In this document: piece after piece, positions 1-64,000 of the stretch
Position numbering within the stretch: the first letter of the stretch is position 1
How the letters are laid out: every line of letters starts with the position of its first letter
Source: Octopus vulgaris
Taxonomy: Eukaryota
DNA length: 64,000 bases
Direction of reading: 5' to 3'
NCBI GenBank assembly: GCA_951406725.2
Contig: OX597818.1
Span: 102,238,001 to 102,302,000 of the forward strand
Program-made: the position numbers and the translations under genes
Notes under the pieces: generated by a model
Databases searched by the model: none
Seen by the model: only the letters and a program-made list of their open reading frames with translations
What the model was told of the DNA's origin: nothing

Positions 1-498
1 ATTCCAACGGAAAAGATAAATAACCTTGACATGTATATCGACATTTTTACAAGTTAACAAGATTTTGTTTCTCACTCTCTCCGTCTTTCTCTATTTTTCT
101 TTTTATCTTTACGTATGCATATGTGCATGTGTGTGAAATATAGTACTGTATTGACCAGACAACACCAGACCAGACGCTCGGATGTTGTTACACACCGCTG
201 GTCAGAATGCGCTTCATCGCATTTTGTAGATCCTGAATAATGTCACCCCACTGGCTAGGTTAGCTGGTCAACGTTTCCATGAACGAAAGCCCGTCTGTTG
301 GACGGGTTACCCATTTACTGGTGACTGGACAGGAGAAACCTTAAATGAATGTTTCGCCCAAGCACACACATACAAACGTTCTACTCTCACAACCGCGGTC
401 TAGGTTTCGGAATTTGAATATCCTGAGATCTAGACCACATATACATTATTTACATAATTTACAATTCACGGATATTTGTCCTCATCTTGTCTATTGTT

Positions 499-544
499 AA
501 CACAATATTTCGGTTGATATATCTTTCAGCATTCATCAGGTGTC
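499..544 (-). ncRNA. Minimal type-I hammerhead ribozyme (stem II degenerate)
   Basis: Minus strand: GACAC CTGATGA A TGCTG..CAACC GAAA TA TT GTGTT. Stem I GACAC/GTGTT; palindromic stem III AATATT. Confidence 0.6.
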
Positions 545-591
545 TTGGGGAAATTTCGAACCCGGGTATTTTTAGATGGTGTTGTTGTTGT

Positions 592-631
<40 letters not shown>

Positions 632-693
632 GCAGCAACAACAACAATAATAACATCGAAAAATAATTTAATTCAGGTTCCAAATTTCCCTAA

Positions 694-738
694 GACACCT
701 GATGAAGGTTGGAGTGTATATCAAACGAAAATTGTGTT
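694..738 (+). ncRNA. Minimal type-I hammerhead ribozyme (degenerate)
   Basis: GACAC CTGATGA A GGTTGG..TCAAAC GAAA ATT GTGTT; 1-nt loss in stem III. Confidence 0.55.
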
Positions 739-1590
739 AACAACAAACAAGATTAGGACAAATATCAGTCAAATGTAAATATTGTAAATAAAGTAAATAG
801 CGTACATAATTCCTCATCTCTTAAATATAGAACGTTATAACACACGTTTTTATCTCTCCCACTCTTTCGCTGTCTCTTCCTCCCACTCTCTCTCTGGGTG
901 TATGTGTATGTGTGTATGTGCGTGTGTGTGCTTGCATGCGCATGTGTGTGTTTGCGTGTGGTTCAATACCAGTAGAGCCTCATTTATTCCTAGAGAATAT
1001 CTTCATTTAATGTTTTGTGCTATTTTCTTTGGCTATTTATTGTACATATTTTCGATAAGATTTGAAGGGAAAAGTATCCGCCATTGCTTATTAACGCTCA
1101 GTAGTGAACGAGAAGCCAGCTATCTTTAAGAATAAAGGACGTTTTTTAAGGTTACATGTTTGGCTTCGATGCTGCTAAGAATCATTATAATAACAGGAGC
1201 TTCAACAAGGAAAAATTAACGAGGTAAGCTTAAATAGATATTGTCAGTTAGAAATATACATTGAATAAAAGAGATTACACGTACTGTTCACATAAATTTT
1301 CAGAATAATTTCAATAAAGCAAAAATCAAAACAACACTAAAGTAGAAACGAACAACAAACTTAGCAAATTCCAAGTTACTTGGAACCTCACATATTATAA
1401 ATCTACTAGTGGCAGTTCAATAAAACACAGAGCTTCTATATTCGAAAGAAGGTGCGTATAAGTCACATAAGTTTTGGGAATTATGCACGAGTTTAACATT
1501 AAGTCCTGGTTCCATATGATTGACACAATTCTCGAGATATGTAATACAACATAAATTGAAGGTAGTATGTTACTAGTAAAAGAAAATTAT

Positions 1591-2001
1591 AGGAGTGGCT
1601 GTGTGGTATGTAGCTTCCTTACCAACCACATCGTTCCGGGTTCAGTCCCACTGCGCGTCACTTCGGGCAAGTGTCTTCCATTACAGACTCGGACCGACCA
1701 AAACCTTGTGAATGAATTTGGTAGATGGAAACTGAAAGAATCCCGTCGTATATATGTATATATATATATGTATGTGTGTGTATATATATGTTTGTGTGTC
1801 TGTGTTTGTCCCCCCAACATCGCTTGACAACCGATGCTGGTGTATTTAGGTCCCCGTAACTTAACGGTTCTGCAAAATAGCTCGACAGAGTAAGTACTAG
1901 GCTTACAAAGAATAAGCCTTGGGGTAGATTTCCTCGACTAAAGGCGGTGCTCCAGTATGGCCACACTCAAATGACTGAAAAAAGTAAAAGAGTAAAAGAG
2001 T
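1591..2001 (+). mobile_element. tRNA-derived SINE family A (CORE-like), full length
   Basis: A box TGGCTGTGTGG, B box GGTTCAGTCCC, CORE-like GGGCAAGTGTCTT, internal TA/TG tract, (GTAAAAGA)n tail; about 9 copies in the window. Confidence 0.85.
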
Positions 2002-2659
2002 AGTATATTGGTGGAGTCGTGCCTCTGTGTTCAGAAACCCATGTCTTCACTACACGGTTTTGATTTAGATTCACGGAGCGTTAAATTATGCATATCTGCG
2101 CCTCAAACAAAGCCTCATGCCCGCAAGTATTCGCATTCTAAGGCCTGGAAGTGAGAGAACATAACAATACTGTGTGCGTGTCAGCGCGCGTGTGTTTTGT
2201 GTTCTGTGTGTGTGCATCTAAATGTACGTAAGACACTACAAGGTTTCCAGCTGTTATATTTATAATCAATGCATTCTACGTGTATACCTTTAAAATTCCA
2301 GTTCCTGGTGATATATGTACAATTATCATGAGTGTTAGTATTATTAATCTTCACAATGTAAACGTTGATGCAAAACATGGGCACTTGTAAAAATTCCATT
2401 ATATCAATATACATAGAACATGTTTTTGAAAAGAAACTACATTGAACATTTGAAGGCAACTTTTACTAAACCTAAGATAACACGAATCAGCTATGAATGA
2501 AGTTATATTTTGGGATTTAGTAAAATAAGTCATAGATTATTATTCATTTCAGTAAATTAAAATTCTACCGTGGATACGAACTGTAAGCTTCATAATGGAA
2601 TATACACCACCTCCTTTGCCCACCCACATGCACGAACGAGAACGTGGCTATCAAAGCTG

Positions 2660-2754
<95 letters not shown>

Positions 2755-2774
2755 CATATAGTATTTTTACCTCA

Positions 2775-2864
2775 GAATTAGTCCTGGGTCGATTTGCTCG
2801 ACTAAAGGCGGTGCTCTAGCATGGCCACAGCCGAATGACTGAAACAAGTAAAAGAGTAAAAGAG
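2775..2864 (+). mobile_element. SINE family A, 3' tail fragment
   Basis: GTCCTGGGTCGATTTGCTCGACTAAAGGCGGTGCTCTAGCATGGCC...GTAAAAGAG matches 1915-2001. Confidence 0.8.
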
Positions 2865-2879
2865 CAAATAGCAACAAAG

Positions 2880-3580
2880 TGCAAATATTTGTAAGGATGG
2901 ATACTAAGATGATTTAGGACAAGAGAGCAATCATTTATGTTGAACATTTGCGAAAAATATGTACTCCGATCTCTAGAAAATAGGGCAGCTTAAGGCCTTC
3001 CAATCTTACTACAAAATAAATATTGCAACAATGATATAGGTGAACCACAAAAAAGGCTCTAAACTCTAAGAGTTCCTTCCCTGAAGCAAAAATTGAGAGA
3101 AATGTAATAATTTAAAGGTAGAAAATTCTGGAGGCGATATTACCTAATCTCAGTATGAAGTTTTAAATAAAAGCTCGCAATGGACGACGTAGCGTAATAA
3201 CAAAATATCTTGCACCCCATCAATGGTGCTGATCTGGTCCTGAATTAGCATATGTTTCAAACGCCCATAGCTCATGAATGCTCTGATAAACTATTTATCA
3301 GAACTACGTATTGTGGATGACTTCAAAATAGAACTGGTATTTCTTCAAAATACGATACCAGATGAATCAAAGTCTGGACATGAAGTGCACGAGAGGGCAG
3401 AAGTGAAAAATTCCTTATACACCAATTAAACATGCAGAGTAAATACAGAAGCAGAATGCTGACATGAAAATCCCGCGTTGCAAGAGAAATCAAATAAATA
3501 ACAAAGTTGTGGAAATGCTACAAAATCACGACAGGGCCCCAGCATGACTACTACCACATAGCTGAAACATGTGAAAGAAA
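2880..3580 (+). pseudogene. Ancient degenerate CR1-group LINE 3' end
   Basis: Patchy translations (RL*TLRVPSL; KILEAILPNL; RNGRRSVI) echo the C-terminus of the 9.6-13 kb LINE. Ends in a CCAGCATGAC..GCTGAAAC tail motif. Confidence 0.4.
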
Positions 3581-3720
3581 ATACAGGAGATAATACATCT
3601 GTAATTACAGAAAAAAAAAAACGGAAAATAAATTGCTAATCGTTTCATTTTCTGTATGATATATGTTTGTGTATCAACCATGATAAAATAATATACCTAA
3701 AGTATAATTTAGGAAAATAG

Positions 3721-4018
3721 AGGTACATGGCCTAGTGATTAGATCAGCGTACTCGCGGTCGAGGGATCGCGGGTTCGAATCTCAGACCGGGCGATGTGTG
3801 TGCTTATGAGCGAAACACCTAAGCTCCACGCGGCTCCGGCAGAATGTAATGGCGAACTTCTGCTGACTCTTTCGCCACAACATTCTCTCACTCTTTCCTC
3901 CTGCATCTTGCAGCTAACCTGCGACGGACCGGCGTCGTGTCCAGGTGGGGAACCTATACGCACAGGAAACCGGTAAACCGGCCCTTATGAGCCAGGCACG
4001 GTCCGAGAAGGAACAAAC
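3721..4018 (+). mobile_element. tRNA-derived SINE family C (Meta-domain-like)
   Basis: A box TGGCCTAGTG, B box GGTTCGAATC, central CCTGCGACGGACCGGCGTCGTGTCCAGG..GGAAACCGG; related copies at 22.7, 38.7 and 46.0 kb. Confidence 0.8.
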
Positions 4019-4329
4019 TATATTATTTAGGAAAACAATTACAAAATACACAACAATAAAAAAAACAGAATACTTCTATGTTCATGTAATTTTTATGAGG
4101 GAAATAGATTCATAGAGAGTTACTATGAACGAAAGACAAACTTATATTTCGGAAACACTCAAAATAATATACAAATTAAAATTGATGCTGAAATCATCCT
4201 TACTGCAGAATATGTAAATGAAACTAATATATGTTGTTAGGATGTTACAGCAAATGTCTTGAATGACATTGTTTCTAAAACCACCTGTCCTTAAATTTAT
4301 GGAATGAAGTAGCATATATTTAGCAATTC

Positions 4330-4980
<651 letters not shown>

Positions 4981-5947
4981 AGTAATAACGTGCGTAAATA
5001 TTGTTAAAAGAAAACCTAACTTTACTTTACATCATTCAAAAAACTGTCATTTCCAGCCTGAAAATGTTGCTTATTTAAGCATACGTCACGTTTCTATAAA
5101 TCCGTATGACAAGAAAGTATATTTATAAAGCTTAATTCATATGAACATACAAATTACCAGTTTACTTCTTACATACCTAAGAGATTTAACTCTTCAAACG
5201 TCTTCTGTGAGGGAAATAATCTTATTTCCTAATTCATTTCCTGCATTCAGTTTTTAAACTACACAATGAAATTAAAATGAACCAGAAATATTCTATCCAA
5301 TTTCATACGAAGAACGATTTTTTATAATCCATATAAAATTGTTAGATATGTTATTGTCGTTCAAGTTTTCGTTATGATGAACATCCATAAGAATATGAAG
5401 GTGTACCGAGCGTAAATTCTGATTCTAGCTCTTACATAATGCAACCATATATACAGTACACACAACGGCCAACAAAAGATATATCATCCTACATAGCTTG
5501 TTTAATATTTCAGGAAAGCTTCTCTTGTCCAATCTATCCTAGACTATACCCCAAATGTTTATTACTATCTACAAATTATTCTCGTGTGATGGAAAACACT
5601 GATTATAGTGAAGACTAGTAAAGTTGATTATTATCAATGGATGCAAATGATATAGTTTATGATATGCAACGATAGCGTGTGTTTTGGTAAGTAGAGATTG
5701 TATCTGAAGGTGACTGCTCAGTAGCAGACGTATGCGATACTTAGCATGAGTTGCAGCAGGTAATCTGATGTTTCTTAAGAAAGACTTTTTATGGGTTTGC
5801 TCGGTAGTAGTGGGAATATATATATATATATATATACATTTAAAAAAAGTATAATGTGTGAAATTCGATTTAGTAGTTCTAAATTGAATTTTTTCCTTGT
5901 AAGTTAGGATTAATATTCCCTCAAATAATAATAATTATTATTATATA

Positions 5948-5993
<46 letters not shown>

Positions 5994-6003
5994 GTATGTA
6001 TAT

Positions 6004-6047
<44 letters not shown>

Positions 6048-6222
6048 TAAGAAAGTTTGTTTGGTAAAGCACGTGGGTGAATATATAAGAAAATAGTAAA
6101 GTGTGAAAAAACGACAGAAGGCTTAAATGTTAAAAAATATATATATTTGTGTCAAAATGTCTGGAGAATATTGGAAAATTTTGTTTTCCTTTCCTTAAAA
6201 TGACATAATTTTAAAATTTTTA

Positions 6223-6262
6223 AAGAAATTACCGGTTTCGCGTGTAGATTTTCAAATTTCTT
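6223..6262 (-). ncRNA. Hammerhead-like motif with U3-A8 core, in the inverted pLTR
   Basis: Reverse complement of 7390-7429 with one stem II substitution. Confidence 0.6.
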
Positions 6263-6321
6263 GTGACGTTATGTTTATATTGCATGGAATTATCGTTGTT
6301 TTTATTTGTTTTTATTAATAA

Positions 6322-7254
6322 AAAAGTAACCTTAAAATAGAAACAGACATTTTTTACAAAGCCACAGACGCCAAACAATACCTTCTTTTTAATTCATGCC
6401 ACCCAAGACACACTAAAACAAACATCCCCTTCAACCTTGCAAGAAGGATATGCACAATAGTGTCAGAACAAAATACCAGGAACTTTAGACTGCAAGAACT
6501 CAAAAACACCCTAATTGACAGACATTACCCAGCTCAACTCATAGAGGATGGGATCAGACGTGCAACAGAAATCAACATAGAAACTTTAAGAAAAGTTCAA
6601 CACAACAACACACCTTCCCCGAAAATACTACCTTACATATCTACATACAACCCCAGAAACAAAGAAGCCTTCACCATCATCACCCAGAATTTACCAATAC
6701 TTCATAAAAACCCAAAATTAAAGGAAATTCTAAACATACACCAAATCATTAAAAGCTACAAACAGCCTAAATCACTTAAAAAGATTCTCACAAAGGCAAA
6801 ATTGTCTTCTAAAATTACGGATGCAAAAGTAAAAAAATGTGGTAGATCGAACTGTGCAACATGTCCTAACCTATTGGAAGGATCAGAATTCTTCTTTAAA
6901 GAGGGACAGAAATTTAAGATCAAATCTAACTTTACTTGTGCCTCTGAAAACATAATTTATGTTATTAAATGCTCGGGCTGCCACCAAGACTACGTGAGTT
7001 CCACGGGACTATCACTCAGGCGCAGATGCACACTGCATCGACAACAGATTGCATTCCCAGAATATAGAATGATACCTTTTAGTGAGCACATTGAGAAATG
7101 CGCAAAGCAACTACTGCCACAATTTTTAATCTTCCCATTTTACCAATGTGCTTTCGGATCATCAACACAAATGAGACTGAACAAGGAAATATTCTTCATT
7201 GAAAAGTACAAACCCAGACTCAACCATCGGAACACACTGACACAGAGAAATTAA
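6322..7254 (+). CDS. PLE polyprotein C-terminal part: RT thumb, CxxxxCxxC knuckle and GIY-YIG endonuclease (5'-truncated, frame open)
   Basis: IETDIFYKATDAKQYLLFNSCHPRHTKTNIPFNLARRI; CGRSNCATC; FTCASENIIYVIKCSGCHQDYVSSTG..R...H; E..FI..Y.P.LN. Confidence 0.85.
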   Translation, partial: KSNLKIETDIFYKATDAKQYLLFNSCHPRHTKTNIPFNLARRICTIVSEQNTRNFRLQELKNTLIDRHYPAQLIEDGIRRATEINIETLRKVQHNNTPSPKILPYISTYNPRNKEAFTIITQNLPILHKNPKLKEILNIHQIIKSYKQPKSLKKILTKAKLSSKITDAKVKKCGRSNCATCPNLLEGSEFFFKEGQKFKIKSNFTCASENIIYVIKCSGCHQDYVSSTGLSLRRRCTLHRQQIAFPEYRMIPFSEHIEKCAKQLLPQFLIFPFYQCAFGSSTQMRLNKEIFFIEKYKPRLNHRNTLTQRN

Positions 7255-7389
7255 CAAGGAAATGGGAAAAAAATTTTTAAGCGATTATCTCCCCTACACC
7301 GGAAAAAATCACTCACTACCTCCCCTTATTTAGAAATCTCCTGGAAATAAAAACAACGATAATTCCATGCAATATAAACATAACGTCAC

Positions 7390-7429
7390 AAGAAATTTGA
7401 AAAGCTACACGCGAAACCGGTAATTTCTT
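7390..7429 (+). ncRNA. Minimal type-I hammerhead with UUGAAAA (U3-A8) core
   Basis: AAGAAAT TTGAAAA GC-TACAC-GC GAAA CCGG TA ATTTCTT. 7-bp stem I; palindromic stem III ACCGGT. Confidence 0.7.
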
Positions 7430-7564
7430 TAAAAATTTTAAAATTATGTCATTTTAAGGAAAGGAAAAAAAATTTTTCCAATATTCTCCAGACATTTTGA
7501 CACAAATATATATATTTTTTAACATTTAAGCCTTCTGTCGTTTTTTCACACTTTACTATTTTCT

Positions 7565-7599
<35 letters not shown>

Positions 7600-7617
7600 C
7601 TATATACATATACATAC

Positions 7618-9265
<1,648 letters not shown>

Positions 9266-9636
9266 TATATAAATATATAAAAGTAAATAAATGGTATAAC
9301 GAAGCACCGATATTTACTGGAAAATAGTGAACGTAATAAATACGACGCTAATGAATAGCTTCACTGCGTATGTACTAATAAAGTTGCGCGTGTGCAACAA
9401 ACATGAAAAAATTGTCTTACCTCTAGGAAGAACATCTGAAAAATGAAAAACCTAGATAACGGATAATGCATAATTTATGTATAATTTTACCCTCACGGTC
9501 TATCCTTTACTGGAAAGCAATACTCTCGTATTGCATTACTATTTTCATCATATATAAATATATATATATATTTTTGTCTCTGGTTTCAGCTCAGAGATGC
9601 GGTCATGCGGATGCACCGCCGTTTTGTGCTACACTG

Positions 9637-12550
9637 TTATTGCGAAGAACCTTGTCTAATATGTGGCACTTGGTGAAGAATGGAGTTTGATATAACTACT
9701 CTCATTTGCACCTCTTGCCGTGAGGTAGGTTCACCTGGGACTATCGACAGGAAGATGTCCAGCTTTGATTTAAAAACCGCTACATCTGCTTTGTGCAAGT
9801 TCCTCAGACTCTTTGGGAGAATATTAAAAAGCTGTGGGCCCTTGAAACCCAGGCTGTTGCAGAAGCTGGTCCTGAAGCGTGATGGCATTGCTGGGATCTT
9901 TGGCACTATACAGTGTCGTCCCGTTCTAGCATTGGTGTAGCTTACAATGACAAAATTTGGCACAATTTCTTCCAGGATCTTCCAGACATATATTACTCCA
10001 TACCTCTCCCGTCTTCTCTCCAGGGAGTAGAGTCTTAGCTGTTTCAAACTTTCCCAGTAGCTGAGCTGTTGCAAAGAGACGATCTTCTTTGTGAATCTTC
10101 TCTGGATTGCTTCAAGGTCCGCTGTTAATTTTACACTGGTGGGTGACCATAGCTGTGAGCAGTAATCCAGGCGGCTGAGGACGAATATCCATCATGGTTT
10201 CCTTATCTCTGGTTCTGAATGTTCTTAGGATCCACCCAGCCAGTCGTCTGCACTTTGTCGCCATCCTGGCAATGTGCACTTGGAAAGAGGTATCATCACT
10301 CATGTCGATACCCAGGTCCCTCACAGGCTCTGGGATTGAAATTCCCTGTGGACCGGTGTATCCTGTAAGTTTAATATTCAGTTTTGGATGCTGGTAGCGC
10401 AGGGCCTGGAATTTTTCAGCATTAAACTGCATATTATTATCCTCAGCCCATCTGTAGATTGAGTCCAACTCCTGCTGCAGGTGTGCAACATCGCTGGGGT
10501 TCTGTATTTTCTGCGAGACTTTCGTATCGTCTGCGTAGCTGGCCAGAGTGGCTATCCGGGCATTTGAGGGCATATCTGAGAGGGCCACTATAAAAAGCAG
10601 TGGTCCCAAGACAGTGCCCTGTGGAATACCCCTCACTATTTGTGTATTCATAGAGGTGGCTCCATTAACCACTACTGCCTGACTCCTATCTTTCAGGAAT
10701 GATCCACCTTGTCAAAAGCTTTGGCAAAATCATGGTAGATTACGTCCACATTTGATTTGTTGAGAAACTGCCTCAACACCAAGTCATAATGTTGTAAAAG
10801 CTGGGTCAGGCAGCTCCTACCTGGTCAAAACCAATGCTGGGTATCACTCAGCAAGTTATTTTCCTCAAGGAATGCGATTAGTTTCTTTCAGACTATCCGT
10901 TCCATGACTTTGCTGATGTGTGAAGTCAGAGAGATAGGCCTATAATTTTTGGCATCTACTCTACTTTCCCCTTTATGTATTGGGCATATTATTCCCTCCT
11001 TCAGCTTGCTTGGCAGTTTGCCATTCGCAAGAAAGCTCCTGAAGAGAATCTTGCGGGGTTTTGCCAGGGCATGCTTACTCGCTTTGAGGAGGATGGCTGG
11101 GAAACCATCTGGACCAGCAGCTGAGTTTGTGTCCACTTCATCTATGGCTAGTAGGACATCTTTTCGCTAATGTCAATACATTCTATTGTAACCGCCTCGC
11201 TGGTTATAGGTGAGGCGCAAAGAGGTCCACTGGTTCATTCACTTGTCTATGTTCCAACGGGGTGGTAAAGACACTTTTGAACTGGTCATTCAGCATCTCA
11301 CTTATCTTAGTTGGACTATCTGTGAGGGAGCCATCCTTTTGGAGGAGGGGTCCTATCTTGTAGTGCACTGAGGCTGTTTCTTTCCTGTAATGAAAGAAGG
11401 CCTTTGGGTTTGATTTAATATCTTTTATAACCCAGGCTTCTTTGTCTGCTTTCTCCTCCACATAGGATTGTTGCAACCTCTTTTCGATCTCCATCAGTGT
11501 TGTTTTTAGGCGGGACGTTTCGCTACTTATGGGATGTTGGTTGAGACGATTTGCAACCTTCGTCCGTCGTCTCATGAGGATCTTCCTCTCTCTTGGAATC
11601 TTGCTCCTATTTGTTTTGGCCTTGTGCTCTGAGACATATTTCTGGCATACGGCTTGCACAGAAGACATGAAAGATTCTAGTTTCATGTCAATGTCTGGTG
11701 TGGAGAGACATTCCGGCCAGTCCTCTCTGAGGATATCTTTTTGGATCGATTTCCAATCTGCTTTGTGGAAGTTCAGATTGGAGAGATTTCGGGGGCTTCC
11801 TTTAGGCTGTATGTCTCTGGTTACTTTTAGCCCAAACATAGACAGCTCTATTATGTTGTGATCCGAAACTGATGTCGGTGTCACTTTCACATCATGAACG
11901 ATGTCCATATTGTTCGTGAAGCAGAGATCCAGAATGTTATTCGCCCTAGTTGGCTTGAGTACAACTTGCTCCATGAATAAGGCATTGGTGAGGTTAAGCA
12001 GGGACTCCACCTGTACTTGCTTGCAATGATTCATTCCTGAGAGTATGTGACCTTCGGGCCTTTTGACGTTGGGGAAGTTGAAATCACCCATAAGAAATAT
12101 GGTCACGTGGTGTTCCAGATTCAAGAGGATTTCTTTAATTCTTGTGAGGCAAACTTCAAACTTGCCTGTGTGATTTGGGGCATGCGGTGGGCAATATGTA
12201 TTGCATATGACTATATTATGTTGTCTTATGTATACAATTATAGTGCCGTATACCGAATTTGAGTATGTCATTAAGACCTGGGGTGTGAGGTCATCTCAGA
12301 TATATACAGCAACTCCACCATGGTTCCTTTCCCTTCTGTCTGTTCGCAGTATGGCATAGTTTGGTATCTGTACTTCTGCGTCCTCTATATCAGGGTTGAG
12401 GTGAGTTTCTACAAGTGCTATGCATAGGACTTGATTGCATGCAGTAAGATCTCTCAGGAAAGAAATTTTGTTTCTATTTTGATGCAACAGGCCCCCAATA
12501 TTTAGTAAAAGTATTGGGGTGACGGCTGTGCAGGCGTTAGGGGGGGCCAT
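9637..12550 (-). pseudogene. LINE ORF2 (APE endonuclease + reverse transcriptase), disrupted
   Basis: NIGGL..LVETHL..RTDR..GGVAVYI; GDFNFP; PTRANNILDL; AAGPDG..NYRPISLTS; DFAKAFDKVDH followed by an internal deletion; GIPQGTVLGPLLF..YADDT; LSYWESLKQLRLYSLERRRERY. Several frameshifts and stops. Confidence 0.9.
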
Positions 12551-13041
12551 CCCGAGTCAGTTGACTGTGGTGGTCTTGCATAGTGGTTGGCAGGGTTCCT
12601 TCTCTGTGCTTGGTGTAGCCAGGTTAGCTGCCGGTCAATTATTTGAGCCATGCATAAAAAAGACTCTTCCTCAGCTGCTGCGTTGCGCAGAACATCTGAG
12701 GAGCGCGCTTCGTTTTTGAAAGTTTTCCTGGGAGACATTTTTTGTGTTCCCTCGGTAAAGTTTTTCTCTTTGAGTCCCCTGAAGTTCTGGCGGGGTGTCA
12801 GGTGGGCGAACCGGCAGATTTTGCCGTCCTCACCATGCCAACATTTGCCCCGCAGGTAGAATGTACAGGTTCTTCGGTGCCTTCCAGATTTCTTCTTTCC
12901 TGAAGTGTACTGGGTGGTATTGGATCCCCCATGGGTTTCTCTGCTGTTTGTGTGGTGGGTTGGGGTTTCAGCTTTGGTTGTTTTGCCTTTTCCTCCTTTT
13001 CCCTCCTTATTTTTGTTTTCGGTCCTTCCTTTTTTCTTCTG
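12502..13041 (-). pseudogene. LINE ORF1 remnant with a CCCH-type zinc finger
   Basis: Open frame [50 protein letters not shown]; overlaps the ORF2 ATG at 12550. Confidence 0.7.
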
Positions 13042-13059
13042 TTTATATATATATAAACA

Positions 13060-13154
<95 letters not shown>

Positions 13155-13699
13155 TAATATATATATATATATTAATATTAGGTCATGTATAGATTTGCTT
13201 TTTAGACAAAAGAAATATCTTAAAATTTTGGTTTTATGTTACGGTTAGAGTGATGAACCATGGTGTGGTGTTGTGGCTTGTTCATTTAGAGACGGTATTT
13301 TTAGATGCATTGAGTAATGTCACTCGACAATGTCTGCGCTTGAGGGTAGGATTCGTTCGTATGATATGAGAATTTGAATGAGAATAATTTTAAAGGTTAA
13401 GTTTTACTAATCTGTGAGGTGTGGTGAGTATGAAAGTAATGTGGTGATTATGCATGCGATATAAGTAGAAAGAAGAGAAAATCTAAGTTCAAGGAAGGGC
13501 GTTGAATTAAAGAAGTTAGAAATCCACTTCATCCTACTCAGTTTGATTTTTCTGTTAATTTCTGGTGAATGTTGCATCATGATCTGAACGTCTTCGATCC
13601 TGAAGTTATAAATATTCTAATTCAGAGCTACAATAACTTTTTCTAATTCAATGTCACGCCATTTGTTCCTAACTGCAGTTGTAGTTTGTACGATTTTAT

Positions 13700-14110
<411 letters not shown>

Positions 14111-14112
14111 GC

Positions 14113-14149
<37 letters not shown>

Positions 14150-14208
14150 TATGTGTCTGTGTGTGTGTAAGTAGCTTGCTTACCAACTACATTGTTATAT
14201 ATATATAT

Positions 14209-14283
<75 letters not shown>
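14209..14283. repeat. (ATAG)n microsatellite
   Basis: Directly visible; similar tracts at 24435-24550 and 30700-30780. Confidence 0.95.
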
Positions 14284-14284
<1 letters not shown>

Positions 14285-14699
14285 GGGATCGAGTGGGTTC
14301 TCATATATAGGTATGGAATTTTGTGTACGTTCGTAGTTTGTTATGCGAATATGTATTAAGCATACACCTATTGATACTTTTAAATATAATCTGTTGCTCG
14401 ATCTGTTATATATGTTATCATTAAACCCTGTTTTGCACTTTATTCCTTAAGGAAGGCTTTGTTTATACCAAAATTTCTGAAAACGGCCCCAGCGCCGCCT
14501 TGTGGGTGTGGACGCGATCCAGGTGCAAGCCGGTGCCTAAGTGAGTGATAGGGAGCTGTAAAGGAAAAGGACGCGTCGGGAGGAAGGGAGAGGCAGTTTT
14601 ATTTTTATTCCAACAGTACAATTATGAAAGCTTGTCTGATGTTCATCAACTTTTTGAAACTTTAGAGACACCAGTGGCTATTAAAAACAAAATTGCCAG

Positions 14700-15014
14700 A
14701 AGCCTACGGCCTGCTGGAACGCTCGGCTGCACCAGTCGTATGAATGCAGTAGTTGCTGGGGGAGGGGGTCAGGTGCCACAGAGCCACTGTTTCCCTTACA
14801 CTTGGTGATGTGACACCGAACTGAGTGAAGTTTGGTCCCACTTATACAGAATTATCAAAATTTCGTTGATATCAGCAAACACACATACACACTTACGTAG
14901 TTAGGTGTCACGTCACCAATTCTAAGGGGAACAGTGATCCTGTGACGCCTGGCCCCCGGCAACTACCACATCCATGTGACTGGTGCAACAAGCGTTCCAT
15001 CGAGCTGTAAGCTT
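14700..15014. repeat. Diverged ~125-bp inverted repeat (fold-back)
   Basis: 14700-14831 aligns with the reverse complement of 14891-15014 (GGAACGC, TGCACCAGTC, GTAGTTGC, CACTGTT, TTGGTGA.GTGACACC.AACT). Confidence 0.85.
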
Positions 15015-16031
15015 GTGAACACAGGCCCACTGACAGGGTGGAGTCTGCCTGGTGGTGTCTTAATATCCGTGAGTTTAAGGACCCGGAAACAAAATAAACT
15101 TAAACCCATTTAAATTCCCACTAGATCTCGTTTGGAAGATAATAAAAAATATATTGCGAAGTTGAACCCGGGATAATTTGTCTCGAAGAGGTGGATGCAA
15201 TGAAATAGACCCTTCTAAAGTTGAAGCGCTGAGATATTTATACTCGTACCTAAAACAATAAATAAGACTTCGCACAAATGGTAAAATATCAATGAAAATA
15301 TTTCCGTTAGCCTTCACGTGAGGAGAGGGAAGCTTATTGTCTCCAATATCAGAAAGTGGCGCAAAATAGGCCTCGGCAGGATTTTAAATGAACGCACATT
15401 CCCATGGGTGGTGAATACGCACTATGTAAATTTATGTGACGATCAGTTGGTAAAGAATGAGATAATATCCCTTAATTACTAGTCAAATAAAAATGTATGT
15501 ATGCTTAAATATATTCACACTAGCCATAACATGCTTCGATAAGCATACAATAGACACACACACACATATATATGTATATATATATATATATCTATATATA
15601 TATATATATACAGAGAAACGCATGGACACACACACGTACGCGCATATGGATTATATGTACTCAGTTAACTCTTTTCATAATTAGAAGAATAATACATCAT
15701 ATATACTTATATTCGTATTAGCATTTACGTATTTACTCCTCGTGTTGTGAAGAAAAACTTACTGTAATTCATTACAGTAATTAAAAACAAACATATTAGT
15801 TAATTAGGCCGCCCTTATGTTGGGGAACATTTCATTTTTACAACATCTTGTACTCATGAAAAGTAATGTAGAAATGATTGAATGAATAATTAAAAATGAA
15901 GCACCAGCAACAGAATAGCTCCTATTTTTTAAATCGATACTTGTGTCAGAAGTATCCTCAAAATTAGTGGCATCCTATTTCAATTATGGAATGATTTTTA
16001 AGCTGTTCATCTTACATTTTGTGTTTGTGTT

Positions 16032-16145
<114 letters not shown>

Positions 16146-16453
16146 TATATATATATACATATGCATATCTATGTATATACATACATACATATATACATAC
16201 ATGAACATTCAAGTTGATATACAGTCATGTCGTTCACGCACACCCGGACACATTGGCACACGTTCACGTCGATATATTGTACACGTTTGTATACCTTTAA
16301 GGTAGTTCAGTCTCTACAATGTGACCATTCCAGGACACCGCACTGAAGAATTTTTAATCTAACCTAGAATTTATTTACTTTTTAATGCCCGATGGCTCAT
16401 ATTTTATCGTCATATATGTGTGTGTATACATGTACACACACATACCCACACGT

Positions 16454-16500
<47 letters not shown>

Positions 16501-16602
16501 CACATATATTTATATATATGTAATTAAATTAATGACTTACTACCGCAACCGACGAAATTCTTCGTGTTATTTTTCCTTAATATATATATATATATATATA
16601 TA

Positions 16603-17051
16603 TCCATGGCTCTTTGAGCCGTTACCAGTCTCTTCTCTTCTCTCTTTTTGGTAGCCCATGTTTCACTACCATATAACATTGCAGGTCGTACTGTACTGTT
16701 GATGTGTTTGGCGCCTCGTTGAGAGACCACATCAGTAACGCGATCATCAGAAAGAAGTCCGGCGTGAGGGATGTCATCGCAGAGTATACACGCAGCAAGT
16801 TTAGATGGGCTGGACACGTCGCCCAGCTCACCGATAATCGGTGGAATCGCGCAGTTGTCGAGTGGTACGCGCGCGGGGGGGAATCGGCCACTCGGAAGAC
16901 CTCCACGAGGGTGGAGTTACCATTTTAGGAGGACGATTGGGATCACGTGGATGAGAAAGGCGCGATCCAGAGAGGAGTGGACAGCATGCTGTGACTAGCG
17001 GTGTCAAATGCCCCCCCCCCCCCGACGGACTGGTCTGTCAAGGTAATCAAT

Positions 17052-17055
<4 letters not shown>
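16603..17055 (+). mobile_element. RTE-clade LINE 3' fragment with an inverted 5' segment
   Basis: Minus 16603-16702: NSTVRPAMLYGSETWATKKREEKRLVTAQRAM. Plus 16704-16998: SLRDHISN..IRKKSGVRD..KFRWAGHVA..NRW..RPLGRPP.W..AR.REEW. Confidence 0.85.
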
Positions 17056-17097
<42 letters not shown>

Positions 17098-17101
<4 letters not shown>

Positions 17102-17540
17102 ATGTAAAAAATGAGCGCAAAAGAAAAATTCTAATGCCAAATATACCGAAAAAAAGACAAAAATTGTCAATAACCATTATAATTTATGTGTCTCAAAACA
17201 AACCGACAGATATTTCTAAAAAATCTGTTATTACCGTATTGGTCCCAATTTCGGGGTTAATTCATAAGAATTTTCCCATCTTCAGCGATAAATACGTGAG
17301 GTATAAGTGAAATACTTACTCATACCCATGGAAAAAGCGAGCACTAAGTCCTGAGCAGACCTAAGTACCCCAAATATATCCAAAATAGAAAATCTTCGGC
17401 ACATCTCGAGACACGTATGATTCGAACTAGAAACTTTCACAGAGTGATAGAATCCGGAAGTGAACACTATTCAATTTATAACTAATGTAGGATAAGATCT
17501 TTCTCCAGAAAAAAATTTTATCCTACATTAGTTATTACTT
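17098..17540 (-). mobile_element. ORF-less HHR-bearing element (solo pLTR or retrozyme-like) between two (TA)n tracts
   Basis: Contains a canonical HHR; 18-bp perfect hairpin at 17478-17535; terminus homologous to 23680-23730. Confidence 0.65.
17231..17291 (-). ncRNA. Canonical type-I hammerhead ribozyme
   Basis: TTATCG CTGAAGA T GGG-AA-AATTC-TTAT-GAATT-AA-CCCC GAAA TTGG-GA-CCAA TA CGGTAA. All core nucleotides and all three stems are present. Confidence 0.8.
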
Positions 17541-17890
17541 ATATATATATATATATATTGTTGCCAATCTACACATAACAACAGAGTGAACATTTTCTTA
17601 CGAGCTCCATATTATGCAAATCACCTCTGCCCATATTTACTGTTTTCCTGTCATGACATTTCGTTTTAGCTGGAAATCAAAATCATTTGTGCCATGAAGA
17701 TAATTTCCACATTTTCTACGTGTGTGTGTGTACGTTAATAGTTTTGCAACGGTGTGTATCTGTGTGTTTGTGTGTCTGAATGTGTGTGTTCTCTAGCCAT
17801 TATATGTTTTCTGCGTCATGCTAAGTATGGAGATGCACACGTATGCGTACACTCACACACAACGTATATGTTACACACATACAAATATGC

Positions 17891-17941
<51 letters not shown>

Positions 17942-17984
17942 GTATATATTTATATATATATATATATATATATATGTCTATATA

Positions 17985-18026
<42 letters not shown>

Positions 18027-18029
<3 letters not shown>

Positions 18030-18135
18030 GGTGTCCTGTACTCACATATATATATATTTATATGCATGTATATATACATGTAGATGTAGGTACGTACATA
18101 TATGTATGCATGTATGCATATGTTTTATTTATTAC

Positions 18136-18177
<42 letters not shown>

Positions 18178-18312
18178 TATATATATATACATATATATAT
18201 ATATAATGTAATAAATAAAATATATGCATACATACTTATATGTACGTACCTACATCTACATGTATATATACATGCATATATAAATATATATATGTGAGTA
18301 CAGGACACCACA
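18027..18312. repeat. Near-perfect ~110-bp inverted duplication around (TA)n
   Basis: 18027-18140 vs reverse complement of 18203-18312 (TGTGGTGTCCTGTACTCAC..GTAGATGTAGGTACGTAC..TTTATTTATTACATTAT). Confidence 0.9.
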
Positions 18313-18792
18313 CATAGACGTAGAACTCAACGAGAAACGTAAATATAAAAACAAGGGAACGGACTTTTTTTAACAACGAAAAAAACAGAACACAGGACAA
18401 ACAACACAAGGAACATTCCCCTTCATCAGCTGTCCCCGGTTCGACTCCATGTGTGTTTCGAAGGTAAGGACAGAAGACGCTCGCCGGACCGGTGCGAGGG
18501 AATTAAATAAAATTCCCTTGCAGAAGGATAAAAACAAGGAAAGAAAAAAATGTGACAAGAACAGGACGTAAAAGCAATACAAATAAAAATACGAATACGA
18601 AATAAAATACAAATATAAAAAATAGAGTACACATAAAGAATAAAAACAGGACAAAAGAACAAACATTGAGGGCCTTTTTTAGCCTAGACGAGGAAAAAAT
18701 TCAGAGCGCAGGAAATAAGTCGTCTTGACTTGTAGCAGGCTGGAGTGAAAAGGAAGTAGGGTCGACTCAGCTGTGAAGGAGATGTGGAGGAG

Positions 18793-18830
<38 letters not shown>

Positions 18831-18900
18831 GGAAACCGGAAAGGGGGAAAATAAGGAGAGAGACAGACAGTAAGGAAGGAAAGGTCAAGCAAAGGGTTAT
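18203..18900 (-). mobile_element. ORF-less PLE-terminus-like element flanked by (TA)n
   Basis: Pyrimidine-rich sense strand like the other PLE ends; contains CTGATGA and CGAAAC motifs; its 3' end is duplicated in inverted orientation. Confidence 0.5.
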
Positions 18901-19777
18901 ATATATATATATATATATATGTAGAAACTTACATACATACATTCATGCATACATACATAAATAATCTTCTCCGCAGATACTCTAAACAATAGAAAAAATA
19001 TCACAACACTTTTCAGACAAATGCGCACAATAAATAGTAAATTCCATATATTCGTAACCGCAGCTGCAATGTTGCTAAACACACAGCTATATAATGTTTT
19101 CTGCATTTATTTCTTTCGAATTAAAATTAAGCTCTAAAAATCCTGACAACCAAATATTTTTTCTCTTCGTGATTGCAGTGATTCGGTTATTCTTTAGAAT
19201 ATTCAGCATATTATATTTATTTTGCTCACAGTTTTTATCAAATTTTCTTTGTCCGTTCAGCAAACATGCGATTTAATTCACCCGAATATTTTTATAACAT
19301 TTTGCAAGTTAAAATTACTGTCTGGATTGTTGCAAATTACAGTGACATCTTTTCGATATTTCAGCTAAATGGTCCCCTTTTAGAATTGTATCATGCGCTC
19401 GGACATTCAATGTTGCTTTTTCTTTTGTTTTCTTTGTTCACTAAGTCATTGAACTACAGAGCCTACCAAAGTTGGATAGAAATCCTCCCCGATTCGGAAC
19501 TGGTGTGATCCAGTCAGCATACGAGGATAAAGTAGCTTTCAAATTTTCGGACATTACGCGCTTCAACGAATTTAGAACTAATCCAGCGAACAACGAGCCG
19601 ATTGCAGAATGGCAAAACAACGAAGGAAAGTATCACCACATATAGAGGTATTTTCATAAGGTACAGTAATATCTCACGGGCCGATTCAATCTCATATTAT
19701 GATTTCGGTACTGATCTCCAACTGGACAACTGGAACGATGTGATGAGCATTATGCACAATCTTACTTAGAAGTCGTT

Positions 19778-20150
19778 GGAGTGGCTGTGTGACAAGTGGC
19801 TTGCTTACCAACGACATTGTTCCGAGTTCAATCCTACTGCGTGGCACCTTGGCAAGAGTCTTCTACAATAGCCTCGGGCCCACAAAATCCTTAGTAGACG
19901 GGAACTGAAAGAAGCCAGTCGTATATATGTATGTATATACATGTATGTGTGTATATGTTTGTGTGGCTGCGTTTGTCCCCGCAACATCGCTTGACAACGG
20001 ATGCTGGTGTGTCTACGTCTTCATAAATTAGCGGTTTGATAGAATAAGTACTAGGCTTACAAAGAATAAGTCCTGAGGTCGATTTGCTCTACTAAAGGCG
20101 GTACTCCAGAATGGCCACAATCAAACTACTGAAACAAGCAAAGAGAGAAA
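19778..20150 (+). mobile_element. SINE family A
   Basis: GGAGTGGCTGTGTG..GCGTGGCACCTTGGCAAG..GACTGAAACAAG-like tail. Confidence 0.85.
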
Positions 20151-20493
20151 TAAGCCGAGAGGAACCTATGCTTGAACGTCTGACAGACTTGGCAACCACT
20201 TGCATTCATCCGTCTCATATTACCTCCTGACAGACGTACTTTTACCTTAGTGCACATTTCATCGAATAGGAACATATGCTCTTCTTCCTGTTCCTATGGA
20301 AAAGAAGATTTCGTTGGTCACGTATACTCCAGCGATTGCTTCACGATGAGTGAGTTTGGTGGCCGTTTGTTAGATTCGCTTTTATGCAGAACTTCTCTTT
20401 GCGTGAAGTGAATATATGAATCTCCCACTGCTGCTTTTCTTTGTAATGTCTTGAATATTATTCGCTGCTCGTGATGCCAATGAAGAAAATGTT

Positions 20494-20552
<59 letters not shown>

Positions 20553-20567
20553 TATCATTATTACTGA

Positions 20568-20762
20568 CGGCAGAATCGTTAGCTTGCTGGATGAAATGCA
20601 TAGTGGTATTTCGCCCGTGGTTACGTCCTGAGTCCAAATTCTGCGAGGTCGACTTTGCTTTTCGTCTTGATAAATTAAGTGCAACTGAAACACTAGAGTC
20701 GATATAATGGTTTAGCGCCCACCGCCAAAATTTGAGGTTTTGTGCCTCCAGTAGAAAGGATT
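20568..20762 (+). mobile_element. tRNA-derived SINE family B (Nin/Deu-domain-like)
   Basis: GGCAGAATCGTTAGC..GAGTCCAAATT..GAGGTCGACTTTGC; homologous to 54931-55120. Confidence 0.7.
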
Positions 20763-21013
20763 ATTGTTTTATCTCTCGACCTTTTTCTTCGGATAAATAC
20801 TGTGCGAACTGACAGCAGTCAGAGGTCTCGCAGGCTCTGTTTCCGCACGTTATAAGCTTTGAAACATGTTTATTAATTATCTTAGGAGACATTCAACATC
20901 CAAGTAGCATTCACAAAATCCTGTCTCCAGCAGAGGAGTTTCTTGGAAGTGCTCCGATTGCTTCTACAACTTCTGAAACAACAGATACTCCTCATAGTCC
21001 ACATCCCTGCAAC

Positions 21014-21054
<41 letters not shown>

Positions 21055-21055
21055 G

Positions 21056-21092
<37 letters not shown>

Positions 21093-21359
21093 TATTATTA
21101 GTATTAGTAGTAGTAGTAGTAATACAGCAGCAGCAGTAGTAGTAGTAATACAGCAGCAGTAGTAGTAGTAGTAGTGTCATTATCATTATTTTGAAAGCAG
21201 TGAGGAGGGGGAATTTCGCCGACGCCAACTTTGCGGTTCATCCATTTCGTGTCGATGAATGAAGAACCGGTGAGACATTACAGTCGATGTAATCGACTCG
21301 TCCACTCACCCAAAATGTTAGGCCCTGTGACTAAGGTCGAAAGGATTGCTATTATTATT

Positions 21360-21399
<40 letters not shown>

Positions 21400-21410
21400 C
21401 CACCACCACC

Positions 21411-21457
<47 letters not shown>

Positions 21458-21464
21458 AAACATT

Positions 21465-21502
<38 letters not shown>

Positions 21503-21512
21503 TATCATCATC

Positions 21513-21598
<86 letters not shown>

Positions 21599-21622
21599 TA
21601 TTATTATAATTATTTTTTTTTA

Positions 21623-21675
<53 letters not shown>
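21014..21675. repeat. Compound (CAT)n/(TAG)n/(CAG)n/(CAC)n/(ATT)n microsatellites flanking a degenerate family B SINE (21192-21346)
   Basis: Directly visible; GTCGATGTAATCGACT..GGCCCTGTG matches family B. Confidence 0.85.
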
Positions 21676-21676
<1 letters not shown>

Positions 21677-22409
21677 GAATGAGAATGCAAACAGTTAAAA
21701 TCATAAACCATGGAAGCCACTACCTATTGAGTGAAAAAGCAGTATATGCCATCAAAAGGACACTGACGTACAAATATATTAAGCTGAAGATACCCATCAT
21801 GACTACCCGTCTAATAATGGAAAACCAGGCACATGCATCACAATCATATGTGCGCAACATGGTGGTCTCATATCAAGATTAACAGCGCATGACTTTGGCG
21901 GTGAATAATCGCTGAATAAGGTATGTTTAAGCATAGTGAACGACACACCCACGTTTCCAAAGGTGAATTATCCAAACCCTAAAGAATTCCCCTCAGCACA
22001 TAGCTATCATGCTCCCCCACTACTTCTACTCGTGATCTGAGATGCGTATATCGACAGCCACTAAGAAACTTGCTCAATTGGTTAAGGCCAAACAACAAGT
22101 AAATTTGTGGTATTGATCAGAATATTTGCTGTCGTCCAACTATTATACCAATAGAAATCAATATACATAAAACAATCAGTTAAGATCAAAAGCCACGAGA
22201 TAGTTTCGAGCAGATCTTCAGAAGCGATAAGAAGCCGAAAGGGTATGCTCCCACTTTCAGTGTTTTCAAATCCAAACCAAGGAGTTCTGAGCTGATGATA
22301 GAAATGTCGAGTTGACTAATCTTGAAACGTACGTTCTCAAATAACCTTTGCATTTGATTTTTTAATGTCTTTACCCCCATACTTTCGTGAGTTGAATTGA
22401 GCAAACACT

Positions 22410-22622
22410 ATATGAGAGAGATTTTCTTTAAGTATTAGAAATAGGTTTAAAAAAGTTTTTTTAGCTACTATTTCTAATGAGTTCAGTATGTGGCAAAGTA
22501 ATTTATTTTACTAAGCCCTTTTATATAATGTAATAATTTGAATTCGCCTTAAATGGTCCCTTTACATACTGAACACTTGGTGAAATTGATTAATAATTAA
22601 TTAATTTTACCCTCAATTGTTG

Positions 22623-22626
<4 letters not shown>
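22410..22626 (+). repeat. Dispersed repeat abutting (TA)n; second copy inverted at 57293-57470
   Basis: GAATTCGCCTTAAATGGTCCCTTTACATACTGAA..TTTTACCCTCAATTGTTGAAA is present in both places. Confidence 0.85.
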
Positions 22627-22701
<75 letters not shown>

Positions 22702-22709
22702 TATTTATT

Positions 22710-22920
22710 TGCCCTTCTCAATCCTAGCAAGGCTCATGGGCCCGGTTTCCCGGTTTCTGTGAGGTATATGTTGCCCTCAGCTGGAGGGGACACCACCACC
22801 CGCTACCGTAGAGCTTTTAGGTGTTTTCGCTCAATAAACACACACAACGCCCAGTCTGGGAACCGAAACCCCGATCCTCCGACCACGATTTAGCTGCTCT
22901 AACCACCGGGCCTTTGCGCT

Positions 22921-22922
<2 letters not shown>
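22710..22922 (-). mobile_element. SINE family C, internally deleted
   Basis: Reverse complement: GGCCCGGTGGTTAGAGCAGC..GGTTTCGGTTCCCAGACTGGGCG..GAGCGAAAACACCTAA..GAAACCGGGAAACCGGGCCCATGAGCC. Confidence 0.8.
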
Positions 22923-22966
<44 letters not shown>

Positions 22967-23525
22967 CGCATATATATATGTGTGTATATATACACACATA
23001 TACATATATGTAACATACATTTGGCAACTTTTCAATTTGATCAAGTTGCGCATCTTGTTCGCAAATATTCCACAATGGATTTACGTTTGGCACTTATGCA
23101 TTAAATAAAACACCAAAGCTTCTCACTCATACCGTTACTATATATGAATAACAACTCTGTTGTCTGAAAAACAGAACTCTGGAGAAAATAAATACTTTTG
23201 TCGTGTCAGATATTACGTAACAAAACTATACATGTCATTGCTATTACATACAACTATCTGATGTCCGATATTTCCATGATTATTAAGATGTAGATCACAT
23301 TCCAGTCATGACCACTTGAGTATTTCGTAGTATTTCGTTTTGTCAAGTACATGTGCTATAGAAAGAAAAGTGTTTCACTAATAAAATTTTGAACTTTTGT
23401 CATTTGTTATCGAATTCTATTCACAGATAAAGAAACTCACACATGCACGCACACGCACACATACAAATACAAACATATACTTACATATAAACATACATGC
23501 ATGCATACACACACTCATATATGTG

Positions 23526-23571
<46 letters not shown>

Positions 23572-23634
23572 TGTATTTCAACCCTCAGCTGTAGCCATAC
23601 TTCGTTTTCATGTGTGTGAGTCTCTGTGTGTGTG

Positions 23635-23679
<45 letters not shown>

Positions 23680-23682
<3 letters not shown>

Positions 23683-23788
23683 ACTTATAAACAAGGGCAA
23701 AAGAAAACATTTCTAATGCCAAATATGCCGAAATGTATGGCATATTTAGCGTCAGAAATTTTTCTTTTTGCCCTTGTTTATAAGTTGT
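23680..23788. repeat. 50-bp-arm hairpin made of an element terminus, within (TA)n
   Basis: ACAACTTATAAACAAGGGCAAAAG..AAATATGCC / GGCATATTT..CTTTTTGCCCTTGTTTATAAGTTGT, 9-nt loop. Confidence 0.9.
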
Positions 23789-23870
23789 TCATAAATTTAA
23801 CCTTTCAAGGTATTTTTGTAATATGCTGGCCACTGATAATTTTTTTTGTCGAAAATGTTTATCGTATATT

Positions 23871-23919
<49 letters not shown>

Positions 23920-23921
<2 letters not shown>

Positions 23922-24360
23922 TAGCGGTACATCATTTGTGCGATGTGGGTAATATAACGCCAGAATTGCCCAAACGACCTGAACATTAGTTTCAAAGGTT
24001 CATCCGAAGCTGGGACCACAAGCCATCCGCCCCTGCCCAATTCAGGATCACAACACATAGATACACTGCGACATAATTTCTTTTCCTCAACAGGCCCGGC
24101 TCTGTTTAACATTGTCCCTAAACTGACTAAAGAGGAAAAGGATCCCGTCAGTTTTAAACGGAGTCTGGAAGGATTTCTTGAAGGGATACCAGATAAGCCA
24201 TCCATACCTGGATAAAAGTAACTCAACAAGAACACACAGTTGAATGGACCATAAACAGAACTTGAATTAAAATGATTTAGATAATTCTATCAGGTGGTGC
24301 TATTAAGTTATTCATGGCCTGGACCATTCTTTGGTCGAAATATAGTTCTAAGATTTAAGT
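23920..24360 (+). pseudogene. CR1-group LINE 3' fragment
   Basis: TLRHNFFSSTGPALFNIVPK..DPVSFKRSLEGFLEGIPDKP resembles NSLGFKGPQLFNILPK..FKSKLDIFLSIVPGEP of the large LINE. Confidence 0.7.
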
Positions 24361-24453
24361 TTATATATATATAGCGTGCGGTACCTATGAATAATAGTAA
24401 CCTCTATATAATATATATATATATACCTATATATATAGATAGATAGATAGATG

Positions 24454-24500
<47 letters not shown>

Positions 24501-24552
24501 GGATGGATAGATAGATAGAGAGAGAGAGAGAGATAGTTAGATAGATAGATAC

Positions 24553-24966
24553 ACTTTACTCTCTCTTTTACTCCTTTACTGGTTTCAGTTATTTGACCGC
24601 GGCCATACTGGAGCACCACCTTTAGTCGAGCACATCGACCCCGAGACTTATTCTTTGTGAGTCTAGTACGTATTCAGTCGGTCTCTTTTGTCGAACCGCT
24701 AATTTACGGGGACGTAAACACACCAACATCGGTTGTCAAGCGATGTTTGGGTGGGGGTCAAACACAAATACAAGCACATATATATATACATATACATATA
24801 TGCGACGGGCTACTTTCAGTTTCCGTTTACCAAATACCCTCACAAGGTTTTGGCCGGCCCGAGGCTATAGTAGAAAACACTTGCCCAAAGTGCAACGCGG
24901 TGGGACTGAAACCCGGAACCATGTGGTTGGTAAGCAAGCTACTCACCACGAGCCTCTCTTGCGCCT
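24553..24966 (-). mobile_element. SINE family A, full length
   Basis: Reverse complement of the family A consensus from head (AGGCGCA) to (GTAAAAGA) tail. Confidence 0.85.
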
Positions 24967-25058
24967 ATTTCTTTCTTCTCCAAATTTCTATTATGAAACA
25001 CAACTGTAAAAGGACAAAACTAAATACAGAAAGGTATTCAGTGCATTACCTCACCATT

Positions 25059-25894
25059 TCTCACCCAGAACACACCAAGCTTTCCATCCCCTATTCCCAA
25101 TTCCTCCGTCTACGTAGGCTCTATAGTGACGACCATGACTTTGAGACTCAGTCTCAACGTATGGCTCACCACTTCACCCTACGTGGATACCCCCTCACCA
25201 CTCTCCACACCGCCCTTGCCAGAGCACGGTCCGTGGACCGTGTGTCTGCTCTCTCTCCCCGAACCCGCCCTGTAGTCTCCCGCCTCCCTTTTCCCCTCAC
25301 TTACCACCCCACGACCCTACGTCTCCAACGCACCATTCTTCGAGCTTTCCGTCATCTCCAGTCTGACCCATCCACTTCACACCTCTTCCCTAACCGACCC
25401 CTCCCCTCTTTCAAACGAGCCCACAACCTTCGAGACCTTTTGGTCCATAGCTCCTTCCCTGACACTACCTCCCAACCCGGCTCGTTCCCCTGCTCCCGCC
25501 CACGTTGCCGCACTTGCCCTTACCTCTCCAACACCACCCGCCTCACTAGCACCCACCATCGACCCTATCCTATCATCCACTCCTTCACCTGCACCTCCAG
25601 CAACATTATCTATTGCATCTCTTGCTCTCTCTGCAATTCCTTGTACATCGGACAAACGGGACGCCGCTTGGCTGACCGGTTCGCGGAACACCTTCGTGAC
25701 ATCCACCTTGCGAACGACACACCGGTCTCACGCCATTTCCGCTCCACCGGTCACTCCTTGCAACACCTATCTGTGTTCGGTTTGTCCTTACACAGAGGCC
25801 ATCCGGATTCCCGTTTGCGCCGTGAACAGGAATTAATCTTCTCTCTTCGCTCTTATACGCCATTTGGTCTCAACTCTCCCCCCTCCTCATCTAA
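25059..25894 (+). CDS. PLE RT thumb + Zn knuckle + GIY-YIG endonuclease (truncated; original stop probably frameshifted near 25894)
   Basis: SHPEHTKLSIPYSQFLRLRR..RGYP; LTYHP; CSRPRCRTC; FTCTSSNIIYCISCSLCNSLYIGQTGRRLADRFAEH; VSRHF..H; REQELIFSL..PFGLN. Confidence 0.85.
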
Positions 25895-26723
25895 CCCCCT
25901 CTCCCCCCTCCTCACCTATCCGTTCCCCCCGACCCCTACTTCTTCAGTCCTTCATCCTTTCACCCCTACTCCCCTTCCCTTCTTCCCTCTTTCTCCCTCC
26001 CTCTTCCCCTTCCCTCTGCTCCCTCACTCCCTCTCTCTCCTTCTCTCTCCCCCTCTCCCTCTTTCCTCCTTCATCCCCCTCCTCCCCCATCCTCTCCTCT
26101 TCCCCCCTCTCCTCCCCCTCTTCTTCCCCTCCCCTTCTCTCCCCCTCTTCCCCCTCCCCCTCTTATCCTCACTACACCACATGACTTTACACATCACATC
26201 ACATATGATGTGCCATACTAATACACACACCAACTAATACATACTAATACGTACTAATACATACTAGTACATACTAATACATACAACAACCCTATACATA
26301 CACACGTCCAGACCCCGTATACGCACTTATACTCTCTCATACACACATACACACACTTATACATACCAATACGTACTAATACATACTAATACATACTAAT
26401 ACATACACCAACCCCATACATACGCACGTCCAGACCAATCCTACGCACTAATACTCTCTCATACACACACACACACACACACACACCCTTATACATACTA
26501 ATACATACACCAACCCTATACATACACACATCCAGACCCCTCCTACGCACTATTAGCTGGTCCCTCAACCCTTTTATCAACCCTATTATCTCCCCTTATT
26601 TCGCTCTCGCGTCTCATGTTTGATCTTTGACCTCTGGCCGAAATCAGATCGCCATGTTGATTCGTTAGCTACTGCACGCATTTTTTTTCTCTCCTTCTTT
26701 CTGTGTTTTTCTCTCTCTGTGTA

Positions 26724-26761
26724 TCTTTCTGTTGAAGAGCGTAGGCTCGAAACGTTAAAGA
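26724..26761 (+). ncRNA. Minimal hammerhead with CUGUUGA (A6U) core
   Basis: TCTTT CTGTTGA A GAGC-GTAG-GCTC GAAA CG TT AAAGA. Perfect stems I and II; palindromic AACGTT stem III. Confidence 0.7.
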
Positions 26762-26859
26762 CTTGTTTTATTTATATTTCCTGAGCGCCATACTAATACA
26801 ATTGTTCGTTTGTTTTCCACCTGCCTTCGTCTTTTGTTTATTTTCATAAAGCTTCCCGT

Positions 26860-26891
<32 letters not shown>

Positions 26892-27067
26892 TTCCTGATC
26901 TGACTCTCATGTCTATATTCTTCTAACGCCTCGAGTTGGAATATCGTGAGCATTTCAAGTACGGTATATACATCTATACATTGGAAAAACATTTGCGTTT
27001 CCTTTTAAAAACATTTTTTCTCATTTAAATATAACCATATATATATATATATATATAAGCATCTATG

Positions 27068-27120
<53 letters not shown>

Positions 27121-27143
27121 ATATATCTGTTTGTGTGTGTATG

Positions 27144-27214
<71 letters not shown>

Positions 27215-28558
27215 TTACAAATAATTATATATATGTATGTATGTATTGGTCTTCGTAATTTTCCATGCGTTAACCAGGATGTTGATATCAGTGTTACTCT
27301 GTATTGAAAACTGTCCTAGTCAATGACCGCTTATTTGTGCGCTTCTGGGCTTTTGCTTAACAAATTTATACATCGTGAATGTTGTTGCTGTAAATTTTTC
27401 CTGTTAATTTCGGAAGATTAAATCATGGTTTTTAAAATAAAAAAGAGTGACTTAATAAATGCCATTCATAAATATAGAATATTTTTTATAAAAATCGGTA
27501 AAACATTTCTATATCCATCATACTGGAAAGCATCGCAAGTGATTTTGAGGATAAAAGCTGTAACGTTTACAATGTGCATTGTGGTGCATGATATCAATTT
27601 GAAATAAACGGGAAAAGAATATACTATTGCGGGAAAAATAAAAGATAAATAGTATGTGTAAAGCTACTCAGACGTTTATTTGTTAAAATAATGCAGTAGT
27701 AGAATAAATCAAATTGAAATCACATTAATCGAATATATGATAGTTCCAAAGTTTTACAGAAGAAAAAAATAATGAAAAATGATGATCAAAAGAGCTGAAA
27801 TTAAACATAGTTCCAAAATGTAATGCTCTGGAATAAATCGAAAGAAAGAAAATGCAACATTCAAAACATATTAACAAGATTTGATGGAAAAGAAAATGCA
27901 GTAAAGTAGAAAATTTATTATGGTAAAGAAATCAAAAGTCTAAATAAAATATAACAAATAATATTCATGTGAAGTTATTCTGAAGTATATTACTGGAATA
28001 ATTATACAGGTAATTTTTTTTTCATAAATATGTACAATATTGAATACGAAATTATAATTGATGTATATTACTATATAATAATTTAAAGAAAAGTAACTGA
28101 TATGCAATTACAATTGAATACGAATGGTATTTCAACGTACTTTGGTTCATAACTGGACACATGGAAAGTACTCCCGACTGCACAAACGATGCATATACGT
28201 AGCACACTGGAGCTGTCTTGATTATTGCTTGCACCAAGAATATTTGTGACGAGAATTACAATCAAATATGATTAAATGTTGTTAAGATGTTCAGCAACAT
28301 ACACCCGCTTCACAAACCACAACTTTCGGATGTGAAATATGAATATGGGATGAATAGGTCGGCAAAAATAGTATATGTCCACAAACTCACTCACATATCA
28401 TTTTTTTTCCATTTGTCACTCTTTCTCTCTCACTCTTTCTCTCTCTCTCTTTCTCTCACTCTCTCTCTCTCTCTCTCTCTCTCCCACTGTGTTGTTCTTT
28501 CGTGTTACCTGTAACGCTCGCCTGGGGAAAATATATGCCAATATTTAGAATATGTTAA

Positions 28559-29230
28559 AGCGGCGAGATTGCACAAACGTTAACGAGCAGCGCGAAATGC
28601 TTAGCGATATATCCTCTGTCTCTACGTTCTGAGTTCAAATTTCGGCGGGGTCGCCTTTGCCTTTCATTCTTTCGGGATGGATAAATTAAGTACCAGTTGC
28701 GTACTGGAATCGATTTAATCGACTGCCTCCTCTTCCCAAAAATTTTGAGCATTTTGCCTAGAGTAGAAATGAATATTTAGTATTTTTTTTTTCATTCGGT
28801 GAGCGGACAGAATCCTAAACATGCCGGGTAGAAATACATACCGCTTTTTGGTACTATGTCCTTCTTTGCGCTCTGAGTTCAAATTCCGACGTTGTAGACT
28901 TAAATTTTCTTTTATTTCAGTGTCGGTTAGTTGAGTATTGGGGGGTCGATGTAATCAACTTACCCTCCGACCGAAGTTACTGGTCATGTACCAAATTATG
29001 AAATCAACATTACACACATTCTAATGCGGCAAGCTGCCAACTTCGCTCGCACGCAGGGGAAAATGCTTAGTGATACTTCGTCCATCTTATATTCTGAGCT
29101 CAAATTCCACTGAGGGCGACTTTGCTGTACATTATTTCAGTCTCGATGACATAAGTACCTTTGAAACATGTGATCGATGTAATCGACTAACCCCTACCCA
29201 GAATTGCAGGCCTTCGCAAAGGTTGTAACC
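28559..29230 (+). mobile_element. Three head-to-tail family B SINEs (28559-28772, 28797-29008, 29026-29230)
   Basis: Each has CTGAGTTCAAATT, a (GCCTTTCAT..GATAAATTAAGTACC)-like core and TCGAT.TAATCGACT. Confidence 0.8.
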
Positions 29231-29382
29231 ATTATTACGCATAATTGACAGTAAAATTGTGATATGAAAACAAATGTTGTGCGAAGAAACATGTTTGTAT
29301 TCTAATGTAACTATATAGTAAAAGAATTTGACCCATGAAAAAAAATCTAAAATATTTTTTAAACAATATTTCTTAAACAATA

Positions 29383-29703
29383 GGCGTAGGAGTGGCTGTG
29401 TGGTGAGTAGCTTGTTTACCAACAACATGGTTCCGGGTTCAGTCCCACTGCGTGGCACCTTGGGTAAGTGTCTTCTACTAGAGCCTCGGGCCGACCAAAG
29501 CCTTGTGAGTGGATTTGGTAGACGGAAACTGAAAGAAGCCCGTCGTATATATATATATATATATGTATGTGTGTTTGTTTGTCTGTCTGTGTTTGTCCCC
29601 CTAGCATTGCTTGACAACCGATGCTGGTGTGTTTATGTCCCCGTCACTTAGCGGTTCGGTAAAAAGAGACCGATAGAATAAGTACTGGGCTTACAAAGAA
29701 TAA
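29383..29703 (+). mobile_element. SINE family A, 3'-shortened, low divergence
   Basis: GGCGTAGGAGTGGCTGTGTGG..GCGTGGCACCTTGGGTAAGTGTCTT. Confidence 0.9.
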
Positions 29704-30339
29704 TTCTTTAGCAAACACACGCACATACACACATACAAATATATAAGTATATCTTCCATTATTTCATGCATAGAAACTTGGAAACATTCTATAAGCTGTA
29801 TATATTTCCTTCACCCTAAAGTAGTGTAGCTACGTGTTCTATAGAGCGCCTAATTATACTGTGAAAGTACAAAATGAAGTAAAATTAATCAGCAGAAAAC
29901 ACGAAATCATGTTGTCACAGACTCAAGATGTCTGGCTACATAGATACGCTAGGATAAGTAAATTAGAATAATAAGCAACTGTGATATTTGCAGAGGAAAA
30001 TGTTCTTCTCTTCAACGAAAATACAATGGTAAAACCCAAATAATGATAAAATCCACTTATAAAGAAAAGCATAAATCTCATCAATAACGAATCAACTCAC
30101 CCAAGGAAATGAAAGAGAAACAAGTATAAAAGAAATATAGTACAAATTAGGAAATAGTTGTCTGAACACAAGATCTATGATTAGAATCATGAAAGGATTT
30201 TTATCAAAAGAGATTTTTTACTCTAAATAGTTTTCTGAAAAACTATAATATCGAGGAGCAATAGGTACGGTACCAATAACATCAGAGACAAAATAACTGG
30301 AAATTCCAAAAAGTAAATACATCAGTCGCTTCTATATAA

Positions 30340-30570
30340 CTCGGGTGCGTAAAATGCCCGAGGTCCTTGAACGAGTTCTCACCAGCGATCCTTGTCCCTC
30401 ATCATCATTGCTATGTCCTACGTCTCCCTGAGACCAGCGTCTTTTCCTAGGACATCAACATATGTTATCCCCGGTCTTCCTCTTCTAGTGTGTCAACGTA
30501 AGGGTTGCAAAAGTGTCGCTGAGTGCAGTTTCAACTCTGAATGGTTGTGAGAAGGTCCGGCTAACATCAT
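30340..30570 (-). pseudogene. Degenerate RTE-clade LINE C-terminal fragment
   Basis: Minus-strand translation TRRGRPGITYVDVLGKDAGL..AMMMRDKDRW*ELV, typical of an RTE C-terminus. Confidence 0.6.
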
Positions 30571-30725
30571 ACTATTACGTAATTACACTATAATACAAAT
30601 ACCTCTTGAATGTGACATGTCAAATACCTGAACACCCCCCCACACACACTACCTCGCGCTTGCATATTTCTGTAGATAAATGGATAGACAGACAGATATA
30701 TATAGATAAATACATAGATAGATAC

Positions 30726-30798
<73 letters not shown>

Positions 30799-31798
30799 TG
30801 TATACGTAGATGTACGTAAACATATATACATCGATATGTTTGTGTCGTGTGTGTGAATGTATAAGCGTATGCATTATAAAAAGAAAAAGCCTTTAGCCGT
30901 GTACATATAAATACGAGGCGTGTATGAAAACTGCTTATCCTCAAGCAAAAAAACATAGTACAAGGCTTCAAGGCTGAAAGGCCTTCAAGGCTCAAAACTT
31001 TCCACACATCTCTCGTTTGTGCTGATCGCTTTACACAAGCATGTTTCGATCTACAGAGAAGTACATCTATTCATTTATACGAGTATATTTCAAAGTTTAT
31101 CAGATGAAATGCATTTCCATTATTTAAGTTTTTTTATGTGAAAATCTAAAACGATGCGCAGGACAAGAGCAATACTATTAATTATATTACATATTTGCCA
31201 TAGTTAACTTATGGCCTCAAGACGACAATTGGAAAACAACAACACCTTTAGTGATGAAGTAATTGGGAATGAAATTTGATTGGTGATTACTATAACAATA
31301 TTGTGTAAAATTTATAAATTTATAGATTATTTAAGTAACGCGTGACTTGGAAACCTCCAATTTCTAATTAAAGAAGAGCATTAAGTTCGTATTACAATGG
31401 TTCGATGTCGTTCAATATTAATGACCTCACTAACACTTCTGACAGCGCTTCATCGAACTCCAAGAATATTCAGAAGAGACGGGATTCTTTTGTATTAACA
31501 ATACACACGAACAAATATATATGTGTGTGCGCGCGCGTACTTTCGTGTGTGTATGTATGCGTGTCTGTGTTAGTGTGTGTGTATGTGTGTTTATATTTGT
31601 TCATATTTGCTAATGTGTGAGAGTGCGTCTACTGGGGTTTCATGTTTATGGCCTCGTTCCCGATATTCCCATGCAATTTTTAGTTTTAGCACCATACATA
31701 TAACAGACACATACACATGCGCGTATACACACATATATATCCACATACATATACATAGATATATTATGTAAACATTTTCTATATACGCATATGAATTA

Positions 31799-31853
<55 letters not shown>

Positions 31854-32393
31854 CATATACATGTATATATCTAAATGTATATACATACATACGTACCATA
31901 GATGTGTATCGAACGATTCCTTTGATCATATATGTTTACTGGTGAATATGCATATATTACTTCTTTGAAAGCTTATAGATTTCACTAATTAAAGTAATTG
32001 AATGCCAAGCATAATATTTAATTACTGTTATGTTTGTTTTTTGTTATAATTATTTCTTTTATATTTTAGTAACATTTGCATCAAATGAACTTGAATTACA
32101 ATAAAAGCCAAATATACATGAAGCATCGTCAATTAATTTATATCCATTTTTTAATTAATATAGGTGACCGAAATAAACTCAAAGTTGCTTTCCTTTCTTC
32201 ATCAATTATTATGTGTGTATGTGTATATACGCTTATGTCTGTGCATGTATGCCATTCTTGTTATATGTCTTACCTTATATTCTTATTCATACTCTCTTTA
32301 TAGCTCGATTCTAGATGGTTTCTCCGTGTCTTCACCGATTCTCGAATAAACTTAAGTATGTATGAAATTATATGTGCGTGTGAGTGTGTATGC

Positions 32394-32437
<44 letters not shown>

Positions 32438-32465
32438 CTTACCTGTGTGTCTGAACATACATGAA

Positions 32466-32531
<66 letters not shown>

Positions 32532-32534
32532 TAT

Positions 32535-32730
32535 TGTTAGATCGCTAGCCACTACACTATCTTTATTTTCCCTCCTTGTTTCTTTTTGAGTTCTTATCTG
32601 TGGAAGAGCGTGAGCTCAAAACATTAAATACTTTTTCACTTCCCGAGGGTTATACTAATGTATCTGTTTGTTGTCTACACCACGTTTCTTCGTATGTTCT
32701 TTCTTGTTTTTCTTTCTGAATTCTCCCTAT
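32535..32730 (+). mobile_element. Short PLE terminus (same family as 26650-26840) with decayed HHR at 32593-32630
   Basis: GATCGCTAGCCACTACAC..CTGTGGA A GAGC-GTGA-GCTC AAAA CATT AAA..ATACTAAT; ends in (TA)n. Confidence 0.75.
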
Positions 32731-32743
32731 ATATATATATGTA

Positions 32744-32781
<38 letters not shown>

Positions 32782-32940
32782 TGAGAAAGTTGGTGTGTGA
32801 AAGGACGTGGTTGGATATATAGAAAATAGTAAAGAGTGAGAAAACTACAGAAGGCTTGTTTTATAAGATTAAAGAATATATTCGAGTCATTATGTTACAA
32901 GAATGTTATAAAACTTTTTCATACAGTAACATAGGTTTTG

Positions 32941-32979
32941 AAGAAATTACCGGTTTCGTGTTAACTTTTCAAATTTCTC
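32941..32979 (-). ncRNA. Minimal hammerhead with U3-A8 core
   Basis: GAGAAAT TTGAAAA GT-TAAC-AC GAAA CCGG TA ATTTCTT. Confidence 0.7.
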
Positions 32980-33137
32980 AAATATCTTTATCTACATCGT
33001 GTTATGTCTTTGTTATGAAGTGCAAAGTAGAGTTCCAGGTAGGGGGAGGTAATAAGCCATGTCTTCCAGTATAAGGGAGATAATCGCTTTATATTTCTTT
33101 TCCCTTTATTTCATACAGTTTCTCTGTATAAGAATGT

Positions 33138-34665
33138 TAGAGTGATTAAGTTTGGGCTTATATTTTTCAATGAAGAATGTTTACTCGTTTAATCTAATTT
33201 GTGTTGGTGTTCCAATAGCACATTCATAGAATGGAAAGATTAAAAATTGTGGTAGTAGTTGCTTTGCACATTTCTCAATATGATCACTAAAGGGCATCAT
33301 TCCGTATTCTGGGAATGTAATCTGTTGTCGATGCAGAGTGCATTTACGTCTGAGTGATAGTCCCGTGGACCCCACGTGGTTTTGGTGGCAGCCAGAGCAC
33401 CTTATGACATAAATTAGGTTTTCAGAAGCACAAGTAAAATTAGATCTGATCTTGAATTTTCGTCCGTCTTTGAAAAGGAATTCTGATCCTTCTAGAAGGT
33501 TTGGACATGTTGCGCAGTTTGGTCTACCACATTTTTTAACTTTTGCATCCGTAATTTCAGAAAACAATTTTGCCTTTGTGAGAATCTTTTTAAGTGATTT
33601 AGGTTGTTTGTAGCTTTTAATGATTTTATGTATGTTTAGAATTTCCTTTAATTTGGGGTCCTTATGGAGTATTCGCAAATTCTGGGTGATGATGGTGAAG
33701 GCTTCTTTGTTTCTGGGGTTGTATGTGGAGATGTAAGGCAGTATTTTCGGGGAAGGTGTGTTGTTGTTTTGAACCTTTCTCAAAGTTTCTATGTCGATTT
33801 CTGTTGCACGTCTGATCTCATCCTTTATGAGTTGAGCTGGGTAGTGTCTGTCAATTAGGGAGTTTTTGAGTTCTTGTAGTCTAAAGTTCCTGGTATTTTG
33901 TTCTGACACTATTGTGCATATTCTTCTTGCAAGGTTGAAAGGGATGTTTGTTTTAGTGTGTCTTGGGTGGCATGAATCAAAAAGTAGGTGTTGTTTAGCG
34001 TCTGTGGCTTTGTAAAAAAATGTCTGTTTCTATTTTAAGGTTAATTTTTTTAATTAGTCTATCTAAGAATGGAAGCTCCTTTTGGTTGTATTCCATTGTG
34101 AACTGTATATTTGGGTTGATGCTGTTCAATAGGTTTTTCAATTTTAGGAGTTTATCTGTTTTCATTCCAGAGTATAAAACAATCGTCCAGGAATCTTTTC
34201 CAATTCTCTTTTATGTATTGAGAGAGGGGGTTTCCAAAGGTCGATAAAGATTCCTGGTATACAATTATTTCTAGGTAGCCCATCGTTAGGTTCGCAATGA
34301 CTGGTGCTGCCCCTGTACCCATAGCAATTCCGGATTTTTGACGGTAAAATGTATTGTCAAACATGAAGTGGTTGTTATGTAGGATGAATTCAACCGATTT
34401 AGTAATGAATTCTTTACTGATCCTTTTTGGTATTTCTTCCGGAAATTGGTCCAGCCAGAACTGTATTGCCTCTAGTCCATAATTATGAGGTATACTGGTA
34501 TATAAATAAACTACATCAAATGGAACCATGATTGTTTCTTCCTTGACTTTTTTGGGTAGGTGGTTTAACATATCCAAGTCATCTCTGATATGACTATCGA
34601 TATGTTTAAGGAAGGGTTTCAGGAGGATGTCCATAAAAAGACTTAATCTGTGTGTTTCACAGGTG
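33138..34665 (-). pseudogene. PLE RT core + GIY-YIG, frameshifted
   Basis: FDVVYLYTSIP; YRQKSGIAMGTGAAPVIANLTMG; WKRFLDDCFILW; CGRPNCATC; LIYVIRCSGC..HVGSTG. Frameshifts near 34150 and 34020; stop at 33181. Confidence 0.9.
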
Positions 34666-34670
34666 TGTGC

Positions 34671-34721
<51 letters not shown>

Positions 34722-36060
34722 CACGTGCACACACAAAAAAAGGGATAGAGTAGACGATTATAGATAATAAGAATAAAATCACATTTAATGTAGCGTAAAA
34801 GTTGCTAAACTCACTTCTCAAATTGTTGATGGGTACCATGTTAAAACTATGGAATTATGATTCATAACCGATATGAACTTTATTACAGTCAAGTAGCGGG
34901 GTTTTACGTACAGATTCCGAATTACCCGTCACGCAGTGCAGTGACAGACGTTTTGAAGGCATTTTCTATTACTTAAATATTTTCCTTCGTACCCTGTCTT
35001 TTAGGCAGGGATCTTACAATCTTGGTCTTGAGTTATACAAGGAATGATTAGCAGTGTTTTGCAGCATAAATCCAGGTAGTATGGACCTTTATACTTTAGA
35101 ATGACTGAGATGTTAACATGTTTTCGATCTGTTAACATCTCTGAAAACCGCTGCTCAAGTACCTTTTGCACATTTTGGTACCGGATATAGCGGAAATATC
35201 AGAGGGATATCCACAAAATTTGTTTGTGCAATGCAGATGATTTGAAAATTGTATTCCAATTGTCCACAAAATTCAAAAGAACGTTTGTTAAATTAGCTAT
35301 TTATATATACAACTCAGTATGATATGCGTTAAACACTTATAAAATATAATCGTAACATGCAAGCGGTTATATAACCGATAGTTTATGGACGATAATCTTG
35401 CAGGTCGCCAAGACACACGCATGATGCAGAAGCATAAACTAAATATATCCCATGAATATAATTGATTACATCGTGAAGTCACATATTTTTTCAATTAAGC
35501 TGCGTCATGTAAAGTTAAATCAAAAGATAATTAGGGCAAATAACCAATATAATTAATAATATTTGTCATGTCGATGGGCGTGTTATTAAATATGCAAATA
35601 AAAACTAGATTATTTTAGAAAATTTGAAATGAAGTTTTAATTTAACAAACCTAAATACATTCCTCTATATAGCCATTGATATATATACTTATTTAAGAGT
35701 GTACATTAATTCATTTATACGTGTGTGTATAATTGCCCAGATGAGTAACGTATGTGCAAACATATTATACAAAAAGCACAATTTAATTATTGTTTGGACG
35801 AATTTGATTAAATTAATAATCAATGCAAGTTTAAACGTAATTCAAGTGTTGTAATATCTTTAACAGAATGTGTATGTATAGGCAAAGCCGTATTCAATGT
35901 TCGAAATGGAATAAGCAATAAGCGTATTTCACCATCGTCGGCACTATTCAACATATAAATTTAAAATTTTCCTTACACACACACGCTCACACAGACAAAC
36001 ACAGATACACACTGACACAAACGCACACATATACACTGGCGCATACACACAATCACACAC

Positions 36061-36135
<75 letters not shown>

Positions 36136-36847
36136 ATTGCATTAACGTGAATATGTAGCTTGACTGATCATACGTAAAGTATTAAATATATCATCACTAT
36201 AAAATAAAGAGGCTCCGCAATGATGTGACGAAGAGTTACAAGCATAAATATACCTGGAATGCATTGTGATATTCACAACTCTTTGATACTTGGATTCAGT
36301 TACTCTGCAACTTTCATTGCTATATTATGCAATAATTGTTATATTGTGCAAAAGCGTAAAGTCGGTCAATGAGATCAAAATGCACAATTTTCCATTCAGT
36401 CTCTTAGTTATCAAAGAATGATGAAGATTTGATATATAATATACCTTTATATTGTTTCCAGGATTGCTTTCAATGCCTTTTGCAAAACTTTAACCACGCT
36501 TCCATGTAAAAAAAATTCAGATGCGAGGGGAGCCAAACAACTAAATCCTACTACTATCGAAATATAGGAGAATTTACGTAATAAAATATTTCATTCTATG
36601 TATAAATACTTATTTTCACTGAAATTACATCCTGACATGCGTGGCTTATATTTGACGATATGGAGGAAGGTATACCTTAATCACGAATGATTTCATCATA
36701 TTAAATATCCCTATAAATGGATTATATTCCTCCTGTCTAATTATGCAGCCTTAGCCTCTAATGTCGTTAATTGTAAACACAACGGATTTCTACCGACATC
36801 TAATGTTAGCAAAACGTCTACAAAATGCAACCATATATATAAATATA

Positions 36848-36886
<39 letters not shown>

Positions 36887-37466
36887 TGTACATAAACGCA
36901 TATATGTGTGTGTGTGTATGTGTGCGCGTGTGTGTGCGTGTGTGTGTATGTGTGTGTCTGTTTGTGCTTGTGTGTGTGTATGCTTCCAGTAAAAAAGGGG
37001 AGAGAGAGAGAGAGAGGGAGTACTGTAACATCAGACTAGATAGAAATGTAATTATCATCCTTTCACCTTCCGCTGGGAAATTAGCAGAATTGACGCAATA
37101 TATTCCTGGTGATTATTTGCATCTTAAGGTACCAATACCATGTAAAATTTGCACTCTACATTATCCTTCTTGTTTATGAGAGACGATTATTTGCCGGAAT
37201 CCTTTCAAATATATTGAAATCCCTGTATTCTGTAAGTGGTTGTAAAGGGATTTCTTAACTGGATTTTGTGGTGTAGAATTTTCCTTCCCAGCCTCATGAT
37301 TCTCAATTGAATCATGTAGAGGGGCAACTGGGTACGTGTTTCCTTGTATATCGGATGGCGAACTAAAGTCGTGTGAGTATATTTTGGGATGGAAAATGAA
37401 CGAAGTCCGATGTATGTGAGTGCATGTATGAAATATATTGATACGTATCTATATATGTTTGCGTAT

Positions 37467-38217
37467 ATGTATGTATTTAAAGATTTGAACTTACCGAAAT
37501 CTTTGCCTTGGACCGAACCAACGAGAGTGCTACGAAGTTTTTTTCTTTATTTGGAGATTCTCTCGATCTCAGGATTTAACTATATGTATTGGCGTTTTTC
37601 TCTTTATGTTTGTCCCGTCCCTGCGTAACAAATGGTGGTGGTTTGTTTACATCCCAGTATGTGCGTATTTAAAGATTTGAACTTACCGAAATCTGTGTGC
37701 CTTGGACCGGACCAGCGAGAGTGCTATGAAGTTTTTTCTTATTGAGATTCTCTCGATCTCAGGATTTAACTATATGTATTGGTGTCTTTCTATTTATGTT
37801 TGTCCTACCCCTGCGTAACAAATGGTGTTGGGTTTTTTTACAACCCAGTAACGTAGTGGTTTGCAATAAGAGACTCATAGCGTCAAGCTAAAAACAATAG
37901 TACTAATTTCGATTTCTTTGACTATACCGGTACATCCCAGTATGTGTGTATTTACAGATTTGAACTTACCGAAATCTGTGTGCCTTGGACCGAACCAACG
38001 AGAGTGCTATGAAGTTTTTTTCTTTTTTTTTGAGATTCTCTCGATCTCAGGATTTAACTATATGTATTGGCGTCTTTCTATTTATGTTTGTCCCACCCCT
38101 GCGTAACAGATGGTGTTGGTTGTTTTTACAACCCAGTAACGTAGTGGTTTACAATAAGAGACTCATAGTGTCAAGCTAAAAACAATAGTACTAATTTCGA
38201 TTTCTTTGACTATACCG
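37467..38217 (+). repeat. Local tandem triplication (units about 190, 280 and 280 bp) including a decayed SINE A tail
   Basis: GATTTGAACTTACCGAAATC..GAGATTCTCTCGATCTCAGGATTTAACTATATGTATTGG occurs three times. Confidence 0.9.
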
Positions 38218-38739
38218 TTCATGACAGTACCCTAGAATGTTTGCTTAAGTAAAATATAAAATGTATTACAAAATTAAAATATACAGCAAGAATTCACCCG
38301 CTATATATTTTTTGATAGCAGATTAATGGTTTTCAATTTGTCACGAAAATTGTATGTCTACCAGTTACATTATTGTCACGTATTCCTTAGTTTATTTCAC
38401 TTTCAGCATACAACATATATTACGTTCCCGTTCGATTAAGTTATCGCATTATACCATTCACATACTAAAGATCGTGAAAGGTATGTGTTCATAGAAATAG
38501 CTTAAATATTATTCTTAAGTGATGCAGATTTCTTCCCATCTTACATGTATTTACAGAGAACTGTGCTTCAAATCAACATAAGTACTCACCAACACTCTAC
38601 CTCACGTATCTAGAATTATCGTTTTATGAATTTATTATCCAAATTTCACTACGCATAAAATTTATATAAAGCGTATTTTAATTCCATATTCACTTAAATT
38701 TCCAATTTTCTATAATCCATGATGCATTTCGTAAACAAA

Positions 38740-38960
38740 GGGTCGGACTCGGGATCATGATGTAGTGAGTTTGATTCCCAGACGCGGAGATGTCTGTTGT
38801 GTTCTCGAGCAAAACACTCTATTTTACGTTGCTCCAGTTCTATCAGCTACAAAAAAGAGTTGCGACGTCACTGGTACCAAGCAGTATTAATCATGGCCCT
38901 TCCCTTGGATAACATCGCTGTCATGAGGAGATTTGGCTGTCATGTATGACCGGACTTCTA
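38740..38960 (+). mobile_element. Degenerate family C-related SINE
   Basis: GAGTTTGATTCCCAGAC..GTGTTCTCGAGCAAAACACT..ACGTTGCTCCAG matches 46085-46155. Confidence 0.55.
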
Positions 38961-39973
38961 CCTCGAATATGAAGTTTCATGGTGCAAGTTCATGGAAATT
39001 AAAGCGTTGGATGACCGTAGACACTGCTAAGTTTTCCCGCCCTTTCAGATAACTTGCAGAGAACATTTGTATAGTGTTTTTGAACAATATTTTTCGCTCG
39101 AAAATTTCTCTCGCTATCAAGCAGACTTGATATGCCTGCCGGTTTAGTGGCCGACGGCCCAGCCATGTGACAGCTTGTTGCATGTTACAGGTAGCACTAA
39201 CAAATAGAATAAATAGACACATCAACGAATTCACACGTATGTTTGTATTAACGTAAGTATAAAGAATTCTCAAAAGAACCAACTAATCTTCAGTCTATAA
39301 TTTTTCTCATAATCTCTATAGTTGAATTCGTCTTGAGGCAAATGATCTGAGATTACAATCATACAAAATTATTCAGTACACCAATAGAGGTTTATCTTTC
39401 TAGGAAGGACTAAGCACATGTTCGTGTTCTCATAATTCCTAATAATCTGCTTGTAAGACATTTACACAGTAGGAGAATAGCGTTACCAAACACTGTCTAC
39501 TTCTCTACGCAAAGACAACTGGTTATTATTTTACCCTTGGGAGTAAAGGCTTTTACATATGTGTTCCGACTGTACAGAAATCAAGGAATGTATTGACTTG
39601 ATATGACCTCTTTTAAAACTGTGAATTCTTGTATCATAATAGTAATGTATAATGTTCTAAGGAGAACTGGTGTTTGCTATGTTTCTACTCTCAAAATATT
39701 ATACTCAGATAATTTTACATTCTTATAGTTTGGATTAACACACTTATGGACAAGTATGTGCATTGATGTACTTTGGTGTGAATAATATGTACCAGAGCAT
39801 ATACATACCCTGCCTTATGATTCTGTATCATCATTCAATAAAAGTTATTAGCCATCTCATCTTGCGTTTACAGAGTTCTTTTACTTTCTCAGGGAACAAC
39901 CACGTTACAGTAAAATATCGTTCATAGCATGAAATGTCTGGTCGCTCACGTGCATCACGCATATGTAAGTATG

Positions 39974-40034
<61 letters not shown>

Positions 40035-40074
40035 GTATTTTTTTTTCTATGTAATATACATATATATATATGTA

Positions 40075-40162
<88 letters not shown>

Positions 40163-40657
40163 ACATACATACATACGTACATAATTACGTATGTAATGTA
40201 TCTTCTGTGAGTATATGCTTGTTTTGTGCCGCATGACTTTACACTAGTATCGTGGTAAACAGGTTTATGCATGACCTTATTTATACAAAGATAAAAATTC
40301 TATTCAAATACATAGCATATTACATGTGTAGAGTTAATGAAAAAAAATCTAACTTAATTTTACGTTATTTCATATTTCTATCAACAACGTTTGAATGCAT
40401 ATTCGTAATGGAAATTGAAACATTCTTTCGTCGCAAATGTGATATTGACAGGCGCACAGCGCATGACAACAGAACGTATGCATATTATTTTTTTAGTATT
40501 TTAGCTATTATAAAACTCGATGAAATTTTTTACTCATATACCAATTTTAAGTTTTCCGTGAAACGAGCATAAAAGCAATTATATATTAAATCATTAACAG
40601 TTGCATGTTTAATCATGTGTGCCTGCGCATATAAAAAATTTGTGTGTGTGAGTGTTT

Positions 40658-40712
<55 letters not shown>

Positions 40713-40879
40713 TATATTTTATATATATATATATATATTTATATACACACATATATATATATATATATGTATGTATGTGTAATGTAATAGTTTACAAAAA
40801 AAACATTGGTTTCATATCTAGCATGAACTTGACATCACTTCAGTGTATCAAGCAACGATAGTCTCAAACAGAAGCAGCA

Positions 40880-41230
40880 CAAATATCAGTAACATCAATG
40901 CCAACACTGGGACAGACACGAAAATTTATGTCGGATCCAAATTTATGTGAATCCTAATTCAAAATTTGTCTGATCAACCACAGATCTTCTTTAGGGTCCC
41001 GGAGAGACGCAACGCAACAACACTCGAATCATACGTATGGCGCCTAAAGGCGGAATACATTGGAAACTTTTGGACACTATCGCAATGGAACAAGACTGTG
41101 TAAATTGTGTGTAGTAGAAAGATGTATTTTCCTCATGAACTCATATGAGCCAAGAGGCTACATGAACTCCTCGACCGAAGCTGCGGTGAGTAGTCCAATT
41201 TTCGAAAACCTAGCTATCAAGCGAAGGATG
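40880..41230 (+). pseudogene. Fossil GIY-YIG endonuclease of a different PLE group
   Basis: Frameshifted pieces TKIYVGS; NHRSS; RRNATTLESYVWRLK; YRNGTRLCKLCVVERCI; MNSSTE. Confidence 0.55.
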
Positions 41231-41487
41231 AAAAGTCGGCTGGCCGTAATTTTTAAAGAGGAATATTGCTTGAACTATCAATATTGCTTGAACGGCGGTC
41301 TTGTGTTTATAAAACAATACATTCTTTCTATAGAACATTCATCTTTTAGAGAAACTGAGATGTCTAGTTTACGCTAGATAAGAACCAATGGCTTTTTTTC
41401 TAAACTATTACGTTACACATAAGAAATAAACAACTGGTCTATATTTTATATGGTATGCTCTTTCCCTGAATTGTGATATTGTAACGA

Positions 41488-41533
<46 letters not shown>

Positions 41534-41788
41534 CAAAATGGGACTAAACGCAAAACATCCGGAGAGTTAAGTGATACAAAAATGTGACAGCAAAACATAC
41601 AGATAGACGATACAAAGAAAACAAGGACGGGGCATCCGAAATTTTCTTTCCTCAGTAAAATACCAGATTATCTTCGCAATTTCCTCCCCAACAGAAATTA
41701 AATAGCCACGGGTATGGATTGCTGGGTTAATGACCGCAATATATTTAGCCGCGTTCGACTATTACAGATTTATTTAATTCCTGTATTC

Positions 41789-42010
41789 TTGTATTTAGGA
41801 ATGGTCATTTTGCCAGCTTAGCCAATAAAAACACACGCACTATATATTTGGTGTTACTTTGCTTCAGCGTTATTTATTTCTTACATTAATCTTAATCTTA
41901 TTTCGGCCAGTTATTTCGTCACACATCAGTGACCTCATCAGTAACACCAAATTTTATAGTGCGTGTGTTTTTATTGGCTAAACTGGCAAAATGACCATTC
42001 CTAAATACAA
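41789..42010. repeat. 70-bp inverted repeat enclosing a hammerhead-like core
   Basis: 41789-41858 vs 41940-42010 with about 2 mismatches; minus-strand spacer starts CTGATGA G GTCAC-TGATGT-GTGAC GAAA. Confidence 0.85.
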
Positions 42011-42109
42011 TATGTTTTAACACCCGATTTCACATCAAAAATTTTGCAAAACAAATATATTTAATTCCTATCTTCCTTCATTTAATTACATAAACAAAGA
42101 TAAACGTAT

Positions 42110-42268
42110 AAATATTAGTTTCAAATTTTGACCCCAGATCATCATATAGACTCAAAGGATAGGAAGTGGAGTCGACCTCAGCGGAATAATTAATCTACGC
42201 ATAAAATCGGACGAAATGCTGCAAAGCAGTTTGAGTGGCGTACTGATGAGACACGCAGATCACCACCT
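42110..42268 (-). mobile_element. Degenerate family B SINE
   Basis: GTCGACCTCAGCGGAAT..GACGAAATGCTGCAAAGCA is the reverse complement of the family B head and core. Confidence 0.6.
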
Positions 42269-42734
42269 TATGAATGTATGAATATTAAGTGTATAGATTT
42301 TCAAATATTTATAAGTAAAATAGAAACATATACATGTTACGGGAAACGTAACGCATTCTAGAATTTTGCCAGATTAAGCATTCTAACTGGAAGTTATTGG
42401 ATACCAAGTCAACGAATCTTCGAATTGACTCACTAGCACGCCATTAGTAATGTTATTATTTAAAATCACTCTTCATATGTATTCAATGGTTGTATATATA
42501 TATATATAATTTTAAAATAGGAGAAAATCTTTATAAGAATTTATCAAGTAGTTAGCTTAAAAAACCTCATAAGGGAAAAAAAAAATTATTCCCTATGAAT
42601 ATAATGAATATATTTATATGAAGTGCATTTATGTATAGTAATGCCCTTAATATATATATATATATATTCAACCAGTGATTAAATACATACATACACACAT
42701 ACAACATGCATACATACATACATACATACATACA

Positions 42735-42770
<36 letters not shown>

Positions 42771-43543
42771 TAAATATATAATATGTATATATGTGTGTGT
42801 GTGTGTGTGTGTGTATACATACAAATATAATAGTACATATGTGCTGTAGATGAAATGTAAAACGTATGACGATTCTTATGACGTAAGTTTTGTCATATTC
42901 GTGCAACATAAATTTAAATTTGCCGATCAAATATGTATTTCTCTCTACATATATACATGCATTTGAATGTGCGAGCATATACGTGTATATACATACCGAA
43001 TCGTAACTCAACACACACATACACTCACAAGTGAACACGCACAACCGCATATCTACATCCGCAAACACACACACACATGCAAAAGCACACACACTATCCA
43101 CACACCAATACATATGCATACTGAATGCAATCGCACATATATATATTCTTGGTTTTTGTTTTATACGTAGCTATAGAAAGGGATATTTAGCTGCATAACC
43201 AGCATGCAAGCCAACATATATATAACTGTATGCATATAAAGTTACAGCTATAAGCATCCGAATATATATTCTAACATTCATTCATACACATGAATTATGA
43301 TACTTTGTAGAGAATAACATTAATTTTCTTAAGTGCTTCACGTGATTTTATATTTCATAAATATTTCTGTAGGATTCTTTTTATTCTCTGATTTTTAATA
43401 CAGATTATTGTATTTAGTTACTTTAAAACATTTTCTTTAAAAGATGAGTTTTTGGCGTGCTGAATGGTATTTCGAATGGTGGCTAATTGCATGCGTTTGT
43501 AGCAATGTTAAATTTTGGTTAATTACTGATAAATGGATTAACA

Positions 43544-43631
<88 letters not shown>

Positions 43632-43752
43632 CATACGTACATATATATATATATATATGTGTGTGTATAATGGAGAGAGAGGGAGAGAGAGAAAGTGAGA
43701 GGAATATATATATGTCTATCCCTCTCTCTCTTTCTCTCTCTCTCACTCTCTT

Positions 43753-43794
<42 letters not shown>

Positions 43795-43935
43795 TATATA
43801 TATGCTTATTTCTTTATGTAACATATATATTCATACAAATGCGTGTGAGTTTGTGTGTGTATATTATATATATATGCACATACTATGCTTAGGATCTATA
43901 CAAACATGTGTTCTGCTATTGTATATATATATGAT

Positions 43936-43976
<41 letters not shown>

Positions 43977-44500
43977 CGTGTATATATACGTATACACACA
44001 CACACACGTATATATTTACGTAAAATATGTCCATGTGTGTTTGTGTGTATGCGAGCGCGCGCGAGTTTTCGTGGGTGTGTGTATTAGTGTGGATTCAATA
44101 AATTTTCATTCGAACTTTTATTTTTATGCAGATGCTGCATTAGCAGGAATCCGCATTTTAATCAGCATATTCGAATACATTTACGAATCTGTATTCTTAA
44201 GCGCACATTTATGTAGTCTGCTGTTCGGAAGCATGTTCTCCTAGGTTGACGTACGAATAACGAAACTGATATATTTGCTGTACTTTCTGTTAAACCATCC
44301 ATAGGGTTTCTTATCCTTATCAACGATTGTTAAATATTCTGTGTATAATTGCGCAACTACTTTGATTCGTTATGTCTTAGAATGCCAGGGTCAAGTAATT
44401 GATAATGCCAATAATCCAGGAGCGAGCGTCTCACACTCTTGAATTGTATAGGTATCAAACTTTTGCTGGAATGTTGACTTGTGCATATATACATACATAT

Positions 44501-45367
44501 GGGCCCTTATTGTTCTTAGTCTTCATAAATGACTTGCCCGACGACCTCACGCAACACACCCTTCTATTTGCCGACGATATCAAACTGGTCGCTCCTCGCG
44601 GTGATATAGAGGATCTTCGTCGATGCCTCCACCAAATTTGGAAGTGGTCTAACGAATGGGACCTGTGTCTGAACGTGTCAAAGTGCTGTCATCTGCCTGT
44701 TGGCTCTCCTCCTGCAACTCAACTTGATTTCGAGCCGGGTCGTCTGCTGCTGGAGAGGACCGATCAGGTAAAGGACCTGCGTATCTTGGTGGATTCCTCC
44801 TTTTCGCCTTCGGCCCAGTGCGTCCATGCTGCCAACAAAGCACGCGGAATTCTGTTCTTGATTTGACGGTCATTCGGAATGATCACAGCAGCCATATTCC
44901 TACCATTCTATGTCACGCTGGTGAGACCCATATTGGAGTACGGGATTCAAGCCTCTTCTCCTTATCTCCTCAAAGACATACATCATCTCGAAAGAGTCCA
45001 GAAGCTGGCTACCCGCATGGTTCATGGTCTCAAAAATTTGTCCTATGAAGAAAGGCTGAGGACGCTCGACCTTTGTTCTCTTGAAAAACGCCGCCGCCGT
45101 GGTGATCTCATTCTCGCCCACAACAGCATAAGCGGAAAGTGTAACCTCTCGAAAGAGCTGTTCTTCACTCCTGCTCCAGAGCGTCGGCTGCGGCGTCATT
45201 CCGAAAAGCTCTACCTGCGACGATTTCATCTCAATCGAAGGAGAGGAGCTTTCTCCGTCCGGGTTGCGGATCCGTGGAACAAGCTGCCAGACGAGATGGT
45301 GAAGATGCCGACGACCGCTTTGTTCAAAGCCTCCCTTGACTTCAAGTGGCCTGAACTCTTTACATGA
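44501..45367 (+). pseudogene. CR1 RT C-terminal half with one in-frame TGA (probable CGA>TGA) at 44864
   Basis: GPLLFLVFINDLP..LFADDIKL; LVRPILEY; LERVQKLATRMV.GL.NLSYEERL..L.SLEKRRRRGDLI; WNKLP..FKASLD. Confidence 0.9.
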
Positions 45368-45431
45368 ACACCACCCTGTACTTAACTCCATGTCCCCCTA
45401 CATGGCCTTGCTATTTGCTTTTGAGCCAAAT

Positions 45432-45469
<38 letters not shown>
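44502..45469 (+). mobile_element. 5'-truncated CR1 LINE with (AACT)n tail and a probable ACATATG target duplication
   Basis: ACATATG at 44495-44501 and 45470-45476; (AACT)n at 45433-45470. Confidence 0.9.
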
Positions 45470-45471
<2 letters not shown>

Positions 45472-45524
45472 ATATGCAGTGAATATATACATACAATATA
45501 ATGCATATATACATACATAGAGAT

Positions 45525-45750
45525 GTATGTGAGCAAGCTGAAAACTTCCTAGCGTCGGTTAAAAGAAAATACAGGAGGATGAATTAGTTCTGGTTTTCTT
45601 CATAATATTTCCACCTCAGATTCAGAATGTTCTTGAAGTGATCCTTTAGTATTTTTTAAAGCCTTTTATTAGAAGAAGGAACTTTGAGCCCCAATAAGGC
45701 TTTTCTCGACTTCCTCAACGGCAAGAATTTTTCAGCATTTCTTTATATAA
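45525..45750. mobile_element. Possible mariner-derived MITE
   Basis: Imperfect terminal inverted repeats GCTGAAAACTTCCTAGC / GGCAAGAATTTTTCAGC in TA-rich context. Confidence 0.4.
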
Positions 45751-45841
45751 TATTTTATACATACATACAAACATACATACATGCATAGATGCATACATAC
45801 ATAAATACATATATACATACATACATACATACATACATACA

Positions 45842-45873
<32 letters not shown>

Positions 45874-45988
45874 CATACATAGATAGAAACACTTATCGAA
45901 ACCTATCTATATTATATATAGTTGTATCTATATGTCTGTGTGTCTGTATCTCTGTCTATCTAACTATATATCTACCCGTGTCTAAATA

Positions 45989-46022
<34 letters not shown>

Positions 46023-46032
46023 ACGAAGTTGT

Positions 46033-46283
46033 GGAGACGCGTAGCTTAGTGGTTAGTGTGTCAGCATCCTGATCGTAAGATTGTGGTTTCGATTACTGGA
46101 CAGTGCGACGCTTTGTGTTCTTGAGCAAAGCACTTCCTTTCACGTTGCTCCAGAACACTCAGCTGGCAAAAGTGAGTAACGCTGTGATGTACTTACGCCC
46201 CAGCCAGCTGGGGAATACATGCGCCATGGAAACCGGGAAACCGGGCCCATGAGCCTGAGTAGGCTTTAAAAGGGCGCATTTAT
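46033..46283 (+). mobile_element. SINE family C
   Basis: GTAGCTTAGTGGTTAG..GGTTTCGATT..TTGAGCAAAGCACTT..GGAAACCGGGAAACCGGGCCCATGAGCC. Confidence 0.8.
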
Positions 46284-47299
46284 TTATATTTTATATAATG
46301 ACAGAATATAGGTTCAGGTAACAAGTCACTCATGTTATCAAGTTATCTGTCTGTCATTGAATTTTGATATTACTGCTGAAGATGCTGAACTCTTCTGTGT
46401 TGTGTGAAAGATTTACTATCTTTTAATATTCAGTTTACATATAAACACACACACACTCACACACATATATATGCACATGTGTGTGTGCCTGTGTGTGTGT
46501 TTGTGCGTACGTGTTTGTGTTTGTGTGTGTTTGCGTATGTGTTTGTGTGTTCGTATGTGCCTATGTATTTTTATGTTAGTTCATTCTGTCTAATCATGTT
46601 TGTAACTCATTCAAGTTCGTTTGGTTTTGCAATGTAATTTTAGATTTTCATTAAATATTTTGAGCGCTACTCAAATATGGCAGCGATGCAGTAACATACA
46701 TGTTGAAATGTGAATTTTTACGTACATGCATGTTTACGTTGTAAGCGATATAACCACAACCATATTCATTGTGTACGCGTATGCTGTTACATAGAGAGGA
46801 AGAGAGAATGGGGAGAGCGCGAGAGAGATATCGCATAAGGGATAGAGAAATTGGGCCATGTTGGACAGATTTAATTACCCGATGTTATTCCCGTTTCATT
46901 TCTTTAAAATATATGTAACTTTAGATAACCCAACTAGTATAAATCTTCAGAGGTTTTAATTTTGTTTATCATTTTATGACAGAATTTACATATTGATATA
47001 ATTGGCATTTCAGTATCATTAGATGTCGGCATTCATTATTTACTTTGATCCATTAATTACTGATGGTAAATATACGAGAATCCAAGAAAACTATCATTTT
47101 ATTTTTTTAACCTTAATTTACTTTGAAGGATGAATCAATTTCATTACATGCTTCTTTTAGAGATATTTGCAATTGCAAGGTGTCGTAGGTAAATATAAAG
47201 AAATTAATTAAACTGATACCAAAAATTTCCCGATCTTAAGGCACGATGTTACTACATAATGGAGACATGAAATCAATATATAAGCGCGCAACAATCGCA

Positions 47300-47698
47300 C
47301 ATACATATTATATACATACCCATCCCCACATTTTCCCACCTACACATACATACACACACACGTCCAGACCAACCAGCCCTCTTCCACACGCACACACATA
47401 ATCTCTTATACATACGTACCTTCGTGTTGGGGGTCATCTTTATTTTGTTATCTCCCCCTGCTTCTTCCCTCTCGTGTGTGACCCTTCTGGCTTGCAGTCG
47501 CCATGCTAGATCGTTAGGCACTACACACATTTTTTTCTCTCCTCGTTTATCTCCTGGTTTTGTCAGTGTTCCTTTCTGTAGAAGAGAGTAGACTCTAAAC
47601 GTAAAAGACTTTTTCTCTTCCTGAGCGTTATACTAATACACCTGTTTGCTTTGTACACCACCTGTCTCCTTCGTCTTTTGTTTCTTTTCGTAAACTCT

Positions 47699-47702
<4 letters not shown>
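47300..47702 (+). mobile_element. PLE 3' UTR/terminus remnant (family of 25059-26840) with decayed HHR at 47572-47607
   Basis: CACGTCCAGACC, GCCATGCTAGATCGTTAG, CTTT CTGTAGA A GAGA-GTAG-ACTC TAAA CG TA AAAG, CTGAGCG.TATACTAATACA; ends in (TA)n. Confidence 0.75.
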
Positions 47703-47749
<47 letters not shown>

Positions 47750-47779
47750 TACAATATACACGCACATATATATATACAA

Positions 47780-47861
<82 letters not shown>

Positions 47862-48052
47862 TTACTTTACCAAGAGTTATTTTAATATTTACAGTTTAAA
47901 ATACCAACTGTATTCTACAATGTCTATTAAATTATATTCTTCAGTGTTTGTAAGCGTAATACTACGCTTGTTACATATATATAAATATATATATTCCATA
48001 GATAAGAATTTTTTCCGTAGAATTACATATTTCGTAAATCATGTTTGTGATA

Positions 48053-48927
48053 TACGAAGTATTACCAAAAATTTACCGATCTAGTTCTGTACCACGTCAA
48101 TAGATAGGAACGATTTACTGCGTGTGTAGCGGGATTTAACACTGACTTTCGTGGTACAGTGTGGCGAATGATATCGCTGCGTTTGTTCTTTGCATGTTAG
48201 GACATTTTTGTCTTTGAGACCGCATGTATGCTGTATTCTGCGATTTTGTCATGGACAGGAACAAAATACCAACGTGAAATTTTGCGTTAAATATGGGACG
48301 TCTGCCACTGAGACATTAATTGTGCTTCGCCAAGATTACGGTAACGAGGCAATAAGTCGACCGCAATGTTTCGCGTGCCACAGGTGCTTCAAATGCGGAA
48401 TAACGTTCCTCGAAAACGATGAACGAGCTGAAAGAACTGCAACGGACGTTATTCCCGGAAATTTGGTATTGTGCAATTTGTCCTCTAGGGACACACCGTC
48501 AATAGAGAGTTTTACTGTGATGTTTTACAACATTTAAGGGAGGACAATTGGCAACAGTAACCCGATCTGCGGAACGCGAAGAATTGGATTCTTTACAACA
48601 AGGCATCTTCTAACCTATCTCTCCTCGCTCGTGATTTTCTCGCCAAAAGTAGTATGGTGTCCCTTCCGCATCTGCCTTATTCGCCATGTTAAACACATTC
48701 AGACTACCTTCTTGTCAACCAGATGAAAATGCAGCTCAAAGATCGCCGCATTAAATTGGCAAACACAAAACGGCTTTCAGGCTGGATTTCAAAAGGGACA
48801 GGTATTCTGGGACCGGTGTGTTGTTGCGCAAGATAACTATTTCGAAGGAGATGATTTCCAAACTTAGATAAATAAGTTAATTTTTATTAAAACAACTAGT
48901 TCGGTAACGTTTAGATACCAACTTGTA
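48053..48927 (+). mobile_element. Internally deleted, degenerate mariner transposon
   Basis: EQNTNVKFCVKYGTSATETL..YGNEAISRPQCF..ENDER (HTH); FYCDVL; PHLPYSP; WDRCVVAQDNYFEGD. Imperfect TIRs sharing TTACCGA.CTAGTT, flanked by TA. Confidence 0.85.
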
Positions 48928-49035
48928 TATAGTTTTGAACGAGTATTTGGTAACGACAATGAATCTATCTTCAAAATGTGAAATGTAAAATAATATTCTT
49001 CGGTATATAATTACAACACACACTTTATTCTAGAC

Positions 49036-49230
49036 CAGTGGTTTCCAAACTTTTTTAGAGTCGCGACTCCCTATTTATCACACCAGTTTGACGGTCCACT
49101 TAACTCTACTGAGTATCTCGATAGACAGCAGTTAATCAAAGCTAATGCGTAATTTTATAACATTTTGCGACACACTAAGATTCCGTTCGCGACCCATTGT
49201 GGGTCGGAACTCATAGTTTGGGAACCACTG
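49036..49230. mobile_element. hAT (Charlie/Buster-type) MITE
   Basis: TIRs CAGTGGTTTCCAAACT / AGTTTGGGAACCACTG; 8-bp TSD TTCTAGAC/TTCTAAAC fits the NTCTAGAN target. Confidence 0.9.
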
Positions 49231-51155
49231 TTCTAAACTGGTCTGACATTTAATTACGCTCTTACAATTCTTTCCGCTTTCACCAGTTGCATAGATCCGA
49301 GTAGAATCTTTATGACATCTTTATAACGCGGAGAGTAAAAGCAGTAAGTATAGGAGCCTGACATCTTTATATCACTTAGTGCTGGTGGCCGTTGAGACGT
49401 CACATTTTGTAGGAACCGTACTACCGATTTCCTCCGCTCACTAAGGATAGTGGTGGCCTTTCAAATAAAGGTTCCTAGGAAGGTGGAGTGGTTACTGCAA
49501 CTAGAGTCGTTAGCCAGTCTCTATGGCAACGCCACCACTGTCGTTACCTTTGGAGCGACCGAGCGCCCCTCATGTTCTGGGTTATGTAGCCCACCTCTCC
49601 TCTGATACTGTCATCCGTTGCTTTGCTCCCATTCTTCACCATTTGTATCTTCTTTATTTTTATCTTGTTAAAATACATAATTTACATCTCAGTTCGTGAA
49701 TTGCAATTTTATATCTTTATGATGGAAATTAAGAATTTATATGTATGTTGGGATATTTTCAGCGGAATGAATAAAATACCATGTATTAGATATGTAATAA
49801 TAAGTGGCTCTTCAGACAATTGCTCCAAGCAAGGATTTCTGCTCGAAAACATTATAATATTCGATATTTCGTTTTGCGTATAGAGGATGCAATGTCTTAT
49901 TCTGTTTTGCAAAACATACATTTCCACGAAATTTAGAATCTTTTTCATGCAGTTAAACTTGCCAATGATATTCATTCTCATTGCTTTTTCTTCATATTAT
50001 GCTATTCATCCGATTATCTGCAAAATATACTTATTTATTCCTTACATCTTTTCCTTTGTACTTCCTTGAATTTCAGACATGTTAAATAAATTTTCACTTT
50101 GTGGACAAAAAGTTTCTTACAATTTACAATGCTTGAGAATGTTTATTGTAAGTGACGTTTGAAAAATTATTTTCGGAAATGTCAGCCTGATTTTTCGGGA
50201 AATCCAAAGTAACAATTTTGTTTATATATCTGATATCCAAGAATGTCAAGAAAATAGACATTTCACACAAATTACACATTGCTTTTGAAGCTCTTTGTTT
50301 TATTATACCAGTGGCTCTCTAGGCTCTTAGCACATAAACTTTAAAATGCAAAATGTAACCAAAATGTCAATAAATAACGATAAAGGTAACTCTAAGATTT
50401 AATAACAATATAGTGTTCTTTCCTTGGCGCAATATAAAACATATATGCTAAGAATATACAGTCTATTAATGATACTATTATACTTCATCTAAATTGATTA
50501 AAATAGCTGCAGAAACAATTACACACACATGTTAAATGAAATGAAGCGGCACAGGTAGAAACTTTTAATACAAATCACAGGATATATCCCTCCAGATCCC
50601 TGTCTATTCGACAATTTTAATTTATGCAAATGAATCGTTACCTAGTACTTCATTGATATTTTTACTATTAACTGAGTACACGGGTCAAAAGAATAGTGAA
50701 AGTGCGACGAATCTTTGGTCACCATCAACAATTCTACAAACATTACGCTATGAAAAGGGTGTTGTGAAGATGAATATATTTGAACTTTTCCACGGATTTT
50801 AATATAAATTTTCTATCATAATAACTGCTTCCGTTGTGGTAGCAACGTGACTTCAGGAATATAATGAAGCTAATAAAATATACAAAGGTAAGCGGGCAAT
50901 GTGCATTAATCAATCGGCTCGGATAAAAGGAATGGCATTGAATTTAATGAGAACCCCACGAACATCACCATAATCAAAATGAATAAGCATGATTCATTAA
51001 AATTTTCTACGAAGAGTCAACGAAAATTCTTGTATACAAAATTGGTCCATCAATTTATTATATATCGCAAAAGGTTATAATAGAATCAAACAAACGTAAT
51101 ACGTACCATAATTCTCTATCAAAGGTATTGAAATATATATGAGAAATTAAACTAT

Positions 51156-51593
51156 AGATGCAGGAGTGGCTGTGTGGTAAGTAGCTTGCTTACCAAACAC
51201 ACGGTTCTGGGTTCATTCACACTGAATGGCACATTGGGCAAGTGTCTTCTACTATAGCCTTGGGCCGACCAAACCTTGTGAGTGGATTTGGTAGATAGAA
51301 ACTGAAATAAGCATGTCGTATATGTGTGTGAGCATATATATATATATACATATATGATATGTATGTGTATATGTTTGTGTGTCTGTATTTGCGCCACCCC
51401 CCCAACATCGCTTGAAAACCGATGGTGGTGTGTTTATTTCCCCATAATCTGGGGCTTCGGCAAAAAGAGACCGATAGAATAAGTGCTATGCTTCCAAAGA
51501 ATAAGCCCTGGGCTCGATTTGCTCGACCTAAGGCGATTCTCCAGCATGGCCGCAGTGAAATGACTGTAACAAGTAAAAGAGAGTAAAGAGAGT
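51156..51593 (+). mobile_element. SINE family A, full length
   Basis: GCAGGAGTGGCTGTGTGGTAAG..TGGGCAAGTGTCTT..GCATGGCCGCAG..GTAAAAGAG. Confidence 0.85.
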
Positions 51594-52230
51594 ATAGTAT
51601 GTCTTTATGTATAGTATGTCTTTATGTATAGTATGTTATTTACGCCCTGCTCAGTTATATTGTATGTGCTGACAAGCATATAGTGTGCTACTTACAGATT
51701 ATACTAGATTCCACCTACCCTAAATATTAAATATCGCAGTAAAATCTCAATAATCGTCTCTGATCAGCAATCTTCTGCATCCCTACTGCCTCTTCGTTCT
51801 TTTTTACAGAACAATTATTCTGTGTTTTGCGCGCGCTTTTGAGAGTGGAGTGGGTTAATGCATTTCTGCGTTAATGCAGTCCATCAATTATTTTTCCGCA
51901 AATATTTTTCTTTTTTTTTACGTTTTCATACTTCATTGGTCTTATCACTTTCTACGCAAGTGACATCCTAGGTTCTTGAACGTTGCTGATTGACCTGCGA
52001 GAAATATTCGCCATATCACCATCATACCACGCCTAAATTCTTCAAAACATACTGGTTTGATAACGTGATTTTAACTGCTCTGAACACGAAAAACGATAAA
52101 AAAAAAGAACCAAACAAACAACCAAGGTTGTCACTGTTACATTAAATTCCTCCCTCGTCTTTAAGTTTATAGTTGAGCGGGAGCCAAATAAACCAACCGC
52201 AAAAACCAATGACCACTAACCGTTCATTTT

Positions 52231-52350
52231 ACTTCACATCGTATTTCTTCTGACACTTTTACTACCTTATATTCAACGTGTTCACAGATTTTCACAAAAA
52301 ATTCTTATATTACGATTACTGCATCAACACTGGTACGTACATCGGATATG

Positions 52351-52420
<70 letters not shown>

Positions 52421-52941
52421 ATATATAACGACCAATATCACACTAATTCTGAGTGAGATTTGTCTCTTGTTAGAAAAAAAAGCATGAATATGAGATTCTT
52501 CAACTCCTTCGGTTATTCAAGTGAACATATCTTCCACAATATGTTTCGTATATTAATTTATGTCGAAGCAGAGGCAGCCAGTCTTCAAGAGATTTGCATC
52601 TTGCTTTTCACACCACTTCACATCGTATTTCTTCTGACTCTTCTACTACCTTATATTCATCGTGTTTACAGATTTTCCATTAAAAAAAAAATTATATTAC
52701 GATTACTGCATCAATGCCACTACGTAAATCGCATATGTAATATATGTAGCGACCAATATCACAATACTTCTGAGTGAGCTTCCTCTCTTGTTAGAAAAAA
52801 AAGCAAGAGCATAAGATCATTCTACTCCTTCGGTTATTCAACTGAACATATCTTCAACAATCATTTTTTTTTTGTATATTAATTTATGTCAAAGCAGACA
52901 GCAGCAAGTCTTCAAGGGATTTGCATCTCGGCTTTAACACC
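52231..52941 (+). repeat. Tandem duplication of a ~330-bp unique segment (52231-52614, 52615-52941)
   Basis: ACTTCACATCGTATTTCTTCTGAC..GACCAATATCAC..CTCCTTCGGTTATTCAA..GATTTGCATCT occurs twice. Confidence 0.9.
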
Positions 52942-54283
52942 ACAAATGAAGAGAAGAAAATAAGAATTATTATTATTATTGATTTTTTCTTTTATAATTC
53001 CATCCTTAATATATGAATACATGCCTGTCTGAAAATTGACTCATTGCGAGGTATAACAAGAAAATTTCAATAAACAACACAGATGTATCCCAGATGTGAA
53101 AGTATGTAGCTTAAGAGGTACAACTGTGTGTTCGTGACCACAAGGTTGAATAGACAGCACAGTTTGTGCTGGATTATTGTATTTTATATCATGATGATGT
53201 CGCCTACAGAGCTGAAGTTAAAAACCTGCAGAAGCCTGGTCAAACCGCTTTTCTCACCAGTGAACATACTAAGATATTCCAAGGGCATATTTTGGAATAT
53301 CGTGTTTCTTTGTCTCTTACTGGCAACATAGCTCCTCGAAGCAACAAGGAATACATAGTGCAAGCTGTCCTGTCCCACCCGCTTGAATATGAGAGCTTAG
53401 ATTTCATATCTATAAATATTAAAAAAAAGAAACAAAATGTAATTTTACATAATTCCCATAGAGATATCACTACAACGACAGGATGGCCGAAGATGGAACG
53501 CCTCTTTTAATAGCGTGTACTCAGGCTGGCTGATATTTTGAGGCACAGCAGCAACGACTAGAAGAATCACAACAAAAACATAGCTGATTTCCATAAGCAA
53601 AGAGGTGCTTAAGTACTTGCAAGAAATATATTACTGTACAACCTGAAAAGCTATGAATACAAATTCTCACATGCAGCAAACGTCTAGTGTCATGACACTT
53701 ACATAAATCAAGCAAAAGTGATTTGGCGTTTGACAAAAATGGAACTTACAAATCAACCAAATCTTCGACCTCGACATGAAAGAGGAAGGAAATCATTATC
53801 AAGACACCGACTTTCTAACAGTAAGGCTAACATACCACATTTATTTTGTTCGGCAAACAAGGTTAAGATAAAGCTGTAAAACACAACCTGGTATATACAA
53901 CTTGTAAATTATTGACGTCCGTATATATCCATCCATGTTAACAAACCCGATTATATAGGCTGTTCTAAGACGAAGCTGCTAGTGTTAAAAACAATGTCCA
54001 GTCATTCCTTTGTTAACACTCCTTCGTCGCAAGTAGGGAGAATTACATAAGCTGTTAGTCCTCAATAAGCAGACAAAAAGTTTTAGTGACTACTCGAATG
54101 AGAAATTGTAGGGGAATATTCAGTGTTGCACTGGTCTGCATTCTTAATGAAAATCTATTTAATGTGAAGCTCAATAAAAGGGAATCGTCATTCAAATGAT
54201 GATTAAAAATTAATAATGTAGTTATAAGTTCCTAAATACTTCTGGACTCATAAAAATTCAAGTCAAAATAATATAAAATTTAG

Positions 54284-54676
54284 TTCTTTATTGCCCACAG
54301 GGAGATGAACATAAAGGGGACAGACAAGGACAGATATAGGGATTAAGTCGACCTCAGTGTGCAATTGGTACTTATTTAATCAATCCCGAGAAATGAAAGC
54401 CGAAGTCGACCTCGGCGGAATTTGAACTAAGAAGGTAACGGCAGACGAAATACCTATTTCTTTATTACCCACAAGGAGCTAAACACATAGGGAACACACA
54501 AGGACAGACATAGGTATTAAGTGGATTACATCGACCCCAATTCGTAACTGGTACTTAATTTAATTGACCCCGAAAGGAATGAAACGCAAAGTCGACCTCG
54601 GAGGAATTTGAACTCACAACGTAACGCAGACGAAATACCGCTAGGCATTTCGCCCAGCGTGCTAACGTTTCTTGCA
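54284..54676 (-). mobile_element. Tandem-dimer family B SINE with an alternative 3' tail
   Basis: Two units (54284-54454, 54455-54676) of TTCTTTATT.CCCACA..CAAGGACAGA..AAGTCGACCTCGG.GGAATTTGAACT..GCAGACGAAATACC. Confidence 0.8.
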
Positions 54677-54930
54677 GGAACAAAATAATAATTAAGACCA
54701 GAAGTAAAGCATTAAACAAATAAATTGCACAAAAATTACACCAATGTAAACAAGTGTTAATTGAACTTGCTAAACATACTCAATTAGTACACAACCATTT
54801 GTTAAAAGAAATCACATTAGCAGTTTTGACCCTATAGAGCTGAAATCGAGATCATCGGCACAGCAGAAATATGTATTCTACCAAGGAAGCAGTATAAATT
54901 GATATCGATATCATAAATGTATATTGAAGA

Positions 54931-55120
54931 GGCGGCGAGCTGGCAGAAACTTTAGCACACCGGGCGAAATGCTTAGGAACATTTCGTCTTTCGCTACATT
55001 CTGAGTTCAAATTCTGACGAGGTCGACATTGCCTTTCATCATTTCGGGGTCGATAAATTAAGTACCAGTTGCGTACTGGGGCGATCTAATCGACTGGCCT
55101 CCTCCCACCAAAATTTCTAG
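54931..55120 (+). mobile_element. SINE family B
   Basis: GGCGGCGAGCTGGCAGAA..GAGTTCAAATT..GCCTTTCATCATTTCGGGGTCGATAAATTAAGTACCAG (Nin/Deu-like core). Confidence 0.85.
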
Positions 55121-57292
55121 ACAAGAAAAAATGGATATTGAAGTGGTATCACACTTCAATTCTCCTGCATCCGCGAATTCCCGACGCGTTATAAGGAATA
55201 TCTTATTTTTAACTCAAGATTATTTTAGGCTCACAAATGAATATTTACTTATTTCTAATGGAAGCGTTCCTAGAAAGTTATATGCAAGTAGCATGAAGTT
55301 AATTCACCCGTACCCAAATGGTATTTTTCCAGAGATGCATGTTGATTCTTTATTACCCACTAGGGGCTACATTCCAGAGATACATGTAGTATGACACACA
55401 GTGTTAATATATAAACACTGTGTGTTAATATATAAACGGAATATAACAAGAGGAACGTCCAAACATTTAGTCGGACATAACATCTCTAAGTTATAAAGAT
55501 ATTAATGCTAGGAATAACACAATAATGTTCATGTGGAAGCCACGAACTGAACGAGTGTTTCTGTAGTATTGAGAGTAATCCTCTCTTCACTCTTCGTTTG
55601 TACATCAAACCTATTGGAGCGCTAATTATGCCACTCCGAATTTGCATATCTTTTCAGCAGGAATTATCTTAATTAGATCTCACAAGATCGTTAGTGTGTC
55701 GGATAAAACCCTTAACAGGATTGTTTCTGTTTTTTGTTTTTACTTTCCGAGTTCAAATGCTGACAAAGTTAATTTTTGACTTCCACTTTTTCGTGATTGC
55801 CATAAGTATTAGTCGAACACTAGGAGTAAACGCGTTCAACTATAGGCAGAACATTTGATATGTTGTGCCTATACTTGAATGAAATAGGCATAATGAAAGA
55901 AATAGGCAATTGGCATAATGAATAGGCAAAACAGGAGAATTAAATCATCGCAACGGCTCATATGCATCTCTACTTACAAGCATAGGAAGTGATATATTGC
56001 CGTTCAACTCAATAAATAGGAAACAAAAAGAATTTAAGAATATTGACAGAGAAACTACAAATCTATAAAATGAATTACGTAAAATTTCTATTTAATTTTC
56101 TCTACGTCGATAAATTAAGTACGAGTAACATGCTAGTTTCTTTTGATTGACTGCTTTGTGGCCTCAAATTTGTAGGAGTGTACGCCGACAGATTGAAAAC
56201 ATTATTATACTGCTTAAACGTCATTTGTATACTACATAAATGTGTGCTAAATAATAAGTCAGTGTAATATTTTCCTTTAGAAATATATTATTTAATGCTG
56301 ATGCCCAAATGTACTGGCAAATATCGTCAGATTCAATAGAAATACTGAGTTCTTACCTCCAACTAAAGTTCCCATCTGTGTTGGACATTAATTCCTTGTT
56401 TAAAATTCTACTTTGCAATTGTTACACAAGGTGTGTTCAATACAAATCATCAACAAGCAAATATTGATCTGATAAAACCAGACTAACATGGCAACCGATA
56501 AACGATTTTGTTTAATCTCAAACGTGTCTATTAATTAACTTGTCGAACAAAAATAGACACAAACACCATATTTTATCACTGCCAACAGCCAACAGCTAAA
56601 TACTAAAAAAAGTAGAAAGATACATTTCTTCATTTACAACTGATACATCGCCATCTATTGATATAAATTGACTATTTTTTCATGACTGCACTAAGTAACA
56701 GATTGACGTTTATATAAAACCTCCTCAATTTGAATTGGCGCATATTCGGCAGGAAAGCTAGCAAACTCTAATCAATAAGATCATTCATAACCGAACAAAA
56801 TTTTGCTTACGAGACAAACAGACCGAAAGAGAAACGCTGTATTTGTGGAGGGGAACGAATCGCCTGGCTATAGTAATTTTTCGTTAATTGAAATATAAGT
56901 TTACGCAGATCAATACGCTTCTTTCCTTCTTAATTTTCGTCCACAGATTTCATTACGGGATAATAAAATTTGAGGCTCTGTCTGTGTCTTAATAATTTGC
57001 CGATAATATATACTGCGTTTTCTTTTTCTTTTCCATAGACACCTTGATTAAAAGTGCCCAGGGTCACTCATATTTAAGTCTAGGAACCGAATGTATACAC
57101 TGTATGCAGTTTCTCTATTACGATAAAGCAATAGACTAAAACTTGACTATGTCTTGCTTTGACACCTTTAATAATCAATTTTTCGTTGGTGGACAAATAA
57201 TCATATAGAAAAAAACACAGGAGTAAACATACACGCACATACACACACATGCACATATATACTCACACGCACTATATATATATATATATATA

Positions 57293-57470
57293 TTTCAACA
57301 ATTGAGGGTAAAATTAATTAATCATTAATCAATCTCACCAAGTATTCAGTATGTAAAGGGACCATTTAAGGCGAATTCAAAATATTACATTATATAAAAG
57401 GGCTTCGTAAAATATTTGCCATACTAACTATTAGAAATATAGCTATTTCTAATACTAAAGAAATCTCTCC
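57293..57470 (-). repeat. Second copy of the 22410-22626 repeat, between (TA)n tracts
   Basis: Reverse-complement match. Confidence 0.85.
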
Positions 57471-57568
57471 CATATCTATATATATGAAAAAAATATATAT
57501 ATATATATATTTATTTTACGAAATTTATATAATGTATATATATTATATATATATATATATATATAATA

Positions 57569-57708
<140 letters not shown>

Positions 57709-58464
57709 GTGTGTGTGTGTGTGTGTGTGTGTATAGTACTGTTATGTTCAACTTCAATATCTGGTTATTGATAAACGTTATGAAATGCAGACTGTAAATT
57801 TAGTTGTGCCTATGTAGGTTAAATGCTTCATAAATATTCATTAATATTATTTTTTTTTTAAACTAGACTCCAAATTTATAGAAATGTCTCTTGCGTTTCC
57901 TTTTATCTCTTTAATATCATTGCTATGTATCCCTTCGGCAAATGATAAAGTATAATTCTATTCTTAATGTTAATTTGTATAGTAAAATTGTAAAAGCAAT
58001 CCTATCTGTGAAGTTGCATAACTTTCAAGTTAACACTTTAATACGTTTAGCGAAACAAGTGAGCATGAAAAATTGCCCGAAGTATATAAAACTTCTATGA
58101 AATATAGTTCATTAGGCAAGACAGCAATGAATCCCCAGTTAGATCATATACCCAGACGCTTATATAAACATATATATCGACAACACTTGCACACACACAT
58201 ACACATACATACACATACACACATACACATTTGAGCGACGGAAGCACTAACAGATAAATATAGAGCTCTATGCGAATATTCCGATTTTAATCTGATGTTA
58301 CCTGCTATTTCAGTCTTATATGTAAAACCGGAAATTTATTTACTGCTTTCATTTTATTTACCTATTTTTACGATATTCTTTGCATATAACAACTCACACA
58401 CACACACATACACATATACACACAAACACACACACATAAACAAAGACACACACGCACAAATATA

Positions 58465-58680
58465 TGTGGCATGTCTATGTAGTAAGAAGCTTACTTCCAA
58501 AACACACTGTCCCGGGTTCGGTCCCACTGCACATCACCTGGGGCAAGTGTCTTCTACATCAATCTCGTGCCGACCAAAGCCTTGTGAGTGGATTTGCGGA
58601 AGGAAATTGAAGGAAACCCATCGTATATATGTTTATACATATATGTAAGTGTGTATGCATTGACTCTCTATTTGTCCCCA
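58465..58680 (+). mobile_element. Degenerate SINE family A
   Basis: GGGTTCGGTCCCACTGC..GGGGCAAGTGTCTTCTAC..CCGACCAAAGCCTTGTGAGTGGATTTG. Confidence 0.8.
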
Positions 58681-61624
58681 ACTTGCTGACCATGCTTAAG
58701 TTTCACATCGTATCAATCAACGAAAAATCCTTTGGAGAGTAAAGAGAAATAACACGCATTTCGTGTATATAGCAATACCATTAAACTAGGTAAGGAAATC
58801 CTGTATATATATTATATATATTGAGAGGGCATGTTTACTCCATCTTATCCAGGAGAATATTGGCTAGCTTGATTCAAAGAGAATCTGGAATAAAGCTATT
58901 CAAAATATTAGCAGAGAATTTTGTATGAGTTTTCTGTAAAAAGGAATACGGAAATCATTGGCAAAAAGTCTAGCCTCTCTTCCGTCCCGAACCATATTTC
59001 ATACTTCATCATCAAGAGATTATTTCCCGCATCATCATCAACTTCCAAAACTGTCAGCAGTGTATTACCTTCTATGAGGCACGATAATGAGGGGAAAATA
59101 ATTTACAATCCTAGAAGTTCTTAGGTTACCATCATTGTATTACAGAAAAAATACTACATACATGATATTGTCCAATAAGCTAGTGAACTGAATAATGCTG
59201 TGCCTGGTGGATGGGCATGTTTAACCTAGAATCCAGAAAGAAGGGAAGAAGAACATATATTCTGAACTAATAAGAAAATGAAATGTCCTCTACCAAGCAC
59301 AGATTTTGCAAATTGTATCTCTTATCATGAAACACTAAACAGCAGAATAAAGGATTTGCCGCCAATACTCAAAATGCTGGTGTTTTCTTTACAATTCCTT
59401 TCCAGACATATACAGGACTTATTAGGACCCTCCAAAGGCAACCGACTGAGGCTTTCATCGGATATTCATAAAACATTCCAGAGATTATCGTCTTCAAATT
59501 CTAGGAATTAAAATGTGTACACCACTCCATTTGCAGATGCCATTCACATACACGTAAACTGCTATGTATTACTCTGACAGACACAAGAATACCTGACAGG
59601 TTTATCTTGGATGATCCTACATACTTCCACACATTATCTAAGTCACATATTCACAAATCAGCTCTGACTCTATAAAACAAACTTATAATTTTGTTAGTGA
59701 CCGGCTGTTACTTCGCGGAAGAAAATCCTTGAATATTTATCGAAACAAAAAACAAAAAAAATATGTTCATATATATTGTCTTGCATATACACGTATGAAT
59801 ATATCTGTTCACATACATACGTATACACATGTACATGTATGTGTGGGTGTGTGTGAATTATATGTACACACACTTTCACACATACACACACACACTTTCT
59901 CACACATATTTATATATACATCTACTACATTCGAAATTTTCCTTCTTGTTTGTGAAATTCGATGCTTCCAACGCTTGTTCACAAAATGTTATTAACATCA
60001 GAAATCTATTATTATTTAGCGCTTCATTTGACGCACCCTTTGGTTTAATGGACAAGTGCTCATCCAGAATTTGAGGTGTACAGGTTCGAGCCTTACTCGT
60101 AACTTACTGCTTACATATTTTTCCGTCTTATAAGGGTGAACAACCCAAATTTCTACTCTTTTCAAGGCTATATTGCGTTCGAAATTTACTTTCTTGTCTC
60201 TAATACATATATTTTAAACTAGATTCAGTAGGGTATATAATACTACTTGCTAAAATCAGAGCCAATGCTAGCCACCTTATTAATACTATTAATAACGGAA
60301 ATAATATTTCTTTATTTAGATATTTTAATTTATATATTTCTGTATGCATATTGGTTAACACTTGCGACAATCTTGAACAAACTATTCGGTTCAACGAAGT
60401 TCTTCCTCTTATCTCCTCATGTATGTCTTACATTATCGGTCTTGGAACTTGGTGTGTTGTAAATTCATAGAACCAACCACAGAATAATCATAGGATCTGC
60501 AAAACGGACTATTCCCTCGTTATAAAATAAATAAACGACATATATTCATCATTATATAGTTTCGATAAGAGAAGCAATGCCTTGAAATTATTTCTACTCA
60601 ACGTAAGTAATGGAAAATGAGTTCGAAAAATGGAAAGCAAATCTAGTTATGCATATTACGATTCAAAGGGCAATCGAACAATTTTATTGATGGCGTAGTT
60701 TTTTAACACAGTAGAGGATGACTGTGTCATATGTAAATATGCAAGTAGGCACGTAGTGCTACGTGAAATACTATTAACATCATTATGATTACAATAATAA
60801 AATAGTATTCAATCACAGACATATGTCTATAGATACTACACATTTATCCTTTGAGAGAAGAATTGTTACTTAATGTGTTAAATGCAAAGCTTAAATTTAG
60901 ATGTTTCATAAGCAACAATAATGTGTGAGCTAAAGTGCCAGATCTCGCTAAGTAAAGGAAAATACAGATGGCTGTTTCCTATCAAATTACATTTATGTAT
61001 TATTAAGAAAATTATATAATCAATCATTATTGTCATCTTCAAAAATATCAATTAGTATCCGTTTTGGCGCGACAGTTATGTCGATCAATTTCCATACTAT
61101 CCATTGCTAGTGGAGAAATTATAGACAAAAAAATGGCTAACGTGATCAATCATAACTGTGCATAATGTACGGATTGGTGAAAGGTATACGAGATTATTGT
61201 TCTGAAGTATATAGATGGTGAATTTATTCGAGAAAGAAAAACATCATAACGACTGAAAATGATTGATAATAACACTTAAATACATGAATTATATATATAT
61301 ATATATATATACATATATATATTGGTAAAAACGGTAAGATATATATATATATATATATAACATACATATACATATATATGTATGTGAGTGTGTGTGTCCA
61401 TTCAGATCACTGGCATACATAAACGTCGACACACACATGTGCACACAACAACAACCGTACAAACTTACAAATTCGAATACACAAACGCACACAGAGTTGA
61501 ATGCGTATGTACATACGTAAATTAAATCCTTATCTGTTGTCTTATTAATGGTGATAAATTATGAATATGGTGAGGTGCATTAATGGAGATTATGCTGAAC
61601 AGAATCTCTTTAACTTTTCCTTTC

Positions 61625-61688
<64 letters not shown>

Positions 61689-61774
61689 TAACAGATAGGT
61701 ATATGTACATGTATACCTATACACACGCACATACATGTATGTATTTGTATGTACATACATACATATACATTCAT

Positions 61775-62097
61775 AGGAGAAGGAGTGGATGTGTGGTACG
61801 TAGCTTGCTTACCAACCATATGGTTCCGAGTTCAGTCCCACTGCGTGGCAGCTTAGTGTAGTGTCTTCTACTATATCCTCGGGCCGACCAAAACTTGTGA
61901 GTGGATTTGGTAGACGGAAACTGAAAGAATCCCGTTGTATATATGTATATATATATATATGTGGGGGGGGGTGTACGCGTGTGTGTGTGTGTGTCTGTGT
62001 TTGTCCCCCGCAACATCGCTTGACAACCGATACTGGTGTGTTTACGTCCATGTAAGCTAGACGTTCGGCAAATGCGATTGATAGAATATTTATCCAA
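61775..62097 (+). mobile_element. SINE family A
   Basis: GGAGTGGATGTGTGG..GAGTTCAGTCCCACTGCGTGGCA..CATCGCTTGACAACCGA. Confidence 0.85.
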
Positions 62098-63164
62098 GAT
62101 TTTTTCTTTTTAAGTAATCCTACTCCTGCCATCTACATTTTGTGCTATATTACGTTGGATCTACTGCAGGAATTCCGGCCTGTTAGATGATCTCGACGGC
62201 AAAATAACAACGTGGACATTTTACGAGAATCTTTAACGAGACACCTCTTTATGTATGGATTTACCTGATGTGGCCCAAACTGCATAATGGATGCAACACA
62301 AAGGTAATGCACCCATAAGATACGGTAGCAAATTAGGATGAATTGATTGTCGTACAAAATACGTTTGTGAATCTGTTTTGCAAGATTCCTGAATTGATAT
62401 TGTATGTTCAAACACATTGGAACAGATATTGTAATGTTTTGGGATAGTCATTCTTGTGTCTCTGTATTTCGATGGTGTGCATGCTTATCTGTGCATCGGC
62501 TTCCGTCTGTATCTACATGTATGTGTATGTGCGTGAATGTGCGTGTGCATGAATGTGTGTGTGTTTGTGGTTACGTGTTTGTAGGCATGCCTATGCAATT
62601 TGTGTGTGTTTCGCTGTGTGTGCATGAGTTTACTTACTATCTTGTTTATATCCCTTTACAAGCAATATTGTGAACAATCCCATCAACACACACACAAAAT
62701 TAACACAAACACACATTCAAAGCACATTGACACGCGTATACACGCACGCATGCACACACATACTTACACACATAGTTACAAACGCAAACGCATGCGTAGT
62801 TTAGGATACAGATCCTAGAAACAGAAAATAAACAAAGGAAAGCTGGAGGAAAAACTGAAGTGGTCTCAGATGTTTCAGGAGAGATTTTCAGCCAATGGAC
62901 ATGGGGTAAAAAACAAAAACAATATTAAGCGAATCGTTGAAGGAATATATACAGCATTTGTCTATCTGGCAAATAAATGCCCCTCACGAAATATTACAAT
63001 ATATATACGACAGACTCCAAAGAAGCACGCAGCCAAACTGTTTATATAGTCAACATGTGCAGCGGTTGCTCTATGAAAGAGCTCTTAATTTGGATACCGA
63101 AAGTGTTTAACACTCTCGCAATACTAGCAGCCTCTAAACAGATAACATTGTCGTATATATACGC

Positions 63165-63372
63165 GTTGACTCTTGGTGATCCATTTTTCTTTCTTCTTCC
63201 TTTTTTTTCGACTTTCCTATATTTCACGTTTCAGAAGAAGAGCTATGCTCGAAACCTAAAACAGCCACTGTTGTTTTTCTTCTCGGAGCATCTAATTAAT
63301 ACTTTACATGTGTTACTTCCTCGCGTTGTTGTTTTTTCCTTGTTTTTTTCTTCGCTTTTTGAATTAATTATA
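63165..63372 (+). mobile_element. Short PLE terminus with HHR-like motif at 63228-63262
   Basis: GTTT CAGAAGA A GAGC-TAT-GCTC GAAA CC TA AAAC; downstream GAGC..CTAATTAATAC resembles the 7.8 and 26.8 kb termini. Confidence 0.6.
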
Positions 63373-63716
63373 TATTCATACATATACACACCTATATATG
63401 TGTGTGTGTGTGCGCGTATGTGTGTGTGTACGCGTATGTGTGTGTGTGCGCGTATGTGTGTGTGTAAATATCACGCATGGATACACATATATATGCTCTA
63501 CAATATATTTTTCAAGAAATCCTGACCCCATTTCTATTCCAGACTGCTCCGCTATAAATTTGATTACAATTTATTGACTCCGGAATTGATCATTTCATCA
63601 GTAACTTATATTAGTAGTCATAATTTAATTGTTTTAAAAACAGGTCGAAGAATATATTTTTATGTGTGTATGTGTGTGTATGTAGATCTATATGTGTGCA
63701 TTCGTATGTTTGTATG

Positions 63717-63817
<101 letters not shown>

Positions 63818-64000
63818 ATTATTGAGTAGAGTACTATTTCTGAAATGTAAATTCTGTGTGCCCTTGCGGGTTTATTAATTAGTGAAATTTTAATTAGCCA
63901 TTAATTCACCGTTAGTGTAAGCAAAATGGTGTCTTCCAATAGTTAGATATGAATATTCACATCTTTGGTATAATTTAACCCGAAGAACGAAAACACGTAT

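What the first reader, a model, noticed from the sequence alone, without database searches (positions are those of the whole stretch)
26724..26761. HHR family with invariant U6 and free position 7 (CUGU-N-GA)
Seen: three homologous termini read CUGUUGA (26729), CUGUGGA (32598) and CUGUAGA (47576). Position 7 varies, as expected for an HHR, but the normally conserved A6 is U in all three. The 26.7-kb copy has perfect stems I and II and a palindromic AACGUU stem III. Inference: a family-fixed non-canonical core, either active as a dimer or repurposed as an RT-recognition structure.
Basis: partly seen in the sequence, partly recalled or inferred. Interest (0 to 1): 0.7.

Follow-up and report, generated by a model that had tools for sequence, protein, structure and literature searches.

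The report
Penelope hammerhead with fixed U6 core
The motif is the small hammerhead RNA near the end of an abundant Penelope-like jumping gene; its family carries U at a core position that is almost always A, which likely makes it a slow or self-locked cutter, though cutting is untested.

Summary
Observation largely confirmed. 26724-26761 is a minimal type I hammerhead (min-HHR) about 100 nt inside the 3' end of a 5'-truncated Penelope-like element (PLE; GIY-YIG fragment 25059-25868). It matches the published metazoan PLE consensus in every respect except A6, which is U. Public contigs laid on the 47.6-kb copy show no A at position 6 at 1% or more in three well-covered runs, but G (6-8%) and C (2-12.5%) at position 7, and they restore G12 and stem II. 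Both layings are reference-biased, so these are not family frequencies. The 32.6- and 47.6-kb copies have lost G12 and are decayed. Related hammerheads elsewhere keep A6 (114 of 119), as do two more distant window copies, so U6 is likely derived. Best reading (0.5): an attenuated, dimer- or protein-assisted ribozyme; U6 is predicted to pair the core shut in the monomer. A dead or purely structural motif is not excluded. I found no natural A6U hammerhead in the papers I could search; one key paper was unavailable. This scan noted the same variant before, in this genome and others.

The parts
26724..26728 (+). stem I, 5' strand (UCUUU)
   Evidence: sequence; descriptor and fold
26729..26735 (+). 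core box C3-A9, CUGUUGA; U6 = 26732, N7 = 26733
   Evidence: no other letter listed at 2% or more (reference-biased)
26736..26736 (+). extra A between 9 and 10.1, typical of PLE min-HHRs
   Evidence: sequence; PMC4209133 consensus CUGANGAH
26737..26748 (+). stem II GAGC/GCUC with GUAG loop
   Evidence: majority letters restore it on the 47.6-kb copy
26749..26756 (+). G12-A15.1, loopless palindrome ACGU (stem III only in a dimer), U17; predicted cut 26756^26757
   Evidence: sequence; HHR numbering as in PMC4209133; cut site inferred
26757..26761 (+). stem I, 3' strand (AAAGA)
   Evidence: stem I covaries across related families
26560..26859 (+). 3' terminal repeat (pLTR) of the element, ending at a (TA)n run that starts at 26860
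25059..25868 (+). 5'-truncated PLE ORF: end of RT region, CX4CxxC linker, GIY-YIG endonuclease with CCHH residues
   Evidence: tblastn up to 49% identity to full-length RT-EN proteins, E 2.6e-75; Pfam GIY-YIG E 0.003, below cut-off; 139 homologues
25869..26559 (+). low-complexity 3' UTR (CT-rich, then CA-rich 122-bp repeats), with no (TA)5 or longer run between ORF and pLTR
   Evidence: linkage to the ORF is inferred from contiguity
32535..32727 (+). short 5'-truncated copy between (TA)n runs; core CUGUGGA at 32598, G12 and G16.2 lost
47350..47701 (+). 5'-truncated copy with part of the CA-rich UTR; core CUGUAGA at 47576, G12 lost, stem II damaged
7731..7885 (-). distant homologue with A6 kept (CCGACGA at 7854-7848)
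   Evidence: nhmmer E 1.5e-6
63227..63301 (+). distant decayed homologue with A6 kept (CAGAAGA at 63232)
   Evidence: nhmmer E 8.6e-4

Best explanation
The site is the minimal type I hammerhead in the terminal repeat of a Penelope-like retroelement family whose core carries U6 in place of A6, and it likely works as an attenuated ribozyme that would cut rarely and only when paired with a second copy or helped by the element's protein. Shown: the anatomy, the PLE context, U6 throughout the contigs that lay on the family, variation at N7 and N17, and A6 in relatives. Predicted: U6 weakens the CUGA uridine turn and lets U4-G5-U6 pair with A15.1-C15.2-G16.2, closing the monomer; a partner's ACGU palindrome would compete for those bases. 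Inferred: slow cutting is tolerated or useful because genomic copies are reverse-transcribed from about 100 nt downstream through an uncut motif, while occasional cutting in a tandem transcript would release the element RNA from upstream sequence.
For: Fit to the min-HHR consensus except A6. On the 47.6-kb copy, N7 shows G 8.4/7.0/5.9% and C 4.1/12.5/2.2% in runs X3/X13/X11, while the tallies leave no T>A or T>G row for position 6; G12 is read in 88.0/99.6/95.2% and both stem II positions in 91-99%. In X13 the listed rows account for every tally, and no row falls on positions 3-6, 8, 9, 13, 14, 15.1 or 16.1. Variation concentrated at N7 and N17 among U6 contigs is the pattern expected of a hammerhead still under constraint after U6 arose (inference). 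Stem I covaries across 18 related motifs: 22 cells with changes on both sides against 10.8 in shuffles. A natural A6C core cleaves at below 0.1 per min (PMC3088659). The Anolis PLE hammerhead cuts only with protein (PMC11167929). P(G5-C15.2) is 0.47-0.98 with U6 and 0.00-0.06 with A6.
Against: No cleavage data. In a full pairwise mutagenesis of a type III hammerhead, all changes in the CUGA region except the 3-8 swap had low activity and no rescue (PMC9901934). The double-hammerhead fold (-14.9 kcal/mol) is weaker than two monomers (2 x -10.8) and than the dimer minimum (-28.0). Loop II, which should be free, also shows no listed variant, and only about 10 of the 67 downstream positions carry a listed minor variant in X3, so an invariant 11-base core is not significant on its own (rough p about 0.2, my estimate by hand). 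Both layings are reference-biased: (U7, U17 reference) lists no other letter at 26729-26761, while (A7, A17 reference) reads A as the majority; 13 rows were hidden. In Anolis, HHR mutants did not affect insertion in vitro and no reads ended at the cut site; Naiad PLEs spread without canonical HHRs (PMC8557442).
Confidence: 0.5

Rival explanations
1. A6U killed the ribozyme in a founder copy and the lineage spread regardless; the rest of the motif is conserved only because few master copies and little time separate the subfamilies.
For: CUGA mutants are near-inactive. HHR cutting was not needed for insertion in vitro. Core invariance is weak statistically and loop II is also invariant. All window copies span the predicted cut site.
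Against: N7 is the one position of the 7-base box that shows three letters and a fourth, and N17 also varies. Window copies are only 63-71% identical to each other, so the family is not very young. Earlier unchecked notes report U6 families in other genomes.
Confidence: 0.25
2. The motif no longer cuts but is kept as a fold recognised by the element's RT-endonuclease protein or needed for promoter or reverse-transcription initiation.
For: The Anolis PLE protein needs the first 172 nt of the ORF, a region that holds most of the HHR, and starts reverse transcription internally (PMC11167929). All three copies end 98-103 nt after the motif. U6 is predicted to stabilise a rod-like monomer.
Against: A binding role does not by itself explain retention of G5, G8, G12 and the NUH triplet with freedom at N7 and N17. 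The rod is strongest only with U7, yet A7, G7 and C7 occur. No binding test was possible.
Confidence: 0.17
3. U6 is a fully tolerated change in the double-hammerhead context and the dimer cuts as well as an A6 min-HHR.
For: Another uridine-turn change, C4, is common in related motifs (41 of 119 matches), so min-HHR cores may be more tolerant than canonical ones.
Against: A6 is kept in 114 of 119 related motifs. Published position-6 changes are slow. No compensating change is seen in the core.
Confidence: 0.08

Closest known systems
Minimal type I hammerheads (min-HHR) in pLTRs of metazoan Penelope-like elements (Cervera and De la Pena 2014, PMC4209133), closest row: Acropora digitifera Neptune (Table S1, Fig. 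S3)
   Same: U-rich leader, short stem I, extra base after A9, G10.1-C11.1, 4-bp stem II ending GCUC, loopless palindrome at 15.2-16.2, NUH triplet, position 3' of a GIY-YIG ORF, many truncated solo copies.
   Different: A6 is U. All 56 rows of their Fig. S3 carry A6, but their descriptor required the core. The only metazoan core variant named in the parts I read is U3-A8.
Natural A6C hammerhead of phage Bcep176 (Perreault et al. 2011, PMC3088659)
   Same: A natural change at position 6, with low but detectable cleavage.
   Different: Single phage example, C rather than U, not a high-copy retroelement family.
PAc Poseidon hammerhead of Anolis carolinensis (Frangieh et al. 2024, PMC11167929)
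   Same: pLTR hammerhead upstream of the point where genomic copies end; uncut RNA is the template.
   Different: Different PLE clade; cleavage was shown, with protein; no U6 mentioned in the passages read.
Neptune/Nematis-type EN+ PLEs (Craig et al. 2021, PMC8557442)
   Same: C-terminal GIY-YIG with CX2-5CxxC linker and CCHH residues; (TA)n targets; pLTR with HHR.
   Different: Only a 270-residue fragment is present; Neptune versus Nematis was not resolved.

Membership tests
PLE min-HHR (type I) | C3, U4, G5, G8, A9 and GAAA core letters | tested here: met
   majority letters
PLE min-HHR (type I) | A6 (CUGANGAH consensus) | tested here: not met
   U in 3 of 3 family copies; no A at 1% or more, none at 2% or more
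PLE min-HHR (type I) | extra base between 9 and 10.1; G10.1-C11.1 pair | tested here: met
   A26736; G26737-C26748
PLE min-HHR (type I) | stems I and II | tested here: met
   stem I covariation across relatives; stem II was fixed by my search pattern, so its covariation is untested
PLE min-HHR (type I) | palindromic, loopless stem III and NUH triplet | tested here: met
   ACGU; GUU at 26754-56, GUA in the 47.6-kb copy
PLE min-HHR (type I) | location in a PLE terminal repeat | tested here: met
   related motifs also lie near PLE ORF pieces in 14 of 118 loci with 300-base flanks
Hammerhead ribozyme (functional) | site-specific self-cleavage after N17 | not testable with these tools
   only contigs were available for the runs laid; they cannot show RNA ends
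Rfam hammerhead families | score at or above gathering threshold | tested here: not met
   0 matches to any Rfam family in the window
EN+ PLE, Neptune/Nematis type | C-terminal GIY-YIG with CCHH residues and CX2-5CxxC linker | tested here: met
   CSRPRCRTC linker, CISCSLC before YIG, two downstream His
EN+ PLE, Neptune/Nematis type | RT-based placement in the Neptune clade | tested here: inconclusive
   RT core missing; endonuclease tree (46 rows, no named clade references) has no starred set that holds the window protein
Non-LTR retrozyme | tandem non-coding HHR repeats | tested here: not met
   copies are solitary and one follows a PLE ORF

The most novel reading that the evidence does not exclude
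A6U is a selected switch: it pairs the core shut in single transcripts so that reverse transcription can run through the motif, and dimer formation or the element's own protein opens it to cut. It would be a natural conformationally gated hammerhead core, possibly reached more than once in PLEs of distant animals.
Probability: 0.15. Interest if true: 0.65.

Novelty: new variant of a known kind. Interest (0 to 1): 0.4.

Why it matters
What hammerheads do for Penelope-like elements is an open question: they are widely conserved, yet cutting was dispensable in the one in vitro transposition test. A successful high-copy family with a changed 'invariant' core base, with A6 sister families in the same genome, is a natural experiment. 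If U6 cuts, the accepted core is too narrow and descriptor searches that demand CUGANGA miss whole families. If it does not, cutting is dispensable for PLE amplification in vivo.

Tried and rejected
No whole genome is held, so no direct count of genomic copies was possible. Rfam: 0 matches. My first reading, that U7 is also fixed and position-7 variation is only decay, was dropped after one search showed G7 and C7 in many contigs and revealed reference bias. Runs X10 (61 contigs laid, one across the motif) and X8 (1 contig) add almost nothing. No RNA holder on record was listed; X11 is only guessed to be RNA. An alternative register with U3 (UUGAAGA) gives no stem II and was rejected. Viral contigs: 0 matches for the family pattern, no endonuclease relative, and 0 of the 120 matches of a looser U6 pattern had both stems. 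Prokaryote genomes gave 2 matches: L119 has no PLE hit, and L120 is a PLE piece, probably a contaminant. Of 3 U6 matches, L050 and L054 are GC-rich and lack stem I (chance); L116 has a 6-bp stem I but look-alike copies L037 and L049 carry A6. The endonuclease tree did not tie the window protein to the shark protein P0052; cluster look-up gave no further names. Literature searches listed no natural A6U hammerhead: of the two A6U hits, the one I opened concerns twister and the other was seen only as a listing; one search hits were seen only as a listing. Lunse et al. 2017 (PMC5785218), on small PLE hammerhead variants, is not held and may describe such cores. The Octopus vulgaris repeat library of PMC13282606 is on Zenodo and could not be read; its one supplement was not opened.

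Full report
Observation. The three motifs are at the stated places and lie in one repeat family; pairwise identity over about 165 aligned bases is 63-71%. The 26.7-kb copy parses as a type I minimal hammerhead: stem I 26724-28/26757-61, core CUGUUGA 26729-35, an extra A, stem II GAGC/GCUC with a GUAG loop, GAAA, a loopless ACGU palindrome, and U17 at 26756. A descriptor allowing one change at positions 4/6 found 3 sites in the window and 0 in 100 shuffles. Rfam found nothing. The 32.6-kb copy has lost G12 and G16.2; the 47.6-kb copy has lost G12 and has a damaged stem II. Both are decayed.

Context. The window is animal DNA rich in (TA)n. An earlier unchecked note on the same genome calls it an octopus; I did not test that. 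Upstream of the 26.7-kb motif, on the same strand, 25059-25868 encodes the end of a PLE protein: up to 49% identity to full-length RT-endonuclease proteins, a CX4CxxC linker, and a GIY-YIG domain with CCHH residues (Pfam GIY-YIG E 0.003, below cut-off). No (TA)5 run separates ORF and repeat, and the 47.6-kb copy shares part of the CA-rich spacer, so I infer one element. All three copies end 98-103 nt after the predicted cut site, at (TA)n. The features fit the Neptune/Nematis type as described in PMC8557442 (passages); a tree built from 46 rows (43 of the 120 proteins held plus 3 window fragments) did not place the fragment in a well-supported set.

Is U6 family-wide? No genome was held. One search listed 24 runs, 20 of which hold at least half of the words of the 26.7-kb stretch, under nine coded organism labels; I laid 8 of them. 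On the 26.7-kb copy 23327, 8186, 61 and 53 contigs were laid for X1, X5, X10 and X12; no other letter at 2% or more is listed at 26729-26761, and X10 barely covers the motif. On the 47.6-kb copy 5692, 1, 48 and 751 contigs were laid for X3 (possibly the source sample), X8, X13 and X11. Majority letters restore G12 (88.0, 99.6, 95.2% in X3, X13, X11) and both stem II positions (91-99%). Position 7 shows G (8.4, 7.0, 5.9%) and C (4.1, 12.5, 2.2%); the A>G and A>C tallies are fully accounted for by listed rows, so no other A in the core varies that way. Thirteen rows were hidden, but the T>A and T>G tallies are fully accounted for elsewhere, so A6 or G6 is under 1%; a hidden T>C row cannot be excluded for X3 and X11. 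The other listed variation inside the motif is at CpG sites and N17. The two layings disagree on the commonest letter at 7 and 17, each favouring its reference, so the shares are not family frequencies; the comparison of neighbouring positions 6 and 7 within one laying is the usable result. Contigs also drop rare variants.

Is U6 derived? A scan of metagenome contigs for the same stem II and core, with positions 4, 6 and 7 open, returned 119 matches in 118 loci from 36 of 64 parts of the collection: A6 114, U6 3, C6 2; position 7 C 84, G 17, U 11, A 7; C4 41. These are copies (94 distinct contexts, a few families dominate), not independent events. Fourteen of the 118 loci hold PLE protein pieces within 300 bases. 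The commonest family is nearly identical to the Acropora digitifera Neptune row of PMC4209133 (supplement). Two more distant homologues in the window also keep A6. Over 18 chosen motifs stem I covaries (22 cells changed on both sides against 10.8; 81.5% paired against at most 39% when slid); stem II was fixed by the pattern. So A6 is likely ancestral and U6 a change in this family.

Mechanism. Known: min-HHRs lack stem III as monomers and cut weakly as dimers (PMC4209133, main text parts 1-2 of 4); the Anolis PLE motif cuts only with protein and cutting was not needed for insertion (PMC11167929, passages and first part of the main text); A6C is slow but active (PMC3088659, one section); CUGA-region mutants of a type III hammerhead are low and not rescued (PMC9901934, passages). 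Predicted here: with U6 the monomer closes U4-G5-U6 onto A15.1-C15.2-G16.2 (pair probability 0.98, 0.59, 0.47, 0.81 for U, A, C, G at position 7; 0.00-0.06 with A6). The double hammerhead is not the predicted minimum, so activity would need tertiary contacts, Mg2+ or protein. Inferred: an attenuated ribozyme (0.5), because variation among U6 contigs falls on N7 and N17, the positions a working hammerhead leaves free. That evidence is modest: loop II is also quiet, and the invariant core alone is not significant. Rivals: dead motif (0.25), structural role (0.17), fully active dimer (0.08).

Comparison and novelty. It works like a PLE min-HHR and meets every tested feature of that group except A6; cleavage is untested. 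The dimer logic, extra A and palindrome are published. I found no natural A6U hammerhead in nine searches, but Lunse et al. 2017 was seen only as a title in a reference list and published descriptors required A6. Other papers seen: PMC6765202, PMC6155905, PMC11662667 and PMC13282606 as passages; bioRxiv 10.64898/2026.07.22.740005 part 1 of 5. Earlier unchecked notes of this scan report U6 PLE hammerheads in this genome and others; they are not independent evidence. Verdict: new variant of a known kind, interest 0.4.

Noticed in passing
window 7390-7430 (+), 32940-32979 (-), inverted copy near 6225-6262 (-): A second PLE family (ORF pieces 6322-7254 and 33181-34757) carries a min-HHR with the known U3-A8 core (UUGAAAA), A6 kept, 7-bp stem I, ACCGGU palindrome, and a 2-bp stem II that differs by a compensatory pair between the two copies. 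The 6-7.5-kb copy is flanked by 227-nt inverted repeats.
   Followed up: partly
metagenome loci such as L001, L009, L031, L044; window 7854-7848 (-): C4 (CCGANGA) occurs in 41 of 119 related motifs, mostly one large family, and in one window homologue: a second family-level change in the uridine turn.
   Followed up: partly
L116:293-336 (-): A single U6 min-HHR with a 6-bp stem I in an unrelated family whose look-alike copies carry A6.
   Followed up: partly
window 24563-24958 (-) and copies at 1590, 13718, 19778, 29387, 51162, 58472, 61781: A dispersed repeat of about 400 nt, probably a SINE (label from recall, not tested); one copy abuts the 5' end of the PLE fragment.
   Followed up: no
window 9640-12295 (-) and 44399-45367 (+): LINE-type endonuclease and reverse-transcriptase fragments.
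   Followed up: no
window 439-798, 14697-15017, 18023-18316, 23680-23788, 41789-42010: Several imperfect palindromes of 110-360 nt.
   Followed up: no
L120 (genome contigs): A PLE fragment with a CCGACGA hammerhead inside a bacterial MAG contig, probably eukaryotic contamination.
   Followed up: partly
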